Shown here: piece by piece, positions 1-64,000 of the stretch
Layout of the letters: each line of letters begins with the position of its first letter
How positions within the stretch are numbered: position 1 is the stretch's first letter
Origin: an uncultured Ignavibacteriaceae bacterium
GTDB lineage: Bacteria; Bacteroidota; Ignavibacteria; Ignavibacteriales; Ignavibacteriaceae
Assembly: GCA_963714415.1 (NCBI GenBank)
Contig: CAVQOL010000014.1
Span: 10,223 to 74,222 of the forward strand
Reading direction: 5' to 3'
DNA length: 64,000 nt
The notes under the pieces: model-generated
Databases searched by the model: none
Told to the model about the DNA's origin: nothing
What the model saw: the letters and a program-made list of their open reading frames with translations, nothing else
Made by a program: the position numbers and the translations under genes

Positions 1-723
1 AATTCCTTGCTGTCCATCAAGTTCTGCATTGAATGCAGATTTTAACACACGTAAAGCCATAGGACTGTGCTGAAGCATTTGTCTTGCCCATTCAACACCT
101 TCTGTCTCAAGTTGATCAACAGGAACGACTTTGTTAACCAATCCCATTGCTTCGGCTTCCTGTGCATTGTATTGTTTGCAGAGATACCATATCTCACGGG
201 CTTTTTTCTGCCCGACAATTCTTGCAAGATAGCTTGAACCGAAGCCGCCATCAAAGCTGCCGACCTTTGGACCTGTTTGTCCGAATATAGCATTATCTGC
301 TGCTATGGTTAAATCGCAAATAACATGAAGAACATGTCCACCGCCAATTGCATAACCCGCAACTAATGCAACAACAGGTTTTGGAATGCTTCTAATAATT
401 TTTTGAAGATCTAAAACATTTAATCTTGGAACGCCATCATCTTTTCCGACATAACCTTTATCGCCGCGAATTCTTTGATCGCCCCCAGAACAGAATGCAT
501 ATGTTCCATCTTTGGCTGGACCTTGACCGGTTAATAAAATAACACCAATTTCTTGATCTTCTCGTGCGTCTACAAAAGCCTCAATCATTTCTTTAACTGT
601 TTCAGGACGAAATGCATTGCGTACTTCCGGACGATTGATTGTTACCTTAGCAATCCCTTCACCATCAAGTTTTTCGTAAATGATGTCTTTATACTCTTTT
701 ACTTTTATCCATTGGAAAGGCAT
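1..723 (-). CDS. menB: 1,4-dihydroxy-2-naphthoyl-CoA synthase, C-terminus runs off the window start
   Basis: Own minus-strand translation from the ATG (complement of 721-723): [43 protein letters not shown]...[12 protein letters not shown]...[48 protein letters not shown]. This is a crotonase-fold MenB pattern. It is absent from the ORF track because there is no stop inside the window. Confidence 0.93.
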
Positions 724-774
724 AATTATTCCTATTTTTATTATGTGTTCAAAAATATTGAAAATTAAAGAAAG

Positions 775-1595
775 TTAGAACGGATTAACAAAACTATAAA
801 CAATATCAGCATATTTCTTAGTTTCTTCGAGGTGAACATTATGCCCGGAATTTTGAATAATTGAGAGTTTTGAGACGGGTATCAATCTTTTCATGTGGGA
901 ATTTATATCAACAAATTTTTTATCTAACTCACCGCAGATAAGCTGAACAGGCATTCGGATTTCGGAAAGTCTAGCAAATAAAGGTTCCATAACTCCTGTT
1001 CCAAATCCAAGTAAAGAATTCGCCAAACCAGTTCTATTACTTTGTAATTTTCGATTTCTTATTTCTTCTAAAACTTTTTCGGAAAGATTTCTTTGAGTTT
1101 GAAATATTTCTTTGTTCATCCAATCATCCACAAAACTTTCTATCGGATTTGATAAAATATATTCTGCCAGGTTTTTATCAGTTCTTTCCCTTTCAAACTT
1201 AAGGGAAGAATTATTTATTCCCGCTGAAGCACTTTCAAGAATTAATCCTTCCAGATCATATGGTAAACTTAATGAGTAGTTTAAGGCGGCTCTTCCTCCC
1301 ATCGAATAACCAAGCAGGAAAATTTTTTTGCCTGTTACATGCTCTTTAACTTTTTTTATTTGACGGACAATTGATTCGATTGTATAGTAATTCAGATTTG
1401 ATGGTGAATCACTTTTGCCGTGTCCGATTAAATCAATTCCAACAAGATTAAAATTTACCGGAAAATATTTTTCAAATGTAAGCCAATCTTCGAGCGAACC
1501 GGTAAATCCGTGAAGAAGAAACAGGTAAAATTATTTTTTATTTCAGGACGCAAAAATTCATAATTTATTCTTATCGACTCAAATTCAATAAACAT
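775..1595 (-). pseudogene. menH: SHCHC synthase (alpha/beta hydrolase MenH), one apparent frameshift near the N-terminus
   Basis: ORF 775..1302 extends upstream in frame through the nucleophile elbow FLLGYSMGGRAA and LFLLHGFTGS. A TAA then blocks the frame. In another frame MFIEFESIRINYEFLRPEIKNNF starts at an ATG overlapping the menD stop. The shift lies in the A/T run at ~1525-1540. Confidence 0.8.
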
Positions 1596-3369
1596 TTTCA
1601 GAACCTTTTAACCATTCATCGACTTCTTCAACCAGATTATGCCAAAAATCTCTTCTTTTCTTAAGTGATTCCCGGGCATTTGTTTTAACTTCAATTACTA
1701 AAGGAATATCTGAGCGTCTATTAAGGGCAAGATTCAACTGAGTCGAAGTTTTAACAATTTTGTAATCAATATTCATCGCATTAATAATATTTTCAAAATT
1801 CATTTTAGTGGATGCAAGAAAATATTTTTTCAATTCATCTTTCTGGTCTGCAATAGGAAGGGAGTTAAATAATCCGCCGCCATCGTTATTGATTAAGATA
1901 ATAGTAAGATTAATATTTTTCGCTTTAGCAATATGTAAAGCTGTTAAGTCATAGTAAAAAGCCAGATCACCGGTTAACAGAAAGGTGCGTTCTTTTGTCG
2001 CTTCAGCAATGCCTAAAGCTGTTGAAATAATTCCGTCGATACCACTTGCACCACGATTTTGATGAACAGTGAAATTCTTATTTGTCTTTTGTAAAAAGAA
2101 ATCCAGATCACGTATCGGTGTGCTGTTTGAAACAAATAAGACTGATTTATCAGGAATGTTTCTTGAAATATGAGAGATGATGTTAGGCTCATCAATCAAA
2201 TGGGAATTGTTAATGTATTCAACTTTAAGCCATTCACACAGATCATCAAGCTTGAGCAAAAATTTTATCCAGTTAGAAATATTCTTTTTCCTTGAAGTTC
2301 CAATATTTTTTATCAGTTTATCAGTAAATGTGTAAACATCTGCTTTAATTAATTTAGTTGCATTACGCGAAGGATCATAACAATCACCGAATTCATTAAT
2401 TATAAATCTCGAAGTTTTGATTTTTGAAAGATAATTTTCCAATGATGCAGAAGTTGGAGTTCTTCCAAATTGCAGGATCAAATCCGGTTGAACTTTTTTT
2501 ACAAATTCATTCGACCGCAAAAATGCATCATAGTTTGTAATGATTAAATCATTTTCTTTAACTCCGGTTCGGAAATTTGAAGCACCATCGGCAAGAATTG
2601 GAAATCCAGTTAAGCCGGATAATAATTTAATTTTATTTTTTAGCAGCTTATTAAAATTTGTCGGACCAACTATAATTAAACCGTTAGAAGACAGTCTGAT
2701 TGCATCATAAACTTCGTTTAACTCTTTTTCCTTAAATAAAATTTTAGAGCAATGAAACAATTGAGCAGCAGAGATCTCATCAATCTCACTCAGCTTTGAT
2801 TCAGTTAGTTCGTCCGTATGTAAATGAGGTTCAAGCGGTTTTTCAAAAGGAAAATTGATATGAACCGGACCGCGATCGGTAATCAAAGCAATCCGGAATG
2901 CTTCATTTGTTTTCTTTAAAAATTTCTCAATTGATTTTTTACTTAGATTGGGTAATCCTGCATCGTAAAAAAATCTTATATGATTTTTATATAGATTATC
3001 CTGATTTATAGTCTGATTTGCCCCAGTATTTCTTAAATCTTCAGGGCGATCAGCAGTACAGACAATCATTGGCACACGATTTTGATAAGCTTCTGTGATA
3101 GCCGGATAAAGTTCAACTGCCGCTGTTCCCGATGTTGTTACTACTGCCACTGGAAGACAGGTTTGTTTTGCTAAACCTAAAGCAAAGAAACCGGATTGTC
3201 TTTCATCAACAAATACATGCTTTCTTATTTGTTTATTGTTTGCAAATGCTGAAGTAAGCGGCGTGCTTCTTGAACCGGGAGAAATACAAACATGCTTAAG
3301 TCCTGATTCAGCAAGCTGATTAACGAACTTTTCAGCCCAGATAAAATTTTTGTTAACTTTTATTTTCAT
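1585..3369 (-). CDS. menD: SEPHCHC synthase (thiamine-diphosphate enzyme)
   Basis: 594-aa intact ORF. ThDP-binding motif GDLAFYYDL...NNDGGGLF. Sits between menF and menH. Confidence 0.92.
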   Translation of the reverse strand: MKIKVNKNFIWAEKFVNQLAESGLKHVCISPGSRSTPLTSAFANNKQIRKHVFVDERQSGFFALGLAKQTCLPVAVVTTSGTAAVELYPAITEAYQNRVPMIVCTADRPEDLRNTGANQTINQDNLYKNHIRFFYDAGLPNLSKKSIEKFLKKTNEAFRIALITDRGPVHINFPFEKPLEPHLHTDELTESKLSEIDEISAAQLFHCSKILFKEKELNEVYDAIRLSSNGLIIVGPTNFNKLLKNKIKLLSGLTGFPILADGASNFRTGVKENDLIITNYDAFLRSNEFVKKVQPDLILQFGRTPTSASLENYLSKIKTSRFIINEFGDCYDPSRNATKLIKADVYTFTDKLIKNIGTSRKKNISNWIKFLLKLDDLCEWLKVEYINNSHLIDEPNIISHISRNIPDKSVLFVSNSTPIRDLDFFLQKTNKNFTVHQNRGASGIDGIISTALGIAEATKERTFLLTGDLAFYYDLTALHIAKAKNINLTIILINNDGGGLFNSLPIADQKDELKKYFLASTKMNFENIINAMNIDYKIVKTSTQLNLALNRRSDIPLVIEVKTNARESLKKRRDFWHNLVEEVDEWLKGSENVY

Positions 3370-4761
3370 TGTTGAATAAAGAAATAATTGCTTCAGCTTT
3401 TAATTGTGTCTCTTTAAATTCTTTTTCAGGATCAGAACCGGAAACTATGCCACATCCTGCATACACATATAATTTATTTTGATTTATTAAAGCGGATCTT
3501 ATAGATACTATTAACTCAGAATCCTCTTTAAGATTCATCCATCCTAAAAAACCTGAAAACATACCTCTGTCAAAATCTTCAACTTCATCAATAACATTGA
3601 TTGTCTGTTTTGTAGGATAACCACCGACTGCAGGAGTTGGAAAAATATCATCTAATATTGAAAAGATTTTTGAGCCGCTTTTTATGTTTCCTTTAAGTCC
3701 AGTATATAAATGTTGAATATTTGATAATTTTTTTAATGAAGGTGATGTGTCAATCTTAACATTACTGCAATATTTATTAAGAATATATTTAAGATGATCT
3801 ATAACAAAAACATGTTCATCTATATCCTTAGAACTCTCAACAAGAATTGATTCAAAGTGCTTGTCCTCTTTATCACTATTTCCTCTTTCTATAGAACCGG
3901 CAAGTGCTTCAGTATGAAGTTCACTATTTTTTATCACAAGTAATTTTTCCGGCGATGCACCAAAGAATATGGATTTTTTTACTTTATAAATGAAATTATA
4001 ACATTCAGGATACTTTTTATCCAATTTAAAAGCTAAATCTGCCATACTCAAAATTATCAATAAGATTAAATTCAGTTTTCCTGGATAATACGACTTTAGC
4101 AAATTCTTTATCATCTATTTTTTTAAGTACCTTATTAACTTTATTCTGCCAATCAGAAAACACTTCACTCTTTGAAGATTTTATATATGTTTTTATTGAT
4201 TTACTTTGAAATGAGAGACTTATTTCTTTTTATTCGTTCATTTATCGAATTAAACTTTTTTATTAAAGAAATTTTATCATTAACTGAATTGGAATTGATA
4301 TTAATTACAGAATAAGCTTGTTCTCCATATTTAATAAGGATCAACTCCGGAATAAAAAGTTTTACTGGTTCAAAATCCTTCCATTCCTCTGATGTTTTAT
4401 CTGAGGGAAACTTTGCGGCAAAGAAAAATATAGGAGGATAATAACCTGTTGTTTCAAAATTGTGGTGTAGATTATTTTTTATGAGGGAAAAATTATTATA
4501 GAATTGTTTCAGTTCATTAGTGTTTTTAAAAGAATGACTAAATGACTCGCCGGAAGTGAGAATATAGAAATTCTGTTCGGGAATAGAATAGTAAAATAGG
4601 TTATCCTGATTTTTCTCAAATAATTTTATTGCAGAATAAAGATTTATTTCATCTTCTTTGGATACATAACTAATAATTGAAGGTTCACTAGATTGATTAT
4701 AGTCTAATGAATCAACAAACTTCATTAAAATTTTCATTATCAATATTAATTTTATCGGCAA
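3353..4761 (-). pseudogene. menF: Isochorismate synthase, split over three frames
   Basis: C-terminal chorismate-binding part (FFGASPEKLL, TEALAGS, PTPAVGGYP, FDRGMFSGFLGW, AGCGIVSGSDPEKEFKETQLKAE) is in ORF 3353..4114. The N-terminal part is in ORF 4201..4761. A third frame between them reads SEVFSDWQNKVNKVLKKIDDKEFAKVVLSRKTEFNL. Shifts lie near 4200-4235 and 4028-4060. Confidence 0.85.
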
Positions 4762-4770
4762 TAATCATAT

Positions 4771-5735
4771 CTAAAAATTCAAATCTTCTTCTATTGAATC
4801 CAATATCCTTAAATAACTGTCATATCTTTCCATCGTAATTTTTCCTTTCTTCAACGGCTTTTATCACTGCACACTCAGGTTCATGGTGATGTGTGCAAGT
4901 ATTAAACCTGCATTCATTTATGATATTTATTGAACTCTTTAAAGTAATAAGAAAGATTTTCTTTCCTTATACCATAAGGATCAATTTCCCTTACACCGGG
5001 AGTATCGATGATGTAAGTATCGTTACCAACATAAAACATAGGGCTTGTAACAGTGGTATGGATTCCCTTTTGAGAGTATGTACTAATTTCGCCTACCTTT
5101 AATTTCAATTCAGGAAAAAGTTTATTTAGTATAGAAGATTTTCCCACGCCTGAATGTCCCCAAAATAAATTTTTCTTTCCTTTGATAAGTTCATCAATCG
5201 CATTAATTCCTTCACCAGTAATAACACTTGAAAGAATTACATCATATCCAATAGACGTGTAAAGCTCTTTCCAGAAAGTGTAATTATCGTCTTCAATCAA
5301 ATCTGCCTTATTGATTACAATGTGTGTGTTGAGATGAGAACTTTCGCAAGCAACAAGAAAGCGGTCAACAGATTTATAATTAAATTCCGGTTCCTTAATA
5401 CTTGCAATAACAAAAACATTATCAATATTCGCCGCAATAACCTGTTCAAGTCTTTCACCGCGATAACTTGATCCACGGATCTTAGGAGCTTTACGTGAAA
5501 GATAATTTTTACGCTTCAATATTTTTTTTATAACACCGCTTCCGTCTTTATTCAGATCATATTCAACAAAATCACCCACAACTGCTACGTCTGTCGCATA
5601 TAATTTATCTTTCTTAAGATTAAAATCCTTTTTGAATTTTCCCTTAAGTGAACATCTTATAGTTGAATGATCTTCAGGCGAAAATACGTAATAATCCTTG
5701 CTTTCAGTTCTGTTAACTAAGCCTTGAATGATAAA
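4771..5735 (-). pseudogene. rsgA: Ribosome small-subunit-dependent GTPase A, C-terminal zinc-finger region frameshifted twice; start uncertain
   Basis: ORF 4914..5579 has NKADL, GHSGVGKSSILNKL and DTPGVREI. Downstream in other frames: [23 protein letters not shown], then [24 protein letters not shown]. The N-terminus extends in frame (IIQGLVNRTESKDYYVFSPEDHSTIRCSLKG) with no ATG. Confidence 0.85.
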
Positions 5736-5740
5736 CTCCG

Positions 5741-5782
5741 GTATAAAAATAAAAAAGCGTCATAACGAAAATATGACGCTTT
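5741..5782 (-). terminator. Rho-independent terminator after the OMP gene 5811..7229
   Basis: Perfect 10-bp stem AAAGCGTCAT / ATGACGCTTT (5754-5763 / 5773-5782) with a 9-nt loop. On the minus strand it is followed by TTTTTTATTTTTAT. Confidence 0.8.
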
Positions 5783-5810
5783 GATTGCTTAATCAAATTG
5801 AGTGAGATGA

Positions 5811-7229
5811 TTAAAATCGATATGTAGTGGTAAGCATAAAATTATTAACTTTTATATCCTGGGAAGTCCGGGATAAATTCGATCCGTAATTATCTCCAAA
5901 GTCTTTCCACCAGCCATAAGCATAGCCTAAATCAATACCAATAGTTCCGTCAATAATGTAACCAATACCAGCAGTGAGATATTTTCTATCATAATCGGAA
6001 GGATCACCATCAAAAGCAGATGGCTGAGTAAAATATCCGCCTCTTAAACGCAAACTTGTCTGTGGTACGTTGTATTCCAGACCTAAGTTGTAATTGAATA
6101 CTGTAGCAAGTAAATCTTTAATATCTTTGTTCATAACAGAAATGTCTTCAGGAGATATTCCTTCAGCATTATCAAATTCCATTTGAGAATAATCAATCAT
6201 AGTTGCTTCTGCACTAAAAATCAAACCGCGAAAGTTAAATGAAAAGCCTGCACCAATTTCAAATGGGGTTATAATATCGTATTGAACTTTATCACTATAA
6301 TCTTCTGAATTGAGATCGACTATCCAATTTGCAAACTCGCTGCTTCCGCTAACATTAAAATCTTCTTTGATTGTATAATATTTTGGAAATTGAATTGTTG
6401 CCCCAATGCGAGCAATATTTTCAACCTGATACAAAAATCCAATTTTTGCATTCCAACCGGATAAATCCCAATCAATTAATTGATTGAGATAAAAAGTTCT
6501 GAAATCAGTAGTAAATGATTCTCCAGTAACAGTTTCTCCCTGGTAAATATTTCTTGTATCATCTTCATAATAATCATAATCGGATTTGAATCCGCCGGAA
6601 ACAATATTAAGGTTAGCTCCGACAAATAAGTTTTTATGAACTTCAATTGCTCCTGAGAGAGTCCAGTTGTTGATTGAACCGCTATTAAGAATGTTTCCAC
6701 TTTGATTTAGCAAACCGTTAATTGGGGTGTTAAATTCCTCATCAGTCAGATAGAGATCATAAGGAATATATGTTCTATCATTTAGGAATTGAATTCTTGA
6801 ATGATCTTCTGAATTGAAACCGTCAAATTTTACAGTGCTGTTAAAGTCTTTGGTTTTGTGATATGATAATCCAAAGACTAAACTTCCTCTTATTGTCGGG
6901 AAAGGGAAAGCAAAACTTATCCTGTCCAAATTTGTGCTGTTTGAATTATCATCAATAGTATTGTTAAATAAAGTAACATCGTTATTGAATGATGAAAATC
7001 CAAGACCACCGGAGAATTCCATTTTTTTCATCAAACCAAATCCGGCAGGATTAAAAAAAGCCGCCGATGCATCATCGCTTATCGCAATAAAACTATTACC
7101 CATTCCTAAGGCACGTGCATTTGAACCTAAGCCTGGAAGACCTAATCGTAATGCATCATTATAATTTTGAGCGAATGATGATGTAATAGATAGTAAAATA
7201 ATTACTAAAGAAAATTTTATAGCTTTCAT
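5811..7229 (-). CDS. Outer-membrane beta-barrel protein, FadL / PorV-PorQ-like
   Basis: Signal peptide MKAIKFSLVIILLSITSSFAQ. N-terminal motif NARALGMGNSFIAISDDASAAFFNPAG. Alternating beta-strand pattern with C-terminal ...TTTYRF. The start overlaps the upstream stop (TAATG). Confidence 0.65.
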   Translation of the reverse strand: MKAIKFSLVIILLSITSSFAQNYNDALRLGLPGLGSNARALGMGNSFIAISDDASAAFFNPAGFGLMKKMEFSGGLGFSSFNNDVTLFNNTIDDNSNSTNLDRISFAFPFPTIRGSLVFGLSYHKTKDFNSTVKFDGFNSEDHSRIQFLNDRTYIPYDLYLTDEEFNTPINGLLNQSGNILNSGSINNWTLSGAIEVHKNLFVGANLNIVSGGFKSDYDYYEDDTRNIYQGETVTGESFTTDFRTFYLNQLIDWDLSGWNAKIGFLYQVENIARIGATIQFPKYYTIKEDFNVSGSSEFANWIVDLNSEDYSDKVQYDIITPFEIGAGFSFNFRGLIFSAEATMIDYSQMEFDNAEGISPEDISVMNKDIKDLLATVFNYNLGLEYNVPQTSLRLRGGYFTQPSAFDGDPSDYDRKYLTAGIGYIIDGTIGIDLGYAYGWWKDFGDNYGSNLSRTSQDIKVNNFMLTTTYRF

Positions 7230-7742
7230 TATTTTCTCTCATTTCCTGAATTTCTACTTCCTGAATCGTTCCTGGTATCCGAACTTCTGGTATTACTTGA
7301 ACCAGATGAACTGCTGCTTGATGATTCCGTTCTGGATACACTTCCGGAGCTTCCGGTATTACTGTTAGAACTTGTAGATGTATTATTAGAATCACCGGTA
7401 CTTATTGTAGGCGGTGGTGTATTTAAGATTTCGGGGATTCTTCCGCCTGTATTTCTTCCACCGTCATTATTTCTAATATCTTTTGTATCACCGTCTCTTG
7501 AATTATCTCTATCCTTTGTTATAGAAACATTACCTGAAGTTGGATTATATGGATAGTCAACAATTATAGGAACAGTAATACCACCAGGGGATATCATAAA
7601 AATCAGTTTCGTAACCGTAATAATGAGATATCGAAATGTAATCTTCAGTTATTTTTTTATCTGGTGTCCAGAGTATTGTATAACAACCTTCTAAACCAAA
7701 AAGAACAAAAGTAATCACCAATATTTTTAATAATGTTTTCAT
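7229..7742 (-). pseudogene. Tyr-rich / Ser-Asn-Arg low-complexity lipoprotein (short paralogue of 7750..8925), one apparent frameshift
   Basis: Lipobox LFGLEGC followed by YT, as in the neighbour. HYYGYETDFYDIPWWYYCSYN sits in one frame and VDYPYNPTSGNVSITKDRDNSRDGD...SSSSSSGSSNTRSS in the other. The shift is at ~7555-7570. Confidence 0.6.
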
Positions 7743-7749
7743 TATTTAC

Positions 7750-8925
7750 CTACCTTGTCCTGGAGTCTCTGTCACGAGATCCACTGCTGCCACTTCCACC
7801 ACTATTTCTTGATGGCGGGGGAGAAGAGCGTGGCGGACTGCTTGGTCTATTGCTGCTTGGAGGGCTTACAGTTCTGTTAGGTTGATTATTTCCTCGAGGT
7901 GGAGTATTAACATTTGGTTTTCGATTAGAATCCGTATTTGGTCTTCTTTCAATTCTCGGTGGATTATTATTCTCTTTCCTAGTATTTACATCACTGTTTC
8001 TCTTAGTATTTTCATTTCTTCTAATTACAGGATTTTTATTTTCTTTGCTTTCCCTTCGTCCTTTAACATTTTCTTCACGCTGTTGATCTCTGGGATCTTT
8101 TCTAACTTTTCGATCTGTAGTAACTCTTTTTTGTTTGTCTCTATCAGTCTGAACATTTTTCCTTCCCTGATCTTTTCTGCTATCGAGAGTTTTGGTTCTC
8201 TCACTAGTTCTTGTGCTTGTTCTGGTATCGAGTATATTTCTATCTCGTAAAACATCTGTTCTTTTTTCGGTTACATTACGATCAATATTTGCTAAAGAAG
8301 TTCTTTCTCTTTGTTTAAGCTCACTGCGTAAAAGATCGGATGCGGATCGGTCTCTGGTAACCAGAGGATCTCTATCTCTAAGACCACTATTTCTTAAACC
8401 CGAATTATTTCTGACAGCGTAAATATCATTAGTTCTGTATTTATAAGTGGTATAATTCCAGGAACCATAGTACGGATAATACCAACCGGAATAATAAACC
8501 GGATAGTAATAAACAGGGTAAAAAAGAATAGGTCTGTAATACCAGACAGGGTAGTAGCAGTAATAATCCCAATAGAAAGGATCATAATAATACCAACTGT
8601 ATCCGTAGTTCAATCCTATTGTAACAGAAGGATAATAGTTCCAGTAATATTTGCGGTACGTTGGATAATCGTAATTATAATTGTCATTGTTATATTCATA
8701 TTCATCATTTTCAGTGTACGATTCAGTATCTTCATAATCGTCGTAATACTCACTGCTTTCTTCGTAATATTCTGAAGTATCATTTTCTACATAATCTTCA
8801 TAATATGGTTCATCGCTATAGCCGCTCCATTCATTAGTAACGACTTTTGTATAGCATCCTGTTAAAAGAAACAAAGCAGGAAAAATTATCATCGAGAGGG
8901 TTAATATTTTTTTCATCTCATCCAT
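7750..8925 (-). CDS. Lipoprotein with acidic/Tyr, aromatic, basic and Ser-Pro-Arg low-complexity blocks
   Basis: Lipobox LFLLTGC. No recognisable enzymatic motif. The extreme composition is described in the findings. Confidence 0.6.
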   Translation of the reverse strand: MDEMKKILTLSMIIFPALFLLTGCYTKVVTNEWSGYSDEPYYEDYVENDTSEYYEESSEYYDDYEDTESYTENDEYEYNNDNYNYDYPTYRKYYWNYYPSVTIGLNYGYSWYYYDPFYWDYYCYYPVWYYRPILFYPVYYYPVYYSGWYYPYYGSWNYTTYKYRTNDIYAVRNNSGLRNSGLRDRDPLVTRDRSASDLLRSELKQRERTSLANIDRNVTEKRTDVLRDRNILDTRTSTRTSERTKTLDSRKDQGRKNVQTDRDKQKRVTTDRKVRKDPRDQQREENVKGRRESKENKNPVIRRNENTKRNSDVNTRKENNNPPRIERRPNTDSNRKPNVNTPPRGNNQPNRTVSPPSSNRPSSPPRSSPPPSRNSGGSGSSGSRDRDSRTR

Positions 8926-9074
8926 CCTTTTTTTAACTGCTTAAAAATGGTCAAAAATCAAGCCTAATTAAAGTCGGAAAAACATATCAGAAAGTGGAAG
9001 AATAGAGATAAAAACCCTTTTTTTTGTATAATAATTTAAACTTTAGTGTCTATTCAAATGTACACAAAGAAAAA

Positions 9075-9848
9075 TTAAAATATACTTTGAATGAACTCCA
9101 TTGTTAATCCTCTATCAGCAGCAGATGGATTCCATTGTTTATTCGTTAAAATATCTCTTAATTCCAATCCAATGGTAAACCCATTTCCCACACCCCATTT
9201 TACAGCAACATTTAAATAACCTGTTCCTTTACCAAAAAGATCGGATGAATTATCGTTAAACCCAAGGTCATATTCTCCAAGAACGGAAAAATTTGGACCT
9301 AATGTTTTTTCAACACCAACAATAAGATTTATAAAACCATCACCATCTTTGTTTTCAATAGAATAATTAATTACTCCATGAAAACTTAAGTAACCCAGCA
9401 ACTCAAAATTCTTGCTTGATGCGGCAAAAAATCCGGGTGACTTAATCGCATATCTTCCAAACTCATCGAAGTATTCACCTTTACCTTGTGAATCAAATCC
9501 AAGAGCAATTGCAGGAATTAAAGTTGTTTCATTAATTAACCTTACCCGAAAGTTGACACCTGGCCACTTATACCATTCAGGAGATCCAATTCCAATAATA
9601 TTTGTTCCACCATAAGAAATTCCAAAACTTACATTATCGAACACGCCGACTTCTATTTTTGCCACTAATACTCCTAAAGGCAGAATATCTGTCGTTATGC
9701 CTACATTTCCTTTGTCAAGAATTCCTGCAGTTGGCATATCAATTAAATATCTGTATTCATATTTTGCAGATGTACCAGCAGACCCTTGAGCAAAAATTGG
9801 GCTGACCTGTAATATGAAAGCTGCGGTAATTATTAATAAAGTTCGCAT
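9075..9848 (-). CDS. Small outer-membrane beta-barrel protein, unknown function
   Basis: Signal peptide MRTLLIITAAFILQVSPIFAQ. Alternating hydrophobic strands. C-terminal ...EFIQSIF. Confidence 0.55.
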   Translation of the reverse strand: MRTLLIITAAFILQVSPIFAQGSAGTSAKYEYRYLIDMPTAGILDKGNVGITTDILPLGVLVAKIEVGVFDNVSFGISYGGTNIIGIGSPEWYKWPGVNFRVRLINETTLIPAIALGFDSQGKGEYFDEFGRYAIKSPGFFAASSKNFELLGYLSFHGVINYSIENKDGDGFINLIVGVEKTLGPNFSVLGEYDLGFNDNSSDLFGKGTGYLNVAVKWGVGNGFTIGLELRDILTNKQWNPSAADRGLTMEFIQSIF

Positions 9849-9922
9849 AATTCCTCGGAGTTTTATTTTTTCATATTCAAAATAAAAAATATTTTAATTT
9901 ATTGCACTATAATAATTTAGCC

Positions 9923-10309
9923 TTATCCAGTTAAAGCTAAGATTTCAAACCTTATCAGGTTAGGGAATAGTGAGAATTGAGATTTAATAGAAATTTCTAC
10001 CTTGCCAGAAGTGCCTTTAGAACGAAGAATGATAAATCCATTTTTTTGATCTAGTTCAACTATTTCAATTAAACTTTCGCCTTCCAAAAAAATAAATTCT
10101 GCAGTTGAATATCTGAAAGGAATTTTCCATCCAAAAGCGTTAACCGGAATAACTTCAATTTTTATTGTTGAAGAGTGATCGGCAAATAAATTCTCAGGAT
10201 GTTTTTTAATGACGTCTCCATAAACATTAAAAACATACATCGAAAAGAAGATCAGAATAAATATTGAAACTGAAATCAGAATAATTAAAATATTTTTTCT
10301 CCTATTCAT
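9923..10309 (-). CDS. Membrane-anchored hypothetical protein
   Basis: 128 aa with an N-terminal TM helix (ILIILISVSIFILIFFSMYVF). Overlaps the upstream ATP-grasp gene by 8 nt. Confidence 0.4.
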   Translation of the reverse strand: MNRRKNILIILISVSIFILIFFSMYVFNVYGDVIKKHPENLFADHSSTIKIEVIPVNAFGWKIPFRYSTAEFIFLEGESLIEIVELDQKNGFIILRSKGTSGKVEISIKSQFSLFPNLIRFEILALTG

Positions 10310-11238
10310 AAGATAAATGATTTATTTTCTGTTTTTTAAGTTTCTGTACATCAAGTCTTAAAAGATGGATTATCTGATTAACAATTTGGTCAGGAACACC
10401 ATCCTTATGAACAGATTTTAATCTCATATCGCATTGATCATTAACATAATCAATCACTACAAATTTTTTCTCCGGTGTTAAAACAATTTCGGTAGAAAAA
10501 AAATCTAAGTGAGTAAGTTGTACAATTGTTTTTGTAATTTGATTCAGTTTTCTTAATCCGAATTTTTTAATTTGTTCAGCGGTAAGAATTTCATAAATAT
10601 GAGTCTGATCATCCCACCACACACAAATTGGCTTGCCGAAAGCCCAAAAGCTACGGAACCAGGCACGTTTACCTTCAAGATCGCCTGGAATTATTTTTTG
10701 TTGTATAAGATATTTATCCGATTTATTAGTTCGTCTTTCCAAAAGAACTTCTTTTAGTGTTTCAGCGCCGGTAACAACACCTATTCCGCCGCCCGTTGTG
10801 ATGCATGGTTTAATAATAAATGGTCTTCCTAATATTGCAAGATCATCAACAGATATGATTAATTCCTCCTTTTCTTTAAGCGGAGGAATTATTATTGAGT
10901 AAGGAACATTTATTCCTGCAGATATAAATTCAAGGTGCATTGTTGCTTTATCGATAGCATGTTCAACATTTTTGTAAGGATTAAATATTCTGCAATTTCT
11001 TCGAGTTAATATTTTTGCAAGTTCGGTGAAATCATCATCAACATCGGATGCTCTGTCAAGATAAGATCTAAACCAAAGTCTTTTACGTTTTACCAGATCT
11101 GTTATTTCGAAGAATATTATTTTCTGTAATTACAAAGGTTGAAAGTCCGTAAGATTGAAGTGTTTTTTCAATGAGATCAACAAAATCTTTATCGAATTCC
11201 CAAACAAATGATATGGCTAAATCAAATGTGTTAATCAT
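10302..11238 (-). pseudogene. ATP-grasp family protein (RimK/glutathione-synthetase-like), one apparent frameshift
   Basis: ORF 10302..10940 has FIIKPCITTGGGIGVV and a C-terminal ATP-grasp-like layout. Upstream, MINTFDLAISFVWEFDKDFVDLIEKTLQSYGLSTFVITENN is in one frame. FFEITDLVKRKRLWFRSYLDRASDVDDDF...KATMHLEF is in the ORF frame. The shift is at ~11101-11125. Confidence 0.6.
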
Positions 11239-11392
11239 GTAAAATTTTAACTTTTATTATAAAACTTTATAATTCCTTTATCTTTGTAAGTAAAGGCTGT
11301 TAATCAATACCGTAAATATAAAGAAAGAAACCGGCTCCTATAATTTATAAAATACCTTGTTATTCCTCAGCGCTAATAATATATTTTCTTTA

Positions 11393-13219
11393 ATGAAAAG
11401 ACTAATTATTACAAACCTGTTAATGGTATCTGTTCTGCTTCCAATAATTATAGCTTGCGGCGGAAGTGATACGGTTATCCAACCAAAAAATACATCTGTT
11501 GCTTTATCAATCTCTGAAAATCAAAGAAAGAAAAAAGCTTTAGACCATTTTGTAAACGGAACAGTTCTCGAAGCTCAAAACAACTATAATGCTGCTGTAA
11601 GCGAATTTGAGAAAGCCTTGCAATATGATACGACTGCAGGAATTTACTATTCACTTTCAAAAAATTACTTCTTAACAAACAAACTTATTCAATCGCTGAA
11701 TAGTATTAAGAAGGCAGTTGAACTTGATTCAACCAAAATTGAATATTATGATTTAATGGTTGATGTATATTCTGCGGCAAGAAATACATGACTCTGCTCT
11801 TACTGTACTTGAAAAAGCTATGGTTCTTGAACCGAATAATGTAAACCTGTATTACAAACTCGCCAGATTGTATGAAATATCAAAACCATTGGAAGCGATT
11901 TCTGTTTATGAAAAATTAATTGAGTTAGTTGGTCCTGATTGGAACTTGCTTGTTCGCATAGCTGAGTTATATGAAAAAACAGGAGATACAGATCTTGCCT
12001 TGGATGCAATAAAGCGTTTACTTGAAATTGATCCTTCGAATAACCAAATAAAAATTTTGTTGATTGACTTAAATCAACGAGCCGGTAAATATGATGAAGC
12101 AATTCAAATTACAAATGATCTCCTGGAAATAACTCCTAACGATATTTTAGTAAGAGAAAAGAAGGCTCTTGCTCTTATTGCAAAAGAAGATTGGGAAGCA
12201 GCTTCAAAAGAATTTAACTTTATAATTGAAAATGATAGTGTTAATCTTGACGCCAAAATAAATATAGCGGCATCTTATTACGAGAAATCGATGTCCGATT
12301 CGTCACTTCTCCCAATCGCAAAAAATCTTTTTGAAAGAATTGATAAAGACACACTTAACTGGCAGGTGAAAATGTATCTTGGTGCAATTGCATTTAGTGA
12401 AGGTAAGGATTCTTTAGCTATAGAAAATTTTAAATTCGTTACGGAAAATGCTAACTGGAATGTTCAAGCGTGGATAAGACTTGGCGGACTTTTATACGAT
12501 AACAGGAAATATGATGAAGCATCAAAAATAATGTATGAAGCTGTGGAATCTTTTCCTCAGGATTTTGCAGTGAACTTTATACTTGGACTTTCTTTAACAC
12601 AGCTAAATAGTCAGGAACAAGGAGAGGTTTATCTTAAAAAAGCCGTTGATCTTAATCCTTCTGATTTAAATGCACTGTCTGCTTATAGTTATACACTCAG
12701 CCAGTTAAAGAAAAATGAAGAAGCAATTACTTATTTATCAAACGAGCATTACAAATAGATCCGAATGATGTAAATCTTATCGGGACACTTGGACTTATTT
12801 ATAATTCAATTCAAATGTATGCTGAGAGTGATAGTACATATGAAAGAGGATTGGAACTTGATCCACAAAATGCATTAATAAATAATAATTACTCTTATGC
12901 TCTTGCTGTAAGAGGTGAACAGCTTGAGCGGGCATTAGAGATGGTTAAGATTTCAATAGCTGCAGATTCATTAAATTCATCGTACCTCGATACTATCGGC
13001 TGGGTTTATTTTAAGCTTGAAGAATACGGTCTTGCAAAAATATATCTTGAAAAAGCAATTGAAGTCGGAGGTGAAAGTGTTGTTATGTTAGACCATCTTG
13101 GTGATATAGAGTATAAATTAGGTAATATTGTACGGGCAAAAGAACTGTGGAAAAAAGCAGTCGAACTTGAGCCATCGAGAACAGAAATTCAGATAAAAAT
13201 AGAAAAGGGAGAACTTTGA
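11393..13219 (+). pseudogene. TPR-repeat lipoprotein, two apparent frameshifts
   Basis: Lipobox LLPIIIACGG. TPR-like repeats run through three ORF-track pieces (11357..11791, 11760..12758, 12815..13219). These rejoin at ~11783 (AARNT*/HDSALTVLEKA) and ~12748 (YLSNEHYK*/ALQIDPNDVNLIGTLG). Confidence 0.75.
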
Positions 13220-14005
13220 AAAAATATTTAGTCTATTCTGGCGTTATCATTAATAATTTTTTTAACTTCATTTTATGGATGCGTACCTTCACAGCCAACA
13301 GAAGATATTGAACTGCTTCCATCTGAAAGATTGATAAACAGACTTGAAGTTAATCGAAGAAAAATAAAAAATATTGAAGGAATCGGAACTCTTTCTGTAA
13401 AAACTCCTCAGCTTGATAATAGTGCCACATTCAGAGTGATCTTACAAAAACCGGATTCATTACAGCTTACTGTTCTAGGTCCCTTCGGTATCGAATTGGC
13501 TGATGCTGTTGTTTCAAGTAAGGAATTTATTTTTTATGATGCTCTTCAGAATACGGCTTATACCGGTCAAACTGATAGTGAAGCACTTCAGAACATTTTC
13601 AGAATTGATTTAAACTTCAGCGATATTATGGATGCATTTGTGGGCTCCGTTAATCTTACTGAAAATCTTTATAAGACGCCTGATGTTTATGAAGTTGAAT
13701 ATGATAAATATATTCTCACATATTACGATTTGGACAGGCAAATAATAAAAAAATATAAGGTTGATGTTCGTCAGCTTGGAATTACGGATTTTGAATTATC
13801 CACATTAGACGGCGAAGTTAGTATAGAAGGAAAATATTCAAAGTTTGAACTGATTGAGAATGTGGCCGTACCATTTCGTATAGAAGTTTCCAACAGGAAG
13901 CAGAACCAACAAATAAATATTGAGTATAAAAAAATTACAGCCAATAGAAACAGCATTAATATTGATTTTTCTTTACCTGAAGACGCAACTATAATTAAAT
14001 GGTAA
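13216..14005 (+). pseudogene. LolB-like / DUF4292-like lipoprotein, apparent frameshift inside the signal peptide
   Basis: TTG-MKKYLVYSGVII in one frame joins LIIFLTSFYGCVPSQPTEDIE in the ORF frame across the T7 run at 13257-13263. The family call rests on size, the lipobox and the TPR / this gene / M23 order typical of Bacteroidota. Confidence 0.5.
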
Positions 14006-15252
14006 ACAGATTTAAAATATTGCTTTCTCTTCTAATTGTATTTTTGTCAATTTCTGGTATTGCACAAGAAAAACAAATCAACTCCAAGCGTGTTGAATTA
14101 GAGAAACTTAAAAATGAAATTCAAACCATTGAGTCTGAACTAAAAAAAAGTACAACAAAGGAAAAACAATCGCTCCAGACTTATGATAAACTGAACAGGC
14201 AGAATTTTTTAATTAATAAAGTTGTGCTGAATCTGAAAAAAGAAGAAGAGCAAAAAGCAGACGAAATTCAACTTAGTGAACAAAAAATTTCTTCTATCGA
14301 AAATGAAATTGAAAAGCTTAAGAAAAATTATGAAAAATACGTTGTTGCAATATATAAAGGCGGTAAAGTAAATGAGTGGGAAAGTCTTCTTAACTCGGAA
14401 TCATTTAACCAGGCAATTTTACGGTATAAATATCTTAAAGAATTCTCACGTCAACGCAAGAATGATCTCGTTAAGTTCAATGAAAACAAGGAAGAACTAT
14501 TTGCTGCAAAGAAACAACTAGAAATTGAAAGAGCAGAAAAGAGAAAGCTCACAGAGGAAAAAAGCATTGAAGAAAAAACTCTTAAAGCAAAATTAGCTGA
14601 TCAGAAAAAAGTTCTTAACAGAGTTAAAAAAGATAAAGCCGCACTTAATAAAAAATTAAAAGACAAAAGAAACGCTGAAAAGCAAATTGCAAACCTGATT
14701 GTAAAACTTGTTGAGGAGGCAGAACGTAAGCAAAGAGAACTTGAAGAGAAGCAGCAGAAAGATCGTTTGATTGCAAGTACTAATCCTAACATAAAATCTG
14801 AAACATTTCCGGAATATAATTTGGATTTAAATACTGCCTCATTCAAATCATTTGCTGAGTTAAGAGGTAAATTAAACTGGCCCGTAAGAAGGGGAAGAAT
14901 TGTCGGTAAATTCGGTGAGTCAACAAATCCTGCGCTTAGAACCATTACATTGAGCAACGGTATTGATATTAAAACAGCCGGTGATTTAAACGTATACACC
15001 GTTGTTGAAGGAGTTGTATCCGCTGTTGAATGGATACCCGGTTACGGCAGTGTAATCATAATTTCTCACAAAGGAAATTTCCGTACGGTATATAGTCATT
15101 TATCCGAAATATTTGTGAATGAAGGTGATAGAGTCAGAACGGGCACGGTTATAGCAAGAGTAAGTGAGGGAATTGAAGGTACAATTCTTCATTTTGAAAT
15201 ATGGAATGCACGGGAAAAAGTTAATCCGGAATTGTGGTTAAAAAAATCATAA
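13999..15252 (+). CDS. EnvC-like murein hydrolase activator (coiled coil plus degenerate M23/LytM domain)
   Basis: Signal peptide, ~250 aa of K/E-rich coiled coil, then a C-terminal LytM domain. HxxxD reads SNGIDI and HxH reads ILHFE, so the metal ligands are incomplete. Confidence 0.8.
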   Translation: MVNRFKILLSLLIVFLSISGIAQEKQINSKRVELEKLKNEIQTIESELKKSTTKEKQSLQTYDKLNRQNFLINKVVLNLKKEEEQKADEIQLSEQKISSIENEIEKLKKNYEKYVVAIYKGGKVNEWESLLNSESFNQAILRYKYLKEFSRQRKNDLVKFNENKEELFAAKKQLEIERAEKRKLTEEKSIEEKTLKAKLADQKKVLNRVKKDKAALNKKLKDKRNAEKQIANLIVKLVEEAERKQRELEEKQQKDRLIASTNPNIKSETFPEYNLDLNTASFKSFAELRGKLNWPVRRGRIVGKFGESTNPALRTITLSNGIDIKTAGDLNVYTVVEGVVSAVEWIPGYGSVIIISHKGNFRTVYSHLSEIFVNEGDRVRTGTVIARVSEGIEGTILHFEIWNAREKVNPELWLKKS

Positions 15253-15262
15253 TGTATTCTAC

Positions 15263-16528
15263 TTGAAGAAATTCTTTAAAATACCAGGGAGTTATAAAAC
15301 TCTAATTCAGAATTTCTTTTCACTATCAGCACTTCAGTTTTTCAATTATTTATTCCCACTTATAACTCTTCCTTATGTCGTTCGAGTATTAGGACCGGAA
15401 AAATTTGGTTTGGTAAATTTTGCAGCGGCGTTCGTTGGGTATTTCATTACAATCAGTGATTATGGGTTTAATCTTTCTGCAACCAGACAGATTTCAGTTA
15501 ATCGGGATGATCAAAATGAAATAAATAAAATATTTATTTCTGTTATTTTCTCAAAAATTTTATTAGGAATCATTTCTTTCTCCATTTTGATAATTGCAAT
15601 TTTAAGCTTTGAAATATTCAGAAATGAATATCTGCTCTACTTAATCTCATTTGGATTGGTAATCTCGACAATTCTTTTTCCATTCTGGTTATTACAGGGA
15701 TTGGAAAAAATGAAATATATTCCTTTAATTCATCTTGTACCAAAGATCATTGGTACGATTTTAATATTTACAATTATTACAAGTACAGATGATTTTTTAC
15801 TTTATGCTTTAATTCTTTCCGGAGTACAATTAAGCATTGGAATTATCGGATTGCTCTTTGCCATTCGTATAATCAAACTAAAATGGATTTCACCATCATT
15901 CACTAGTATTAAAACTCAATTAAGTGATGGACTTGAGATATTTAAATCAACTATTGCTATAAATCTTTATACAAATAGCAATACATTCATACTGGGTTTG
16001 TTAACTAATAATGAAGTCGTCGGATATTTTTCTGCTGCGGATAAGATCAGGATATTTTTTCAAAGTTTTTTTTCTCCAGTTTCTCAAAGTGTTTTCCCAT
16101 TTGTAAATTATTTGTTGAAGGAATCAAAAGAGAAATTATTATTGTTCAATAAAAAATTGCTAAAATTTCAAGCACTAACCGGAATAGTAATTTCAGTATT
16201 AATTTTCATTTTTGCCGAACAAATTGTTTATCTAATTTTGGGCGATAATTATATGGAATCAGTATTGATCTTAAGAATTATTTGCTGGCTTCCATTTATA
16301 ATTTATATAAGTAATATCTATGGAATTCAAACAATGCTGCCTTTGGGTTTCGACAGACATTTTTTTCTTATAGTTGCGTTGGCTGCAATAATCAATCTAT
16401 CGATAGCCTTTTTGCTTGTACCTTTTTATCAGGCAATCGGCACCTCCATTGCAGTTCTAGTAACAGAAATATTTGTAACTATTAGTATGATTTTATTTTT
16501 ATACAAGAAACAAGTAAAGCTGTTATAA
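15263..16528 (+). CDS. Wzx-type oligosaccharide/polysaccharide flippase
   Basis: 421 aa and multi-spanning throughout. N-terminal NFFSLSALQFFNYLFPLITLPYVVRVLGPEKFG is typical of the polysaccharide biosynthesis flippase family. TTG start. Confidence 0.8.
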   Translation: MKKFFKIPGSYKTLIQNFFSLSALQFFNYLFPLITLPYVVRVLGPEKFGLVNFAAAFVGYFITISDYGFNLSATRQISVNRDDQNEINKIFISVIFSKILLGIISFSILIIAILSFEIFRNEYLLYLISFGLVISTILFPFWLLQGLEKMKYIPLIHLVPKIIGTILIFTIITSTDDFLLYALILSGVQLSIGIIGLLFAIRIIKLKWISPSFTSIKTQLSDGLEIFKSTIAINLYTNSNTFILGLLTNNEVVGYFSAADKIRIFFQSFFSPVSQSVFPFVNYLLKESKEKLLLFNKKLLKFQALTGIVISVLIFIFAEQIVYLILGDNYMESVLILRIICWLPFIIYISNIYGIQTMLPLGFDRHFFLIVALAAIINLSIAFLLVPFYQAIGTSIAVLVTEIFVTISMILFLYKKQVKLL

Positions 16529-16529
16529 G

Positions 16530-17626
16530 ATGAAATACGATTACTTAATTGTTGGTGCCGGATTTGCAGGATCAGTAATGGCTGAAAGATTAGCTTCTCA
16601 GCTTAACAAAAAAGTATTATTGGTCGAGAAAAGAAATCACATTGGAGGTAATGCATATGATGAATATGACGAGCACGGAATTTTAGTTCATCGTTATGGA
16701 CCACATATTTTTCATACAAACAGTAAAGAAGTATTTGATTATCTTTCACAGTTTACTAAATGGATTCCGTATGAACATAAAGTTTTAGCAAAATTTAATG
16801 AAAATTATATCCAATTCCAATAAACAGATTAACAATAAATCAATTATATAATCTAAATCTGAAAACAGAGGAAGAAGTAAAAAATTATTTTGAGAAGGTT
16901 AAAGAGCACAGGCATCCAATAATGAATTCAGAAGATATTATTGTTAATCAGGTTGGAAAAGATTTATTTGAGAAGTTCTTTAAACACTACACAAAAAAAC
17001 AATGGAATCTTGAGCCAGAAGAATTATCGCCGTCTGTATGCGGAAGAATTCCGGTTAGAACAAATGATGATTGCAGATACTTTACAGATAAGTATCAGTT
17101 TATGCCCAAAGATGGTTACACAAGAATGTTTGAAAAGATGTTGAATCATAAAAACATAGAAGTAATTTTAAATACAGATTATAAAAGCATTGTTGATACA
17201 ATTAAATTTGATAAGATGATTTACACAGGACCAATTGATTATTTTTTTGATTATCAGTTTGGAAAACTTCCATACAGATCCATAAGGTTTGAGTTTAAGA
17301 ATTTGAAACAGGACAACTATCAGGAAACGGCTCAAATAAATTATGTTGATGATTCAGTTGAGTTTACACGAGTTATTGAGCATAAATTACTTAGTCAGCA
17401 AAACTCAGAAACTACAACAGTTTCATTTGAATATCCACAACAGGAAGGCGAACCATTTTATCCGATACCAAATGAAAATAACAGGCAACAATATTTACTT
17501 TATAAGAACGATGCACAAAAGTTGAAAAATACAATTTTCTGCGGTCGCTTAGCTGAATACCAATATTATAATATGGATCAGGTTGTGGCGAATACATTGA
17601 AGATATTTGAGAATGAATTATTATGA
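16530..17626 (+). pseudogene. glf: UDP-galactopyranose mutase, one apparent frameshift
   Basis: FAD fold MKYDYLIVGAGFAGSVMAERLA, HIGGNAYD and GPHIFHT. The frame breaks at ~16808 (YIQFQ* versus YPIPINRLTINQLYNLNLKTEEEV...MNSEDII). The C-terminus has RLAEYQYYNMDQVV. Confidence 0.88.
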
Positions 17627-18538
17627 ATGAAAATCCTCTGGTAACCGTAAATATTCTGTCATTCAATCGAAGAGAAGAATTACGAAATACTTTAACAAAA
17701 GTTTTTGAACAGGATTATAAAAATATTGAGATTATAGTCGTAGATAATGCATCTAGTGATGGCAGTTCCGAAATGGTTAAGAATGAATTTCCTGATGTCC
17801 AACTAATCCAGCTTGAAGAGAATATTGGAATTGCCGGATGGAATGAAGGTTTCAAAGCTGCAAAAGGGGTGTATGTTTTGGTGTTGGATGATGATAGCTA
17901 CCGGATACTAATACAATTACAAACGGATTAAAATGCTTTATAGATTCGAATAATCTGGGCATAGTTGCATATAATATTTTCAATAAAAGATTAAATAAAT
18001 CAGAGACTTTGATGGTTTTAATATTACCCCAAGATTTTTTGTTGGATGTGGTGCGTTAATTAAAAAAGAATTAATTATTACAGATAGGACCTTACAACGA
18101 TTTATATTTCATTTATTATCACGAATTAGATTATAGTGCAAGATGTTATGACGCAGATTATGGTATAAAATATCTTCCTGATACTAAAGTAAATCACAAT
18201 CAAAGTTTATTAGCAAGAGGAGATAAAATAGAAAACCCATATTTATCAGAATACAGGATATAAGTATTATTTTATAAGTTATTCAATTTTTTTAATGCAG
18301 AATTTTTATATAAGATATTTAATTAGATATCAAATTAAATGGATATGTAACAGAACAATTATTTGCTTTTAAACATCAATTTTATAAAGCTTATTTTTCA
18401 GCCATTTGGCAATTACTAAAAAAAATAAATATTATATTAAAACAGAGAAGAGTCTTATCCAAAGAAGTTCAAAAATTTTACAATTTTGGGAATGTACCAT
18501 TAATTGACAGATCATATTTTATTGCTAATCCATTATGA
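17623..18538 (+). pseudogene. Family 2 glycosyltransferase, multiply frameshifted
   Basis: An intact N-terminus (VTVNILSFNRREEL...IIVVDNASSDGS...VLVLDDDSY) stops at 17931. Later fragments in other frames read GCGALIKKELI, YHELDYSARCYDADYGIKYLPDTKVNHNQS and a tail ending IDRSYFIANPL*. It has ATGA overlaps with both neighbours. Confidence 0.7.
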
Positions 18539-19701
18539 ATGATAAACCAGTCTGGCAAATTTATTTCAATAATTTTGTTGCTTTTGTAATATTTATTTTT
18601 TTCAAATATTTATTAAAGGATAAAAATATTTCCCAAAATAATATATTGTTTATTAACACAGGTCAAATAGGTGATATCATAATATCAAGCGTACTTTTCG
18701 AGAATATTACAAATTTTAATAAAAATCAAAAAATATTTTTCTTAATAAACGAAAATTATAATGAAATATTCAAGAATTACTTAGGCCCAGTACAAATAAT
18801 TAATTGGAATTATAAAAAGTATAAATTCAATTTTTATTATAGAATAAATTTTTTAAGAAAAATAAGAAAGATTGGTTTTGATATAACAGTAAATTTGACA
18901 GCAGCAAGAGGAATAACTAATGATGAGATAGCATTGTTGAGTGGTGCAAGAGAAATAATATGTTTGAATTCTAATTGGAGATATCTTAAAAAAATTTTCG
19001 GAAAAAAGATGGACTCTTTTTATGATATTATTATTAATACAAATTCAAATAATGAATTTGACAGACAACTAATTGCTATTGAATATTTAACGGGTAGAGT
19101 TCCAATATTCAAAACGTGAGTTTATATCAGTAATGTCACTGAAAATAAAGTAAGAAACTTGATATTAAATATATTGGATTTAGATAAGATTCCAATTATT
19201 GTAACGATTGCACCATTAACAGATTTGTCAATTAAAAACTGGGGTATGGCGAATTATAAAAAATTAATTGAGAAGATTTTGGAGTACAACGATTTAATAG
19301 TTGTATTAATTGGAAATAAAAATCAAACGAAAGAATTAGAAAGTTTAACAACAATAAATAGTAACAGAGTAATAAATATGGCGGGTAGATTATCAATATT
19401 CGAGAAAGCGCATCATTTGTTAAAATATCTTCTCTTTTCATCGGGAACGATTCGGGATTTACTCATATAGCTAAAGCCTTACGGAAGCAATTAGTAGGTA
19501 TTATTGGTGGAGGATCTTTTGGTATTTTCTTCCCTTATAATAAGAATTCAAATGAAGTTTATCTTTATTCGGATTTAGAATGTTTTGGTTGTGGATGGAG
19601 ATGTATTAAGGATAGACCTTACCTGTCATCAGAATCTAACAGTTGAGGAAGTATTTGAATATATCAAAAAAATGATCCCTAATGTATATGATAACTTTTA
19701 A
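18535..19701 (+). pseudogene. Family 9 (heptosyltransferase-like) glycosyltransferase, frameshifted
   Basis: Pieces are 18535..19119 and 19159..19470. A further frame reads GNDSGFTHIAKALRKQLVGIIGGGSFGIFFPYN...LECFGCGWRCIKDRPY, which is a GT9-type C-terminus. Confidence 0.6.
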
Positions 19702-19810
19702 GTACAAAATTATTTTCAAACAATTGATGTTTTTAATTAAGCAATTCACTCTCATATAAATTTCATATTTTAGTTAAAAATCCTCATATTCCATCAATTT
19801 CAGATTTAAT

Positions 19811-20813
19811 TCAAACTGTTTTAAAGAATTTGAATCCCTTTTCTAATCCTTTCTTTATTTGAATTTTTTTATCATAAATATCAAGAACATATTTCTTTAA
19901 TTCAATTATTTTTTTTGGTTTAACCAAAAAGCCGTTCATATTATGTCTTATAATTTCAGAAATACCGCCGATGTCCGAGGCAATTACAATTTTCCCAGAT
20001 GCTACCGCTTCCAATAAAATTAGACCAAATCCTTGGCATGTCTAATACTTGGTAATATAAGTACATCAATTTGTTGAAAGGATCCAATCATATTATCATT
20101 CCATTCGATAAAATTAACTTTATCAGCAACCTTAAGTTTATTAGCCAGTGTTTTTAGGCTATCTTTCTGTGACACTTACCCTGAATAAATAATTCTATTT
20201 CATAATCCTTTACCTCTCTTCATTCAGTCTAATAAATACTTTATACCCTTTGATTTCTCTAGTCTTCCTGCATAACCTAATTTTAATTTTTGCCCCGGAA
20301 TGTTAAATATTTTATTTTATCAAAAGTATATTCTTGCAGATTAATACCATGAGTAATTTTATATACTTTTGATTTATCTCTTCTATAAAAATTAATTAAA
20401 TTATTATAGACTGGATTTGAAACAGATATATAATAATCGGCGGTTATAAAAAATCCTCTTAAATCTTGAAATAAACTTATGGCTGAATATATAATCTTAA
20501 TATTGGGATATTTTATTTTTATTATCCAAATAATTGGAATGAATATCCGATGGAAATAATGAATTGTATCTACATTTTCATTTATGACAGCATTTTGAAT
20601 TATCTTATAATTTAAAATAATTTCTTTTAAGAAATTCCCCTTAAACAATCCAAAATAATTCACTTTTAGTATTTTGATTTTTCTTTAATAATGCTTTTAT
20701 AAGCAGCTACGGCAATTTTCTCAAATTTATTATTAAAGTGATTTATTATATCTTAATAATTGTTTCTCCGCTCCGCCAAATTGGTCTGCTTTTATTAAGA
20801 ATAATATTCTCAT
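19811..20813 (-). pseudogene. Family 4 glycosyltransferase, multiply frameshifted
   Basis: The N-terminus MRILFLIKADQFGGAEKQ starts at an ATGA overlap with the tagA-like stop. The middle lies in ORF 20283..20663. Fragments LGYAGRLEKSKGIKYLL are present, and the C-terminus EAVASGKIVIASDIGGISEIIRHNMNGFLV is in ORF 19811..20014. Confidence 0.7.
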
Positions 20814-21574
20814 CTATTTATTTTAATTTCAATTACTTTTTTAATAAAATAAGGGATATCATTAAGCACATATCTTCTGAATAGTCTTTTAGGCTCTGAT
20901 ATTAACCTCCAAACCCACTCCATTCCAAATCTTTGAAAAACAAGCGGACTTCTTTTTTTACTCCCTGCAAAAAAATCTAGTGCAGCTCCTATTCCTATTC
21001 CTAATTTAAATTCGATATCATCCTTATATTTATCAATCCATTTCTCTTGACGTGGGCAGCCTAAAGCAACAAATAGAATCTCAGGTCTAGATTTTGATAA
21101 TTGTTCGATGACTTCTTTATTTAAATTTTCGTCTTCCTCAAAATATAGAGGCGGTGAAATAAGATTGGTTATTTCTACCTTTAGCTTATTTTCTTGAATT
21201 TTATTTTTTATTTTTAACAGAGTGGTTTTAGAAGAGCCCAAAAATGCAATTTTCAATTTGTTAGCACTAGATAAATTTAAAATAATTTTTAAAATATCAT
21301 TCCCGGTAATTCTTTTAATTTTAAATTTATATTTTAATCTCATTAATAAAGTAATTCCGATTCCATCTGGAAGTACTATATGTGCTCTCTTACAAATTTC
21401 TTTAAATTCTTTATCAATATTTGCTGTCCTCAAAAAATCAATATTTAACGTTATAATTTGAAGTGGTTTGATTTTATTATCTAAAATGTTTTTAATTTTA
21501 AGTTTCAAATTATCTTCATTATCAGAATATATCGGGATATCATCTAACAAATATTTATTATTAAGATCAGACAT
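20810..21574 (-). CDS. WecB/TagA/CpsF family (GT26) glycosyltransferase
   Basis: VLPDGIGI, ILFVALGCPRQEKWI, GIGAALDFFAGSKKRSP and MEWVWRLISEPKRLFRRY. Confidence 0.85.
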   Translation of the reverse strand: MSDLNNKYLLDDIPIYSDNEDNLKLKIKNILDNKIKPLQIITLNIDFLRTANIDKEFKEICKRAHIVLPDGIGITLLMRLKYKFKIKRITGNDILKIILNLSSANKLKIAFLGSSKTTLLKIKNKIQENKLKVEITNLISPPLYFEEDENLNKEVIEQLSKSRPEILFVALGCPRQEKWIDKYKDDIEFKLGIGIGAALDFFAGSKKRSPLVFQRFGMEWVWRLISEPKRLFRRYVLNDIPYFIKKVIEIKINR

Positions 21575-21702
21575 ATAATTTAGCGTATAGTTATCTTACA
21601 CAAGTTAAAAATTTAAAAAGACCTGGTTATTTTTATCAATATTTTCAATTATAAATTTTTAATTGGTTAGGATCTTTAATCATTTAAACCACATTTCAAT
21701 TT

Positions 21703-24700
21703 ATGAAATCATTTTTATTAAAACTTATTCTTTTTCTTAGTTTCATTTTCGCAGCGGGTTCTGCTCAAACTTTAAAGAAAGAAACTATAAATAATAATAC
21801 TTATAATCTTGAAATAGAACTAAATCCTTCACCTTATAAAATTTTAAAGAAGAATTCTAAAAACTTAGTTCATTTTTACAATTTTCTAGATGAAACAAAA
21901 CCAGGAACGCCTGTATTACCTGCTAAAGACATATTCATTGCAATTCCTCCAGGTTCATCTCCAAATATTAAAGTTTTATTAATTAATAAAAAAGAAATTA
22001 TTGCTGAGCCTGAATTAAATCCAATAGTAAAAAGAGAAAGTGATTCAAGTATTGTGTATACAGAAGCTCCGGCTCCTGTAATTTCTCCTATCAATGAACT
22101 ATATAAAGTAAATGGATTTCTTTGGATTGGAAATAACTATTGTGTCCATTTAACTATTCACCAATATCAATATGATTATCAAAATAGATTAATTATTGAA
22201 AATAATACAATCCGTTTAGAACTTACATTTGACGGACCTTTAAACTTCACCGAGGAAAGGTATATTTCAGTTTCTTCTAATATATTAAATAAAGAATTTG
22301 CATCAGGAAATCAATCAAAAAGTGATTACAAAATTCAAAAAACAGATGAATGGATTAACTATGATAATACTTATGTAAAAATTGGTGTTGCACAAGATGG
22401 TGTTTACAGGTTTGATTACAATGATTTGGTTTCATCGGGTGTTTCTCTTAACGGAATAAATCCTCAGACTTTCAAATTTTTTAATAAAGGTGAGTTGATT
22501 CCAATTTATGTGCATGGTGAAACTGATGGTACTTTTGATCCAGGAGATTTTATTGAATTTGCGGGGATAAGAAATATGGGAGGCAATTACAGAAAGGTAA
22601 GTACACAGGGTGAACCATATAATGAATATTTGGGAAGATACACAGATACAACCATTTACTGGTTAACCTGGGGTGGAGAATATGGATTAAGAGTTCCAAT
22701 AAGTAATGGAAATCCTCAGACAGCAGCTTCAGACACTTTAAAATTTTATAGTGAACTTATCCATAAAGAAATAAACAACTGGTTTGATTTTTCTATGGCA
22801 GACCAGGTAAGAAGAGAAATGCCGTTTTGGGCTGAGAACAAGACATGGAATGAAGGAAACCTAGGTGTGGGTATATTAAATATAGACTTTAAATTGTACG
22901 ATATTTATCCTGATGAGAATGCTAAAATGTTTGTAAAATTACAGGACTATGCATCTAATATTTTCACAAATGCACACCTTCTCGCTCTCTCATTAAATGA
23001 ATATCCTACTCTTTATGATTCCGGGTATATAAATAAATATGAACAAAAGGTTCTGGAAGGTGACTTTAATTCATCCTTATTAGTAGAAGGAACAAATAGA
23101 TTAAAAGTTCATTCTTTCCAAACAACAGCAACATTAAATGCCTGTATAAGGGATTGGTACGAAATTGAATACCCAAGATATATCAAAACCTTCAATGATT
23201 CATTAAAGTTTTCATTTAACTATTTAAATTTATCCGGAATCTATTGTTTTTATGTTAGTAATATTCAGAATAATGCAGTTACATTTTGGAAATTTGGAGG
23301 TTCTTTCAAAAAATATTTTGTTACTCCTAGCAATGGGTCTGTTTTTATAAAAGATACTATAGACTCGGGCAATAAATTTTTCATTTCCGATAGTAATAAG
23401 GTTCTAAAGCCCAGACTTTATTATAAAAAGAATTTTGTAAATCTTCGAAGTAATCAGAATAAAACTGATTATTTAGCAATAACCAGTAAGACCATATTGA
23501 ATAAAGCGGAAGAGTATAATAATCTTATTACGGATAAATATAATATTGAAACAAAGCTTATTGATATAGATGATATCTATGATGAATTTGCTTATGGATA
23601 CTTTGATCCTGAATCAATTCGCGAATTTTTAATAAATACCCATACTAATTGGCAACCACCATTTCCCCAATATGTCTTCCTTATCGGGGATGCCAATTAT
23701 GATTATCATTTAAACAAATTTAAATATCAGAATACTCCACCTATTGAAAATATAGTTCCATCTTTTGGTGCTCCTGTAAGTGATAACTGGTTTGTTACAT
23801 GGGATACTACTGGAGCTTATATTCCTCAGATGAATATTGGTCGTATTACTGTTCATACACCACAGGAATTAGATAATTATTTGCAAAGACATCAGGAATA
23901 CTTAACACAATCTTATGACAGCTGGAATAAACACTATATATTTTTTAGCGGAGGCAAAGATGATCAGGATGAATTGGATATTTTGAGAGAGACTAATCAG
24001 AATATTATAGATAACTATATTGTTCCTTCTCCTATTGGTGGGAATTGGTCTCATTTTTATAAAACACTGAATCCTGTAACGAATTTTGGTCCCTATTCAT
24101 ACGAATATTTTCAAAATGCTATTGACCGGGGAGGATTATTTATTTCTTATATTGGGCATAGTGGCACACAGACTTGGGATAATAGTATTTCCGATCCTTC
24201 TCAATTGCATAATCTAGATAATCGGAATCCTCTCATTACGGACTTTGGTTGTTCGACGGGAAAGTTCGCTGAACCGGACGTGGTTTCATTTTCAGAATTA
24301 TTTATTAATTCAAACACTGGACAGGCAATTAGTTACATCGGGAACTCTTCTCTGGGATTTCTTTCAACTTCAACAATATTCCCGGGAATTTTTTATAAGA
24401 AAATATTACAGGACAGTATACTAAACATTAGTGAAGCTCATAAATTGGCAAAACTTGAATTATTGCAGGATTATGGGTCATCCGGTATTTACAAATTGTT
24501 TGCATTAACCAACGAACTTATTGGAGATCCCATTATAAGTCTTCCGATTCCTCAGAAACCGAATTTAGCTATTAATGTAAGCGGTATTGGTATTCAGTCT
24601 AATCTTACGGATTTAGAAGATAAGGCAGATATCTCGGTTACATTTTATAATTGGGGAAAAGCTGTCGCTGATTCTTTCTTAATAACAGTTCAGGATAATT

Positions 24701-27006
24701 ATCTTAATAATGTAGTTTATAATGATTCAGTTTACAAATTGTTACCTCTTTACCAGGATTCTTTAACATTATTAATGCCGATTCTGAATAAACCAGGGGA
24801 ACACTTAATAATAATTTCATTAGATGCAAACGATGATATTGATGAAATTAATGAATTAGATAATACAGTAGCTCTCCGTTTTTATGTTACAAGTTCAAGG
24901 ATAAAAACGCTGTTATCTTATAACGAGGAAAATGGAATAAAAGATTCTCTTATAATTATTAATCCGTCTATAAAATCCATCAGCGATTCCATTGAAATAG
25001 AATTATCACAAAACAGAGATTACATAGGTTCGTCTTACTTTTTTATTAAAATGGATTCTGTGATTTCACATTTCAATTTACCTAATGAATTTCTAAATAA
25101 GAGAATTTGGCTAAGAGGAAAAATAAGCGGCGATGATTTTCTTGGGTTTGATAAATCTGTTTATACAGGTATTTCATCTAAATATATTCTAAATGATAAT
25201 ATAAGCTTAAGCAATTCACTTCTCTTAAATTTATTTCTTTACAATGATTCTGTCACACTTGATACTAACAAAACGAATTTTCATGTTATATCCGCAGGAT
25301 TCAATGATGGTAACACTGCTGTTATCTTAAAAAATGGTGAGAATTTTGTCCTGGACAATACGCTCAGAGGCCATCATTTGTGTGTCTTTAAAGACAGCTC
25401 ATATGATTTTGTTAAATATGTGCACTTTGATTTATTAGCTGGTGGTTCAACTACAGCACTTAGTTACACTAATTTCCTTGATAGTTTGACAGATAATGAA
25501 ATTATAATAATATCAGTATCAGACGAAGGATATATCTCTTTAACTAATGAATTAAAAGCTAAAATTCGTGAGTTTGGGAGCATTTATATTGACAGTTTAG
25601 TATTTAGAGGCTCCTGGGCTTTCTTAGGGAAACGCGGAGCCGTACTTGGTTCTATGCCAGAAGCTTACAGCAAACCTTTCGAGGGAAGAGTTGAAATTGA
25701 TACTTTGATCCAAAGATTATTTACCAGTGGAACCCTTACAACATCTAATGTAGGTCCATCTTCAAAATGGGAATCAGTTGATATTAATCAATTTGTTCCC
25801 CCAGACGCCGAAACTAATATGCGGACAATTGGAATTAAACTGGATGCTTCACAGGATACATTGGGCTTCCTCTCTTTACAAAACGGAGTTGCTGATCTTA
25901 GTGATATTGATGCAGCAATTTATCCAAATATAAAACTATTAATTGGAATGCAGACAAATAATCAATCACAAATTCCTTCGATCTCATCTATAGGAGTAAA
26001 CTATAAAGGATTATCCGAACTTGCCGCCAACTATCAGGTTGTTTCTATTGATAATGATACAATTCCCGCAGGTGGAAATGTTAAACTAAGTTTCTGGGTT
26101 TACAATGTTGGTGAAGCAAATGCAGATAGTTTTAATGTAAAGGTTGATGTTGTAAATCAAGATAATTCTTCATCTACAATTTTCAACCAATTGGTAACAT
26201 CACTCGAATCAAATAGCAAACAAAAGTTTAATGTCGATTATCAAGCGTTGGGAACTGATACTGAGAAAAGATTTGTGATAAATATCGATCCTGAAGATAA
26301 AATAACAGAATATTATAAAGACAATAATTTCTTTACAAAATCAGTTTATGTACAACCTGATCTCGTTCCACCGATGGTTAAAATAACTTTTGATGAAACT
26401 GAAATTGTTAATGGGGATTTCGTTTCAAAAAAACCAAATATAAAGATTGCTCTGAGCGATGAATCACCGATTCCTATTGTAGATACGACAGCAGTTAAAA
26501 TCTACCTTAATGAAATACCAGTTTATTATGGAGCTAATCCTTCAATTCTATCTTATTCGATTAATAGTAGTAATCCAAAATTTGTTACAGATTATAAACC
26601 CGAACTTGAAGATGGCGATTATTTATTAAAAGTTGTAGCCAAAGATCCCAACGGTAATCTTGCTGATTCAGCATCAAGTGAAGTTTATTTTGTAGTATCA
26701 TCCCAAACAAAGCTGATTCAGGTTTACAATTATCCTAATCCCTTTAGCGAAGGAACTTATTTTACATTCAAGCTCACTCAAATTCCTGATGAAATAAAAA
26801 TAAGAATATTTACTATTGCTGGAAGAGTAATAAAAGAGATTACGAAGAAATCATCAGAGCTTAATTATGATTATAATAGGATTTATTGGGACGGTAAAGA
26901 TGAAGATGGTGATGTAATTGGAAATGGAACTTATTTGTATAAGATAATTATGACAAGTTCAGAGAAAACAGAAACACTTATCAAGAAATTAGCTAAAGTT
27001 CGTTAA
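21703..27006 (+). CDS. Peptidase C25 (gingipain/PorU-family) cysteine peptidase with a T9SS C-terminal domain, 1767 aa
   Basis: Signal peptide. C25 core YLAITSKTIL...IDDIYDEFAYGYFDPESIREFL...YVFLIGDANYDYH. Candidate catalytic His (SYIGHSGTQTWDN) and Cys (ITDFGCSTGKF). C-terminal sorting domain VYNYPNPFSEGTYFTFKL...IRIFTIAGRVIKEI...GTYLYKIIM. Confidence 0.85.
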   Translation: MKSFLLKLILFLSFIFAAGSAQTLKKETINNNTYNLEIELNPSPYKILKKNSKNLVHFYNFLDETKPGTPVLPAKDIFIAIPPGSSPNIKVLLINKKEIIAEPELNPIVKRESDSSIVYTEAPAPVISPINELYKVNGFLWIGNNYCVHLTIHQYQYDYQNRLIIENNTIRLELTFDGPLNFTEERYISVSSNILNKEFASGNQSKSDYKIQKTDEWINYDNTYVKIGVAQDGVYRFDYNDLVSSGVSLNGINPQTFKFFNKGELIPIYVHGETDGTFDPGDFIEFAGIRNMGGNYRKVSTQGEPYNEYLGRYTDTTIYWLTWGGEYGLRVPISNGNPQTAASDTLKFYSELIHKEINNWFDFSMADQVRREMPFWAENKTWNEGNLGVGILNIDFKLYDIYPDENAKMFVKLQDYASNIFTNAHLLALSLNEYPTLYDSGYINKYEQKVLEGDFNSSLLVEGTNRLKVHSFQTTATLNACIRDWYEIEYPRYIKTFNDSLKFSFNYLNLSGIYCFYVSNIQNNAVTFWKFGGSFKKYFVTPSNGSVFIKDTIDSGNKFFISDSNKVLKPRLYYKKNFVNLRSNQNKTDYLAITSKTILNKAEEYNNLITDKYNIETKLIDIDDIYDEFAYGYFDPESIREFLINTHTNWQPPFPQYVFLIGDANYDYHLNKFKYQNTPPIENIVPSFGAPVSDNWFVTWDTTGAYIPQMNIGRITVHTPQELDNYLQRHQEYLTQSYDSWNKHYIFFSGGKDDQDELDILRETNQNIIDNYIVPSPIGGNWSHFYKTLNPVTNFGPYSYEYFQNAIDRGGLFISYIGHSGTQTWDNSISDPSQLHNLDNRNPLITDFGCSTGKFAEPDVVSFSELFINSNTGQAISYIGNSSLGFLSTSTIFPGIFYKKILQDSILNISEAHKLAKLELLQDYGSSGIYKLFALTNELIGDPIISLPIPQKPNLAINVSGIGIQSNLTDLEDKADISVTFYNWGKAVADSFLITVQDNYLNNVVYNDSVYKLLPLYQDSLTLLMPILNKPGEHLIIISLDANDDIDEINELDNTVALRFYVTSSRIKTLLSYNEENGIKDSLIIINPSIKSISDSIEIELSQNRDYIGSSYFFIKMDSVISHFNLPNEFLNKRIWLRGKISGDDFLGFDKSVYTGISSKYILNDNISLSNSLLLNLFLYNDSVTLDTNKTNFHVISAGFNDGNTAVILKNGENFVLDNTLRGHHLCVFKDSSYDFVKYVHFDLLAGGSTTALSYTNFLDSLTDNEIIIISVSDEGYISLTNELKAKIREFGSIYIDSLVFRGSWAFLGKRGAVLGSMPEAYSKPFEGRVEIDTLIQRLFTSGTLTTSNVGPSSKWESVDINQFVPPDAETNMRTIGIKLDASQDTLGFLSLQNGVADLSDIDAAIYPNIKLLIGMQTNNQSQIPSISSIGVNYKGLSELAANYQVVSIDNDTIPAGGNVKLSFWVYNVGEANADSFNVKVDVVNQDNSSSTIFNQLVTSLESNSKQKFNVDYQALGTDTEKRFVINIDPEDKITEYYKDNNFFTKSVYVQPDLVPPMVKITFDETEIVNGDFVSKKPNIKIALSDESPIPIVDTTAVKIYLNEIPVYYGANPSILSYSINSSNPKFVTDYKPELEDGDYLLKVVAKDPNGNLADSASSEVYFVVSSQTKLIQVYNYPNPFSEGTYFTFKLTQIPDEIKIRIFTIAGRVIKEITKKSSELNYDYNRIYWDGKDEDGDVIGNGTYLYKIIMTSSEKTETLIKKLAKVR

Positions 27007-27088
27007 TGGTTATAGTCAATATTATAAAACATTTAACTTAGAGTAATCTTTCATAATAAAAAATTTATAACCTGATTGGTTTATTAGA

Positions 27089-27634
27089 TTACAAATTTGC
27101 TCGGTTAAGTTCATACACCACCGTTTTTGAATTCCCATTCTCAACAGAATTACACCTGGCTTTTCTGGCAAAATTATTTCTTTCCAGAATTTTTATTGAT
27201 CTTAAATTATTCGGATCGACTTCACCCTCAATTGATTTAAGATTCAGATTTTCAAATCCAAATTTAATTACAGAGGTTAAGACCTCCTGCATTATTCCTT
27301 TCCCCTGAAATTCAGGCAGAAGTTCAAAACCAATTTCTGCTGTATAAAAATCTTCTGAAAAATTCCAAAAGCAGATAGTTCCAAACAGCTTATTGCTGTT
27401 GTGTGGAGTAATTGCCCAGTAAATAACTATGTTTTCTGCAATGCTGTTATTTGTCTTTTGAATGAACTGACGTGCATCATTCAAATTTTTAGCTGGAGGT
27501 CTGTCCAGATATTTATTTACTTTCTCATCGCTTCTGAGAGCAAATATTTCTTTTTCATCTTCATTTGTAAGCTGACGAAGAGTAAAGCGCTCAGTTTTTA
27601 ATTCCGGAAAAGGCAAAAAGTTTATTTGGTTCAT
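27089..27634 (-). CDS. GNAT family N-acetyltransferase (RimJ/RimL-like)
   Basis: 181 aa. TERFTLRQLTNED..., acetyl-CoA loop LPEFQGKGIMQE, then NLRSIKILERNNF. Confidence 0.8.
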   Translation of the reverse strand: MNQINFLPFPELKTERFTLRQLTNEDEKEIFALRSDEKVNKYLDRPPAKNLNDARQFIQKTNNSIAENIVIYWAITPHNSNKLFGTICFWNFSEDFYTAEIGFELLPEFQGKGIMQEVLTSVIKFGFENLNLKSIEGEVDPNNLRSIKILERNNFARKARCNSVENGNSKTVVYELNRANL

Positions 27635-27833
27635 TTTTATAATTATTTGATATTGTCAATCTGATAATTTCTAATCTAATAATTAGTAGAATAAAATCAA
27701 TAAATGATTTTTCTAAATGAGTTATCTTAATAGTGCATTAAAATATTTTAATTCTTATTTTAATCACAATTAATTAAATAAAAATTAATTAGGTACAATA
27801 ATAATTGAATTCTACGAAAAATAAAGGGATGTT

Positions 27834-29180
27834 ATGAAAAATCTTCTATTCGCATTAGCGCTGGTATATTTAGCTTCATCTCTATCGATAGCTCAATTTA
27901 CTGAATACCCCAGACCTGATGAAGGAGTACTGACAGGTGGTGCGGGATTAATCTGGATTGATGGTGAGCCACATTATAGAATTAGTTTCAGACCAGAAGT
28001 GTCATTTGCAAATTTTGGTGTTGGTTTGGATCTTAATCTTGACTTCGACAGTGAAGGTAAGCTGCGTAAGGAAAATTTCAATGAGTTCTCAGATTATCTT
28101 TCATTAATACGCTATGCAAGATATGGTTTGAAAAATGAACCGGTTTATATAAAACTCGGTGCACTTGATTATCATACTTTGGGTCACGGTACGATTATGT
28201 CGCAGTACAATAACAGTCCATCTTTCGATACTAGAAAAATCGGTCTCGTTATGGATATAGATTTTGGTCAGTTCGGATTTGAATCAATTTACGGTACATT
28301 CGGTGAAGGCGGTATTTTTGGTTTAAGAGGATATGTGCGACCGTTACAATTTAACACCTCGACTGATTTGCCAATACTGCGGAATATTGAAGTTGGTGCA
28401 ACCTATGCAGTTGATTTTAATAAATATGCTGGAGTGCTCGGCGGAAACTATAATCCTGTTTCTGATGAATTTGAGATAACCAATGACGATGGTGCCTTAA
28501 GCATTATTGGGGTTGATATAGGGTTTCCGGTAATCAAATCATCTTTGGCAACTTTAACTTTATATGCCGATTACAATAAAATAATCAACTTCGGAAGCGG
28601 TGTTGCGACAGGTGTCAAGTTCGATCTTAACGGACTTGGTTTATTCTCAGCAATGGCAAAACTTGAAAGAAGATTTAACGGCGATAATTATATCCCTTCT
28701 TACTTTAATTCATTTTATGAACTAGAAAGATTCAGAGTTGATCCATCAACGGGATTATTCTCAAGTAAAGTCCAACAACTTGCATTATCAAATGATATTG
28801 GTGATGGATGGTTTGGTGAACTTGGAATCAGGGTTTTAAATTTGTTTGATATTATTGGTTCATATCAGAGATTAGATAAAGATTCTAAGAGTGGAATTCT
28901 TCATTTGTTTACTGAAATAGCTCCTGAAGAGGCTCCTTTTGTTGCTCGTGCGGGTTATGATAAAGTAAGAATTGAAAATGAAAAAGATATTTTTACTCTT
29001 GATGACAGATCCTATCTTTTTACGGAGGTTGGTTATAAACCAATGCCGTATATTTTAGTGTCCTTGGTTTATCACTGGACTTTTGCGCCCGTAAGAGATG
29101 CGAGCGATAATGTAATTAGTTATGAAACACAAAAAAGAATTGAACCCAGAATTTCGTTTATTTATCCGTTTCAGTTCTAA
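27834..29180 (+). CDS. Outer-membrane beta-barrel protein, unknown function
   Basis: Signal peptide ...ASSLSIAQ. Gly/aromatic-rich alternating strands. C-terminal ISFIYPFQF. SD-like AAGGGA lies upstream. Confidence 0.5.
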   Translation: MKNLLFALALVYLASSLSIAQFTEYPRPDEGVLTGGAGLIWIDGEPHYRISFRPEVSFANFGVGLDLNLDFDSEGKLRKENFNEFSDYLSLIRYARYGLKNEPVYIKLGALDYHTLGHGTIMSQYNNSPSFDTRKIGLVMDIDFGQFGFESIYGTFGEGGIFGLRGYVRPLQFNTSTDLPILRNIEVGATYAVDFNKYAGVLGGNYNPVSDEFEITNDDGALSIIGVDIGFPVIKSSLATLTLYADYNKIINFGSGVATGVKFDLNGLGLFSAMAKLERRFNGDNYIPSYFNSFYELERFRVDPSTGLFSSKVQQLALSNDIGDGWFGELGIRVLNLFDIIGSYQRLDKDSKSGILHLFTEIAPEEAPFVARAGYDKVRIENEKDIFTLDDRSYLFTEVGYKPMPYILVSLVYHWTFAPVRDASDNVISYETQKRIEPRISFIYPFQF

Positions 29181-29201
29181 ATACCAATATTCTTTAAAAG
29201 C

Positions 29202-29222
29202 GGAACGGTCACAAACCGTTCC
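29202..29222. terminator. Hairpin between convergent genes (possible bidirectional terminator)
   Basis: GGAACGGT-CACAA-ACCGTTCC is a perfect 8-bp stem. It is flanked by A-rich 5' and T-rich 3' sequence. Confidence 0.6.
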
Positions 29223-29867
29223 CTACTTTTTAAAAATGTATGCTCTCAACTCCTCCACTGAATGAAATATTTTTTCGCTGTTGATTTGTTTTACCTGTTC
29301 AGCACCGTAACTATCCCACAGTACCGAAGCGTAATCAACGCCTGCTTTTCTGGCTGCTTTAACATCTGATACTGCATCGCCAATCATCAATACCTTATCT
29401 TTTGGAAGATTAAACTTATCAACAAACTTTAAAATTCCCTCTGGAGATGGTTTATGTTCGTCAACATCATCCCCTGTAACTATCATATCAAAATATTTAG
29501 CAACACCAATTTCTTTAAGAGTTATCATCGATGATCTTCTACCTTTGCCGGTAAAAACAGAAAGCAAAACAGATTTATTCTTCAACTCTTTTATTAAATC
29601 TTTTATACCGAAATAAATCTTAGCAATCGAGTGATTTGCTTTATAATAATCGTAATAATCCTCCGTCGCTTCTTCAAGATTATCCGAAAATAAATTTTTC
29701 AAAATCACATCTTCGGGAGGACCGAACATACCGATGATTTCTTTATCTGTGAAAGTTTTATCCAGATATTTTTTTGCAACGTGATTAAAAGTATCAAATA
29801 TTAATTGGTTGGTAGAAGTAAGCGTTCCGTCGATATCGAAAATGATGCCTTGGAATCTGGGTTTCAT
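29223..29867 (-). CDS. HAD-superfamily phosphatase (PpaX/phosphoglycolate-phosphatase-like)
   Basis: Motif I IIFDIDGTL, motif II SVFTGKG, motif IV MIGDAVSDVKAARKAG. Confidence 0.8.
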   Translation of the reverse strand: MKPRFQGIIFDIDGTLTSTNQLIFDTFNHVAKKYLDKTFTDKEIIGMFGPPEDVILKNLFSDNLEEATEDYYDYYKANHSIAKIYFGIKDLIKELKNKSVLLSVFTGKGRRSSMITLKEIGVAKYFDMIVTGDDVDEHKPSPEGILKFVDKFNLPKDKVLMIGDAVSDVKAARKAGVDYASVLWDSYGAEQVKQINSEKIFHSVEELRAYIFKK

Positions 29868-29931
29868 ATTCTCTCAGTTAGTTTTATAAAAAGTAATCTT
29901 CCCGTTAATGTCTTTTACTATTAATTCCCCA

Positions 29932-31167
29932 TTATTGATTACATTGATAGAGGTATATTGGAATATTTGTTTGTGATAACAGTTGTCTTACAGCATAGTT
30001 CAAATCAAGACTGTATAATGATCCATCAGAGAAACCTATAAAAATATTTTCTTTGCTTTCTGCAATGCAAAATGAAAATAATCCGGATTTCTTAAAATCA
30101 ATTTTACTTATTTCTTTACCATCTTTTGAAGAAATAATTGTTAATAATCCTTTGCTGTTGAGCGTAAATAAATTTTGTTTGTCTGAACTCAGATAAATTT
30201 TGAAAAGGATTTCTTCACTATTATACAACCAGGTTTTTTGACCAAGTAATAGATCAATTGCTAAAATATTTCCATCCGGTGTGATTGAAAATATGTTAGT
30301 TCCATCAGAAAGAGGAAAATTAGCTGCTGAAAAATTATGTTTGTCATCAAACTCGTATTTCCAAATAAGCGTACCTGATTTTATGTTTACATAATAAAGA
30401 GATAAGGTTGAGCTAAGCAAAACTATTTTATCTTTATCAACCGCGGGTTTAGATATGATAGGATGATCCGAAATATTTCTTTCCCATAATTGTTCAAATG
30501 AAAAAGCATCGTAACAAAAAATGTTTCCTTCGGAAGTTCCAAATACAACTCCTTTGCCTGCGTAATTTTCATTTGCAATATCAACGAGTGAAAGATCAGA
30601 TGTTATGCTTTCACCAATACCAACTACTTGCAGCACTTCGCCATTATTAGAATTTATCGAATATAGATCTCCCTCAACTGTAGAAGTTAAAAGTAAATCC
30701 TTATACAATATTGAATTATTTTTTATACGCCCTGATAATTCGGTAATAAATTTATCTATGCCCCTATAGTCATTACCATAAATTAATCCATCATCCAAGA
30801 TTGTATATATTTTATCGTTGGAAACTATAAGCGGAGTTGATGAAGATGATTTAAAATCTTTTTCAAAAGTTTTTGTAAGATTGGAATCAGTTCTTGGCTC
30901 ATCTATAATACCTTTTCTTGTATTATCATCCAATATTAAAAATACATTTATATCCGGTTTACTATTCGATATTAAAGTAATTTGTTCAGGAGCTTTAATG
31001 TCAAAATTGCCACTTGAAGTTGTATTTGATACAATAGCAACTTTTTTTGGCTGGCATAATATTGGTGACCAATAATGACTTGTTAATAAACAACAGATCA
31101 GTATAAATCCAAAGTTGGTAATAATATTTAAACTTTTGTCTTTATTAAACATTTTACAATCAACCAT
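29932..31167 (-). CDS. PQQ-like beta-propeller repeat protein, membrane-anchored
   Basis: N-terminal TM segment. Repeated ...G.L..I....G..LW... units, for example GDLYSINSNNGEVLQ, GNIFCYDAFSFEQLWE and YYVNIKSGTLIWKY. Confidence 0.55.
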   Translation of the reverse strand: MVDCKMFNKDKSLNIITNFGFILICCLLTSHYWSPILCQPKKVAIVSNTTSSGNFDIKAPEQITLISNSKPDINVFLILDDNTRKGIIDEPRTDSNLTKTFEKDFKSSSSTPLIVSNDKIYTILDDGLIYGNDYRGIDKFITELSGRIKNNSILYKDLLLTSTVEGDLYSINSNNGEVLQVVGIGESITSDLSLVDIANENYAGKGVVFGTSEGNIFCYDAFSFEQLWERNISDHPIISKPAVDKDKIVLLSSTLSLYYVNIKSGTLIWKYEFDDKHNFSAANFPLSDGTNIFSITPDGNILAIDLLLGQKTWLYNSEEILFKIYLSSDKQNLFTLNSKGLLTIISSKDGKEISKIDFKKSGLFSFCIAESKENIFIGFSDGSLYSLDLNYAVRQLLSQTNIPIYLYQCNQ

Positions 31168-31288
31168 TGATTTTATATATATTTTTCATTATTTATTAAA
31201 AGTTGAATTCTGATCTTTACTAACCATGGGACCAATCTTGATACATCTTAAATCAATTATTTAATTTCCACAAATTTAAGGGAGCATC

Positions 31289-33011
31289 ATGAAAAAACAT
31301 ACACAGTTCTTAACAATCATTCTTATTGGAATCTTCTTTTCCAGTCTGGGTTTGGCACAAGGTGATAAACCCGAAGGATCAAGTTTCCAAATCGATATTC
31401 CCCAACATATCCAATTGTTAAACCAGCAGATAAAACTTGCTGAAGACAATGAAAACTGGGATGAATACTACTCACTAAGGCAGCAGATTATTGATGCCTG
31501 GAAACAGGTAAATCCGGAAGTTGCTAATATGTACAGAACTACAAATTCGTTAGAGCAAGATGCTCTTGACCAAAACGCTCCTAAAACAGTGGAAATTACA
31601 GTTGGGGCGGATAGTCCACTATGGGGCGATGACCTCATTAGTTCATACAGGAAGTGCAACTGATATTAAGTCTTGCCGTTAGCAGAGGCGATACTACTGA
31701 TTCTGGCTGCTCTTGATAATTCTTCAGGCCATGTTGCGATTTATCGCTCCGGAAACGGCGGAATTAAGTTGGTCGCCTTATACAAATATTGGTGTTGCTT
31801 CAAGCAGCAAAATAGAAATTCTTGAATTTGATGGATATCCGGGTAACGTAGGTCCTTCATATATATTGTCTATTTACATTATATGATTCAGGAACTTTGT
31901 ACTGTACCAGGTTTGAAACACCATCAACTTTTGTTAACTCTGTGGTAGCAACCGGTTGTACAGATTTTGCAGTTGATAGAAATTTATCAGCTATTAATTA
32001 TCGTTGCTTTGTCCAGTATGACAGTGCTGCATACTCAATTCATAAAAGAAGCGACCCTGCTAGTTATGCGACAATCTGGCAGGATCCTATTTCAGATATC
32101 TGGATGTGAAGATCCTAGTATTGCTTATGGATATAATGGAAGTATATATTTAACTTATAATAGGAAGAAGTTCAGGTAATCTCTATATACGCTCTACATA
32201 TAGTTATGTGGACCCTCTTACTTGGGGACTATCAACAAACAGTTGAATATGGATCAACCGATACCACATTTGCCCCTGCGATTATTGCATCAAGACAGGA
32301 CACAAGTACTCAAACTGTAATTGCTGTATATGAATCGGTTAACTAGTGGAAGGATGGATTTACGATACAACAAGGAAAGTCGGCGGTGCTGGCTGGTCTG
32401 ATCCTGGAAACTGGTCATCCGTCCCTAGATTCAGATAATAAGCATGTTGCATTATATTGTGCAAAAAGTGCGGAGTAATGATGTTTTTCAGGCAGTTTTT
32501 TCAAGAACAGGTCTGGGCAATACTCTGCCAAGAGCAATAAGATACAGGAAATATAGTGGCGGATTCTGGAACAGCAGCACCCAGAGGTCTGATGATGCAA
32601 TTATTCCTACAGGTCTTCAGGGTGCATCTGTTGTCGAAATGAACACTGGATTAGCTGCATTTGCATATGCTGGTAATGGCAGTGTGCAATGTTTATTTTG
32701 ATAATGAAGATTGGGTTACAGATGTTACATCAGAGACCGGAGTTCCTGACGTGTATTCACTATCACAAAACTATCCTAATCCATTTAATCCTAGCACGGC
32801 AATTCGCTTTAATATTCCGCAACAAGACCATGTTGTTTTGAAAATTTTTAATAATATTGGTCAGGAAGTAAGCACTTTGGTAAATCAGGATATGGATGCA
32901 GGCAGTTATGAAGTGAATTTTAATGCATCAGATTTAGCAAGCGGTGTGTACTTTTATAGAATTCAGACAGCTAATTATTCTGAATCTAAAAAGATGATTC
33001 TAATTAAGTAA
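31289..33011 (+). pseudogene. T9SS-sorted secreted protein, heavily frame-disrupted in the middle
   Basis: The N-terminus has an intact signal peptide (31289..31663). The C-terminal sorting domain is intact: YSLSQNYPNPFNPSTAIRFNIP...LKIFNNIGQEV...GVYFYRIQ (32661..33011). Between them, protein-like fragments hop frames many times. Confidence 0.7.
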
Positions 33012-33036
33012 TTAAGTGTAATAATTATTTATTTGT

Positions 33037-33067
33037 AAGGACGGTTTAACAGCCGTCCTTTTTATTT
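33037..33067 (+). terminator. Rho-independent terminator
   Basis: AAGGACGG-TTTAACAG-CCGTCCTT followed by TTTATTT, directly after the stop at 33011. Confidence 0.8.
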
Positions 33068-33177
33068 ATATACATTTCTAATTTTCTTGCATAAAAAACG
33101 CAACATTTATACCTTTAGTGCCGTCTAAAAAATAATTTTTAATCTTTTATCACTCAGAACAAAAAATGAGGTAAACT

Positions 33178-34161
33178 TTGGACATATCAGCTCTAAACGA
33201 ACGAATAAAAAATGAAAGTGCTTTTATCGATCTTTTAATGAACGAGATTGGTAAAGTTATTGTTGGTCAAAAAGCTATGGTTGAAAGACTAGTTATCGGT
33301 CTTCTTGGTAACGGGCATATTCTTCTTGAGGGTGTTCCGGGGCTGGCAAAAACTCTTGCAATAAAAACTTTAGCCGCAGCTATGAAATCAAAATTTCAGC
33401 GTATCCAGTTTACTCCGGATTTATTACCTGCAGATTTAATAGGCACTCAAATCTATAATCAAAAAGATGGAAACTTTTTTATTCGTAAAGGTCCCATCTT
33501 TTCAAATTTTATTCTTGCAGATGAAATAAACCGTTCTCCTGCTAAAGTACAAAGTGCTTTACTCGAAGCAATGCAGGAAAGACAGGTAACAATTGGAGAA
33601 CATACATTTAAGCTTGATGAACCTTTTCTTGTTCTTGCAACTCAAAATCCAATTGAACAGGAAGGAACTTATCCGCTTCCTGAAGCGCAGGTTGACAGAT
33701 TTATGCTTAAGGTAAAAATAACTTATCCGGCGCGTAATGAAGAGCTTTTAATTATGCGTAAGAATATGAGTATAGACAATCTTACGGTTAATCCTGTCAT
33801 TTCGTCTAATGATATTCTTAAAGCAAGAAATCTTGTTCACGATATTTACCTTGATGAAAAAATTGAAAAGTATATTCTTGATATTGTTTTTGCAACAAGG
33901 TCTCCTAAAAATTTCGGTTTAAATAAACTAACCGAATTAATCAATTACGGAGCTTCACCGCGTGCTACAATTAATTTAGCAATCGGAGCAAAAGCAATGG
34001 CGTTCATAAAACGTAGAGGATATGTTATTCCTGAGGATGTGCGTGCTATTTGTATGGATGTTCTGCGCCATAGAATTGCTGTTACTTATGAAGCTGAAGC
34101 TGAAGAAATAACTTCTGAAAATGTTATTCACGAAATTCTTAATAAAGTTGAAGTACCGTAA
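33178..34161 (+). CDS. MoxR-family AAA+ ATPase
   Basis: VGQKAMVERLVIGLLGNGHILLEGVPGLAKT (Walker A), ILADEINR (Walker B) and ATQNPIEQEGTYPLPEAQVDRF. TTG start. Confidence 0.92.
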   Translation: MDISALNERIKNESAFIDLLMNEIGKVIVGQKAMVERLVIGLLGNGHILLEGVPGLAKTLAIKTLAAAMKSKFQRIQFTPDLLPADLIGTQIYNQKDGNFFIRKGPIFSNFILADEINRSPAKVQSALLEAMQERQVTIGEHTFKLDEPFLVLATQNPIEQEGTYPLPEAQVDRFMLKVKITYPARNEELLIMRKNMSIDNLTVNPVISSNDILKARNLVHDIYLDEKIEKYILDIVFATRSPKNFGLNKLTELINYGASPRATINLAIGAKAMAFIKRRGYVIPEDVRAICMDVLRHRIAVTYEAEAEEITSENVIHEILNKVEVP

Positions 34162-34167
34162 ATCCTG

Positions 34168-35043
34168 ATGCTCACAAAAGAATTAATTAAACAAGTCAGA
34201 CAAATTGAAATTAGAACACGAGGACTGGTAAACCAGATCTTCTCAGGTGAATACCATTCAGTTTTCAAAGGAAGAGGAATGGAATTCTCTGAAGTGCGTG
34301 AATACTATTATGGTGATGATATTAGAAACATTGATTGGAATGTTACAGCAAGATTTGGTCATCCCTACATAAAAGTATTCGAAGAAGAACGTGAACTTAC
34401 TGTTATTTTAATGGTAGATCTCAGCGGTTCATTAATGTTTGGTTCTGTCTCTAAAACAAAACAGAGAGTTGCTGCTGAAATAAGTGCAATACTTGCTTTC
34501 TCTGCATTGAAAAACAATGATAAAGTTGGATTGATCTTATTTACTGATAAAATTGAAAAATTCGTTCCACCCAGAAAAGGTAAGAAACACGTACTCCGAA
34601 TTATTCGGGACGTTCTTTCATTCGAACCACATGGTAAAGCTACAAACATCAAAGGTGCGCTTGAGTATATGCATAATGCGATCAAGAAAAAATCAATTGC
34701 ATTCTTATTATCTGATTTTATGGACGCAGGATATGAAAAGAGTTTAAGAATTGTTGGGAAGAAACACGATCTAATAGGAATTGTTTTAGATGATATTCGT
34801 GAAAGAGAATTACCCAAAATGGGATTGGTAAAATTGAAAGATGCTGAAACCGGTACAGAGAGATGGATTGATACAAGCAATACAAAGGTAAGAAGCGCCT
34901 TAATCTTTTCACAAAGAGAAAAAATTCAGAAAAGAAAGTCTCTTTTTGTTTCAAGCAGATTAGACAGTATTGAAGTGACTACTGGTGAAGATTACGTAAA
35001 ACCCCTCGTCCGATTTTTCAAATTGCGGGAAAGACGATGGTAA
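34168..35043 (+). CDS. DUF58 (vWA-like) protein, MoxR partner
   Basis: FKGRGMEFSEVREYYYGDDIRNIDWNVTAR, then MVDLSGSL. Confidence 0.88.
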   Translation: MLTKELIKQVRQIEIRTRGLVNQIFSGEYHSVFKGRGMEFSEVREYYYGDDIRNIDWNVTARFGHPYIKVFEEERELTVILMVDLSGSLMFGSVSKTKQRVAAEISAILAFSALKNNDKVGLILFTDKIEKFVPPRKGKKHVLRIIRDVLSFEPHGKATNIKGALEYMHNAIKKKSIAFLLSDFMDAGYEKSLRIVGKKHDLIGIVLDDIRERELPKMGLVKLKDAETGTERWIDTSNTKVRSALIFSQREKIQKRKSLFVSSRLDSIEVTTGEDYVKPLVRFFKLRERRW

Positions 35044-35981
35044 GAAATTTCTCTTTGTTTTTGCTATTATTTTTAACGGTTGAAATTCTTCCTCAGAATA
35101 TCTTTGTCGAAGCTTCTGTTGATACTACCGATTATCTTATCGGTGACCGTATTAACTACGCATTGAAAATTACTGCGGATAAAAATGTTTATCCTCTTCG
35201 TCCATACTTCCGAGATAGTTTAACGAATATCGATATTCTTCAGGAACTTGATCCGATAACGTTAGAGACAGAAACAGAAAAAAGTTTTGAATACAAATAC
35301 ATTCTTTCAAGATTTGATTCGGCTGATGTAACACTTCCTGCAATTAAAGTTGAATATCGAATTGAAGGTGACACAACCTTGCAAAGCAGTCTATCGAACT
35401 CCGTAAGCTTTACAGTTCACACATTAAAGATTTCACAGGAAGAAGATATTAAGGATATTAAATCACCTGTCAGAATTCCGTTAAACTGGTGGATGATAGT
35501 ATTGTGGGTTTTTATTGGGCTAATCCTTATCGGAGTTTTGATTTATCTTTATAAAAAATATTTCAAGAAAAAACCGGGCGAGAAAGTTGTTCAGCCAAAA
35601 AAAGTTAAAGTTCCGGCTTATGTTGTTGCATTGTCAAAACTTGAAAAACTCGGCTCAGAGCAACTCTGGCAAAAAGGATTTATAAAAGATTATCATTCAA
35701 AAATCACAGAAATTATACGCGAATATTTTGAAAAAAGATTTAATTTGCCGGCACTCGAAATGACAACAACCGAATCTTTGCAAATGCTTTCAAAACGTCC
35801 CGACGCAACCAACGTAATTGATATTACAAGTAGATTCTTAAGCAATGCGGATTTAGTGAAGTTTGCAAAGTATCAACCGCTTGCACCTGTTAATGAAGAA
35901 ATGATGAAACAGGCAAGAGAAATTGTGAATACAACAATTCCGAAGCAGCAAATTACCGAAGAGGTAAAAGATGTTCGGTAA
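35037..35981 (+). CDS. BatD-like / DUF4381-like single-pass membrane protein (third gene of Bat-type operons)
   Basis: Signal peptide, an Ig-like N-domain, a TM helix (WWMIVLWVFIGLILIGVLIYLY) and a helical tail ending ADLVKFAKYQP. The stop and start overlap with both neighbours. Confidence 0.6.
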   Translation: MVRNFSLFLLLFLTVEILPQNIFVEASVDTTDYLIGDRINYALKITADKNVYPLRPYFRDSLTNIDILQELDPITLETETEKSFEYKYILSRFDSADVTLPAIKVEYRIEGDTTLQSSLSNSVSFTVHTLKISQEEDIKDIKSPVRIPLNWWMIVLWVFIGLILIGVLIYLYKKYFKKKPGEKVVQPKKVKVPAYVVALSKLEKLGSEQLWQKGFIKDYHSKITEIIREYFEKRFNLPALEMTTTESLQMLSKRPDATNVIDITSRFLSNADLVKFAKYQPLAPVNEEMMKQAREIVNTTIPKQQITEEVKDVR

Positions 35982-36966
35982 TGTAACATTTGCATACCCG
36001 TGGGTTTTGTATTTTCTTTCAGTCATTCCCTTGATGATTGCCTGGTATATTTATAAAGGCAGGAAAAATCAAGCATCAATCACATACTCATCTTTTACCA
36101 TAATTGACAAGGTCCCAACGACATGGAGGGAACGACTCAGATATATACCAACAGCACTTCGATTGATAGCTCTCGCTGCTTTAATAGTTGCTTTAGCTCG
36201 TCCGCAGGATTTCTCATCAGGACAAAATGTTTCTGCAGAAGGAATTGATATTGCAATTGTTTTAGATATATCGGGGAGTATGCTCGCAGAAGATTTCAAA
36301 CCAAACAGATTAGACGCTGCAAAGAATCTTACAGACCAATTTATTAAAGAAAGAGTGAGCGATAGAATTGGACTAGTGATTTTTGCACGCGAAGCTTTTA
36401 CTCAATGTCCCTTAACCATTGATTATGCAGTGCTGAGAAATTTATTATCTGATATAAAAAGCGGAATGGTTCCGGATGGAACTGCAATTGGTAATGCAAT
36501 TGCAAATGGTGTAAATAGGCTTAAAGACAGTGATGCCGAAAGCAAAGTAATGATACTTCTTACTGACGGAGTTAATAATGCAGGTGAAGTCGATCCGCTT
36601 TCCGCTGCGGAAATTTCAAGAACTTTTGGAATTAGAATTTATTCAATCGGTGTCGGAACAAGAGGCGAAGCGCCATATCCTGTCAGAACTCCTTTTGGAA
36701 TTAGATACCAGATGATGCCTGTTGAAATTGACGAACCGTTGATGAAAAAAATCTCTGAAACAACAGGCGGACAGTATTTTAGAGCTACAAATAACAAAGC
36801 TCTTCAGGAAATTTATAAAACGATAGACAAAATGGAAAAAACTAAAATTGAAATAACTTCTTACAGAAATGCAAGAGAACTTTATTATGGATGGTTAGGT
36901 GGAGGATTGTTGCTTTTATTTCTTGAACTTGGATTAATAAAAACAATTTTCAGGAAGTTACCGTAA
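35971..36966 (+). CDS. batA: BatA-type vWA-domain membrane protein
   Basis: N-terminal TM, MIDAS DIAIVLDISGSM, LLTDGVNNAG and a C-terminal TM. Confidence 0.85.
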   Translation: MFGNVTFAYPWVLYFLSVIPLMIAWYIYKGRKNQASITYSSFTIIDKVPTTWRERLRYIPTALRLIALAALIVALARPQDFSSGQNVSAEGIDIAIVLDISGSMLAEDFKPNRLDAAKNLTDQFIKERVSDRIGLVIFAREAFTQCPLTIDYAVLRNLLSDIKSGMVPDGTAIGNAIANGVNRLKDSDAESKVMILLTDGVNNAGEVDPLSAAEISRTFGIRIYSIGVGTRGEAPYPVRTPFGIRYQMMPVEIDEPLMKKISETTGGQYFRATNNKALQEIYKTIDKMEKTKIEITSYRNARELYYGWLGGGLLLLFLELGLIKTIFRKLP

Positions 36967-38006
36967 TGTTTCGATTTGCAAATCCGGAATACTTAATTGC
37001 ACTTTGGACAATACCAGTTTTGATTGCCTTGTTTTGGTATCTTACAAATAACAGAAAAAAACTTCTGGAGAAATTTGTTCATAAGGATTTACACAAAGTA
37101 ATAGTCTCGACGTTCAGCGGATATAAAAAAATATTTAAATTTGGTTTGATTTTAATTTCGCTCGGGTTGTTGATAATAGCTGCAGCTAATCCGCAGGTTG
37201 GAACGAAGATGACTGAAGTAAAACAAACCGGAATTGACGTTTATATTTTGCTTGATGTTTCTTACAGTATGATGGCAGAAGATATAAAGCCAGACAGACT
37301 TGAAAAAGCTAAGATGCAGATTTCAAATCTTATTCAGAAGCTTAGAGGAGATAGAATAGGATTAGTTATTTTTTCCGGTGATGCTTATGTCCAAATTCCA
37401 TTAACCACTGATTACTCTGCAGCAAATTTGTTCCTTTCTGCTGTTGATGTAAGTTCGGTTCCACAGCCGGGAACAGCTATTGCTTCTGCAATTAATTTAG
37501 CAACACAATCTTTTGATACATTACAAACCGAAAAAGTAGTTATCATAATTTCTGACGGAGAAGATCACGAAGGAGATTTGAATACAGCAGTGAAAGAAGC
37601 AGTATCAAAAGGAATAAAAATATATACAATCGGGCTAGGTTCACCGGATGGAGCACCGATACCTGTCTATGATTCACGCGGTAGAATGATGGGATTCAAA
37701 AAAGACAGAGGTGGCAATACTGTACTTACAAAGCTTGATGAACAAACATTAAAACAAATTGCTTCTGATGGAAATGGAAAATATTTCCGGGGAACTAACT
37801 ATGATGATTACCTCGACATAATTTATAAAGAACTTTCAGAACTTGAACAAGCAGAATACGGTGTAAAAAAAGTAACTGATTACGAAGACCGCTTTTATTA
37901 TTTTTTATTCCCGGCAATTTTACTTTTAATACTTGAGTTTTTTATTTCGGATAAACGATCATTTTTCTTTACAAGATTGAGTAAAAAATTAGGTCTGGAG
38001 CAATAG
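36966..38006 (+). CDS. batB: BatB-type vWA-domain membrane protein
   Basis: MIDAS DVYILLDVSYSM, IISDGEDHEG and a C-terminal TM. TAATG junction with batA. Confidence 0.85.
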   Translation: MFRFANPEYLIALWTIPVLIALFWYLTNNRKKLLEKFVHKDLHKVIVSTFSGYKKIFKFGLILISLGLLIIAAANPQVGTKMTEVKQTGIDVYILLDVSYSMMAEDIKPDRLEKAKMQISNLIQKLRGDRIGLVIFSGDAYVQIPLTTDYSAANLFLSAVDVSSVPQPGTAIASAINLATQSFDTLQTEKVVIIISDGEDHEGDLNTAVKEAVSKGIKIYTIGLGSPDGAPIPVYDSRGRMMGFKKDRGGNTVLTKLDEQTLKQIASDGNGKYFRGTNYDDYLDIIYKELSELEQAEYGVKKVTDYEDRFYYFLFPAILLLILEFFISDKRSFFFTRLSKKLGLEQ

Positions 38007-38008
38007 TT

Positions 38009-38752
38009 ATGAAATTAAAAAATAATGTCCTACTCATGTTCTCACTCTTACTCGTACTCTCACTCTCGCCGAATAGTATAGCTCAGCCGGATCGAAGTAT
38101 CAATAACAAAGGTGTTGATGAGTTTGAAGCTAAGAATTATTCTGAGGCTGAGGCAAATTTTAAAAAAGGATTAGAAAAAGCTCCTGATAGTTTTGTCACA
38201 AATTTTAATCTGGGTGATGCTCTTTATAAACAGGAAAGATATGATGAAGCAATAAATTCTTTTCAATCTGCATTAGGAAATGCTAATGATGATCTGACAA
38301 AAGCGAAAGTTCACCATAACGTCGGTAACTCATTATTAAAGTCTAATAAGATTAAGGAAAGTATCGAATCGTATAAAACTGCTTTAAAGTATAATCCTGA
38401 TGATTCTGATACAAAGTATAATTTATCTTATGCACTTTCGTTACTGAATAACCAGGATCAGAATCAACAGCAGAATAAGGATCAACAAAATAAGAATGAT
38501 AAAAATCAGCAGGATCAGCAAAACCAGCAAGATCAGAACAAAGATCAAAACAAGGATCAGCAAAATCAACCTCAACCGAAAGATCAGGAAACACAACAGG
38601 ATAATCTGAAACAGCCGCAGCAGCAGGAAGCAAAAATATCAAAAGAAGATGCTGAACGAATACTCGAGGCACTTAAGAACAATGAAAAAGATCTTCAGAA
38701 AGAATTAAGAAAGAAAACCGGCAAACCCGTGAAAACTGAAAAGGATTGGTAA
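38009..38752 (+). CDS. batC: BatC-type TPR protein with a Q/N/D/K low-complexity tail
   Basis: Signal peptide, TPR repeats, then the NQDQNQQQNKDQQNKNDKNQQDQQNQQDQNKDQNKDQQNQPQPKDQ tract. Confidence 0.75.
   Translation: MKLKNNVLLMFSLLLVLSLSPNSIAQPDRSINNKGVDEFEAKNYSEAEANFKKGLEKAPDSFVTNFNLGDALYKQERYDEAINSFQSALGNANDDLTKAKVHHNVGNSLLKSNKIKESIESYKTALKYNPDDSDTKYNLSYALSLLNNQDQNQQQNKDQQNKNDKNQQDQQNQQDQNKDQNKDQQNQPQPKDQETQQDNLKQPQQQEAKISKEDAERILEALKNNEKDLQKELRKKTGKPVKTEKDW
38450..38630 (+). repeat. Imperfect short tandem repeats (CAG/CAA/AAT/GAT/AAG units) inside batC
   Basis: Visible runs of gatcagaa/caacagcag/aatcagcaggatcagcaaaaccagcaagatcag encode the QNDK tract. Confidence 0.6.
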
Positions 38753-40551
38753 TGATAAGGCAATTATTACTCGTATTGTTTTTATTTATCAGTACTAATC
38801 TGCTTGCGCAAAAATTTTATGCAACTGTAAATGAAAATAAAATTGCAGATACTGATCGCTTGCAGGTTACATTTACATACGAAGGAAAAGATATAAACAA
38901 GCTGAAGAATTTCAGTCCGCCTTCTTTCAAAGATTTCAGGATTTTTTCCGGACCTAATCAATCAACTAGTATGCAGATCATAAACGGCGTTGTATCCTCT
39001 TCACTGTCCTATTCATACATTCTTCTTCCAAATACAACAGGTACTTTTAATATAGGCTCAGCATCGATTGAATATGAAGGTGAGAATTTTAAAACTAATC
39101 CTCTCTCTGTAAGCGTTGTTAAAGGAACTGCTAAACCAAAGGAAGAAAAAAACCAATCGGTTTCTAATGAAGAGATTGCTAAAAATTTATTTATAAGAAC
39201 TACTGTTGATAAAAGACGAGCGTATCTTGGTGAACAGGTAACTGTAACTTATAAATTGTATACCCGACTAAATATCGCATCGCAAATGTCGGTAAGCAAA
39301 CTTCCGCAATATCAGGGATTCTGGGCTGAAGAAATTGAAACAAGCCAGAATATTTCTTTTAATACTGAAGTGATAGATGGAAAACAATTCAGTGTTGGTA
39401 TTTTAAAACGTGCTGCATTATTTCCTACTCAAACAGGAAAGCTGGAAGTTACCCCTTTTGAATTGAATGTCCCTGTTCGTCTTCAGAAAAAACGTAATCC
39501 AAATAATATTTGGGATGATTTCTTCGGCGATCCTTTCGGCAGGGGAGAGTCAATTGAATATATGGCAAAATCCAACACTGTAAGAATTGAAGTTCTTCCT
39601 TTACCTGAAAGCGGAAAACCGGAATCATTCAAGGGTGCGGTTGGTAGTTTTGATTTTAATGTCTTCCTTGATAAGAGTGAAACAGTTACAAACGAGCCCA
39701 TTTCTATCAAGATGAGAATAAAAGGAAAGGGGAATATCAAACTTCTTGAAATGCCTTCTTTCGAACTACCAGCAGGCTTTGAAAAATATGATCCCAAAAT
39801 AAATGAACAAATAAATCGCTCGGGAACAATTTCTGGAATGAAAGAAGCCGAATATCTTTTCGTTCCAAGAATTGCAGGAGTAAGAGAAATAAAACCGATT
39901 GAATTTTCCTGTTTCGATCCTGCAAGAAAAAAATATGTTACGTTAAAATCACAACCATTAAAAATAAATATCGAGCAAGGATCAGAACCATACTCTGCTG
40001 ATTATGCAGGCAAAGAAAATATTAGACAGATTGGTGATGACATTAGATTTATAAAAACTTCTTATAATGATATTGAAAAAAGAAAAGGAGTGATGATTTA
40101 TCAACCCTTATTTTGGGCTTCTGTTGCATTACCGTTTTTTGTTTTAGTCGGTTTAATAGGTTGGAAAAAGAAACAGGATAAGCTTTCCGGAAATGTTCAG
40201 TTGTTAAAATATCAGCGGGCACAAAAAGTTGCCCGATCTCGATTCAAGCTTGCTAAAAAATTGATGGAGGGAAGGAAAACGGAACAGTTCTATGCTGAGT
40301 TATCACTTGCATTATTCGGATATCTTGAAGATAAACTGCATATTCCAAAAGCAGATTTTACAGTTGAACTTGCACAAGCTAAACTACGTAAGAGGGGAAT
40401 TAATGAAGAACTCGTCTCAAAAGTTAAATCAAGTGCAGATAAAAGTGAGTTTGTAAGATTTGCTCCGGGTTCTAAGGAAAAAGAATCAATGCAGAAAATG
40501 TATGATGATTTTTCATCAATAATAATTGAAATTGAGAAACGGCTAAGCTGA
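38746..40551 (+). CDS. batD: BatD-type oxygen-tolerance protein
   Basis: 601 aa. Signal peptide, repeated Ig-like segments (FSPPSFKDFRIFSGPNQS..., GTFNIGSASIEYEG), a late TM (LFWASVALPFFVLVGLIGW) and a helical tail ending SEFVRFAPGS. Confidence 0.8.
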   Translation: MVMIRQLLLVLFLFISTNLLAQKFYATVNENKIADTDRLQVTFTYEGKDINKLKNFSPPSFKDFRIFSGPNQSTSMQIINGVVSSSLSYSYILLPNTTGTFNIGSASIEYEGENFKTNPLSVSVVKGTAKPKEEKNQSVSNEEIAKNLFIRTTVDKRRAYLGEQVTVTYKLYTRLNIASQMSVSKLPQYQGFWAEEIETSQNISFNTEVIDGKQFSVGILKRAALFPTQTGKLEVTPFELNVPVRLQKKRNPNNIWDDFFGDPFGRGESIEYMAKSNTVRIEVLPLPESGKPESFKGAVGSFDFNVFLDKSETVTNEPISIKMRIKGKGNIKLLEMPSFELPAGFEKYDPKINEQINRSGTISGMKEAEYLFVPRIAGVREIKPIEFSCFDPARKKYVTLKSQPLKINIEQGSEPYSADYAGKENIRQIGDDIRFIKTSYNDIEKRKGVMIYQPLFWASVALPFFVLVGLIGWKKKQDKLSGNVQLLKYQRAQKVARSRFKLAKKLMEGRKTEQFYAELSLALFGYLEDKLHIPKADFTVELAQAKLRKRGINEELVSKVKSSADKSEFVRFAPGSKEKESMQKMYDDFSSIIIEIEKRLS

Positions 40552-40553
40552 TT

Positions 40554-41312
40554 ATGAAATCACTTAAGTATATCATAATAATATCTTTTATGTTTATCGC
40601 TTCAGCTTCTGCATTAAATATAAACGAAGTAATGACCAAGGCAAATGAATTTTATCGCAGTAACGATTTCGTATCAGCAATAAATGAGTATGAAAAACTA
40701 ATTGGCGAAGGTTATCAAGGGACGTCTTTGTTCTACAATTTGGGTAATGCATATTATAGAATTGGCAAAATAGGTTATGCAATTCTATATTATGAAAAAG
40801 CTTTAAAACTATCCCCGAGTGATGATGATGTGAAACACAATCTTGCTCTTGCTAATATGGGCACGATTGATAAAATAGAGACTCTTCCAAAGTTTTTTCT
40901 TTTTGATTGGTGGGAATCTTTCCTTGCATTCCTCTCTTTGCAAGGTTGGATTATTTTCACTTTAATAGTTTACTTCTTGCTTCTGGCAGCGATTGCTATT
41001 TATTTCTTTGCGGCACATATAGTCCAACAAAGAATCTCTTTCTTTTCAGGCTTAGCCATTTTAATAGTTCTAATAGTATCCGTTTCTGTTGTAACAATAA
41101 AACTTAATCGTGAGAATAAAAGACTTGAAGCTGTGCTTGTCGAAAACACTGTCGTGGTAAAACTCTCACCGGATGAACATGGAAAAGACGGATTTGTAAT
41201 TCACGAAGGACTTAAAATTCTTCTCGAAGATGAAGTTGACAGCTGGAAAAAAATCCGTCTACCTGATGGAAAAGTTGGCTGGATTCCCAGTAAATACATC
41301 AGGCAAATTTAA
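40554..41312 (+). CDS. batE: BatE-type TPR plus SH3-domain membrane protein
   Basis: TPR (YNLGNAYYRIGKIGYAILYYEKALKLSP), two TM helices and a C-terminal SH3-like WKKIRLPDGKVGWIPSKYI. Confidence 0.78.
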   Translation: MKSLKYIIIISFMFIASASALNINEVMTKANEFYRSNDFVSAINEYEKLIGEGYQGTSLFYNLGNAYYRIGKIGYAILYYEKALKLSPSDDDVKHNLALANMGTIDKIETLPKFFLFDWWESFLAFLSLQGWIIFTLIVYFLLLAAIAIYFFAAHIVQQRISFFSGLAILIVLIVSVSVVTIKLNRENKRLEAVLVENTVVVKLSPDEHGKDGFVIHEGLKILLEDEVDSWKKIRLPDGKVGWIPSKYIRQI

Positions 41313-41409
41313 AAATATCTTTGAATTTTTGATTTTAACCACTAAGTATTATTACCTCCTCTTTTACTCCCTCATTGATTCCAAACCTTCATCTTAATAT
41401 CTTTTCACT

Positions 41410-42549
41410 ATGGATTCCAAGAAATACAACAACACAAAACTTGCTTTAAGCATCTTTGAAACAATTGCCGGTTTTATTCTGGTTTATCTTTTTATTGCAT
41501 TAGAGTGGAGTATCAGGTTGGAAGAATATTTGCGGAGTTACACTTCATCTGATTATTTAGTATTTATTTTATTTGTAATATCAGTTGGAGTTGCAGGTTC
41601 AATTATTTTCTTTCCTTTAAGTTTTTACTCGAGCTACATTCTTGAGCATAAATATAAGCTCTCAAACCAGAACTTGTTCAAATATTTTTTTGAAAAGTTA
41701 AAAGGATTACTTGTCTCAACTGTTATCGGATTACCGATTCTCCTTTTATTCTTTTGGGTGTTAAGAGAATTTGGCACAAACTGGTGGCTGCCGTTTGCAA
41801 TATTTATGTTTTTTATATCGGTGGTTCTTTCACAAATCTTTCCGGTATTTATTTTACCAATTTTTTATAAGATAAAACCAATTGAGAATGAATTACTTAA
41901 ACAAAATATAAGCGAGCTTGCAAAAAATGCCGGACTGAAAGTGGAAAATGTCTATTCGTTTGATATAAGCAAAAACACTAAAAAAGCTAATGCGGCTTTT
42001 ACCGGACTTGGAAAAACAAAAAGAATCATTCTCGGCGATACTTTATTAGACAGTTACACTGAAAATGAAATTGAAACTGTTATAGCTCACGAAGTTGGGC
42101 ATTACAAACACAAGCACATTACAAAAAATATTCTTATCGGAACGTTATCAAGTTTCGTTACCTTGTTTCTTATTGCAAAGCTTTATGAATCGTCTTTAGG
42201 CTTGTTTGGTTTTGATTCAATTAAACAGATTGCTGCATTGCCACTATTGACTCTATGGTCAATAATAATCGGCCTAATTACAACTCCAATGGGAAATATT
42301 TTATCAAGAAAATTTGAATATGAAGCTGACAGGTATGCAATTAATGTAACAAGAAAACCAACTAGTTTTATCAACACACTCGAAAAGCTAACAGAACAAA
42401 ATCTTGGCGATAAAGAACCACATCAATTTGTTGAATGGTTTTTTTATAGTCATCCTTCAATTAATAACAGGATTTCTGCAATTAGAAAATTCTCAAATCA
42501 GATGAATATTACTGAAGAGCCAGAAATTCAACCCGGAGAGGTTAATTGA
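41410..42549 (+). CDS. M48-family (Ste24/HtpX-like) zinc metalloprotease
   Basis: Multi-TM N-terminal half, HEVGHYKH (HExxH) and a downstream EYEADRYA. Confidence 0.85.
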   Translation: MDSKKYNNTKLALSIFETIAGFILVYLFIALEWSIRLEEYLRSYTSSDYLVFILFVISVGVAGSIIFFPLSFYSSYILEHKYKLSNQNLFKYFFEKLKGLLVSTVIGLPILLLFFWVLREFGTNWWLPFAIFMFFISVVLSQIFPVFILPIFYKIKPIENELLKQNISELAKNAGLKVENVYSFDISKNTKKANAAFTGLGKTKRIILGDTLLDSYTENEIETVIAHEVGHYKHKHITKNILIGTLSSFVTLFLIAKLYESSLGLFGFDSIKQIAALPLLTLWSIIIGLITTPMGNILSRKFEYEADRYAINVTRKPTSFINTLEKLTEQNLGDKEPHQFVEWFFYSHPSINNRISAIRKFSNQMNITEEPEIQPGEVN

Positions 42550-43250
42550 TTACCTACTTAAAAATATTTTTAATAGTAATTCACACTCTCGTTTGTTCAA
42601 TTTTTGGTTTGATATTCATTTTTATTGATAGAAGTTTTACTCTTTATCATTATATAGCAAAAATTTATCCGGGTGGAATACTTTTAATTTCCGGGATCAA
42701 AATAAAAAGAACCGGACTAGAAAATATTGATAAAAAAGCGACTTATATTTTTGCCTCTAATCATTCTAGTCATCTTGATATCACAGCTTTACAATGGGGA
42801 GTTCCAAATCGACTAAGTATGATATTTAAGAAAGAACTTGTTAAAATTCCTTTTTTCGGTTGGCAGCTATACCTTGGACCTTATGTCGTGGTTGACAGAA
42901 AAGATCCTCAGGCAGCCAGGAAAAGTCTTGAAAAAGCGAAAAGAATTATGGATACGAAAAAAATATCCGTTCTCGTTTTTCCTGAAGGCACAAGAAGCAA
43001 AACTGGTGAAGTACAAAGCTTCAAACGAGGAGCGTTTTATCTGGCTGCAAGAAGCGGTTATCCAATTGTTCCGATTACAATAAATGGAACTGCTAAGATA
43101 CTGCCTAAAGGAACCTTTAAATTAAATAGAGGAACAATCTATCTTCATTTTGATAAACCGATTCCAACTGATGGAATAAAAACTAAACAGGATGAACTTG
43201 AATTAATGGAAAGAGTAAGAAACATTATCATTTCTAATAAAAAGGATTAG
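42546..43250 (+). CDS. plsC: 1-acyl-sn-glycerol-3-phosphate acyltransferase
   Basis: NHSSHLDI (Hx4D) and VFPEGTRS motifs. Confidence 0.88.
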   Translation: MITYLKIFLIVIHTLVCSIFGLIFIFIDRSFTLYHYIAKIYPGGILLISGIKIKRTGLENIDKKATYIFASNHSSHLDITALQWGVPNRLSMIFKKELVKIPFFGWQLYLGPYVVVDRKDPQAARKSLEKAKRIMDTKKISVLVFPEGTRSKTGEVQSFKRGAFYLAARSGYPIVPITINGTAKILPKGTFKLNRGTIYLHFDKPIPTDGIKTKQDELELMERVRNIIISNKKD

Positions 43251-43255
43251 ATGTT

Positions 43256-43552
43256 ATGTCCGTAACTAAAAAAGATGTTGAAAAGATTGCACAGTTAGCA
43301 AGATTGAAATTCAATGATCAGGAACTTGATAGTTTTACAGATGATATGAATCGCATTTTAAGCTATGTCGATAAGTTAAATGAATTAGATACTGAAAATG
43401 TTGAACCACTTTCACATCCGAATGAAGGAGCAAATGTATTTCGTGATGATAAATTGAAAAAATCTATTCCGACTGATGAAGCATTGAAGAATGCACCTGA
43501 TAGAAATGATAAATATTTTAAAGTCCCAAAGGTAATACAGGATAAGTCTTAA
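43256..43552 (+). CDS. gatC: Asp/Glu-tRNA amidotransferase subunit C
   Basis: 98 aa. VEKIAQLARLKFNDQELDSFTDDMNRILSYVDKLNELDTENVEP. Confidence 0.9.
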   Translation: MSVTKKDVEKIAQLARLKFNDQELDSFTDDMNRILSYVDKLNELDTENVEPLSHPNEGANVFRDDKLKKSIPTDEALKNAPDRNDKYFKVPKVIQDKS

Positions 43553-44343
43553 TGGCTAAGAACACTAAGGAAAAAATTCCAACTATTATTGGTATAATCC
43601 CTGCAAGATTTGCCTCAACCAGACTTATGGGAAAACCGCTGGCTGATATCGGCGGCAAACCAATGATGCAGCATACTTATGAATCAGCTTTAACATCAAA
43701 ACTTTTGCATAAAGTAATTTTAGCTGTTGATGACGAAAAAGTCTTTAAAGTAGCTCAAAGTTTTGGTGCAGAAGTTATGCTTACTCCTAAAAATGTTCCA
43801 ACCGGTTCGGATAGAATTGCGTTAGTTGCAAGAAAATATGATAATGCAGAAATAATTGTGAACATTCAGGGAGATGAACCTTTTATTAGTGGGGTAATGA
43901 TCGATCAGGCAATTGAACCGCTGTTATTTGATAAAACGGTTAATGTTTCAACTCTTGCAAAAAAAATTGATTCAATTAAAGAACTGGAATCACCTTCAAT
44001 TGTTAAAGTTGTTTTTGATTATAAAAACTTTGCGATGTATTTCTCTCGTTCACCAATTCCTTACGTAAGAAATGCACGAAGTAAAGAAGAGATTTTTGAA
44101 AAAGCAGATATATTTAAACACATCGGACTATATGTTTATCGTAAAGATTATTTATTAAAATTTACACAGCTTGCACCGACTGACCTTGAGAACATTGAAA
44201 AGCTTGAACAGCTAAGAATGCTTGAAAATGGATTCAGGATAAAAATTGTTGAAACAGAATATGATTCGTTTTCAGTAGATACACCAGATGATCTTGACCG
44301 TGCAAGAAAAATTTATGAACTAATTAAAAATTCGAAAGACTGA
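43552..44343 (+). CDS. kdsB: 3-deoxy-manno-octulosonate cytidylyltransferase (CMP-Kdo synthetase)
   Basis: IIGIIPARFASTRLMGKPLADIGGKPMMQH and VNIQGDEPF. Confidence 0.9.
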   Translation: MAKNTKEKIPTIIGIIPARFASTRLMGKPLADIGGKPMMQHTYESALTSKLLHKVILAVDDEKVFKVAQSFGAEVMLTPKNVPTGSDRIALVARKYDNAEIIVNIQGDEPFISGVMIDQAIEPLLFDKTVNVSTLAKKIDSIKELESPSIVKVVFDYKNFAMYFSRSPIPYVRNARSKEEIFEKADIFKHIGLYVYRKDYLLKFTQLAPTDLENIEKLEQLRMLENGFRIKIVETEYDSFSVDTPDDLDRARKIYELIKNSKD

Positions 44344-44344
44344 A

Positions 44345-45304
44345 ATGAAAATACCATCAAAAGAGCCGCTTGCTTTAATTCCAACTCCAATCGAAACAAT
44401 TTTATTTCAAAATAAAAAATTCCTGATAAAAAGAGACGACCTCACCGGATGTGAATCATCCGGGAATAAAATTAGAAAACTTGAATATTTGATTTTCGAA
44501 GCACTAAAGGAAAAAGCTGATGTAGTTATGACCTGCGGTGGTTCTCAGTCGAATCATGCCAGAGCTACAACTATTGCCGCTTGCAGAGCAGGATTAAAAA
44601 CTAAATTATTTCTTTGGGGGAGTGAATCATCAATCCCTGATGGAAATCATTTTCTGAACATTATGTATGGTGCTGATATAACTTATCTTACAAAACGTGA
44701 ATACGATAATGTAAACGAAATTATGCAGAAGGAAAGAAAAGCTCTAAAAAGGAAAAAGAAAACTGCTTACATTATTCCTGAAGGGGGTTCAACAACAACA
44801 GGAATTTTGGGTTACATTGATTTTGTAAGTGAATTAAAAAAACAGGTCGATATAAATGAACTGAACGGAATTGTATTAGCTTGTGGAAGTGGTGGAACTG
44901 CTGCCGGAATTCTTGCAGGGCTTTCTTACTGTAAATCAGAACTTAAAATTTATGGCATAAATGTTTTATATGAGGAATATGAATTAAGAAAGAAAATCCT
45001 TAATCTCACTCAGGCTGCAATACTTGAGTTTAATCTTAACTGTAGAATGCGAAATGAAAATCTGATCATACTTGACGGATACTCAAGGGAAGGGTATAAA
45101 AGCATCAACAAAGACAAACTTAAGCTGATGAAAAGTTTTGCGAAGGAAACCGGAATATTATTGGATCCGGCATACACTGGAAAGGCTTTTAAAGCATATT
45201 ATGATAGGTTTTTGTTAAAAGGTAAAGGTAGTAAAAATATTTTTCTGCACACAGGAGGAATTTTTGGTATTTTTGGCAGAACAGAAGAATATTTATCTGC
45301 TTAA
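44345..45304 (+). CDS. PLP-dependent ACC deaminase / D-cysteine desulfhydrase family enzyme
   Basis: GNKIRKLEYL (PLP lysine), CGGSQSNHARATT and LACGSGGTAAG. Confidence 0.8.
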   Translation: MKIPSKEPLALIPTPIETILFQNKKFLIKRDDLTGCESSGNKIRKLEYLIFEALKEKADVVMTCGGSQSNHARATTIAACRAGLKTKLFLWGSESSIPDGNHFLNIMYGADITYLTKREYDNVNEIMQKERKALKRKKKTAYIIPEGGSTTTGILGYIDFVSELKKQVDINELNGIVLACGSGGTAAGILAGLSYCKSELKIYGINVLYEEYELRKKILNLTQAAILEFNLNCRMRNENLIILDGYSREGYKSINKDKLKLMKSFAKETGILLDPAYTGKAFKAYYDRFLLKGKGSKNIFLHTGGIFGIFGRTEEYLSA

Positions 45305-45371
45305 TTTATTTTGTTTGGCAGTTATATTGAAAATATTTTATTTTAAGTCATAAATAAAAGAAAGTTCTAAA

Positions 45372-45812
45372 ATGGATTGTATTTTTTGTAATATTGCCGC
45401 AGGCAATGCTGATACACAAGTAATTTTTGAGAATGAAAATTACAAAGCTTTCCTTGACATCAATCCGGTTAACTACGGTCACACCCTTGTAATTCCTAAA
45501 AAACATTATGATAATTTTCTAACGGTTCCTGAAAATGAGTTAAATGGTTTGGTAAAACTGACTCAGTTTCTGGCGGGAGTTATTAAACGTAGTTTGAATG
45601 CAGACGGTTTCAACATTATTTCAAATAATGGAACCTCTGCCGGGCAAAGTGTCTTTCATTCTCACTTTCATATTATTCCCCGATTTGATAAGGATTTTGC
45701 AATGAAACCTGAGACTAAAACTTATTCCGAAAATTCTATGAATGAGTATGCAGACAAAATCCGCTCATTCGTAACAAAGTATGAGGACTTGCTGAATGCA
45801 AAAGAAAATTAG
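45372..45812 (+). CDS. HIT (histidine triad) family protein
   Basis: CIFCNI..., [15 protein letters not shown] and the triad HSHFHIIPR. Confidence 0.88.
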
Positions 45813-46203
45813 AGTCTTAATTGCTAAAGCCGGTTTAGATGGTCACGACAGAGGTGCAAAAGTTATTGCAGCGGCACTTCGTGATGCGGGAATGGAAGTT
45901 ATTTATACAGGTCTTAGACAAACCCCTGAAATGATAGTTGAAGCTGCGCTCCAGGAAGATGTGGATGTTATTGGAATAAGTATTCTTTCAGGAGCACATA
46001 TGACTATTCTTCCAAAGATTAAAAAACTTATGGATGAAAAAGGATTAAATGATACCTTATTAACCGGCGGCGGAATTATACCTGAAGAAGATATTATTAA
46101 ATTAAAAGATATTGGGGTTGGCGAATTATTTACTCCGGGTGCTCCAACAACTGCAATTGCAGATTATATAAAGAAATGGTGCACTGCAAATCCACGATTA
46201 TAA
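45796..46203 (+). CDS. Stand-alone cobalamin-binding domain (methylmalonyl-CoA mutase small-subunit type)
   Basis: [33 protein letters not shown] contains DxHxxG. Also [13 protein letters not shown]. Overlaps the HIT gene by 17 nt. Confidence 0.85.
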
Positions 46204-46304
46204 ATAAAATAATTATAATAAATTTTTGTCTTTTCCAAGATCAAATTTCGAAACATCTTCTTTTAAGATTTTCGTCTTATCGTCCATAAAATAAAAATCT
46301 ATTA

Positions 46305-48791
46305 TTAGCTGATTTCTTCTGAATTCAAAGTAAAAATAACTTTTGTACCCCGATCTTTTTCACTTTCAACTCTTAGATCTCCGCCGTGTTTATTCACAAT
46401 TTCTTTACAAAGCATTAATCCTAAGCCCGTACCTTTTTCCTGTTCTGTTCCTCTGGTGGAGAAAGTAGAATCAATTTTAAATAATTTATCAATATCTTCA
46501 GGTTCAATACCAATTCCATTATCCTCAATAGAAATTTCAATAATCTCGTCATAAATAGTGGAATCAATAATAACCTCTCCAAAACGGTTTGTAAACTTTA
46601 TTGAATTCGATATTAGATTCTGGAATAATGAATTAAGCATATACTTGTCGCCCCAGACGAATGTACCCTGCTGTATATTATTTTTAATCTTTGTATTCTT
46701 TAGTTCTGATGTTTGGAAAAGAAGCATTTTAGTGCTTTCAACAATTTCAAAAAGATCAATTTTACTTGGATGGTATTTCAATCTGCCGGTTTGTAATCGA
46801 GACCATTCCAACAAATTTTCAATTAGCTTATATGTGCTTTCAGCAGATTCATTTAAGGCGAGAACAAAACTTCTTAACTCTTCTCCACTAAGTTCATCGA
46901 AATCTTCAACAATTAATCTTGATAAACCCATTAAACCCTGGAATGGACTTTTTAAATCATGAGCAACAATTGAGAAAAACTTATCTTTAGATGCATTTAA
47001 TTCCTGTAATTCAGCAGAATAACTTTTTAGTTTATAATCCGAATTCTTTTTCGTTATGGCACTTGCAATCTGTTCACACACATAGGTCAATATTCTCAAT
47101 TCTTCCTGGCCATAAGTTTTTGGTTCTTCATAATCCTGAACTACGAGTGTACCAATTGTTTTTTCTCCAATCTTTAAAGGAACACCGAGCCATATTTGAG
47201 CAGGTTCACCCAATAAATTGGTTTCACCAAGTTTTCTTAATGCCATATCAAGTTCTGAATCAATTAAATGTGCCTTACCGGATCTCAATATGTACTCAGT
47301 TAAACCTTTGCCTGCAATTCTTGGCATAGGTTGTTCGTCAAACTGATCAACAAAATAGGGGAATGAAAGTATTTTGGTATTTTCATCATACAAAGCGATA
47401 TAAAAATTATCTGCCTTCATCAAAGATTTTACAGCCTGATGAATTTCAGAGTACAGATCATCCATTTCATCAACTGAATTTACTGCAGTTGATATTTTCA
47501 GAAGTGTTTGCTGTATAAGTTCAGACTTTTTAATTTGAGTGAAATCAGTAGAAATTCCAAATGTCCCAATTATTTTTCCATTTTCATCTTTCAAAGGAAC
47601 TCTGGTAGTATTTACCCAGCTGATTGAACCATCCTCGCCAGGTTTCCTTTTCAATTTTGTTAATTATCGTTTCTTTGCCATTTATTAGTTTTAATTCATC
47701 AGCTCTTGCTACTATCAGCATGTTCTTTAGAAAAAATGTCATAATCTGTTTTACCAATTAGTTGTTCAAAATCACTAAAGCCAAGTTAAGTAATGGTTGC
47801 TTTATTTACCTTTATAAATCTACTATCAAGATCTTTGAAATAGATAGAAAAAGGAATGTAATCCATAAAATATTGCGTAAGATTTCTTTCCCATGAAATG
47901 ATGCTTATCTTTTTCTTTTCTTTCAGATATATCTCTTACAATAAGTATGAGATCATGTTCATTCTCAGAATCAATAACTGAAGCGGAAATCTCAACAGGA
48001 ATGGTTTGGCCATCACTTTTATAGGCTATAGTTTCAAATGAATTGCTAATTGTACTAGTATTAACCTTTAGATTTATTGCTTTAAATTTATTTTCAATTA
48101 CGTTCCTATTTTCCTTAGGGAAAATTAAATCTATTAAATTTTTGCCTTCTGTAGCTTTATAGTTATATCCAAATATCTTTTCTGCGGTTTTATTCCAATA
48201 AGTGATTTTAAATTCACCGGTTAATATTATTATACCGTCGGCTGCGGAGTTAGTAATTGTGTTAAATTTATTTTTTAACTCTCGAAGTTCTCTTTTTACT
48301 TTTATCTTTTCAGAATTGTCAGTAACAATTCCTACAATAACACTTTCTTTTTTAGTTTTTAACAATCCCACATTCAATGTAACCGGTATTATCTTTTTGC
48401 CATTTTTATGTAAGAGATTCACATCGTAATTGCGAGGTAATTCTTTTCCTGCGAACCGCAGTTCTGCTCTTTGCATCACTAACTTAAGATAACTTGGAGC
48501 AACCACATCTTTGAGTTTCAACTTCAGAAGTTCATCAGGTTTGTAACCAAGCATATTAGCTAAGGCTTCATTAACAGATTGGAAACCGGATTTTGACAGT
48601 ATAAATAGTCCGTCTAAAACGGTAGCTGCAACAGTCTCAAATTCACTAGCAGATTCAAGTTTGGTGAGTTTATTCTGTAATCGTTTTAACTTACTTTCAA
48701 GTTTAGAAATCTCTTCAAGTAAGTCAGATTTAGTTTTATTTTTATACTGATTTTTCAACAGTCGATTATTCCCAGAATTTTGTAATATCAA
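46305..48791 (-). pseudogene. Multi-PAS / GAF sensor histidine kinase, four lesions clustered in 47650-47930
   Basis: ORF 46305..47654 has PAS-C, GAF, the H-box FSIVAHDLKSPF and G-boxes (DNGIGI, GTGLGLMLCKEIV). ORF 47826..48791 has a coiled coil plus two PAS domains. The linker encodes a third PAS (ISWERNLTQYFMDYIPFSIYFKDLDSRFIKVNKATIT*LGFSDFEQLIGKTDYDIFSKEHA). Confidence 0.8.
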
Positions 48792-48945
48792 AATTTTCGA
48801 TGTTAAATATAATAAAACCTTTTGAACTCTATCACATAACCGTAAACTTTACAAGACGAGATAATCAGGTCTAAACACGTTTCTTTATATTAGAAAATCA
48901 TTTCTATATATTTGCACTTCATTTTTTGAAAACTTATTGGGAAAT

Positions 48946-51126
48946 ATGCAATACCTAAAGGATTTGAATCCTGTTCAGCGTGAGGCAGTTGAATATTTAG
49001 ATGGTCCTCAAATGATAATTGCCGGTGCTGGATCGGGAAAAACTAAAGTTTTAACGTATAAAGTTGCTTACCTTATTAAAAAAGGATTTGAGCCTGAAAC
49101 CATTCTTGCTCTGACTTTTACAAACAAAGCTGCCAATGAGATGAAAGAAAGAATTAAAGAACTTATTGGCAAAAAAGCTGATACGCTCTGGATGGGTACT
49201 TTCCATTCTATCTTTGCGAAAATTCTCAGAATAGAGGCTAAGCACATTAATTACTTAAGTAATTTTTCCATTTACGATACCATAGATTCTCTTTCACTTG
49301 TTCAGAGCATTATTACCGATTTTAACCTTGACATAGATGCACTTACTCCCAATTCTGTCAGGCACAGAATCAGCTTTCTTAAAAATTATATGATAATGCC
49401 GGCAGAATATAGAAAATCACATGCTAATTCTTTTCTTGATGAAAAAACTGCTGATATTTATACGGAATATCAAAAACGTTTAATTGAATATAACGCAATG
49501 GATTTTGATGATCTTTTGCTTAAACCTATTGAACTTTTTAATAACAGCAAGCACATTCATAATAAGTACAAAAAGAAATTCGGTTATATACTTGTGGATG
49601 AATTTCAGGATACAAACAAGGCGCAGTATGAATTATTAAAACTTCTTGTTACTCGTGAGGGCTATATTTCTGTAGTTGGTGATGATGCTCAAAGTATTTA
49701 CAGCTGGCGTGGAGCTAATTTGGGAAATATAGTAGATTTTCAGAAAGATTATCCAAAACATAAAATATTTAAACTTGAGCAGAATTATCGTTCAACAAAA
49801 ATGATTCTTAAAGCTGCTGATTCTATTATAAAGAATAATAAAGATCAGGTTGATAAAACTTTGTGGACCGAAAATCCTGAAGGTGAACTTATACAGATTG
49901 TAAAATGTTCCGATGAAAAAGATGAAGCGTCTCAGATATCTAAGTTCATTAAAAATGAAATGACAAAGAAAAAAATGTCATTCAATAATTTTGCAATTCT
50001 TTATAGAACTAATGCTCAGTCACGTGCTTTAGAAGATGTATTCAGAAGAGAAAAATTTCCCTATACAATAATTGGCGGGACAGAATTTTATAAAAGAAAA
50101 GAAGTGAAAGATGTAATCGCTTATCTTCGTGTAATATCTAACCAACAGGACGAAGAGAGCTTACTCAGAATTATGAATTTTCCGCAAAGAGGTATTGGTA
50201 CTACAACAATAACCAGAATGCTTGCTTTTGCAGATAAGCATAATTTAACACTGTTTGATACTATGCTAAGAGTTTTTGAAGTTATTGATATCAAAGAAAG
50301 AATTCAAAAAAATGTAAAAGGATTCAAAGTACTTCTGGATAAATATATTGAACTAAAAGATAAACTTTCTGTTGGAGAACTAACGCGTGCACTGGTTGAT
50401 GAGCTTGGAATTCTCAGAATGTTTAAAGAAGAAAACACACCCGAATCAATTTCAAGATATGAGAATATCGGCGAACTTTTAGGTTCACTAACTGAATTTT
50501 CTAATCAGAATAACAACGCGACTCTTGAGGAATTTCTTCAGGATGTATCTTTAGTCTCAGGTATTGATACTTATGAGGGAAAAAAGAACGCGGTTACTTT
50601 CTTAACTGTTCACAGTGCCAAAGGACTTGAATGGCCAATAGTATTTATTTCAGGATGTGAAGAAGATATCTTCCCTTTGTCACATAAATTTAGTACCGAC
50701 ACATCAGTTGGAGAAGAAAGAAGATTATTTTATGTCGCACTTACCAGAGCACAGCAGAAAGCTTATGTGCTTCACGCTCGTTCAAGATATCGTTTTGGAG
50801 AAGTTGCTTATCAAAGCAGATCAAGATTTATTGATGAACTTGATCCTGCCACGGTAAAAGAAGTAAACGGAAACATCGGAAGAAAATCAAACAGGAAAAC
50901 TAAAAAAGAAATCTACTACGAATATTTTGAAAAAGTTGATTACGAAGATTTTAATCAGGATAATAAATCTCTCAGACCGGGTTCAAGGGTAATGCATGAT
51001 AAATTCGGACTTGGAAAAGTTACAGAAGTTGTTGGATGTGGAGACACGCTTAAAGCCACTGTTCACTTTGAAGGAAATAATGTTAAGCAGCTTATGTTAA
51101 AGTTTGCAAAGCTTAAAGTGTTATAA
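48946..51126 (+). CDS. uvrD: UvrD/PcrA/Rep-family ATP-dependent DNA helicase
   Basis: AGAGSGKT, DEFQDTN, VGDDAQSIYSWRGA, QNYRST, TVHSAKGLEW and RRLFYVALTRA. The ATG at 48946 is preferred over the TTG at 48937. Confidence 0.92.
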   Translation: MQYLKDLNPVQREAVEYLDGPQMIIAGAGSGKTKVLTYKVAYLIKKGFEPETILALTFTNKAANEMKERIKELIGKKADTLWMGTFHSIFAKILRIEAKHINYLSNFSIYDTIDSLSLVQSIITDFNLDIDALTPNSVRHRISFLKNYMIMPAEYRKSHANSFLDEKTADIYTEYQKRLIEYNAMDFDDLLLKPIELFNNSKHIHNKYKKKFGYILVDEFQDTNKAQYELLKLLVTREGYISVVGDDAQSIYSWRGANLGNIVDFQKDYPKHKIFKLEQNYRSTKMILKAADSIIKNNKDQVDKTLWTENPEGELIQIVKCSDEKDEASQISKFIKNEMTKKKMSFNNFAILYRTNAQSRALEDVFRREKFPYTIIGGTEFYKRKEVKDVIAYLRVISNQQDEESLLRIMNFPQRGIGTTTITRMLAFADKHNLTLFDTMLRVFEVIDIKERIQKNVKGFKVLLDKYIELKDKLSVGELTRALVDELGILRMFKEENTPESISRYENIGELLGSLTEFSNQNNNATLEEFLQDVSLVSGIDTYEGKKNAVTFLTVHSAKGLEWPIVFISGCEEDIFPLSHKFSTDTSVGEERRLFYVALTRAQQKAYVLHARSRYRFGEVAYQSRSRFIDELDPATVKEVNGNIGRKSNRKTKKEIYYEYFEKVDYEDFNQDNKSLRPGSRVMHDKFGLGKVTEVVGCGDTLKATVHFEGNNVKQLMLKFAKLKVL

Positions 51127-51163
51127 TTTTTTTAGATAATTAATTTTAGGAGTATATGTAAAG

Positions 51164-52545
51164 ATGACTACAGCACCCAAAAAGTTAGCGATATTAGTGG
51201 GTGGAGGTCCTGCACCAGGAATTAATAGTGTTATTGGTGCTGCAACAATAAGAGCAGAAGTTGAAGGTATTGAAGTTATTGGTATTAAAGACGGATTTAA
51301 ATGGATTATGGAAGGTAATATTTCTGAAGTAAAAGAATTAACAATCCATAGTGTTAGCAGGATACATTTCAGGGGTGGATCTCATATTGGAATTTCAAGG
51401 GCAAATCCTACTAAAGATAAAAAACATCTTGAAAATGCTGTTAATTCACTATTAAGACTTAACGTGGATAAGTTAATTACAATTGGTGGTGATGACACTG
51501 CGTACAGTGCACTGAAAATAAATGAGATGGCTGCCGGCAGAATAAAAGTAGTTCATGTACCTAAAACAATTGATAACGATCTTGATCTTCCTCATGGTAT
51601 TCCTACTTTCGGTTTCCAAACCGCAAGACACATTGGTGTTGAAGTTGTTAAAAATTTGATGGTGGATGCACAAACAACTTCGCGCTGGTATTTTGTTGTT
51701 TCTATGGGAAGAAAAGCCGGGCATCTTGCATTGGGTATTGGTAAAGCAACAGGTGCAACTCTTGACATTAATTCCTGAAGAGTTTCAATCGAAAGAAATT
51801 AAACTTTCGCACATTGTTGATATCCTTGTCGGTGCGATAATCAAAAGATTGAGCTATGGTAAAACAGACGGCGTAGCAATTCTTGCTGAAGGATTAGTTG
51901 AGCATCTTAATCCTAATGATTTTGAATTTTTAGTTAATGTTGAAAGAGATGCACATGATAACATTAGAATAGCAGAAATAAACTTCGGTGAAATACTTAA
52001 ATCTAAAGTACAGGAAAGATTAAAACAGTTTGGAATAAAATCTACAATTGTTGCTAAAAATATTGGTTATGAATTAAGATGTGCCGATCCTATTCCATTT
52101 GATATGGAATACACGCGTGATCTGGGATTCTCAGCTGCTCAATTTATTCTGAGTGGTGGAAGTGGAGCAATGGTTTCAATTCAAAACGGTCACTTTGTAC
52201 CTTTGTACTTTCAAAGAGATTATTGATCCTGTTACACAAAGAACACGTGTCAGGATGGTTGATCCTGCATCTGAGACTTTCTATATTGCCAGAAGATATA
52301 TGCTGCGGTTAAATCATGCGGATTTTGAAGATCCTCACGAACTTGCTAAATATGCTGCAACTGCTGGTATATCTCTTGAAGAATTTAAAGAGCAGTTTTA
52401 TTATTTAATCGAAAAAGACCTTCTTTATAAAAACCTTAAAGAGGGAAAATTAAAGCTTGCGGCAAATGAAAGTAACACGTTATTCAAATCTTATGATGAA
52501 CCTGATTTGAGAGAGTTTGGCAACATTAGTGATGATCGATATTAA
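51164..52545 (+). pseudogene. pfp: Phosphofructokinase of the PPi-dependent type, two apparent frameshifts
   Basis: LAILVGGGPAPGINSVI, TIGGDDT, PKTIDNDL and MGRKAGHLALG. Pieces 51164..51778, 51666..52226 and 52153..52545 rejoin at ~51760 (GATLDINS*/LIPEEFQSKE) and ~52210 (VPLYFQRDY*/FKEIIDPVTQRT). Confidence 0.85.
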
Positions 52546-52565
52546 GTAAATATATTTTTTTCTTA

Positions 52566-52597
52566 CCCCGGACAGAAAAACAGCCGGGGTTTTTTAT
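52566..52597 (+). terminator. Rho-independent terminator after pfp
   Basis: CCCCGG-ACAGAAAAACAG-CCGGGG followed by TTTTTTAT. Confidence 0.8.
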
Positions 52598-52614
52598 GTT
52601 AATAATAATCCTGC

Positions 52615-52728
52615 TTACTTATTTCTTCTTTCAGATTTAATTACTTTGTAAAAACAGTAAGCCGCCAATAAAATTACTGTTCCCCAACCGAAAACAAGGA
52701 AAATAATTCCTTCTGTTGTTAAACCCAT
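52615..52728 (-). CDS. 37-aa single-TM small protein, candidate NSS-transporter small subunit (MetS-like)
   Basis: Not in the ORF track. Own translation: MGLTTEGIIFLVFGWGTVILLAAYCFYKVIKSERRNK*. The ATG shares one base with the transporter stop (TAATG). Confidence 0.6.
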   Translation of the reverse strand: MGLTTEGIIFLVFGWGTVILLAAYCFYKVIKSERRNK

Positions 52729-54287
52729 TATGCAGCCTCCTTATGATTTGTCCAGGCTTTTTTAACTAAGTAGAGTATTCCGAGTGCAATAGCTAACATT
52801 AAAATTCTTGAGCCCCAGATATAAGGAACATTTTCAGCAGGAACATTTTTAAGCAGTAAAGTTGGAATTGCACTTTCAATGAACCACCAAACCATTAGAA
52901 CCATTAAAATTATCGGTGTAATATATTTCATAATGTAATAGAAAAATCTTGGAATGATAAAATCTCCACCTTCATTCATTTCTTTCCAGGCTTTGTCCGC
53001 TCCGAAAACCCACATAAATAAAATTGTTTCTATCAAGGCAAACACAACCAATCCGAAAGTTCCTGCCCAATAATCCATTTCATCAAGAAAACCGAACCTG
53101 AGGAAAAATACAACAAACTGAACAGCAATCAATACTACAGCAGCCAAACTGAATACGGCTTTTTTACGATCCATACCAAATTCATCTTCAAGAAATGCAA
53201 TTATGGGTTGACCCATTGCAACCGACGAAGTTATTCCGGCAAAAAACAGAAGCAGAAACCACATAAATCCGAACAAAAAACCAAGAGGGAAGTGTTCACT
53301 TCCAAAAATTAATGGCATCGATACAAATCCGAGATTAAAAGCTCCGCCCTGAGCAAATTCTTTAGTAACATTTAAACCAAAAAAAGCAACTGCAACAGGA
53401 ATTGCAATTGAAGCACCAAGAACGACTTCTGCAAAAGCATTAGTAGATGCAGTTGTTAACCCTGAAAGTGCTATGTCATCTTTTGGTTTTAAGTAACTCG
53501 CATAAGCATGAATCGTCCCCATTCCAACAGACAGTGTGAAAAATATCTGTCCTGCAGCAGCCAACCAGATATTGGGATTTCCAAGTAGAGAAAAATCAGG
53601 ATTCCAAATAAATCCAAATCCGTTTGCCACAGAATATTCAGGATGAGTTGGATCAGGTGTGCCAAGTGTAATAATTCTTATAGCTAAAATAGTAGCAAAA
53701 AGAAATAACATTGGAAGAGCAAACTTTGCAAGTTTTTCAATACCTCTTGATATTCCGCGATAGAGAATCCAGAAGTTGATAAAAAATGTTATAATCATCA
53801 GTGACCATGCAGTCCATATGTTTGAAAAAGTTTCAGTCTGCTCAATTCCCTGATAGCTTGAAAGAAATGCGGACATAGTTTCACGGGATTCATTTGCATA
53901 TAGCCCGAACATTGAAAAAATGCTGAATCCTAAAGTCCAGGATTCAATGTAAGTGTAGTAAATAAGAATTGTTATTGATATAAATAAACCTAAAGCACCA
54001 AAGTATTTTGCTAATTTATTTTTCCAGATTACATCGAACATACCGGGAGCACTTCCGTGTCTGAATCTTCCGCCGTGTCTTCCGATTCCCCATTCTATCC
54101 ACATAAGGGGAATTCCAAGTATAAGAAAGAATATAAAATACGGAATCATAAAAGCACCACCGCCGTTTTGTGCAGCCTGAACCGGAAAACGTAAAAAATT
54201 TCCTAATCCAACTGCATTACCGGCAACTGCTAAGATCAGTCCGATTTTAGTACCCCATTGTTCTCTTTCAGTTAACTGCGGCATCAA
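52728..54287 (-). CDS. Sodium-dependent transporter, neurotransmitter:sodium symporter (NSS/SNF) family
   Basis: 519 aa with about 12 TM segments. Signature VAGNAVGLGNFLRFP. GGAGG SD upstream. Confidence 0.9.
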   Translation of the reverse strand: MMPQLTEREQWGTKIGLILAVAGNAVGLGNFLRFPVQAAQNGGGAFMIPYFIFFLILGIPLMWIEWGIGRHGGRFRHGSAPGMFDVIWKNKLAKYFGALGLFISITILIYYTYIESWTLGFSIFSMFGLYANESRETMSAFLSSYQGIEQTETFSNIWTAWSLMIITFFINFWILYRGISRGIEKLAKFALPMLFLFATILAIRIITLGTPDPTHPEYSVANGFGFIWNPDFSLLGNPNIWLAAAGQIFFTLSVGMGTIHAYASYLKPKDDIALSGLTTASTNAFAEVVLGASIAIPVAVAFFGLNVTKEFAQGGAFNLGFVSMPLIFGSEHFPLGFLFGFMWFLLLFFAGITSSVAMGQPIIAFLEDEFGMDRKKAVFSLAAVVLIAVQFVVFFLRFGFLDEMDYWAGTFGLVVFALIETILFMWVFGADKAWKEMNEGGDFIIPRFFYYIMKYITPIILMVLMVWWFIESAIPTLLLKNVPAENVPYIWGSRILMLAIALGILYLVKKAWTNHKEAA

Positions 54288-54557
54288 ACCTCCAAAATAG
54301 TGCGTTGAACTTTGTTGATGTAAATATTGATGGGAAATATGAAGACTTTGAAATTTAATATCAAATTATTTTTTGGTTGATTAACTTTTTTTGTACTTAG
54401 CAATTTTTTTTATCAAAGGATTTATATTGGCTTATTCGGGAATTTTACTTCCTTTAGGTCGTTATAGTTTGAATGGGTTTCGTATTACAAACTGATTTAT
54501 TATTAAAAAACTAATTATTAAATTTACATTCATATAATTATAACGAGAGAAAAAAAT

Positions 54558-55193
54558 ATGCCCAAAAATTTTGTATCTAATAAAGATGAAACTATAAGGA
54601 TGTTTAATAATAATTTTTTTGAAGCTTTATCCCGGGTGCATCCGTCAGTTCCTTTGATAATTTATGTTCCTGTAATATTCTATATGCTCTATCTTTCAAT
54701 ATGGCAGCACCAGCTTTCAGCATTGAATATAATAACGCTAATTATATTAGGAATATTTATCTGGACAATTACAGAATATATGCTTCACAGATTTGTATTT
54801 CACTTCCAACCAAAAAGTAAAATTGGAGAAAGGTTGCATTTCATTTTTCATGGTGTTCATCATGATTATCCTAGTGATTCAAGAAGACTTGTAATGCCGC
54901 CTTCGGCAAGTATTCCGCTTGCTTTATTATTCTATTTTTTGTTTGTTCTAATACTAGGCGATGTACTTGTATTTCCGTTCTTTGCTGGCTTTCTTGCCGG
55001 TTATTTATTTTATGATATAACACATTTTGCAATTCATCATTTTAATATGCACAGTAAATTTTGGTTAGCAATTAAGAACCATCATATGAAACATCATTAT
55101 CAGGATCCCAGTAAAGGTTTCGGTGTCAGCACTCCATTTTGGGATGCAGTGATAGGAACTAATTTTGCACCGAATAAGTTTCAAGTCAAGTAA
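54558..55193 (+). CDS. Fatty acid hydroxylase / sterol desaturase superfamily membrane protein
   Basis: His boxes HRFVFH, HGVHHDY, HHFNMH and HHMKHHY, with four TM segments. Confidence 0.8.
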   Translation: MPKNFVSNKDETIRMFNNNFFEALSRVHPSVPLIIYVPVIFYMLYLSIWQHQLSALNIITLIILGIFIWTITEYMLHRFVFHFQPKSKIGERLHFIFHGVHHDYPSDSRRLVMPPSASIPLALLFYFLFVLILGDVLVFPFFAGFLAGYLFYDITHFAIHHFNMHSKFWLAIKNHHMKHHYQDPSKGFGVSTPFWDAVIGTNFAPNKFQVK

Positions 55194-55203
55194 AAAAGTA
55201 AAA

Positions 55204-56853
55204 ATGAATTCTACAAAGGGTCTTAATATTGCTTTCATTTTGTTTCTTATTTTTAGTTGCCAGGCTGCTGATCAGAATAAAATATTTATCAGACTGAATC
55301 AGGTTGGTTTCCTTCCCAATGATATTAAAACAGCAGTAGTAATTTCTAAAAAGCCAATTCAATCGAATGAGTTTTTCATAAGAAATTTTCTTGACAATGA
55401 AAAAGTATATGAAATGTTACTACCTAAAAACTTTTTTTCATATGGCAATTTTAATTATTGCTTAGAAATTGATTTTTCTAAATTTCAGAATGAAGGAAAG
55501 TATTATTTAGAAATTGATAATCAAAAATCCTATGTGTTTCAAATAGGTGAAAATATTTTTAACAGTGTGAGAGACTCTCTCAGCATATTTTTTAAGGTTC
55601 AGCGCTGTGGACCAACTAATCCGTTGCTTCACGAGCCCTGCCATCTTTCGGATGTAGCTTTTGTTCTCGGTCAGTCGGATTCATCAATGATTGATGTTAC
55701 CGGTGGTTGGCACGATGCGGGTGATTATCTAAAATTTTTCTCAACTGCTGCTTATACAACATATCTTTTGCTTTTCAGTTACGAGTTTGATCAAAATAAA
55801 TTCAATTATGACCTTGACAATAATCAAGTGCCAGATATTCTCGAGGAAGCAAGAGTTGGATTGGACTGGTTATTACGATGCAGATTTAAAGAGGATCTCT
55901 TTATAACGCAGGTACAGGATATTTCTGATCACAAGGTCGGTTGGCGTTTGCCTGAAAATGATACCTTACGATATAACAGACCCGGTTATGCAGGAATAGG
56001 TAAAAATCAAATTGGAATTTTTACTGCCGTAATGTCCCTTGCATCAAGAATATGGAGTGAAAGGTTCTATGATTATGAATTTGCAAATAAATTACTTAAG
56101 TCAGCAACAGAAGTTTATTCATTAATAAATACTGTTCCTGATATCGATAACACACAATCAGGTTTTTATCAGGATTTCGATCATTGGGGAAAACTTTCAC
56201 TTGGAGCCATAGAATTATTTCTATCAACAAAAGAAAAAAAATATTATAACGATGCACTTAATTTTGCCGATAGTGCAAAGTCTGATTTCTGGTGGAGTTG
56301 GGGAAATATGAATTCATTAGCTTATTATAAGATTGCAAAATATGATTCTAACTATATTTCACGTATCAAGAGAAACCTTGATTATAATAAAAAAAAATCC
56401 AGTCAATCATTATTTAGAGAAGCTGCTGATTATACCTGGGGAAGTACAAATTCGTTTCTTGGTGCCGCTCTTCAAGCAATTCTTTATAAAGAGGTGACTG
56501 GAAAAAATGATTATGACTCGTTGATGATTTTTCAAAGGGATTATATTCTTGGTAGAAATCCTTGGGGAATATCTTTCATATATAATGTTGGGACTACATT
56601 TTCAAAAAATTTGCACTCTCAGATAGGATATTTTAACAATAGCTATTTGCCCGGTGCTTTAAGTTCTGGTCCATCTCCCGCTAAAATTTTGGAAAAATAT
56701 CCAATAGAGCGAACTGACAGTTCGACAAATTTATTTAACACTGATTCTGTAAAATACTTTGATGATTTTAACGATTTTATAACAAACGAACCAACAATTG
56801 GAAGCAACGCAACAGCCTTATTTGTATTTGGTTTTTTCTCAAAAAGTAACTGA
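55204..56853 (+). CDS. Glycoside hydrolase family 9 (endoglucanase-like) lipoprotein
   Basis: Lipobox LIFSCQ, an Ig-like N-domain, GGWHDAGDYLKF, DWLLRC and C-terminal NEPTIGSNATA. The ATG at 55204 is preferred over the ORF-track start at 55165. Confidence 0.82.
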   Translation: MNSTKGLNIAFILFLIFSCQAADQNKIFIRLNQVGFLPNDIKTAVVISKKPIQSNEFFIRNFLDNEKVYEMLLPKNFFSYGNFNYCLEIDFSKFQNEGKYYLEIDNQKSYVFQIGENIFNSVRDSLSIFFKVQRCGPTNPLLHEPCHLSDVAFVLGQSDSSMIDVTGGWHDAGDYLKFFSTAAYTTYLLLFSYEFDQNKFNYDLDNNQVPDILEEARVGLDWLLRCRFKEDLFITQVQDISDHKVGWRLPENDTLRYNRPGYAGIGKNQIGIFTAVMSLASRIWSERFYDYEFANKLLKSATEVYSLINTVPDIDNTQSGFYQDFDHWGKLSLGAIELFLSTKEKKYYNDALNFADSAKSDFWWSWGNMNSLAYYKIAKYDSNYISRIKRNLDYNKKKSSQSLFREAADYTWGSTNSFLGAALQAILYKEVTGKNDYDSLMIFQRDYILGRNPWGISFIYNVGTTFSKNLHSQIGYFNNSYLPGALSSGPSPAKILEKYPIERTDSSTNLFNTDSVKYFDDFNDFITNEPTIGSNATALFVFGFFSKSN

Positions 56854-57039
56854 AAATAATAAAATTGTAGGATATTTACTGACGAGCTCAACTTTTGCCA
56901 TGTAGCAATTTAATACACGATTTATTCGTTTGTCTCCATTTAGTAATCAATTAGCTCATCTTCTTCAAATTTTGGCATTTTGGGTAACATTTCTACGGTA
57001 TGAAAATTGGGAAAAGAATAGTAAACTATTTCGAAAATC

Positions 57040-58278
57040 ATGAAAAAAAGTATCCAGTTGGTGCCATCCGGCATCTCAATAGCGGACAATGCCTGGGGTG
57101 GTTTTTACAGAGGAGGGACTTATCTTTTAATTGGACCTAGAAAATCAGGAAAAACACTATTAAGCCTACAATTTGCTTTAGAGTGTGCCAAACAAAAAGA
57201 AGTCTGCCTTTATTTCACCAACATGCGTCCCAAAGACTTGATGATTCAAGCTGCGTCAATTGATTTTGATTTGCAGCACTATATGAATCAGAATTTAATT
57301 ATTGTAGTTAAAGTTGCTCCTCCGGCTGATTTAGCCGATTATAAAAATCGTGACGAACTTCTTATTGAATATCTTAAAGATATTGTAACCGTTGTTGAGC
57401 AGTATCAACCATGCAAATTGGTTTTTGATGAACTAACTCCTTTTATCGGTTTTGAAAATCTTTCTTTGCTTGAAGAAACATTTCTTGAAACTACTGAAAA
57501 AATTGAAGACTCCGGAATTACCAGTCTGTTTGTTCTAGGTGAACCGGCTGTTCCAAGTTCAAGATTAATTCTTGATTCGGTTAATTTAGCTGCAACAGGG
57601 ATTGTTCATCTTCAAAAGCAAACCGATACTTACGATAGGACCAAAGGTGGAATAATTAGTATTTCACCAAACATTGGTCACACCGAAGGAAAATTTAAAG
57701 CCAACTATTATATAGAGGCTTATAAAGGAATAACAACCGATTTTCAACCTGTAAAACGAAAAACCTTAACCGGAGAAAGATTTACATCGCTTGAAGATGA
57801 TAAATTCAAATCACTTTCAGAAATTGATATTCCTCCCGTTAATTATTCTTTATCTAATTTCTATAGTATTGATGACTTTATATTAATTCTAAATAATCAA
57901 ATAGCACTTTTTAAAAGTACAGGTCAAACTTTTCGCCTAATTGCTATTAAATATGCTGATGATTTAGAAAGGACAGGCTTGCTGTCTGTAAATCAACTTC
58001 AAAATGCATTAAGGCTTGCTATTGACAAGAAGGATAAGATTTGTATTTGTGAAAATAAAATATTGATACTTATAACAAAAGATGACCAGAGAAATGTCAC
58101 TAATTTTATTTCGCGTTTTAAATATAATCTTCCGGTTTTGGATGAAGATCAATTATTTGAAATAATGCGGAGAGTTTTTGTTTACACATCAAAAGTAAAT
58201 GAAGAAACACGTAATGCTGATGATCTCTTACAAAAATTAATCTCTGGAAAAAATTTTAATAGAAATTCGTACGATTAA
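57040..58278 (+). CDS. RecA/KaiC-like ATPase domain fused to a GGDEF-like (non-GGDEF) C-terminal domain; putative EPS regulator
   Basis: VPSGISIADNAWGGFYRGGTYLLIGPRKSGKTLLSLQFALE (Walker A GPRKSGKT), KLVFDELT (Walker B-like) and GIVHLQ. The C-terminal ~170 aa have a GGDEF-domain-like beta-alpha layout (FRLIAIKYADD...ALRLAIDKKDKICICENKILILITKDD) with no GGDEF motif. Confidence 0.6.
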   Translation: MKKSIQLVPSGISIADNAWGGFYRGGTYLLIGPRKSGKTLLSLQFALECAKQKEVCLYFTNMRPKDLMIQAASIDFDLQHYMNQNLIIVVKVAPPADLADYKNRDELLIEYLKDIVTVVEQYQPCKLVFDELTPFIGFENLSLLEETFLETTEKIEDSGITSLFVLGEPAVPSSRLILDSVNLAATGIVHLQKQTDTYDRTKGGIISISPNIGHTEGKFKANYYIEAYKGITTDFQPVKRKTLTGERFTSLEDDKFKSLSEIDIPPVNYSLSNFYSIDDFILILNNQIALFKSTGQTFRLIAIKYADDLERTGLLSVNQLQNALRLAIDKKDKICICENKILILITKDDQRNVTNFISRFKYNLPVLDEDQLFEIMRRVFVYTSKVNEETRNADDLLQKLISGKNFNRNSYD

Positions 58279-58292
58279 CATCAGGTTATAGG

Positions 58293-61142
58293 ATGAAGAC
58301 AATTAATACTCTGCTAGTTGGGCTTCTCCTATTTACTTCTTTAGTCTTTCCTCAAAATGGCACTGAAGAACTTAAACTCGAAGCCAACCAACTCATAAAC
58401 ATGGGAAGATATGGTGAAGCTATTGATTTGCTGAATCGTTTCATAGCTGAAAATCCCCAGAACATAGAAGGATTTTTACTACGCGGAACTTGCTATGAAA
58501 AAAGAGGTGAGTTTGAGTTTGCAGTTTACGATTACAAAACAGCAAAAAAAATCTCTCCGGCAAATATTGAAGTTAATAACAAACTGAATTCAGCAGTTGA
58601 ATCGTGGAATATACTTCTCTATAATAAAATTGAAGGACATCAGAGAGAAATTGCCATTCACCCGGATCGTGCAATTAATTATCTGGAAATCGGAATATGT
58701 TATAAAAATCTTGGTGAGTGGAAAGAAGCTGAGATTTGGTATGATGAGTATCTGAAAAGAGAAGAAGCATCTGCTGACGAAGTTTTAAGATATGCTGAAA
58801 TACTTGCTAAGAATAATCAACTAAAAAAGGGCGAGGAGATATTAAAAAAATATTCCGTAAAAAATTCTGATGATCACAGAATCTGGTCTCGCTATGGTTA
58901 TTTTCTTTACTGGTTGGGTAAAAGACGATTAGCCGTAAATGCTTTTGAACAATCACTGACTATTAGACCATTCTTTAAAGAAGCTCTAGATGGTTTAGAT
59001 TTGGCTAAAGGCAGAGGTTATGTTTATACAACAAATGATACAACTAAAAGATATTCTTACGGCATAGCATCCGGAGTTCCGGAGTATATTATCGACAAGC
59101 TTTACAGAAAAATTAAAAATGATCCCAAAGATGATAATACAAGATTTAAGTTAATTGACGAACTTGTTAAAGTTCAACGATTTGAAGAAGCTTATGAACA
59201 ACTAAGATTTTTATCAGACAAGTATTCTGATTCAGAAGATTTTAAAAATCTGTATTCCATAGTTTTAGAAAACCGGGATGCATATTATAAAAATAAGATT
59301 GACGAATATCACGCTAAGTTGCTTTCTGATCCAAACAATGTTGAAGTTTTATTACAATTGGCTAAATATTATTCATATCAGAATGAATACATTTCTTCTA
59401 AGGAAATGTATGAACGTTATTTGAAATTGAAGCCTGAAGATCTGGATGCGAGATTTAATTATGCACAATTGCTATCGTGGAATGATGAACTTTCTCTTGC
59501 TAAAGATGAGGCTGATGTGCTTTTAACAAAAAATCCAGAAAAAACTGAATACCAATTATTAAAAGCTAACATTGGATTCTGGATGGATGAAAATCTTGAC
59601 CAGTCAAAACTGCTATACGAAAAAGTAATTGGAAATCAGCCTGATAATAAAGAAGCCTTGTTTGGATTGGCATATCTTAGTTTGCGTATTAATAAAATTA
59701 AAGATGCAGAAAAATACTATGCAACATTATTAAAAGATGAGAGTATTTCTTCAAAGGAATTAAAAGAATTGTCATTAAGCATTGAGCTTAATAAACAAAG
59801 AATAAAAGATGAAGAGTTGTATGCTTATTTAGAGAGTGCAAGAAAATATGCCTATGAGAATATTTGCGATAGTGCTATAACAAATTTTGAAAAATATTTT
59901 GAAAAGGGCGGAACAAATAAAAATATTTATTTCGAATTAGCTAATGGATATCAATGTATTGGGAATTATGATAAAGCGATAAGTATTTATGACGATTTAA
60001 TTGCCTCGGGCTTTAATGATTACGAAACAAAAAAACAAAGAGCAAAAATAATTTTCTGGAGCGGTGATTCGTTAAATGCTTTACGGGAGTTCAGGAAATT
60101 AGTATCTGAAAATCCTGAAGATGCAGAATCGAAGTTATATCTGGGCGACAGTTATGTTAAGCTAAAACAATATCAGAGTGCCAGAGAAATTTATCAGGAA
60201 ATGCTTAAGGAATCCCCGGAATCACATATTATCAAAACTCGTATGAGGTGGTTGGGTAGTGAAGGGATAGATACTTTTTCATTCGATACTTTTCCGACTT
60301 ACATTTTAGTAATACCTCAGGGAAATTATTTTACTGACAACACAAAGTTTAAGTACAATCTAGTTGGTCTGGGTTTAGAATTAGGAGCAACAAATTATTT
60401 ATCATTAGGAATTTCAGGTTACCGTGGAACTTTGTCATCTGAATTCAATAAATTAAATTTTAACAATCTAAAAGGTTCATTACATATAAGATTTAATGAA
60501 TTTACAAGAGCTTACGTTTCGTTTGGACAAACATACTTTGTGAATAATCGTAGTGAAAATATTATTGAAGCTGCAATGTTCTTTCACAAGAAAGACATCT
60601 ATAGTGCATCAATTTTCTATAATAATATGGATGCTGCATTTATTTTGTATTCACCATTTTTAGTGATAAACAGATTTACTGCAGAACACTTAGGTTTTAA
60701 CGGCAATTATAATTTCAGGAGCGGATTGCTTATTTCAGGTAAATATGCTTTTATAAATGTTTCTGACGATAATGAAGGTAATCAATTTGAATTCAGATTG
60801 GGCAAAAAATTTCAAAAGGATATTAAAGCCGGGTATGAGTATTATTACTATACGTTTTCGGATTCATCTTTTTTATACTGGAGTCCTGAAAATTTTGAAT
60901 CACATTCTATTTGGGCAGACTTCAACCTAGTTAATGATGATGAAACAACTATTAATCTTGGAGGCAAACTCGGACTGATACCTGAAAACGATTATTTACT
61001 TAGAGAATTTTATGCAGAAGTAAAGTATATGCTGGTTCCGAATTTTAATTTACAAGCTAGATTTGTTTCCGGAAGCAGCTCAAGATCGGGAATAGGTTAT
61101 AATTCAACTTCTATTCAATTGAATGCATTTTGGACATTATAA
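58293..61142 (+). CDS. TPR-repeat plus C-terminal beta-barrel outer-membrane protein (PgaA/PelB/BcsC-like EPS porin)
   Basis: Signal peptide, ~640 aa of TPR-like repeats, then ~300 aa of alternating beta-strand sequence ending ...IQLNAFWTL. Confidence 0.7.
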   Translation: MKTINTLLVGLLLFTSLVFPQNGTEELKLEANQLINMGRYGEAIDLLNRFIAENPQNIEGFLLRGTCYEKRGEFEFAVYDYKTAKKISPANIEVNNKLNSAVESWNILLYNKIEGHQREIAIHPDRAINYLEIGICYKNLGEWKEAEIWYDEYLKREEASADEVLRYAEILAKNNQLKKGEEILKKYSVKNSDDHRIWSRYGYFLYWLGKRRLAVNAFEQSLTIRPFFKEALDGLDLAKGRGYVYTTNDTTKRYSYGIASGVPEYIIDKLYRKIKNDPKDDNTRFKLIDELVKVQRFEEAYEQLRFLSDKYSDSEDFKNLYSIVLENRDAYYKNKIDEYHAKLLSDPNNVEVLLQLAKYYSYQNEYISSKEMYERYLKLKPEDLDARFNYAQLLSWNDELSLAKDEADVLLTKNPEKTEYQLLKANIGFWMDENLDQSKLLYEKVIGNQPDNKEALFGLAYLSLRINKIKDAEKYYATLLKDESISSKELKELSLSIELNKQRIKDEELYAYLESARKYAYENICDSAITNFEKYFEKGGTNKNIYFELANGYQCIGNYDKAISIYDDLIASGFNDYETKKQRAKIIFWSGDSLNALREFRKLVSENPEDAESKLYLGDSYVKLKQYQSAREIYQEMLKESPESHIIKTRMRWLGSEGIDTFSFDTFPTYILVIPQGNYFTDNTKFKYNLVGLGLELGATNYLSLGISGYRGTLSSEFNKLNFNNLKGSLHIRFNEFTRAYVSFGQTYFVNNRSENIIEAAMFFHKKDIYSASIFYNNMDAAFILYSPFLVINRFTAEHLGFNGNYNFRSGLLISGKYAFINVSDDNEGNQFEFRLGKKFQKDIKAGYEYYYYTFSDSSFLYWSPENFESHSIWADFNLVNDDETTINLGGKLGLIPENDYLLREFYAEVKYMLVPNFNLQARFVSGSSSRSGIGYNSTSIQLNAFWTL

Positions 61143-61160
61143 TTATTTTTGTTTATTGAT

Positions 61161-62555
61161 ATGAATGTTAATCCTAACATAAAAAAAAGTTTATTTACTA
61201 TTGAAAGCAAGGATGAAACCCGTGCAACTGAAAATCCAGAACAAAAATATCTTCGCAGGATTTTAGTCAGCGGTATATCTTCTTTGATTTTAATTCTGAT
61301 AATTGTTTACACATTACCTCACACAATTCTATCGGTAAATTCATTAATTGAATATGCAGTAATAGTTGCATTAGTAATTTTCTTATTCATTTTATTGATT
61401 CGTTATTTTACAATTTTAATATTCGCTTATTTCTATTTGAATGAATATACATTCAAAAAGAATGGAGATTTTTCGCCTTTCGTTTCAGTGATCATTCCCG
61501 TTTTTAACGAAGAAAAAGTTATACGACAGACAATTAAATCGTTGCTTAATTTGGATTATTCAAACTATGAAATAATTATTGTTAACGACGGTTCAACTGA
61601 TAAAACAAAGTCAGTTGCTGAATCTCTTGTTGGAAATCATCCAGGAGTTCATAGTAAAATAAAAGTATCACTTATAAATCAATCCAACAGTGGTAAAGCC
61701 AGAGCTTTAAATGCAGGTATCCAATATTCTAAAGCCGATTTTGTTCTTTGTATGGATGGTGATTCACAGCTTTCTCCTGATTCCCTGAAGTCTGCTGCCA
61801 GGCATTTTTCTAATCCTAAAATTGGAGCCGTGGCAGGCAACGTAAAAGTCTTGAACAGGCGAAAGTTTTTTACTGATCTTCAAGCCCTTGAATATATCGA
61901 AGGTTTGAATATGGCTCGGAGTGCTCAAAGTTTCATAAGATTAGTTAATATTATTCCCGGACCTATTGGCGTATTCAGAAAAAAAGCTATTGAAGATGCC
62001 GGGTATTACTCAAGTGATACTTTTGCAGAAGATGCCGACCTTACTGTAAAAATTATTGCCTCAGGTTGGAAAATATATTATGAACCAAATTCAATTTCTT
62101 ATACTGAAGCTCCAAGCACATTACAGCAGCTGTTAAAACAAAGATATCGCTGGACAAGGGGTATTCTTCAATCGCTGAGAAAACACAAAAGATTACTGAT
62201 CAATCCAACTATAAATTTTGGTCACACGTTTATTTTATGGTCAATGTTTTACGAAGCTTTAGTTTGGCCTGCTATGAATATAGCGGCAAATGTTTTCTTT
62301 ATAACTGCTGCATTAATATTTGGATTTACCCAATTGATTTTTTTCTGGTGGGCTGGTTTAGCTTTACTAGATTTAGTAACTGCTCTTTATTGTGTTGCTG
62401 TTGAGAAAGAAGAGTTCAGATTAATTTGGTATGCAATTATTTACAGAATGTTTTTCATTCTTATAATTGATATTTGTAAAGCTATGTCAACCATAGAAGA
62501 ATTTCTGGGAATAAGAATGACCTGGGGTAAATTAGAAAGAGTGGGCTCAGTTTAA
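61161..62555 (+). CDS. Processive family 2 glycosyltransferase (PgaC/IcaA/NodC-like polysaccharide synthase)
   Basis: VSVIIPVFNEE, IIIVNDGSTD, LCMDGDSQL, FAEDADLT and the QxxRW motif QRYRWTRG. TM helices flank the catalytic domain. Confidence 0.85.
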   Translation: MNVNPNIKKSLFTIESKDETRATENPEQKYLRRILVSGISSLILILIIVYTLPHTILSVNSLIEYAVIVALVIFLFILLIRYFTILIFAYFYLNEYTFKKNGDFSPFVSVIIPVFNEEKVIRQTIKSLLNLDYSNYEIIIVNDGSTDKTKSVAESLVGNHPGVHSKIKVSLINQSNSGKARALNAGIQYSKADFVLCMDGDSQLSPDSLKSAARHFSNPKIGAVAGNVKVLNRRKFFTDLQALEYIEGLNMARSAQSFIRLVNIIPGPIGVFRKKAIEDAGYYSSDTFAEDADLTVKIIASGWKIYYEPNSISYTEAPSTLQQLLKQRYRWTRGILQSLRKHKRLLINPTINFGHTFILWSMFYEALVWPAMNIAANVFFITAALIFGFTQLIFFWWAGLALLDLVTALYCVAVEKEEFRLIWYAIIYRMFFILIIDICKAMSTIEEFLGIRMTWGKLERVGSV

Positions 62556-62601
62556 TATTAAATTAGATATTTATTAAAAGGTAATTCATAGAGGTTAAAT
62601 A

Positions 62602-63045
62602 ATGGAATTAATTCCAATCTTATCAACAATAATTCTTGTTGCAACAATAAGCACTTTTATTCTTTCAATTGGTGCATATATCCTTTATAAAATAAGGGAA
62701 AAGAAGACAGTATCCAGTATGAGAACTGTGCCGCGAACTTTGCAAGCAGAACTCGTGGTTCCTGCTGATGTAATTCCTAGTCGGTTAACTGCACAGGAAA
62801 CTAAACCATCTCAATATCAGAGTCCTTATACAGTACAGAAACCTGCATCTTCTTTTACAGGTATCAAGCAGCCAGTTATTTTGCAGGAACCTAGAAAAAT
62901 TTCAGTGGAAGAAAATAAAAAAGTTTATGAACCTCGTCAGGCTTATACGAGAAAAACAACTGAAACTAAGTTCTTAAAGTATACTTCCGAGGGTTATGTG
63001 CCAACAGAGGAAGATAAAGCAGCAGGAGCACTTAAATGGCGTTAA
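62602..63045 (+). CDS. Single-pass membrane protein with a disordered cytoplasmic tail (positional analogue of PgaD)
   Basis: N-terminal TM (IPILSTIILVATISTFILSIGAYILY), then a P/Q/T/K-rich tail with no motif. Confidence 0.45.
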   Translation: MELIPILSTIILVATISTFILSIGAYILYKIREKKTVSSMRTVPRTLQAELVVPADVIPSRLTAQETKPSQYQSPYTVQKPASSFTGIKQPVILQEPRKISVEENKKVYEPRQAYTRKTTETKFLKYTSEGYVPTEEDKAAGALKWR

Positions 63046-64000
63046 TTAACGCTCCTAACAAAGGAAGAGTAAATCTATTTTTGATTTTATTTTCCGGATT
63101 AGTTATTCTCAGTGCTGCTGTTCTGGTTTATTACTTCGTATTACGCGGAGTTTATGGACGATTTGATATAACCTCATTATTACCTACAAAAGAGACAGTA
63201 AATAAGACATTAATTGGTGAAACCGATCAGGTAGCAATCCTTTACTCAAACTACACTGAAAATATGTTACCCGAAGGAAGTACATGGTTAGCAGATAATA
63301 TTTCAACGTGGAAGAAATTCCTTGGCAATATGAAACTTGGTTATGATATTCTATCTGATCAGGACGTAGAGCAGGGGAAACATCTTAGATACAGATTACT
63401 TGTTCTTCCGGGTTCAAAATCTTTAAGTGACAAGGAAATCTTTCAGATAAAAAAATATCTTGAAAGCGGTGGAAGCGTTTTTGCAACCAGCGGTATTGCC
63501 AGTTATTCCGAAGACGGAAAATGGAGAGGATGGCAATTCTTTAATCAGGTTTTCGGAATGCAGTTTACTCACGAAATTAAAAATGATAATTCTTTAAAAA
63601 TTCATACTCTCAGAGGTGGAATTCCTCTTACAGCTACAATTCCAACCGGTTATCCGTTAAAGGTTGCAACCTGGGATATCCCTATGGCAGCAGAAGTTCT
63701 TGAGCCAAGAACAAATCAGGTTAGTTTCTGGTATAATTTCAGGCTTGAAGATGGTTTGGTCAGAGAAGGAGTTAAACGCTCAACAGGAATTGCTAATGGA
63801 TGTTATGGTGAAGGAAGATTTGTTTGGATGGGTTTTGAAATTAATTCGGTTGTTGGCTTGCAAGAAGATTACATCTTGTTCGACAGATTTTTTAACAACT
63901 GTGTCCATTGGTTAACATACAGTCCAATTGCTTATGTAAAAGATTGGCCGGAAGGATATGATGCTGCCGCAGTAATTATGCCGGTTCTTTCCAATGATGT
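63036..64000 (+). CDS. Membrane-anchored protein with a glutamine-amidotransferase-like alpha/beta domain, continues past the window end; possible EPS-modifying enzyme
   Basis: Not in the ORF track because it has no stop. Own translation: MALINAPNKGRVNLFLILFSGLVILSAAVLVYYF...YRLLVLPGSKSLSDKEIFQIKKYLESGGSVFATSG...GEGRFVWMGFEI...YVKDWPEGYDAAAVIMPVLSNDV. The ATG overlaps the upstream stop by 10 nt. Confidence 0.6.
   Translation, partial: MALINAPNKGRVNLFLILFSGLVILSAAVLVYYFVLRGVYGRFDITSLLPTKETVNKTLIGETDQVAILYSNYTENMLPEGSTWLADNISTWKKFLGNMKLGYDILSDQDVEQGKHLRYRLLVLPGSKSLSDKEIFQIKKYLESGGSVFATSGIASYSEDGKWRGWQFFNQVFGMQFTHEIKNDNSLKIHTLRGGIPLTATIPTGYPLKVATWDIPMAAEVLEPRTNQVSFWYNFRLEDGLVREGVKRSTGIANGCYGEGRFVWMGFEINSVVGLQEDYILFDRFFNNCVHWLTYSPIAYVKDWPEGYDAAAVIMPVLSND

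Follow-up and report, generated by a model that had tools for sequence, protein, structure and literature searches.

The window, a stretch of 64,000 nucleotides from an uncultured Ignavibacteriaceae bacterium that was analysed as a whole, carries on its minus strand two lipoprotein genes, here called A and B, followed directly by the gene of a FadL-superfamily outer-membrane barrel. The features of the locus are as follows.

7750–8925, minus strand: lipoprotein A, an ORF of 391 aa as listed
7229–7742, minus strand: lipoprotein B, broken by a 1-nt insertion into two ORFs in different frames
7580, minus strand: the extra T in B, placed by DNA alignment with orthologues
5811–7229, minus strand: FadL-superfamily outer-membrane barrel, an ORF of 472 aa
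5744–5782, minus strand: intrinsic-terminator-like hairpin (stem 5782–5754) and T-run
9075–9848, minus strand: small YjbH-like outer-membrane beta-barrel of 257 aa, outside the 5811–8925 interval of the finding
9923–10309, minus strand: 128-aa protein, often co-located upstream
~10302–11238, minus strand: ATP-grasp-like protein, frameshifted near 11112, often co-located upstream

The start of B at 7742 lies 7 nt past the stop of A, and in the string TAATG at 7229 the TAA stop of B and the ATG of the barrel overlap by one base. The terminator follows 28 nt past the barrel stop codon and consists of an 11-bp stem, a 7-nt loop and the T-run. A sequence-only reading of this DNA had described the frame of A, both junctions, the 472-aa barrel and a terminator behind it, and had taken the genes for a tightly coupled unit of three; all of this stands. 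Indeed, the junctions and an order conserved in relatives show the three genes to be translationally coupled and co-inherited. Judging by the starts in relatives, the true start of A is probably the ATG at 8916 (MKKIL...), and the gene of the 257-aa barrel lies upstream of A across a gap of 149 nt in the window. The Bacteroidetes-type promoter motif TAnnTTTG is not enriched upstream of A (6 of 67 gaps against ~13 expected from shuffles), no known RNA was found in the region, and no further CYT-lipoprotein or FadL-like barrel was found within the 64-kb window.

B had been read as a single open frame from 7229 to 7742, which it is not. The span of 514 nt is no multiple of 3; the first frame reaches a stop at 7557, leaving a 61-aa ORF, and the remainder lies in another frame as a 122-aa ORF at 7229–7597. 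DNA alignment with two relatives, L003 and L002, the former with a barrel protein 95% identical to that of the window, places a single extra T at window position 7580, directly after CCCTGGTGG, and tblastn of B changes frame at 7581/7588. With the T deleted, B aligns end to end with intact orthologues of 154–171 aa. Five more frameshifts relative to orthologues occur in the same ~8 kb (one in the ATP-grasp gene, two in rsgA and two in menF), so that the extra T most likely arose through an error of sequencing or assembly. A programmed frameshift or a pseudogene is rejected in view of these neighbouring frameshifts and of the 71 intact orthologues of B (150–200 aa), one of them beside the 95%-identical barrel. 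As a consequence of the frameshift, the 'WWYYC' block of B is out-of-frame sequence, the in-frame motif at this site being D-I-P-W-W-I-T-V-P, and the common WxYYC block, which had served alongside G-C-Y-T as a ground for taking A and B for paralogues, is an artefact.

A and B are two unannotated protein families of unusual block design, built from acidic-tyrosine, aromatic and arginine-rich segments. In A, a signal peptide with the lipobox LLTG-C is followed by an invariant C-Y-T, an acidic tyrosine-rich block, an aromatic Y/W/P core (YPxYRKYYW...YYDP..WD..C), the motif IRNxSGLRN and a basic, arginine-rich tail of ~215 aa ending in ...SRDRDSRTR. Across 41–75 orthologues, the N block has a net charge of -14, the core is 44% Y/W/F and the tail carries a net +28. 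The N-terminal part of B (7581–7742) comprises a signal peptide with the lipobox GL(E/Q/T)G-C, then G-C-Y-T-I-L-W-T-P, an acidic/tyrosine block and D-I-P-W-W; the C-terminal part (7229–7579, in the next frame) is an S/T/N/G-rich tail with IRNNDGGRN, TPPP and a C-terminal RNSGNERK. This design brings to mind EL3, a disordered loop of Bacteroidota BamA that is rich in tyrosine (PMC12578637).

The G-C-Y-T past both lipoboxes, already pointed out from the sequence alone, was recovered in the ORF translations. Both proteins are predicted lipoproteins, the lipobox cysteine and the C-Y-T at +1 to +3 being invariant in 75 A and 72 B sequences. In a profile–profile comparison of A with B, only the signal peptide and GCYT align (34 columns, probability 98%), and by eye the orthologue alignments share a similar layout and the short motifs IRNxxGxRN and C-terminal RNSGxxR. 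Searches of A and B against Pfam and NCBIfam returned zero family or domain matches, in keeping with the earlier remark that the module has no recognisable catalytic motif. The description of both proteins as disordered and of low complexity stands as regards low complexity and, as regards disorder, for B, which is the lipoprotein that was modelled: AF2 (95%-identical orthologue as query, 102 homologues) gave a pLDDT of 54.8 and a pTM of 0.15, with no secondary structure past the signal peptide.

The residues after Cys-Tyr-Thr are uncharged and mostly hydrophobic in A and B. [quoted passage not shown] If the rule holds in Ignavibacteria, this argues against surface exposure. Lipoproteins elsewhere in the window are too few for a comparison of export signals, and SusD is absent.

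The barrel belongs to the FadL superfamily by Pfam, by its NPA motif and by Foldseek. It matches Toluene_X (PF03349) at 50.3 bits, above the gathering cut-off of 29.7 (E 1.7e-13), and its AF2 model (pLDDT 79.4) has BtBamG as first Foldseek match (E 5e-17, TM 0.69), with FadL (TM 0.66), PgBamG (TM 0.70), TodX and TbuX also among the matches. BtBamG, FadL and PgBamG rank about equally, and the best 27 PDB matches are all FadL-family (BamG, FadL, TodX, TbuX, CymD; target TM ~0.56–0.70). A profile of the barrel against the PDB finds TbuX (3e-11), BtBamG (8e-10), PorV (3e-7) and FadL (1e-6), and the best direct sequence match of the hatch region in the PDB is the PorV/PorQ group. The proposal of a FadL/PorV-like barrel was thus right as to the superfamily; the fold is that of FadL and not the FapF channel. 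PorV and PorQ themselves are ruled out by scores under the cut-offs of the NCBIfam profiles NF033709, NF033710 and NF033711 (PorV_fam 57.4 against 90, PorV 30.5 against 250, PorQ 20.7 against 220). BamG is likewise ruled out, by 60.7 bits against a cut-off of 250 (NF053685) and by the published assignments in I. album, where Liu et al. identified BamG as IALB_1455 and BamH as IALB_1454 (PMC12611786); the orthologue of our barrel is IALB_2070. Slam (type XI secretion) is recognised by a DUF560 barrel and an N-terminal TPR domain in one protein, and the barrel has no match to DUF560, matching Toluene_X instead.

After a signal peptide to A20, the mature N-terminus of the barrel, QNYNDALR, extends 7 residues past that of FadL and is highly conserved: Q21, D25 and R28 are invariant and relatives have Q-x-x-(E/N)-D-A-L-R in common. 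In BamG, the extension is ~11 residues (about 10–12). The hatch motif N60-P61-A62 is invariant in 40 orthologues, and across 50 diverse relatives N60 and P61 are invariant and A62 nearly so. Counted from alignments, the mature N-terminus stands 39 residues before NPA in the barrel against 32 in FadL, ~32 in TbuX, 43 in BtBamG and ~40 in PorV, where a signal peptide of ~20 residues is assumed.

The order A-B-barrel was found in ~70 of 80 species-level Ignavibacteriota loci, with A-B gaps of mostly 3–12 nt or a 4-nt overlap and a B-barrel spacing of -4 to +5 nt. Barrels that are just 30–40% identical still keep an A-like lipoprotein directly upstream. Among the distant lineages, L086–L089 have a single A-like lipoprotein and L090 an A-like and a B-like one, and the module is kept in L085 and L090 despite different flanking genes. 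The three-gene arrangement is conserved in relatives, a point on which the sequence-only reading had staked its proposal, and instead of falling among ordinary FadL transporters without linked lipoproteins, the barrel clade keeps its lipoproteins. Our literature search on the I. album locus tags and on tyrosine-rich disordered lipoproteins found nothing; the gene cluster is conserved across Ignavibacteria and hitherto undescribed.

Further upstream, the 257-aa barrel gene precedes A in 67 loci (median gap 166 nt), and in L086–L089 a YjbH-like small barrel lies directly upstream of the A-like gene. Its match to Pfam YjbH (PF06082) reaches 21.5 bits, the cut-off being 24; all but one of 25 orthologues match weakly (best E 1.2e-6), covering profile positions 10–107 of 658. 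The I. album protein IALB_2067 is named 'YjbH domain-containing protein' by NCBI, and a profile of the small barrel against the PDB gives a weak OmpA-barrel match. The 128-aa and ATP-grasp genes are missing beside the module in L036, L050, L053 and L086–L090, and the ATP-grasp gene also in L085, which places both outside the core. The neighbourhood in relatives holds envelope genes (TPR lipoprotein, DUF4292, M23 peptidase), the TPR lipoprotein being a separate, divergent protein with a faint TPR_Slam match. Overall, the module resembles a core syntenic envelope locus beside housekeeping genes and not a catabolic island.

We tentatively favour, as quite possible, the reading that the genes encode an outer-membrane module conserved in Ignavibacteria and in related deep lineages of Bacteroidota/FCB. 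In it, a FadL-family barrel and one or two intrinsically disordered lipoproteins would be produced at a fixed ratio, the barrel acting as the physical partner of the lipoproteins. By analogy with BamG and BamH, the barrel may dock or place its own lipoproteins. The lipidated CYT N-terminus would sit at or near the lateral opening of the barrel, beside the conserved N-terminus of the latter, much as the conserved N-terminus of BamH is wedged into BamG. In this way the barrel would anchor the lipoproteins and might also carry them to the outer leaflet. The disordered parts of A (acidic tyrosine block, Y/W/P core, arginine-rich tail) and of B (S/T/N/G-rich tail) would form a cohesive envelope layer or tether and not act as enzymes, and the small YjbH-like upstream barrel is probably a further subunit.

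Several observations point to a partnership: the module is conserved with spacings of a few bases and persists with different flanks and with barrels of 30–40% identity; the C-Y-T is invariant, the barrel N-terminus is conserved, and its distance to NPA lies between those in FadL and BtBamG; BtBamG leads in Foldseek and the BamG–BamH pair is a precedent; and A and B are without catalytic or family signature, B being predicted to be disordered. The shorter extension of the barrel, 7 residues to ~11 in BamG, weakens the reading, as does the linkage of a FadL homologue to an enzymatic lipoprotein in the case of VolA (PMC3656444). The retained hatch and NPA motif, which may leave room for transport by the barrel, also count against it, and so does, provided the rule applies in Ignavibacteria, the missing export signal of A and B.

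Such transport is the essence of an explanation that we regard as unlikely, if credible: the barrel would be a common FadL-type channel through which hydrophobic or aromatic compounds are taken up, and A and B would be accessory lipoproteins capturing substrate close to it via sticky aromatic segments, in a logic comparable to that of VolA–FadL in Vibrio cholerae. It draws on the Toluene_X match above the Pfam cut-off, the invariant NPA motif, TbuX as best PDB match at profile level, the strong Foldseek matches to FadL and TodX, and the VolA precedent of a lipoprotein co-expressed with FadL (PMC3656444). However, neither A nor B shows the fold of an enzyme or binding protein, the conserved N-terminal extension of the barrel is missing in transporters of known structure, and the locus looks like a core envelope locus rather than a catabolic one.

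It is also rather unlikely that A and B face the periplasm as outer-membrane lipoproteins whose long, disordered basic or polar tails hold the outer membrane to the peptidoglycan or set its distance from it in the manner of Lpp, the barrel being co-regulated without docking them. The missing export signal would fit, the A tail with its net charge of about +28 would suit the binding of anionic envelope polymers, and the TPR lipoprotein, DUF4292 and M23 peptidase of the relatives' neighbourhood would be in keeping with it. On the other hand, no peptidoglycan-binding domain was found in A or B by Pfam or NCBIfam, and it is difficult to see why, in lineages far apart, C-Y-T should be so extremely conserved and the genes coupled to that of the barrel within a few bases, unless a specific partner is involved.

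A bolder version of the partner reading, which we consider improbable, is that the FadL-type barrel, perhaps with the YjbH-like barrel, forms a dedicated lateral-gate device that inserts its cognate lipoproteins into the outer leaflet by their Cys-Tyr-Thr lipid anchor. On the cell surface, the tyrosine- and arginine-rich disordered blocks would then associate into a cohesive, condensate-like coat. If true, this version would provide a minimal self-contained model for moving FCB lipoproteins to the surface and, for bacteria, a first polymer layer of lipid-anchored 'stickers'.

An alternative or accessory BAM sub-complex, in which a BamG2/BamH2-like pair is attached to BamA, seems very unlikely. 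BamG is the best NCBIfam match and BtBamG the first in Foldseek, and there are BamG paralogues that have a lipoprotein next to them (PMC12578637); nevertheless, the score is far under the BamG cut-off, the I. album BamG/BamH pair is IALB_1455/1454 and not IALB_2070, and disordered A and B (the latter by its model) are unlike the folded, CBM-like BamH. The export logic of curli (CsgA/CsgG) or Fap (FapC/FapF), with A and B secreted by the barrel as matrix or amyloid subunits, had been suggested by low-complexity, aromatic-rich proteins encoded tightly beside an outer-membrane protein, and is hardly credible, such systems being ruled out by a FadL fold with hatch in place of a CsgG or FapF channel, by the predicted lipid anchor at the lipobox cysteine and by the lack of amyloid-type imperfect repeats (just a 15-nt unit x2.2 and a 9-nt unit x2.1 were found), with no curli or Fap accessory genes in Pfam, NCBIfam or neighbourhood searches.

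The locus is a compact example, found across the sampled Ignavibacteriota loci, of a FadL-type barrel firmly tied to its lipoproteins, one or two in number, which have an invariant lipidated N-terminus and otherwise nothing that folds. The module offers a simple system for asking what use a barrel of this type makes of a lipoprotein. That FadL-family barrels can serve as platforms for surface lipoproteins in Bacteroidota/FCB was first shown in 2025 for BamG–BamH (PMC12611786, PMC12578637).

Among known systems, the group 4 capsule proteins GfcD/YjbH are similar in that the 257-aa barrel weakly matches the YjbH N-terminal barrel. GfcD combines a canonical barrel and a laterally open one, and the latter has been proposed to let lipid-anchored cargo out into the outer membrane (PMC11494523, PMC8592465); here, too, the gene of a small barrel lies beside those of lipid-anchored proteins and of a FadL-type barrel with a lateral gate. 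However, the match does not reach the Pfam cut-off, each barrel is a polypeptide of its own, the second is of FadL type and not of GfcD-C type, and capsule genes are absent. With FadL, TodX and TbuX, the barrel shares the Pfam family, the fold and the NPA hatch motif; it differs from these and from the VolA pair in its 7-residue conserved N-terminal extension, in lipoproteins without enzymatic or folded domain and in the lack of linked catabolic genes. PorV and PorQ of the type IX secretion system are likewise barrels of the FadL family, come from the same superphylum and serve to bind proteins instead of carrying lipids, and PorV has a similar N-terminal length before NPA; in contrast to them, the barrel scores under the cut-offs, A and B are without the T9SS C-terminal domain, and its partners would be lipoproteins of the same operon.

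In BamG–BamH and BamG2–BamH2, as here, a FadL-family barrel is paired with a lipoprotein. BamG, to which BtBamG as top structural match relates our barrel, is 14-stranded with an extended conserved N-terminus and binds the conserved lipidated N-terminus of BamH (PMC12611786, PMC12578637); the bamG and bamH genes of several FCB phyla carry neighbouring locus tags (PMC12578637, PMC12611786), and BamG2–BamH2 form a putative operon (PMC12578637). Unlike in that pair, the barrel is under the BamG HMM cut-off and I. album has a separate BamG/BamH; BamG–BamH belongs to the Bacteroidota BAM complex, and any link of the present module to BamA would be hypothetical. BamG–BamH, BamG2–BamH2 and PorV, as FadL-family barrels of the FCB group that partner lipoproteins or surface proteins, are a closer precedent for this module than curli or Fap (PMC12611786, PMC12578637).

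Lipoproteins A and B, both tyrosine-rich, and the FadL-superfamily barrel encoded directly after them form a real, conserved and previously undescribed outer-membrane unit. The features of this module and its surroundings in the window are as follows.

1588-5579, minus strand: rsgA and menaquinone genes (counterpart in a relative's locus, L002, 7676-13344)
5782-5744, minus strand: hairpin with an 11-bp stem and a T-run, 3' of the barrel
5811-7229, minus strand: barrel, ORF of 472 aa, its ATG overlapping the upstream stop by one base (TAATG)
7229-7742, minus strand: lipoprotein B, start at 7742, 7 nt past the A stop; range of 514 nt
7750-8925, minus strand: lipoprotein A, ORF of 391 aa
9075-9848, minus strand: small outer-membrane barrel, 257 aa; resemblance to the N-terminal barrel of YjbH/GfcD below the threshold
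9923-11238, minus strand: 128-aa gene and ATP-grasp-like gene (counterpart in the Ignavibacterium album locus, L001, 2190-3481)

The barrel is 63% identical to I. album IALB_2070, and its close relatives number in the hundreds, every one labelled Ignavibacteria. In a scan covering one genome per GTDB species, 430 genomes encode a relative; the best 80 of these comprise only Ignavibacteriota and unclassified ‘Bacteroidetes’ MAGs. In about 70 of these 80 loci the barrel gene directly follows an A-type gene (300-420 aa) and a B-type gene (150-200 aa), each with G-C-Y-T, and those without A and B mostly have too little upstream sequence. In most cases A and B are 3-12 nt apart or share 4 nt, B-to-barrel spacing ranges from -4 to +5 nt, and gene order is unchanged at the loci of distant B-family matches. 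Barrels of just 30-40% identity, whose MAGs carry the label ‘Bacteroidota bacterium’ or ‘Ignavibacteriae’, are still preceded by an A-like lipoprotein, in which GCYTQ(V/F)GS and an acidic block are accompanied by an aromatic core (Y/W/P/G), TRxFGSTR, a tail of Ser, Gly and Arg, and GGxR at the C-terminus. In the distant loci L086-L089 this is the sole lipoprotein, with a 255-260-aa barrel before it, and in L090 both A-like and B-like genes are present. The small barrel stands ahead of A in 67 loci (median gap 166 nt). Since the order is conserved even in distant lineages, the core unit comprises the barrel and A, to which B is an optional addition, and the small barrel usually lies upstream; genes for the ATP-grasp-like protein, the 128-aa protein and a divergent TPR lipoprotein are common but non-universal neighbours. 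We found no mention of the module's I. album locus tags in the literature; in the public I. album records the B and 128-aa orthologues are named ‘hypothetical’, the small barrel ‘YjbH domain-containing’ and the ATP-grasp gene ‘ATP-grasp domain-containing’, and no entry for the A sequence turned up among them.

The sequence-only reading had described B as a gene spanning 7229-7742, and its start, the 7-nt gap and the TAATG junction hold, but the 514 nt are not a single open frame. The first frame stops at 7557 after 61 aa and the remainder lies in another; alignment with two relatives places a single additional T at 7580, immediately after CCCTGGTGG, and its removal restores an open frame of 170 aa whose product matches intact orthologues over its full length. 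Because this T shifts the frame, the ‘WWYYC’ block, one of the two grounds on which A and B had been called paralogues, is an out-of-frame reading of B, the true motif being DIPWW-ITVP. Five further frame changes relative to orthologous proteins occur in the surrounding 8 kb, one in the ATP-grasp gene and two each in rsgA and menF, so that window 3356-11238 (~8 kb) holds at least six together with that of B. Such clustering makes an error-prone (long-read) assembly the likeliest source, ahead of gene decay. The TPR lipoprotein gene at 11357-12758 likewise seems broken into overlapping ORFs.

Neither A nor B matches a Pfam or NCBIfam family. Positions +1 to +3 read Cys-Tyr-Thr without exception in 75 sequences of A and 72 of B, the residues that follow are uncharged (QVAT in A, (V/I)(I/V/L)W(T/D/S)P in B) and positions +2 to +7 contain 0-1 acidic residues. 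A and B may face either the cell surface or the periplasm: both lack the Bacteroidota export signal, a rule that may not hold in Ignavibacteria. A consists of an acidic, Tyr-rich block of ~64 aa (net charge -14), an aromatic core of ~84 aa (44% Y/W/F, 11% Pro) and a basic tail of ~215 aa (net charge +28) nearly devoid of aromatics. Of 72 mature A sequences, 71 contain at least one further Cys (42 have exactly one), normally within the aromatic core (window 8480-8620, minus strand) and, judged by eye, usually in a D-P-W-(W/Y)-C context; the window's B, FadL-type barrel and 257-aa barrel have none, and an unpaired Cys might form A-A disulfides. In B, an acidic/aromatic head of 41 aa precedes a ~108-aa tail that is 59% S/T/N/G, and the AF2 model of B, built with 102 homologues, is devoid of secondary structure (pLDDT 54.8, pTM 0.15). 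Profile comparison of A with B aligns only the signal peptide and GCYT, and the alignments show IRNxxGxRN and a C-terminal RNSGxxR common to both.

Several other genes accompany the module. Genes for an ATP-grasp-like protein (~304 aa, without signal peptide) and the 128-aa protein, which share 4 nt in I. album, precede the small barrel at most Ignavibacteria loci, not in the distant lineages; the small barrel is inherited together with A and the barrel even where barrels share just 30-40% identity. In relatives, a conserved trio of TPR lipoprotein, DUF4292 and M23 peptidase genes (L083 1-3719, L084 1-3453, L001 1-2132) runs divergently from the cluster and gives the module an envelope-biogenesis setting; one of the TPR proteins gives a faint TPR_Slam match. 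In close relatives the barrel is followed by rsgA, menF, menD, menH and menB, all co-oriented with it, and distant L086 has a VitK2_biosynth gene ~4 kb upstream of the module; this proximity may be coincidental synteny. A ~805-aa penicillin-amidase-family gene, oriented like the barrel, consistently lies 3' of it in L086-L089. Near the I. album locus, a ~1900-aa C25-peptidase protein with a T9SS Por_Secre_tail (L001 9455-13419) suggests that the lineage carries type IX secretion cargo.

The barrel itself scores above the Pfam Toluene_X threshold and below the NCBIfam cut-offs for BamG (60.7/250), PorV_fam (57.4/90), PorV (30.5/250) and PorQ (20.7/220). With its AF2 model (pLDDT 79.4), the top of the Foldseek list is exclusively FadL-family structures, led by BtBamG (E 5e-17, TM 0.69) and followed by FadL (0.66), PgBamG (0.70), FjBamG, TodX and TbuX. 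A diverse barrel profile matched TbuX, BtBamG, PorV and FadL at comparable E-values, which places this clade at about the same distance from each of the known branches. Orthologues all keep the hatch motif N60-P61-A62, and the mature N-terminus, QNYNDALR, is highly conserved (Q-x-x-(E/N)-D-A-L-R in distant relatives) and 7 residues longer than that of E. coli FadL. Counted from alignments, mature N-terminus to NPA is 39 residues in the barrel, 32 in FadL, ~32 in TbuX, 43 in BtBamG and ~40 in PorV, presuming a ~20-residue signal peptide for the latter. The barrel is not BamG itself: Liu et al. assign I. album BamG to IALB_1455 and BamH to IALB_1454 (PMC12611786), which makes the barrel, as orthologue of IALB_2070, a paralogue of BamG.

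We favour a complex in which the barrel would anchor or place A and B, because the module has the same ingredients as BamG-BamH. Alternatively, the barrel could be a true uptake channel with A and B as accessory lipoproteins, for which VolA-FadL offers a precedent (PMC3656444); A and B could be periplasmic tethers merely co-regulated with the barrel; or the module could be an alternative BAM module. The curli/Fap-like export proposed earlier is argued against by the FadL-type barrel fold, the lipid anchors of A and B and the lack of amyloid-like repeats, which were looked for in both.

For the favoured barrel-lipoprotein complex, the closest comparison is the FadL homologue BamG, which binds the surface lipoprotein BamH by the latter's conserved, lipidated N-terminus, next to an extended and likewise conserved N-terminus of its own; BamG2-BamH2 is a putative operon, and bamG and bamH locus tags adjoin in several FCB phyla (2025; PMC12611786, PMC12578637). 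PorV is another FadL homologue that binds protein. The module likewise pairs a FadL-type barrel, extended at a conserved N-terminus, with lipoproteins whose N-terminus is invariant, and its genes are translationally coupled. In a published model GfcD exports lipid-anchored cargo through a lateral exit (PMC11494523), and the weak similarity of the small barrel to YjbH/GfcD-N is suggestive. Loop EL3 of Bacteroidota BamA is tyrosine-rich and disordered (PMC12578637), so such sequence occurs at FCB outer membranes, for A and B only a lead. Overall, the module is a new version of the FadL-barrel/lipoprotein theme, with a putative role.

Follow-up and report, generated by a model that had tools for sequence, protein, structure and literature searches.

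Gene organization and conservation of the locus

The window analysed here was a 64,000-nt stretch of DNA from an uncultured Ignavibacteriaceae bacterium (GCA_963714415.1 CAVQOL010000014.1:10223-74222), and all of the features described below lie on its plus strand. From position 57040 to 64000, we found five co-directional genes, P1 to P5, with 14, 6 and 46 nt between successive members of the first four and a 10-nt overlap of P4 and P5, in agreement with a previous sequence-only reading of this DNA, which had described five co-directional genes with gaps of at most 46 nt. P1 (57040–58278, 412 aa), P2 (58293–61142, 949 aa), P3 (61149–62555, 468 aa, with a TTG start) and P4 (62602–63045, 147 aa) were complete ORFs, and P5 (63036–64000) started at the ATG at 63036 with its frame open to the end of the window for 321 codons. 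These ORFs are not chance: for each of them, homologues with 40–95% identity were present in more than 85 independent loci, where the gene order is the same.

Upstream of P1, at a distance of 186 nt, we found a gene encoding a family 9 glycoside hydrolase (GH9; 55165–56853), whose match to PF00759 scored 262 bits, above the gathering score, and covered model positions 4–443 of 444. The protein also had an N-terminal Ig-like CelD_N domain (PF02927, 61 bits) and is probably a lipoprotein, as judged from a lipobox-like LFLIFSC signal. Its nearest solved structures were all β-1,4-endoglucanases. In 85 of the 120 loci, a GH9 gene was present at most 4.5 kb ahead of P1, and in ∼30% it was absent upstream. 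The cluster extends past the five genes to include GH9, which from synteny would be its trimming hydrolase. Overlapping the start of the GH9 gene was a gene for a membrane protein of the fatty-acid hydroxylase superfamily (54558–55193; PF04116, 72 bits), which likewise precedes P1 in 67 of 112 loci. L164 and L086 are examples of loci that have lost the polysaccharide genes and still carry this gene, and its membership in the system is doubtful. On the downstream side, a PAS histidine kinase was encoded in 38 of 59 loci, and an fn3 protein was also often found; in the closest relative, P5 was followed by two more small genes and the PAS histidine kinase.

Relatives of P1 were found in at least 198 species genomes, nearly all of them Ignavibacteria. 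The order P1-P2-P3-P4-P5 was kept in 85 of the 97 related loci that were sufficiently long, and it was retained down to a P1 identity of 39–50%. The survey of neighborhood conservation proposed in the sequence-only reading therefore showed strong co-conservation of the genes, and the cluster is real and widely conserved in Ignavibacteria. With almost every carrier coming from a single class, some of this synteny, such as that of the fatty-acid hydroxylase gene, may represent inherited order rather than function.

Predicted synthase, export protein and accessory membrane proteins

P3 carried the motifs NDGS at residue 146, DGD at 203–205, ED at 294–295 and QRYRW at 331–335. All four were invariant in 60 homologues, which bears out the previous description of a processive family-2 glycosyltransferase (GT2) with D, DxD, ED and QRYRW motifs. 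The protein matched PF00535 (124 bits), PF13632 (105 bits) and PF13641, and its best NCBIfam family was TIGR03937 (PgaC_IcaA), with 208.3 bits at residues 77–445 and the full length covered, against 110 bits for NodC and 78 bits for CelA; chitin-synthase models matched as well. By hhalign, P3 was aligned to Escherichia coli PgaC with a probability of 99.9% and a score of 266, followed by YaiP (150) and BcsA (95). Two hydrophobic segments were found at the N-terminus and three at the C-terminus, as in E. coli PgaC. P3 is predicted to be an inner-membrane processive glycosyltransferase similar to PgaC/IcaA, grouping with the membrane-embedded processive synthases and not with non-processive GT2 enzymes, and its transmembrane segments would form the translocation channel. 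As an equivalog of the PgaC/IcaA synthase of poly-β-1,6-GlcNAc (PNAG), P3 was rejected, with 208.3 bits against the TIGR03937 equivalog cut-off of 422.3; since its score lies far below this value, its product need not be PNAG.

P2 was composed of an N-terminal hydrophobic signal peptide, a TPR superhelix (residues ∼31–648) and a C-terminal region of ∼285–290 aa. It had been read as a 949-aa TPR plus β-barrel protein, of which the TPR part was confirmed by matches to many TPR families; the models of PgaA (TIGR03939, 58 bits against a cut-off of 367) and BcsC (31 bits) matched in the TPR part only, where the hhalign comparison with BcsC reached 95%. The barrel part is a prediction from sequence features. 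In the C-terminal region (residues ∼665–949; 60285–61139), the β moment was larger than the α moment in 76% of windows, compared with 40% in the TPR part, and ∼13–16 amphipathic strands were found. The region ended in the signature S-x-S-x-x-L-S-A-[FY]-W-[ST]-[LF], the A-[FY]-W-[ST]-[LF] portion of which was kept in ∼70 homologues, and its size was that of the PgaA barrel (∼290 aa). P2 thus presents the hallmarks of an outer-membrane barrel porin (signal peptide, amphipathic β-strands and C-terminal aromatic β-signal), and its periodicity, terminal signature and size all point to a predicted outer-membrane β-barrel. The OMP_b-brl and YaiO models matched a few members of the P2 family weakly, and no relationship was found by hhalign between the barrel region and PgaA (barrel taken as residues 511–807), BcsC or YaiO.

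P4 contained one hydrophobic segment at the N-terminus, as expected from its previous description as a single-pass membrane protein. Because K/R residues come after this segment, a cytoplasmic tail is probable. Both the membrane segment and a C-terminal motif, F-L-[KR]-Y-T-x-x-G-Y ... K-W-R, were kept in 59 homologues, and no family match to P4 was found in Pfam or NCBIfam.

P5, correctly described before as a membrane-anchored protein running off the window, had one N-terminal membrane segment. The window encodes its N-terminal 321 aa, and the full length in close relatives is 633 aa, with 92–100% identity over the shared part for the orthologues in loci L003 and L004. Its domains were an N-terminal membrane anchor, a GIFT/GATase1-like domain, a CE4-fold domain and an Ig-like C-terminal domain, and the protein is predicted to be anchored in the inner membrane and to face the periplasm. 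A check against PF01522 had been suggested, and it supported the fold but not the deacetylase site. PF01522 was found in P5 homologues of 520–560 aa with 25–33 bits, a weak but real CE4 homology, and the best match in a PDB profile search was the CE4 deacetylase 2J13 (E 4e-5). At the positions of TFDD (by manual alignment) and HSxxH, however, neither Asp or His residues nor any conservation was found; the canonical Asp/His-His site was lost from the CE4-fold domain, and the protein has gained other acidic motifs that are invariant. Simple de-N-acetylation by P5 is not assured, because the canonical metal and base residues have been lost.

At the sequence level, the earlier statement that none of the known systems is matched by the accessory proteins was largely right, as no relationship was found by hhalign between P1 and E. 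coli BcsE (0.1%), P4 and PgaD (0.2%) or P5 and PgaB (0.2%). In arrangement, the locus resembles pgaABCD and icaADBC in having a GT2 that resembles PgaC/IcaA in its motifs and in its two-plus-three transmembrane layout, a small membrane protein gene directly after the synthase gene, a periplasmic CE4-fold protein, and an export protein that combines TPRs with a C-terminal region of PgaA-barrel size. A rearranged PNAG operon of the pga/ica type, in which P3 would be the PgaC orthologue, P5 would be a deacetylase of the PgaB/IcaB type, P2 would be the porin PgaA and P4 would stand in for PgaD, with P1 being incidental, would account for these similarities, for PgaC_IcaA being by far the best family of P3, for its hhalign ranking and for the weak match of the PgaA model to P2. 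We nevertheless consider it unlikely. The gene order differs, P3 lies far under the equivalog threshold, and P4 crosses the membrane once and is not similar to PgaD, which has two transmembrane segments. P5 has a GIFT/GATase1-like domain, does not have the CE4 catalytic residues and showed no match to PgaB, including its GH153 domain, while the predicted P2 barrel is not detectably homologous to that of PgaA. Furthermore, two proteins are added here, the KaiC-GGDEF* protein P1 described below and GH9, the latter from a family known for β-1,4 linkages.

The position of the GH9 gene directly upstream in most loci and the β-1,4-glucanase activity of all its solved relatives would fit a β-1,4 polymer, either cellulose-like or chitin/chitosan-like, made by a system nearer to E. 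coli-type Bcs than to Pga. GH9, P1, P4 and P2 would then have the roles of BcsZ, BcsE, BcsF and BcsC, respectively; BcsC gave the best alignment of the P2 TPR region, the P1/P4 pair parallels BcsE/BcsF, and P3 was also matched by the NodC and chitin-synthase models. We consider this reading unlikely as well. P3 clearly resembles PgaC more closely than BcsA or NodC, neither a BcsB homologue nor a PilZ domain was found with Pfam and NCBIfam, and BcsQ, BcsR and BcsG homologues, which type II cellulose systems possess together with a BcsA synthase, were also absent. GH9 is missing upstream in almost a third of loci; with 186 nt between its gene and P1, it could act in the degradation of plant polymers, a common trait in Ignavibacteria.

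In the Nfr (NfrA/NfrB) and YaiO/YaiP systems of E. coli, a GT2 synthase is likewise combined with a protein of the outer membrane, which has TPRs and a barrel in one case (NfrA) and is a barrel in the other (YaiO); the NfrA and YaiO models matched weakly here. The scores were far under the cut-offs, however, with 0.1% for the hhalign comparison to YaiO, and YaiP is a more distant match to P3 than PgaC is. NfrB has an MshEN c-di-GMP domain, which appears to be absent from this locus.

A KaiC-type domain and a degenerate GGDEF domain in P1

P1 is predicted to be cytoplasmic, with no membrane segment. It has one KaiC-type P-loop domain (residues 8–202; 57061–57645), matched by PF06745 with an E-value of 8e-22 as the earlier description of a RecA/KaiC-like ATPase had implied, and a C-terminal degenerate GGDEF domain (GGDEF*; residues ∼273–401; 57856–58242), the two being joined by a low-confidence linker of ∼40 residues with no REC* domain. 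The Walker A and B motifs were invariant, with the sequences GPRKSG[KR]T and FDE, respectively. At E ≤ 1e-3, the P1 family comprises 1216 proteins. P1 matched KaiC structures in phmmer (E 2e-15), and KaiC and FlaH ranked at the top of a Foldseek search with the full-length model. The identification of P1 as a KaiC circadian clock protein was rejected: its domain is single and not duplicated into CI and CII, the catalytic Glu-Glu pair of KaiC aligned to N-M in P1 and to [SN]-M family-wide in the phmmer alignment, and the KaiC model NF006799 scored 47 bits against a cut-off of 408. No match to a defence system was found for P1 by PADLOC.

The AlphaFold2 model of residues 262–412 had a pLDDT of 84 and a pTM of 0.77, and the best 50 Foldseek matches of this model in the PDB were all GGDEF domains (TM 0.55–0.66, E 6e-6 to 1e-3), with PelD at rank 37. 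The predicted structure therefore gives the tail a GGDEF fold and upholds the GGDEF-like tail noted previously, while the search of residues 210–412 against Pfam yielded no GGDEF match. The β2–β3 hairpin reads C-E-N-K in place of GG[DE]EF, with x-x-N-K as the family consensus, and the loop at the I-site position has the conserved sequence R-L-x-x-D-K-K-D-K; both the GG[DE]EF motif and the I-site RxxD motif were absent from P1, the I-site position reading D-K-K-D. An active GGDEF diguanylate cyclase (PF00990) was rejected, since the fold is present but the motif and the family HMM match are not. In a phmmer search of the GGDEF* domain against 1.84 billion representatives, only 44 proteins were detected, all of this family type. 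A KaiC-like ATP-binding domain fused in this way with a dead diguanylate-cyclase domain is previously undescribed, and the fusion appears to control the cluster. No protein with GG[DE]EF was encoded in the window or in ∼160 neighborhoods, so that c-di-GMP signaling has no local support, and c-di-GMP is quite unlikely to be the P1 ligand.

BcsE has been described as a RecA/KaiC-like N-terminal domain joined to a degenerate, catalytically dead GGDEF domain that senses c-di-GMP, and the small protein BcsF brings it to the membrane (PMC7439463). With its RecA/KaiC-like domain and dead GGDEF domain, P1 is an architectural analogue of BcsE, and in both cases the regulator is encoded in a synthase-dependent operon with a small single-pass partner, BcsF or, here, P4. 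P1 differs in that the degenerate REC domain that intervenes in BcsE (RecA-like*/REC*/GGDEF*) is absent, Walker A and B are intact but degenerate in BcsE, and the RxxD I-site, the c-di-GMP site of BcsE, is lacking. BcsE was absent from the best 50 structural matches of each P1 model (full-length and tail). PelD is likewise a degenerate GGDEF regulatory receptor in a synthase-dependent system with a TPR-plus-barrel exporter, PelB, but it is membrane-anchored and combines GAF and GGDEF* domains with an RxxD site. Neither PelF (GT4), PelG, PelE, PelC nor the PelD GAF domain was found with Pfam and NCBIfam in the five proteins or in the downstream genes of relatives. The archaeal ArlH/FlaH also has one KaiC-type P-loop domain and is a regulatory partner of a membrane machine and not a clock, although it has no GGDEF fusion and belongs to the archaellum of another domain of life.

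In some loci (L073 and L075–L077), P1 and P2 were located apart from the synthase gene. P1 was found beside the PAS kinase where the export genes were missing (L164 and L101), and P1, P4 and the kinase were retained in L086 in the absence of P2, P3 and P5. Such loci would be expected if P1, P4 and the PAS kinase were an independent KaiC-type signaling module that neighbors the polysaccharide genes by inherited gene order and does not control them, and the lack of phylogenetic independence in a synteny drawn almost entirely from Ignavibacteria, together with the equal conservation of the fatty-acid hydroxylase neighbor, which has no obvious role, would be compatible with this. We regard it as highly improbable, however, given that the gap between P1 and P2 is just 14 nt with no terminator-like site found in it, that the gene order persists in distant P1 relatives, and that degenerate GGDEF regulators recur in synthase-dependent systems (PelD and BcsE). 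In addition, in L164, where the polysaccharide partners of P1 have been lost, P1 itself has strongly diverged, to 22–30% identity, and no longer has the DKKDK loop.

Proposed scheme for polysaccharide secretion

The locus follows the logic of synthase-dependent secretion yet cannot be assigned to pga, bcs or pel, and very probably serves synthase-dependent polysaccharide export. The sequence-only proposal of a pgaABCD-, pel- and bcs-like logic, possibly in a variant of the synthase-dependent pathway, was supported by the grouping of P3 with processive synthases, the barrel-like C-terminus of P2 and the co-conservation of the genes. Most likely, a sugar polymer of the biofilm type is produced and exported by the cluster; both the polymer and the part played by P1 are inferred. 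We consider it likely, at somewhat lower confidence, that this is a core cluster of Ignavibacteria for a secreted polysaccharide with the following roles, which were assigned from family membership and topology for biosynthesis and export and from architecture and synteny for control.

P3 would polymerize a β-linked homopolymer of hexosamine or hexose from a UDP-sugar and thread the chain across the inner membrane, where the periplasm-facing P5 may bind or modify the nascent chain. The periplasmic TPR scaffold of P2 would take the chain to and through the C-terminal outer-membrane barrel, with the GH9 lipoprotein acting to trim chains or release them. P1 would be a cytoplasmic nucleotide-dependent switch, in which the KaiC-type P-loop domain binds ATP and may oligomerize or autophosphorylate, although the KaiC catalytic Glu pair is absent, and in which the dead GGDEF domain is a module for binding a ligand or partner. 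It would dock at the synthase via the cytoplasmic tail of P4 and would also be wired to the neighboring PAS hybrid histidine kinase, a control logic like that of BcsE/BcsF in E. coli-type cellulose secretion and of PelD in Pel secretion. Whether P1 regulates the synthase is evenly balanced on this evidence.

A more specific form of this scheme is speculative: P1 and P4 may constitute an unrecognized activator module of a PgaC-like synthase, gated by ATP and a small ligand through a working P-loop, analogous and possibly anciently related to BcsE/BcsF, and receiving input from the PAS hybrid histidine kinase in a KaiC-SasA manner, with a polymer other than PNAG. The polymer could then be a β-1,4 hexosamine or glucan chain that is processed by GH9 and the re-purposed CE4-fold protein.

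Synthase-dependent secretion, as of cellulose, PNAG, Pel and alginate, is the best-understood route for biofilm matrix polysaccharides, and almost all knowledge of it comes from Proteobacteria and Firmicutes. The present locus carries this scheme into Ignavibacteria with three departures from the textbook systems, namely an apparently functional KaiC-type site combined with a dead GGDEF domain, a CE4-fold protein without the deacetylase site but with other, invariant acidic motifs gained, and a GH9 hydrolase. If P1 works as proposed, KaiC-type ATP switches would be linked to polysaccharide export, and BcsE, whose N-terminal domain is poorly understood, would gain a non-degenerate relative to study. 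If P1 and P4 are indeed an activator module, regulators combining RecA/KaiC-like and dead GGDEF domains would be a general and old switch for synthase-dependent secretion and not an enterobacterial oddity.

Gene layout and conservation of the locus

The ORF listing, which covered window positions 52000–64000, placed five co-directional genes on the forward strand. P1 (57040–58278, 412 aa), P2 (58293–61142, 949 aa), P3 (61149–62555, 468 aa with a TTG start) and P4 (62602–63045, 147 aa) are complete and encode, respectively, a KaiC-like protein with a degenerate GGDEF domain, a TPR protein with a predicted barrel, a GT2 synthase and a single-pass membrane protein. P5, a CE4-fold protein, runs from an ATG at 63036 to the window end with its frame still open after 321 codons. 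Successive gaps are 14, 6 and 46 nt and the first 10 nt of P5 lie within the end of P4, so that the tightly spaced five-gene operon described in the sequence-only reading was confirmed. Upstream of P1 lie a GH9 glycoside hydrolase gene (55165–56853), which ends 186 nt before P1, and a fatty-acid-hydroxylase family gene (54558–55193). The G+C content is 30–38% across the locus with no compositional break. Promoter and terminator scans, with a tool that does not include FCB-type promoters, gave nothing above shuffled expectation. A reading as a defence system was dropped, as PADLOC returned 0 matches.

Besides the fatty-acid hydroxylase gene, a member of the sodium:neurotransmitter-symporter family (52728–54287) flanks the cluster. 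The same flanking was found in several distant relatives and is kept even in locus L164, where the polysaccharide genes are lost, and it therefore probably reflects inherited gene order and not function. Separately, a phosphofructokinase gene at 51164–52545 is apparently broken into three overlapping ORFs (51164–51778, 51666–52226 and 52153–52545), the first of which matches positions 1–186 of the 277 in PF00365, suggesting two frameshifts that would represent either a pseudogene or assembly indel errors.

When each GTDB species was represented by a single genome, the scan identified 198 genomes that encode a P1 relative. From these, 79 loci were retrieved, almost all labelled as Ignavibacteria, Ignavibacteriales or Bacteroidota MAGs, and a metagenome scan seeded with divergent P1 relatives added 80 loci, mostly of the main family and not of the divergent lineage. 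We counted synteny by tblastn with the window proteins, taking as denominators the loci long enough to be tested. P2-P3-P4-P5 followed P1 in order in 85/97 loci, GH9 was found within 4.5 kb upstream in 85/120 and the fatty-acid hydroxylase gene upstream in 67/112, while a PAS-HisKA(-REC) kinase and an fn3 protein were encoded downstream in 38 and 30 of 59 loci, respectively; these counts are not fully independent because some of the metagenome loci are near-duplicates.

The window DNA is 91% identical to locus L003, its closest relative, and 90% identical to locus L004, the next closest. Beyond P5, L003 (11291–13169) carries genes for a secreted protein of 258 aa, paralogous to the N-terminal domain of P5, and then a 352-aa fn3 protein, and the window operon therefore probably extends by two further genes beyond 64000. 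The same two genes are degraded to short ORF remnants in L004 (17897–18830), with a PAS-HisKA kinase gene following after about 900 nt, and the accessory genes thus decay quickly between close species. The gene set also varies in other ways: P2 is absent between P1 and P3 in some loci (L124 and L140), and in L073 and L075–L077 GH9, P1 and P2 stay together but the synthase lies elsewhere.

Synthase, export and periplasmic proteins

The best NCBIfam family for P3 was PgaC_IcaA with 208 bits over residues 77–445, followed by NodC (110 bits) and cellulose synthase (78 bits). Profile comparison by hhalign gave scores of 266 for Escherichia coli PgaC (probability 99.9%), 150 for YaiP and 95 for BcsA. 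The NDGS, DGD, ED and QRYRW motifs are invariant in 60 homologues, and two N-terminal and three C-terminal hydrophobic segments reproduce the PgaC layout. Judged by these sequence features, P3 is a processive PgaC-like synthase that is not assignable as a PNAG synthase, the PgaC equivalog cut-off being 422 bits.

In many lineages, an SGNH/GDSL-like secreted gene appears to be inserted between P2 and P3 (e.g. L095). An extra ∼1.4–2 kb between the two genes was seen in L095, L091, L066, L079, L081 and others; in the one locus examined (L095:14449–15705), it encodes a 418-aa secreted protein with a HYGDSLIQGD motif and a weak PF13472 match, which is absent from the window. Such a protein would fit an acyl-modification or esterase step on the polymer.

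P2 begins with a signal sequence followed by TPR repeats at approximately residues 31–648. This TPR region aligned with that of BcsC at an hhalign probability of 95% and gave sub-threshold matches to PgaA, BcsC and NfrA models. The last ∼285 residues matched no family. Across 73 aligned sequences of this C-terminal region, the hydrophobic moment was larger for beta-type than for alpha-type periodicity in 76% of windows, versus 40% in the TPR part; ∼13–16 amphipathic strands could be called, and the composition was shifted in favour of G, S, T, N and F. The C-terminus of about 70 homologues reads S-x-S-x-x-L-S-A-[FY]-W-[ST]-[LF], an aromatic signature that we take to resemble the outer-membrane beta-signal. 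The region equals the PgaA barrel in length, and a few family members weakly matched OMP_b-brl, YaiO, PgaA or BcsC models. A profile of the region found no match in the PDB, and hhalign gave no signal against the PgaA, BcsC and YaiO barrels, a weak test with single E. coli sequences as targets. An outer-membrane barrel in the C-terminal region is a prediction consistent with these data.

In P4, a single N-terminal transmembrane segment precedes K/R residues and a variable, low-complexity tail that ends in a conserved motif, F-L-[KR]-Y-T-x-x-G-Y...K-W-R. It matched no known family in Pfam or NCBIfam and showed no likeness to PgaD by hhalign against the single E. coli sequence.

Full-length orthologues of P5 are 633 aa in both closest relatives and comprise an N-terminal anchor, a GATase1-like domain, a CE4-fold domain and a short Ig-like C-terminal domain. 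The second part resembles the GH42 trimerisation, IFT52-GIFT and GldG types of class-I glutamine-amidotransferase-like fold. The CE4 domain scored 25–33 bits against PF01522 (cut-off 23), and the family profile searched against the PDB found the deacetylase 2J13 (E 4e-5) and then a dozen further CE4 structures. In the 2J13 alignment, the His-His of the CE4 HSxxH motif corresponds to G-Y-L-x-S-x-N, and in a manual alignment the Asp-Asp position of TFDD corresponds to I-x-P-x-L. H503 is the only invariant His; the other invariant motifs are DSLTDRSVP, TKTARDDYEVIRD, YTYQEDIDR and FEGG. As the TFDD and HSxxH residues are replaced and a single His is invariant, P5 is classed by its sequence as CE4-related and not as a canonical metal-dependent deacetylase. 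No hhalign signal to PgaB was found, and locus family profiles likewise found nothing against BcsE and BcsZ, all of these being weak negatives because the targets were single E. coli sequences. In two more distant loci (L001:11711–13384 and L002:11895–13659), a second full-length P5 paralogue with GH42M-like and CE4/DUF2334-like domains directly follows P5 and is split into two ORFs in L002.

A KaiC-like protein with a degenerate GGDEF domain

Residues 8–202 of P1 matched the KaiC family (PF06745, E 8e-22) and solved KaiC structures (E 2e-15). Walker A (GPRKSGKT, residue 32) and Walker B (LVFDE, residue 127) are present and invariant in 30 aligned homologues, and the catalytic Glu-Glu pair that follows strand 2 in KaiC is N-M in P1 by HMMER alignment, with a family consensus of [SN]-M. 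With the Walker motifs intact and the Glu-Glu pair replaced, P1 is a KaiC-like protein with one such domain, which probably binds ATP and may or may not hydrolyse it; the Walker B Glu might stand in for the missing pair.

Residues 210–412 had no family match in Pfam or NCBIfam. An AlphaFold2 model of whole P1 was mediocre (pLDDT 67), and Foldseek returned only KaiC and FlaH for it, which was uninformative for the tail because KaiC-type matches mask the C-terminal domain. Modelled alone, residues 262–412 gave pLDDT 84 and pTM 0.77, and the best 50 Foldseek matches in the PDB, PelD among them, were all GGDEF domains (E 6e-6 to 1e-3, TM 0.55–0.66). The GGDEF-like tail noted in the sequence-only reading is thereby borne out as a fold. 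The beta2-beta3 hairpin carries C-E-N-K in place of GG[DE]EF and the domain is catalytically dead. At the inhibitory-site position, no RxxD motif is found and a nearly invariant loop, R325-L-x-x-D329-K-K331-D332-K333, forms a conserved charged patch, suggesting a putative ligand or partner site.

The tail family is narrow: a search of 1.84 billion proteins gave just 44 cluster representatives, and the KaiC domain was found in 8/9 of the tested full-length matches (about 400–450 aa). Two database proteins carry the P1-type degenerate GGDEF in other putative fusions, P0203 behind an N-terminal flotillin-like FloA domain and P0225 within a 1389-aa protein that has no Pfam match; either may be a gene-calling artefact.

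Two variant loci lack the synthase, porin and P5 genes. L086 (9941–14836) retains P1, a P4 homologue and the PAS kinase, and in L164 (10001–11221) a lone P1 lies beside a PAS kinase and is strongly diverged (22–30% identity), with its DKKDK loop lost. These loci point to a regulatory unit made up of P1, P4 and the kinase, and to relaxed constraint on P1 once the polysaccharide genes are gone.

Relation to known systems and proposed mechanism

BcsE combines a RecA/KaiC-like N-terminal domain with a degenerate REC-GGDEF tandem as a c-di-GMP sensor, with the small protein BcsF recruiting it to the membrane (PMC7439463). By analogy, BcsE and BcsF appear to be the closest counterparts of P1 and P4, although P1 falls outside the BcsE family, lacking both the degenerate REC domain and RxxD and giving an hhalign probability of 0.1%. 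PelD is a second degenerate-GGDEF receptor of a synthase-dependent system and a further precedent for P1. The locus shares its working logic with the pga, bcs and pel systems but belongs to none of them: P3 is under the PgaC equivalog threshold and neither PgaD nor a catalytic PgaB is present, BcsB and a PilZ domain are absent, and so are PelF and PelG. The gene set thus fits no canonical system, as had been proposed. The synthase-dependent interpretation was supported with three refinements, in that the fifth protein has a CE4 fold but is non-canonical, more than five genes make up the cluster, and P1 and P4 find their nearest likeness in BcsE and BcsF. Ignavibacteria, Chlorobi and Bacteroidetes go unmentioned in a systematic survey of synthase-dependent operons (PMC7112194). 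Our literature searches on KaiC with GGDEF or synthase-dependent systems led to the BcsE paper and otherwise to unrelated work, and those on an Ignavibacteria polysaccharide locus found nothing; within the literature searched, neither this type of locus nor a KaiC-GGDEF fusion has been described.

The directly established part of this picture consists of the assigned folds and families, the motifs, the predicted topologies and the synteny. On the polymer, the relationship of P3 points to a GlcNAc polymer of PNAG type and GH9 to a beta-1,4 linkage, its solved relatives all being beta-1,4-glucanases. On the ligand, two observations count against c-di-GMP: the lack of RxxD in P1, and the absence of any GG[DE]EF motif from ORFs of ≥150 aa across the window and ∼160 loci (∼0.76 million ORF residues). 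In the mechanism that we propose, P3 would polymerise and translocate a beta-linked homopolymer, P5 would handle it in the periplasm, P2 would guide it across the periplasm and outer membrane, and GH9 would trim it. P1 would be a cytoplasmic switch that depends on ATP and binds a ligand or partner through its dead GGDEF domain; the cytoplasmic tail of P4 would tether it, and it would also be linked to the PAS hybrid kinase.

Follow-up and report, generated by a model that had tools for sequence, protein, structure and literature searches.

The focal protein is a crippled KaiC/RecA-type ATPase joined to an inactive GGDEF-type fold, and its gene lies among genes for exopolysaccharide synthesis and export (Table 1). 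We lean toward the view that it serves a synthase-dependent exopolysaccharide secretion system specific to the Ignavibacteria as a cytoplasmic accessory or regulatory subunit, working as a scaffold or switch that binds nucleotide. The gene was found in the window, the whole stretch of 64,000 nucleotides analyzed here from an uncultured Ignavibacteriaceae bacterium. An initial annotation, made from the letters of this DNA, had described a fusion of two modules, one KaiC/RecA-like and the other GGDEF-like but catalytically dead, and that description is supported by PF06745, Foldseek and hhalign. All four motifs that it quoted are present: GPRKSGKT (aa 32-39), KLVFDELT (aa 126-133), CENK (aa 337-340) and RNAD (aa 391-394).

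The gene is found in 293 Ignavibacteria-type species genomes. The complete genomes CP065001.1, OY970271.1 and Melioribacter roseus carry it. A search at E≤1e-3 yielded 1216 homologues, labeled "KaiC" or "RAD55 family ATPase" in their source records. Both domains are under strong purifying selection: an alignment of 49 sequences that are 55-85% identical has 86 invariant columns. In what follows, residue conservation is counted over 135 relatives and synteny over 79 related loci.

Table 1. Positions, in window coordinates, of the focal gene, its protein features and the neighboring genes.
Feature	Position	Strand	Evidence
Focal gene, KaiC-like / GGDEF-like two-domain protein, 412 aa	57040..58278 (including stop codon)	+	ORF list, ATG start
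N-terminal KaiC/RecA-like domain, aa 4-234	57049..57741	+	PF06745, PDB KaiC chains, Foldseek, AlphaFold
Walker A / P-loop GPRKSGKT, aa 32-39	57133..57156	+	Motif and conservation (135 relatives)
N61-M62, at the KaiC catalytic Glu-Glu position	57220..57225	+	HMMER alignment to KaiC
Walker B region KLVFDELT, aa 126-133	57415..57438	+	Motif and conservation (135 relatives)
Interdomain linker, disordered, variable length, aa 235-272	57742..57855	+	Low pLDDT, alignments
C-terminal degenerate GGDEF-like domain, aa 273-402	57856..58245	+	Domain model, Foldseek, hhalign
D329-K330-K331-D332-K333 loop, at the GGDEF inhibitory (RxxD) site position	58024..58038	+	hhalign register
C337-E338-N339-K340-I341 beta-hairpin, at the GG[DE]EF signature position	58048..58062	+	Models and hhalign register
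R391-N392-A393-D394 (RNAD), start of last helix	58210..58221	+	Model, conservation
GH9 glycoside hydrolase, N-terminal lipoprotein-like signal	55165..56853	+	PF00759 E 1.3e-77, CelD_N
TPR-repeat protein, signal peptide, probable C-terminal outer-membrane barrel (PgaA/BcsC-like export component)	58293..61142	+	TPR families
Membrane GT2 processive synthase, PgaC/IcaA/NodC-like	61149..62555	+	PF00535 E 9e-36
Small single-TM protein, 147 aa	62602..63045	+	No Pfam/NCBIfam match
Start of 632-aa-type polysaccharide-deacetylase-like protein, runs off window	63114..64000	+	tblastn

Two degenerate domains

The N-terminal ~230 aa had been assigned to the KaiC/RecA pattern, and the assignment held when PF06745 was searched at relaxed thresholds: the Pfam match covers aa 8-202 with E 7.8e-22 and 78.2 bits (cut-off 26.6). 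KaiC chains in the PDB were matched by phmmer and hmmsearch at E 2e-15 to 2e-20 (best 1.9e-20), and Foldseek recovered the RecA/KaiC core fold at E 1e-14, with target-normalized TM scores of 0.79-0.81 to the single-domain KaiC-like structures PH0186 and KaiC-CI. In the AlphaFold model, pLDDT for this domain is mostly 80-95. The domain is distinct from circadian KaiC: there is a single KaiC domain, the scores against NF006799 / TIGR02655 are 46.6 bits (cut-off 408) and 26.4 bits (cut-off 546), and the protein falls far below every NCBIfam KaiC/ArlH equivalog cut-off.

The focal protein carries both a Walker A motif (GxxxxGK[ST]) and a Walker B motif (hhhhD, LVFD130). Within the P-loop, G32, K35, G37 and T39 are near-invariant, and in Walker B D130 is found in all 135 relatives, E131 in 132 and T133 in 134. 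Position 38, the Walker Lys, behaves differently: it is Arg in 121 of the 135 and Lys in 14, the focal protein having Lys. The two residues alternate sporadically across lineages, with Lys38 in many deep-branching members, a pattern that fits binding rather than catalysis. The RecA K72R type mutant binds ATP and hardly hydrolyzes it; by analogy, Arg in place of the Walker Lys would be the natural equivalent of that mutant.

Other catalytic elements of KaiC were traced through the alignments. KaiC has a catalytic Glu-Glu pair after strand 2 (E77/E78, E318/E319) and a trans-acting Lys/Arg finger (K224/R226, K457/R459). At the positions of the Glu pair, where the HMMER alignment to KaiC sets "ft.smrPkd" against "VTfEESPDD", position 61 is Ser in 92 and Asn in 38 of the 135 relatives and position 62 is Met in 128; Glu is seen at neither in any relative. 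The finger positions align to I208 and P210 (each 133/135), R226 falling on P210, in a stretch where the alignment is of low confidence. From these comparisons, the KaiC-type catalytic Glu pair is absent and the Arg finger apparently so. The initial annotation had judged that the Walker motifs look intact, unlike those of BcsE; this is true of the focal sequence, but family-wide it fails, with Arg at the Walker Lys and [S/N]-M in place of Glu-Glu. The conserved D130/E131, T39 and K35, together with Lys38 of the focal protein, nevertheless allow for a genuine, though perhaps slow, ATPase or autokinase activity. Compared with single-domain KaiC-like ATPases (PH0186 of Pyrococcus, ArlH/FlaH of the archaellum, KaiC-CI), the protein thus shares the fold, PF06745, the P-loop and Walker B, and differs in the Glu pair, the apparent loss of the Arg finger, the prevalence of Arg at the Walker Lys, and the fusion to a GGDEF-like domain. 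ArlH-type proteins are nucleotide-binding regulators of a membrane machine, not motors.

The two domains are joined by a linker of ~38 aa that is poorly conserved and variable in length in two family alignments, with pLDDT<50 for residues 239-272 in the full-length AlphaFold model. Because the linker is flexible and the full-length model (pTM 0.56) contains no confident interdomain contact, no allosteric path is visible.

KaiC matches swamped the full-length Foldseek list and hid the C-terminal domain, so this domain was modeled alone (pLDDT 86.7, pTM 0.79). Only GGDEF domains occur among its best 50 PDB matches (prob 1.00; E from 1.2e-5 to 4.4e-4), and the query-normalized TM scores of these 50 are mostly 0.6-0.65, ranging from 0.49 to 0.66. 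A profile-profile alignment by hhalign of the family with eight E. coli GGDEF domains gave Prob 62.6% and E 7.2e-5 over 129 columns, compared with 0.5% for the reversed alignment and at most 1.4% for 12 block-shuffles. The uniformity of the structural matches and the margin of the profile alignment over its controls indicate that the GGDEF fold had been correctly proposed. The fold emerges from structure, not from HMMs: PF00990 at relaxed thresholds gave no match at E≤1 for the focal protein, and when 33 C-terminal domains were scanned singly against Pfam, one matched PF00990 (E 0.02) and no family was matched by more than two members. Of the ~170 aa said to follow GGDEF spacing, the fold therefore stands and the length does not, the ordered part being ~130 aa (273-402).

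Searching PDB sequences with the C-domain profile gave nothing significant, the best matches being AP-2 beta (E 0.04) and then 9l7c (E 0.14), an uncharacterized "GGDEF domain-containing protein". The domain is rare, forming only 44 clusters among 1.84 billion representatives. Two further matches lie in other contexts. One (P0140) is a FloA-flotillin fusion that may be an assembly chimera, since it was seen on one Logan contig, where another FloA gene adjoins it; the other (P0160) is a weak local match in a 1389-aa protein with an apparent archaeal ribosomal-protein context. Neither informs function.

The hhalign register aligns GG[DE]EF to E338-(gap)-N339-K340-I341, in a hairpin between strands 333-337 and 340-345, so that the earlier placement of CENK at the GG(D/E)EF position is right to within one residue. 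In the family only N339 (117/135) and K340 (89/135) are conserved, C being found in 7 and E in 18 of the 135. The same register puts K304 at the first metal-Asp position and reveals a 7-residue deletion in the "xINDxxGH" substrate loop, which binds phosphate and base. Compared with canonical GGDEF cyclases (PleD, WspR, DosC, DgcZ), the domain retains the order of palm-fold elements, has them as its best structural matches and shows weak in-register profile similarity, but it spans ~130 aa instead of ~165 aa and departs from them in its lack of GG[DE]EF, of RxxD and of a PF00990 match, in the Lys at the first metal-Asp position and in the loop deletion. With the signature gone, a Lys in place of the metal ligand and a shortened substrate loop, the GGDEF-like domain is unable to make c-di-GMP.

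A conserved exopolysaccharide operon

The gene for the TPR-repeat protein starts 14 bp after the focal gene. Its product matches many TPR families, has weak matches to the PgaA and BcsC NCBIfam models and is similar to BcsC by BLASTP (E 1e-4); it probably ends in an outer-membrane barrel. The GT2 protein matches TIGR03937 at E 1.8e-61, below the cut-off of that model, contains a QRYRW motif, and is 34% identical to E. coli PgaC (E 4e-51) as against 22% to BcsA. No PilZ domain was matched in this GT2 by the Pfam/NCBIfam scan, which makes an external regulator plausible for such a PgaC-like enzyme; the bcs operon, by comparison, has BcsA with PilZ. BcsB, BcsF and BcsG were not recognized among the scanned operon proteins, none of which is annotated as a BcsQ/R homologue. 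The truncated gene at the window's edge is 62% identical (tblastn) to a 632-aa protein of the related locus L001, which has weak PF01522 matches.

This linkage is strict. The TPR outer-membrane gene lies directly downstream of the focal gene in 73/79 related loci; the GT2 gene is present in 57/79, the small TM gene (after GT2) in 57/79 and the deacetylase-like gene in 55/79, and most of the absences are contig ends. Three further loci, L001-L003, have the same gene order. A GH9 gene lies upstream in 42/79 loci and, in the window, 186 bp upstream on the same strand; the focal gene is therefore not clearly the first of its operon, as had been supposed. The cluster contains what is expected of a synthase-dependent exopolysaccharide operon: a GT2 synthase, a TPR protein with a putative outer-membrane exporter barrel, enzymes that modify or hydrolyze the polymer, and conserved clustering. 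Predicted sigma-70 promoters around the gene (55, against 43.9±7.2 in shuffled sequence) are not above expectation, with a consensus that may not suit this phylum, and neither are terminators (6 against 4.3±2.3).

Additional KaiC-like paralogues adjoin the focal gene in two loci, as a second full copy in L002 and as a 245-aa KaiC-only copy in L003, which fits the formation of hetero-oligomers. Upstream, L002 and L003 have a gene for a stand-alone receiver; downstream, L001 and L003 have one for a PAS-HisKA-REC hybrid histidine kinase. Gene linkage speaks for involvement in the pathway, not for a mode of action, and transcriptional or signaling roles fit the linkage equally.

Comparison with c-di-GMP receptors and candidate roles

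BcsE, which binds c-di-GMP and regulates type II cellulose secretion in enterobacteria, consists of degenerate RecA/KaiC-like, receiver and GGDEF domains; its degenerate RecA/KaiC-like N-terminal domain oligomerizes, and its degenerate GGDEF domain binds ligand and partner (PMC7439463). Judged against this architecture, the parallel in design drawn by the initial annotation is accurate: in the focal protein, as in BcsE (PF10995), a degenerate N-terminal RecA/KaiC-like module is followed by a catalytically dead GGDEF-like module, and both are cytoplasmic proteins of a synthase-dependent exopolysaccharide system encoded at or near the head of an operon (PMC7439463). Homology between them was not detected: PF10995 gave no match at E≤1 for the focal protein, hhalign gave Prob 0.05-0.2% with E. 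coli BcsE, taken alone or aligned with ~30 homologues, BLASTP gave E 0.54, and neither BcsE nor PelD was among the PDB sequences that the C-domain profile matched at E≤10. A local likeness between "TGD-IMTIG-GN-RLVLFLS" of BcsE and "KKD-KICIC-EN-KILILIT" of the focal protein is not statistically significant. Unlike BcsE, the focal protein has a disordered linker where the degenerate receiver domain would be, keeps its P-loop whereas the BcsE Walker A is reported to be severely diverged, and has a GGDEF-like domain closer to canonical cyclases (helix alpha-1 is kept, and the best 50 Foldseek matches are canonical).

The focal protein also resembles PelD, PssE (Listeria Pss) and YdaK (Bacillus YdaJKLMN), in which a dead GGDEF-like domain is encoded inside a synthase-dependent exopolysaccharide operon. 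The Pel, Pss and YdaJKLMN operons likewise carry a glycoside hydrolase and a GT2 synthase. However, PelD, PssE and YdaK are membrane-anchored, PelD with a GAF domain as well, and bind c-di-GMP through a conserved RxxD, whereas the focal protein is soluble, with a KaiC-like domain instead of TM or GAF domains and no RxxD at the I-site. For BcsE and PelD, c-di-GMP binding is ascribed to a dead GGDEF domain, and changing R415TGD of BcsE to D415TGA abolished binding (PMC7439463).

At the corresponding position in the focal protein, five residues before the lost GGDEF motif, the sequence is D329-K-K-D332. This loop is strongly conserved (D329 in 121, K/R330 in 131, K331 in 127, D332 in 130 and K333 in all of 135), yet its first position, which in I-site receptors of the PelD, BcsE, PssE, YdaK and PopA type is an essential Arg, is Asp in 121, Glu in 10 and Ser, Phe, Gly or Asn in one each; Arg is never seen. 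In Melioribacter this position is Ser or Thr. The RNAD proposed as an RxxD c-di-GMP site lies instead at the last helix (393-401 in the AlphaFold model); its inferred counterpart in GGDEF domains is the "ADxALY" helix and not the I-site. The Arg of RNAD, R391, is variable (Gln 49, Lys 24, Arg 22 of 135), and the conserved part is N-A-[DE]-D; the proposal is not supported. c-di-GMP is a possible ligand but would need a non-canonical site; the motifs give no evidence for its binding.

How, then, should the conserved linkage be explained? The proposal that the protein is a receptor in the style of BcsE, PelD, PssE or YdaK, with the synthase activated when c-di-GMP binds to the dead GGDEF-like domain, draws support from the GGDEF-like fold, from the D329-K333 loop, the best conserved in the domain, lying exactly at the I-site position, and from a GT2 with no PilZ match. 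To our knowledge, moreover, essentially all characterized synthase-dependent exopolysaccharide systems are c-di-GMP-gated, several of them through dead GGDEF domains. Against it stand the Asp or Glu (131/135) in place of the Arg essential to known I-site receptors, the misplaced and unconserved RNAD, and the lack of detectable BcsE or PelD homology. An HMM built from eight E. coli GGDEF domains found no canonical GGDEF gene in the window, nor any in 82 related loci (L001-L003 plus the 79; ~1.1 Mb in total), although this is weak evidence, uninformative genome-wide, since the loci largely cover the same syntenic region. Our literature search returned no paper tying Ignavibacteria to c-di-GMP signaling, GGDEF domains or diguanylate cyclases, and a search on KaiC, GGDEF and exopolysaccharide together returned nothing on this family. 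The receptor reading has lost its motif support, and we regard it as possible but doubtful. A gate independent of c-di-GMP, in which a hydrolysis-deficient KaiC-like ring reports ATP or energy status and the remodeled I-site (D-K-K-D-K) binds another nucleotide, an alarmone, a sugar nucleotide or the small TM protein, is a speculation that we think unlikely, as is the alternative that the protein might be a "living intermediate" in the origin of BcsE-type regulators, in which a decaying diguanylate cyclase would have become fused to a KaiC-like ATPase.

Alternatively, an active KaiC-like ATPase or autokinase might form a signaling hub with the neighboring two-component proteins and govern how the operon is expressed, not the machine itself. 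The (near-)invariant Asp-Glu of Walker B, Lys38 in the focal protein and many deep-branching members, the receiver and kinase genes near the operon, and the earlier proposal, reportedly by Makarova et al. in 2017, of KaiC-like ATPases as signal-transduction hubs are all consistent with this; we nonetheless give it little credence, because the Glu pair is absent, the Arg finger apparently so, and Lys38 is Arg in most members, because the gene is tied to the export and synthase genes with the kinase ~8 kb further downstream, and because the protein has no DNA-binding or phosphotransfer domain. The database name "RAD55 family ATPase" would point to a generic RAD55/RadA-type recombination or repair ATPase with incidental polysaccharide neighbors, and weak RecA, RadB and DnaB matches exist in the P-loop region. 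These matches are far below family cut-offs and confined to aa 3-73, the C-terminal domain is GGDEF-like and not DNA-binding, and the exopolysaccharide linkage is kept across the whole class; conserved synteny effectively refutes this assignment, to which we attach almost no weight.

We thus return to the subunit or switch of the secretion machine as the reading we favor. The system would comprise the PgaC-like GT2, the PgaA/BcsC-like TPR outer-membrane exporter, GH9, the deacetylase-like proteins and the small single-TM protein. The KaiC-like domain would most likely serve as a nucleotide-binding oligomerization or scaffold module, probably binding ATP without turnover, and the GGDEF-like domain as a ligand- or partner-binding module. 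As candidate interaction sites we note the strongly conserved D-K-K-D-K loop and a surface formed by LNNQIA/KSTGQ; the protein may contact the synthase or the small TM protein. Its action, by analogy with BcsE, would be post-translational, through assembly on the inner-membrane synthase or tuning of it.

Implications for exopolysaccharide control in Ignavibacteria

In synthase-dependent exopolysaccharide systems such as those for cellulose, PNAG, Pel and alginate, c-di-GMP is nearly always the post-translational on-switch, and it often works via inactivated GGDEF domains. The Ignavibacteria, as a whole class, place a different pair of dead enzymes on such a system: a KaiC-like P-loop domain and a GGDEF-like domain that lacks the canonical c-di-GMP site. 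Binding of c-di-GMP, if it occurs, would mean that the GGDEF fold has a new mode of binding that does not use RxxD; otherwise such a machine would be under c-di-GMP-independent control. Either way, the design of BcsE is paralleled without detectable sequence homology. Cultured Melioribacter strains carry the gene, which makes these questions experimentally accessible, and the results offer a function-oriented annotation for >1000 proteins now labeled "RAD55 family ATPase" or "circadian clock protein KaiC".

The KaiC-like N-terminal domain

The open reading frame described in the initial annotation exists, and all of its quoted motifs were found: GPRKSGKT (aa 32-39), KLVFDELT (126-133), CENK (337-340) and RNAD (391-394). 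Its proposed KaiC/RecA-type N-domain is borne out by Pfam (PF06745, aa 8-202, E 7.8e-22, 78.2 bits, cut-off 26.6), by PDB KaiC chains (E 2e-15 with the single sequence, 1.9e-20 with a family profile) and by the AlphaFold full-length model (mean pLDDT 78, N-domain mostly 80-95), which superposes here on single-domain KaiC-like structures (TM 0.79-0.81). The protein has one KaiC domain, and none of its scores comes near the cut-offs of the NCBIfam KaiC, ArlH and RadB equivalogs. The window has a G+C content of ~32 %, and the nearest database proteins (identity up to 100 %) come from Ignavibacteria-type genomes, labelled 'RAD55 family ATPase', 'circadian clock protein KaiC' or 'hypothetical protein'. 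Existing annotation of the family covers the P-loop half only; we found no specific description in Pfam, NCBIfam or the literature searched.

We aligned the N-domain to KaiC and calculated column statistics over 135 full-length relatives. The Walker B Asp (D130) is invariant and is followed by Glu (E131) in 132 sequences; G32, K35, G37 and T39 of the P-loop are near-invariant. The Walker A Lys (position 38) is Arg in 121/135 and Lys in 14, namely the focal protein, its closest relatives and several deep-branching members, spread over the family. The earlier remark that the Walker motifs look intact thus holds for this sequence but misleads for the family. Where KaiC has its catalytic Glu-Glu ('VTfEESPDD'), the family has 'ft-[S/N]-M-R-P-K-D', with Glu at neither position in the 135 relatives. 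The Lys/Arg finger ('K-F-R-G-T-S-H') is replaced by 'I-t-P-N-I-G-H', with Pro210 (133/135) opposite KaiC R226, in an alignment stretch of low posterior confidence. Judged from these residues, the KaiC catalytic apparatus is not intact in this family. The pattern resembles that of RecA K72R-type mutants, which bind ATP and hydrolyse it poorly.

The GGDEF-like C-terminal domain

A flexible linker joins the two domains. Relaxed Pfam thresholds, which recovered PF06745, gave nothing at E≤1 for the C-domain; its family profile has no significant match among PDB sequences; and when aa 230-412 were run with full HMMER against the 1.84 billion cluster representatives, only 44 clusters came back, almost all of which are members of this family, whole or fragmentary. 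Structure prediction, as the initial annotation had proposed, places the C-domain on GGDEF domains. The full-length model contains α277-294, β299-305, α317-327, β333-337, β340-345, α350-362, α369-377, β379-385 and α393-401. Modelled alone from a 52-sequence alignment, aa 262-412 reach pLDDT 86.7 and pTM 0.79, and the top 50 Foldseek matches in the PDB are all GGDEF domains (among them Idiomarina PadC, T. maritima DGC, DosC, WspR, PleD, SiaD and YfiN; probability 1.00, E 1.2e-5 to 4.4e-4, query-normalised TM mostly 0.6-0.65). In a profile-profile comparison (hhalign) of 33 C-domain sequences with GGDEF domains from eight E. coli proteins, the two align in register over 129-147 columns (Prob 62.6 %, E 7.2e-5, score 34.6); the reversed GGDEF alignment scores 15.7 (0.5 %) and 12 block-shuffled versions ≤18.4 (≤1.4 %). 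Because both the model matches and the profile test agree, we take the C-domain to be a highly diverged GGDEF-like palm domain, and the fold originally deduced is correct.

The former functional sites were placed by the hhalign register, which agrees with where the models put the hairpin. The GG[DE]EF signature corresponds to E338-(gap)-N339-K340-I341, the first metal-binding Asp of 'DxD' to K304, and the 'xINDxxGH' phosphate/base-binding loop is 7 residues shorter; on this register, diguanylate cyclase activity is excluded. The inhibitory-site (I-site) RxxD is D329-K330-K331-D332. Its Asp, D332, is kept in 130/135 and the adjoining K333 is invariant. At the Arg position there is Asp in 121/135 and Glu in 10/135; cultured Melioribacter have Ser or Thr, and Arg occurs in none of the 135 relatives or Melioribacter. 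RNAD, previously offered as an RxxD candidate, does not qualify. It sits on the C-terminal helix, by position the probable counterpart of the cyclase 'ADxALY' helix; conservation there is limited to N-A-[DE]-D, and the Arg position varies between Q, K, R and N, with R present in 22/135. Since the I-site Arg is absent and RNAD is misplaced and variable, no motif speaks for c-di-GMP binding any more. No surface element of the C-domain is more conserved than the I-site loop, which probably has some importance. An alignment of 49 family sequences (55-85 % identity) has 86 invariant columns; both degenerate enzyme folds are under strong purifying selection.

On a single Logan contig (L089), the N-terminal half of the flotillin FloA is fused to this C-domain (protein P0140) and a normal FloA gene follows, outside an EPS operon context; this reflects either true domain shuffling or a chimeric assembly.

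A class-wide exopolysaccharide operon

Features of the window and of related loci (L); positions are window positions unless a locus is named
Feature	Position	Strand	Remarks
GAF-HisKA-HATPase protein	46305-47654	-	449 aa
PAS-PAS protein	47826-48791	-	321 aa; 171 bp from the preceding gene
Phosphofructokinase	51164-52545	+	split into ORFs of 204, 186 and 130 aa that overlap in different frames
Fatty-acid hydroxylase family	54558-55193	+	29-bp overlap with listed TTG start of GH9 gene
GH9 hydrolase	55165-56853	+	lipoprotein-type signal; PF00759 E 1.3e-77
KaiC/GGDEF-like protein	57040-58278	+	ATG start; 412 aa
TPR protein	14 bp downstream		949 aa; signal peptide; weak PgaA/BcsC similarity
GT2 synthase	after TPR gene		TIGR03937 (PgaC/IcaA) E 1.8e-61, under cut-off; QRYRW present
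Single-TM protein	62602-63045	+	147 aa; directly after GT2; no Pfam/NCBIfam family
Deacetylase-like protein	63114-64000	+	632-aa type; start only, runs off window end
Pair of paralogues after the single-TM gene	L001 16169-19766		~550-630 aa each
Second full-length paralogue	L002 11614-12855		413 aa; adjoins focal gene
KaiC-only paralogue	L003 9191-9928		245 aa; canonical Walker Lys (GAHKSGKT); adjoins focal gene
P0140	L089 8001-9254		FloA/C-domain fusion

The gene order is the same in three Ignavibacteria genomes (L001-L003). The focal gene does not unambiguously stand first in its operon, as had been proposed, with GH9 lying 186 bp upstream on the same strand. With one genome scanned for each GTDB species, 293 genomes encode the C-domain. 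The 79 loci listed are nearly all titled Ignavibacteria-type (Ignavibacteriales, Ignavibacteriaceae, Melioribacter including cultured strains, MAGs labelled Bacteroidetes), with one Acidobacteriota and one Bacillota. The TPR outer-membrane gene lies directly downstream in 73/79, GT2 and the small TM protein are nearby in 57 each, a deacetylase-like gene in 55 and GH9 upstream in 42, absences being mostly contig ends. Linkage to the secretion genes is obligate: the locus is a class-wide synthase-dependent exopolysaccharide operon, with the KaiC/GGDEF-like gene as one of its integral components. The GT2 shares 34 % identity with E. coli PgaC (E 4e-51), against 22 % with BcsA, and the polymer is probably GlcNAc-based. 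The 147-aa protein (one N-terminal TM helix, conserved C-terminus KFLKYTSEGYV...GALKWR) may be a PgaD/BcsF-like partner of either the synthase or the KaiC/GGDEF-like protein.

The two paralogues that follow the small TM protein, 22 % identical in their N-terminal regions, may be polymer-modifying enzymes; the first weakly matches polysaccharide deacetylase (PF01522) and has a glutamine-amidotransferase-like N-terminal match, and the second has no family. The fatty-acid hydroxylase gene precedes either GH9 or a small receiver gene in L001-L003 and may share a transcript with the polysaccharide cluster. The extra paralogues in L002 and L003 hint at hetero-oligomers. In Melioribacter-type L076, L077, L083 and L085, the focal gene is ~6.1 kb from GT2, versus ~4.3 kb elsewhere; either the TPR exporter is longer there or an additional gene intervenes. 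Elsewhere in the window, the phosphofructokinase gene, a single 461-aa ORF in L001 and L003, must carry two frameshifts (a pseudogene, or sequencing or assembly errors), and the two sensor genes may be one split kinase or two separate genes.

Relation to BcsE and proposed function

BcsE combines a RecA-like N-domain (modelled on KaiC, Walker A diverged) with degenerate receiver and GGDEF domains; the GGDEF domain binds c-di-GMP by means of R415xxD418, and the R415TGD to D415TGA mutant has lost this binding; the closest structural homologue of BcsE is PelD (PMC7439463). The suggested parallel in two-module design is thus real, but BcsE membership fails on four counts: PF10995 (BcsE) does not match, BLASTP against BcsE gives E 0.54, hhalign against E. 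coli BcsE, alone or with ~30 homologues, gives Prob 0.05-0.2 %, and the focal protein lacks a REC* domain and RxxD. The sole recurrent local alignment ('KKD-KICIC-EN-KILILIT' versus 'TGD-IMTIG-GN-RLVLFLS' in BcsE) is suggestive, not significant.

By analogy with BcsE, we somewhat favor a protein whose nucleotide-binding KaiC-like and ligand- or partner-binding GGDEF-like modules assemble or gate the synthase. The KaiC-like module would bind nucleotide and oligomerise without fast turnover, the GGDEF-like module would bind a ligand or partner through the D-K-K-D-K loop and the LNNQIA/KSTGQ surface, and the pair would act on the inner-membrane synthase in the way that BcsE acts on cellulose synthase. 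That the ligand is c-di-GMP, as first proposed, now seems rather unlikely: a non-canonical site would be needed, no motif evidence remains, ~1.1 Mb of window and related loci (the same region repeated many times) contain no canonical GGDEF gene, and the literature searched is silent on c-di-GMP production by these organisms. A receiver gene lies upstream in some of L001-L003 and a PAS-HisKA-REC hybrid kinase downstream; an active KaiC-like signalling ATPase working with such two-component proteins is quite improbable. The recombination-type ATPase implied by the 'RAD55' label is effectively excluded, the conserved synteny and the C-domain fold both speaking against it.

The protein is best classed with the dead-GGDEF accessory regulators of synthase-dependent polysaccharide secretion. 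What appears new, as read from sequence, is a BcsE-like design without detectable BcsE homology, together with a remodelled I-site. With this architecture, conserved across the class and lacking RxxD, the protein poses a clean, testable question about a function that we infer throughout.
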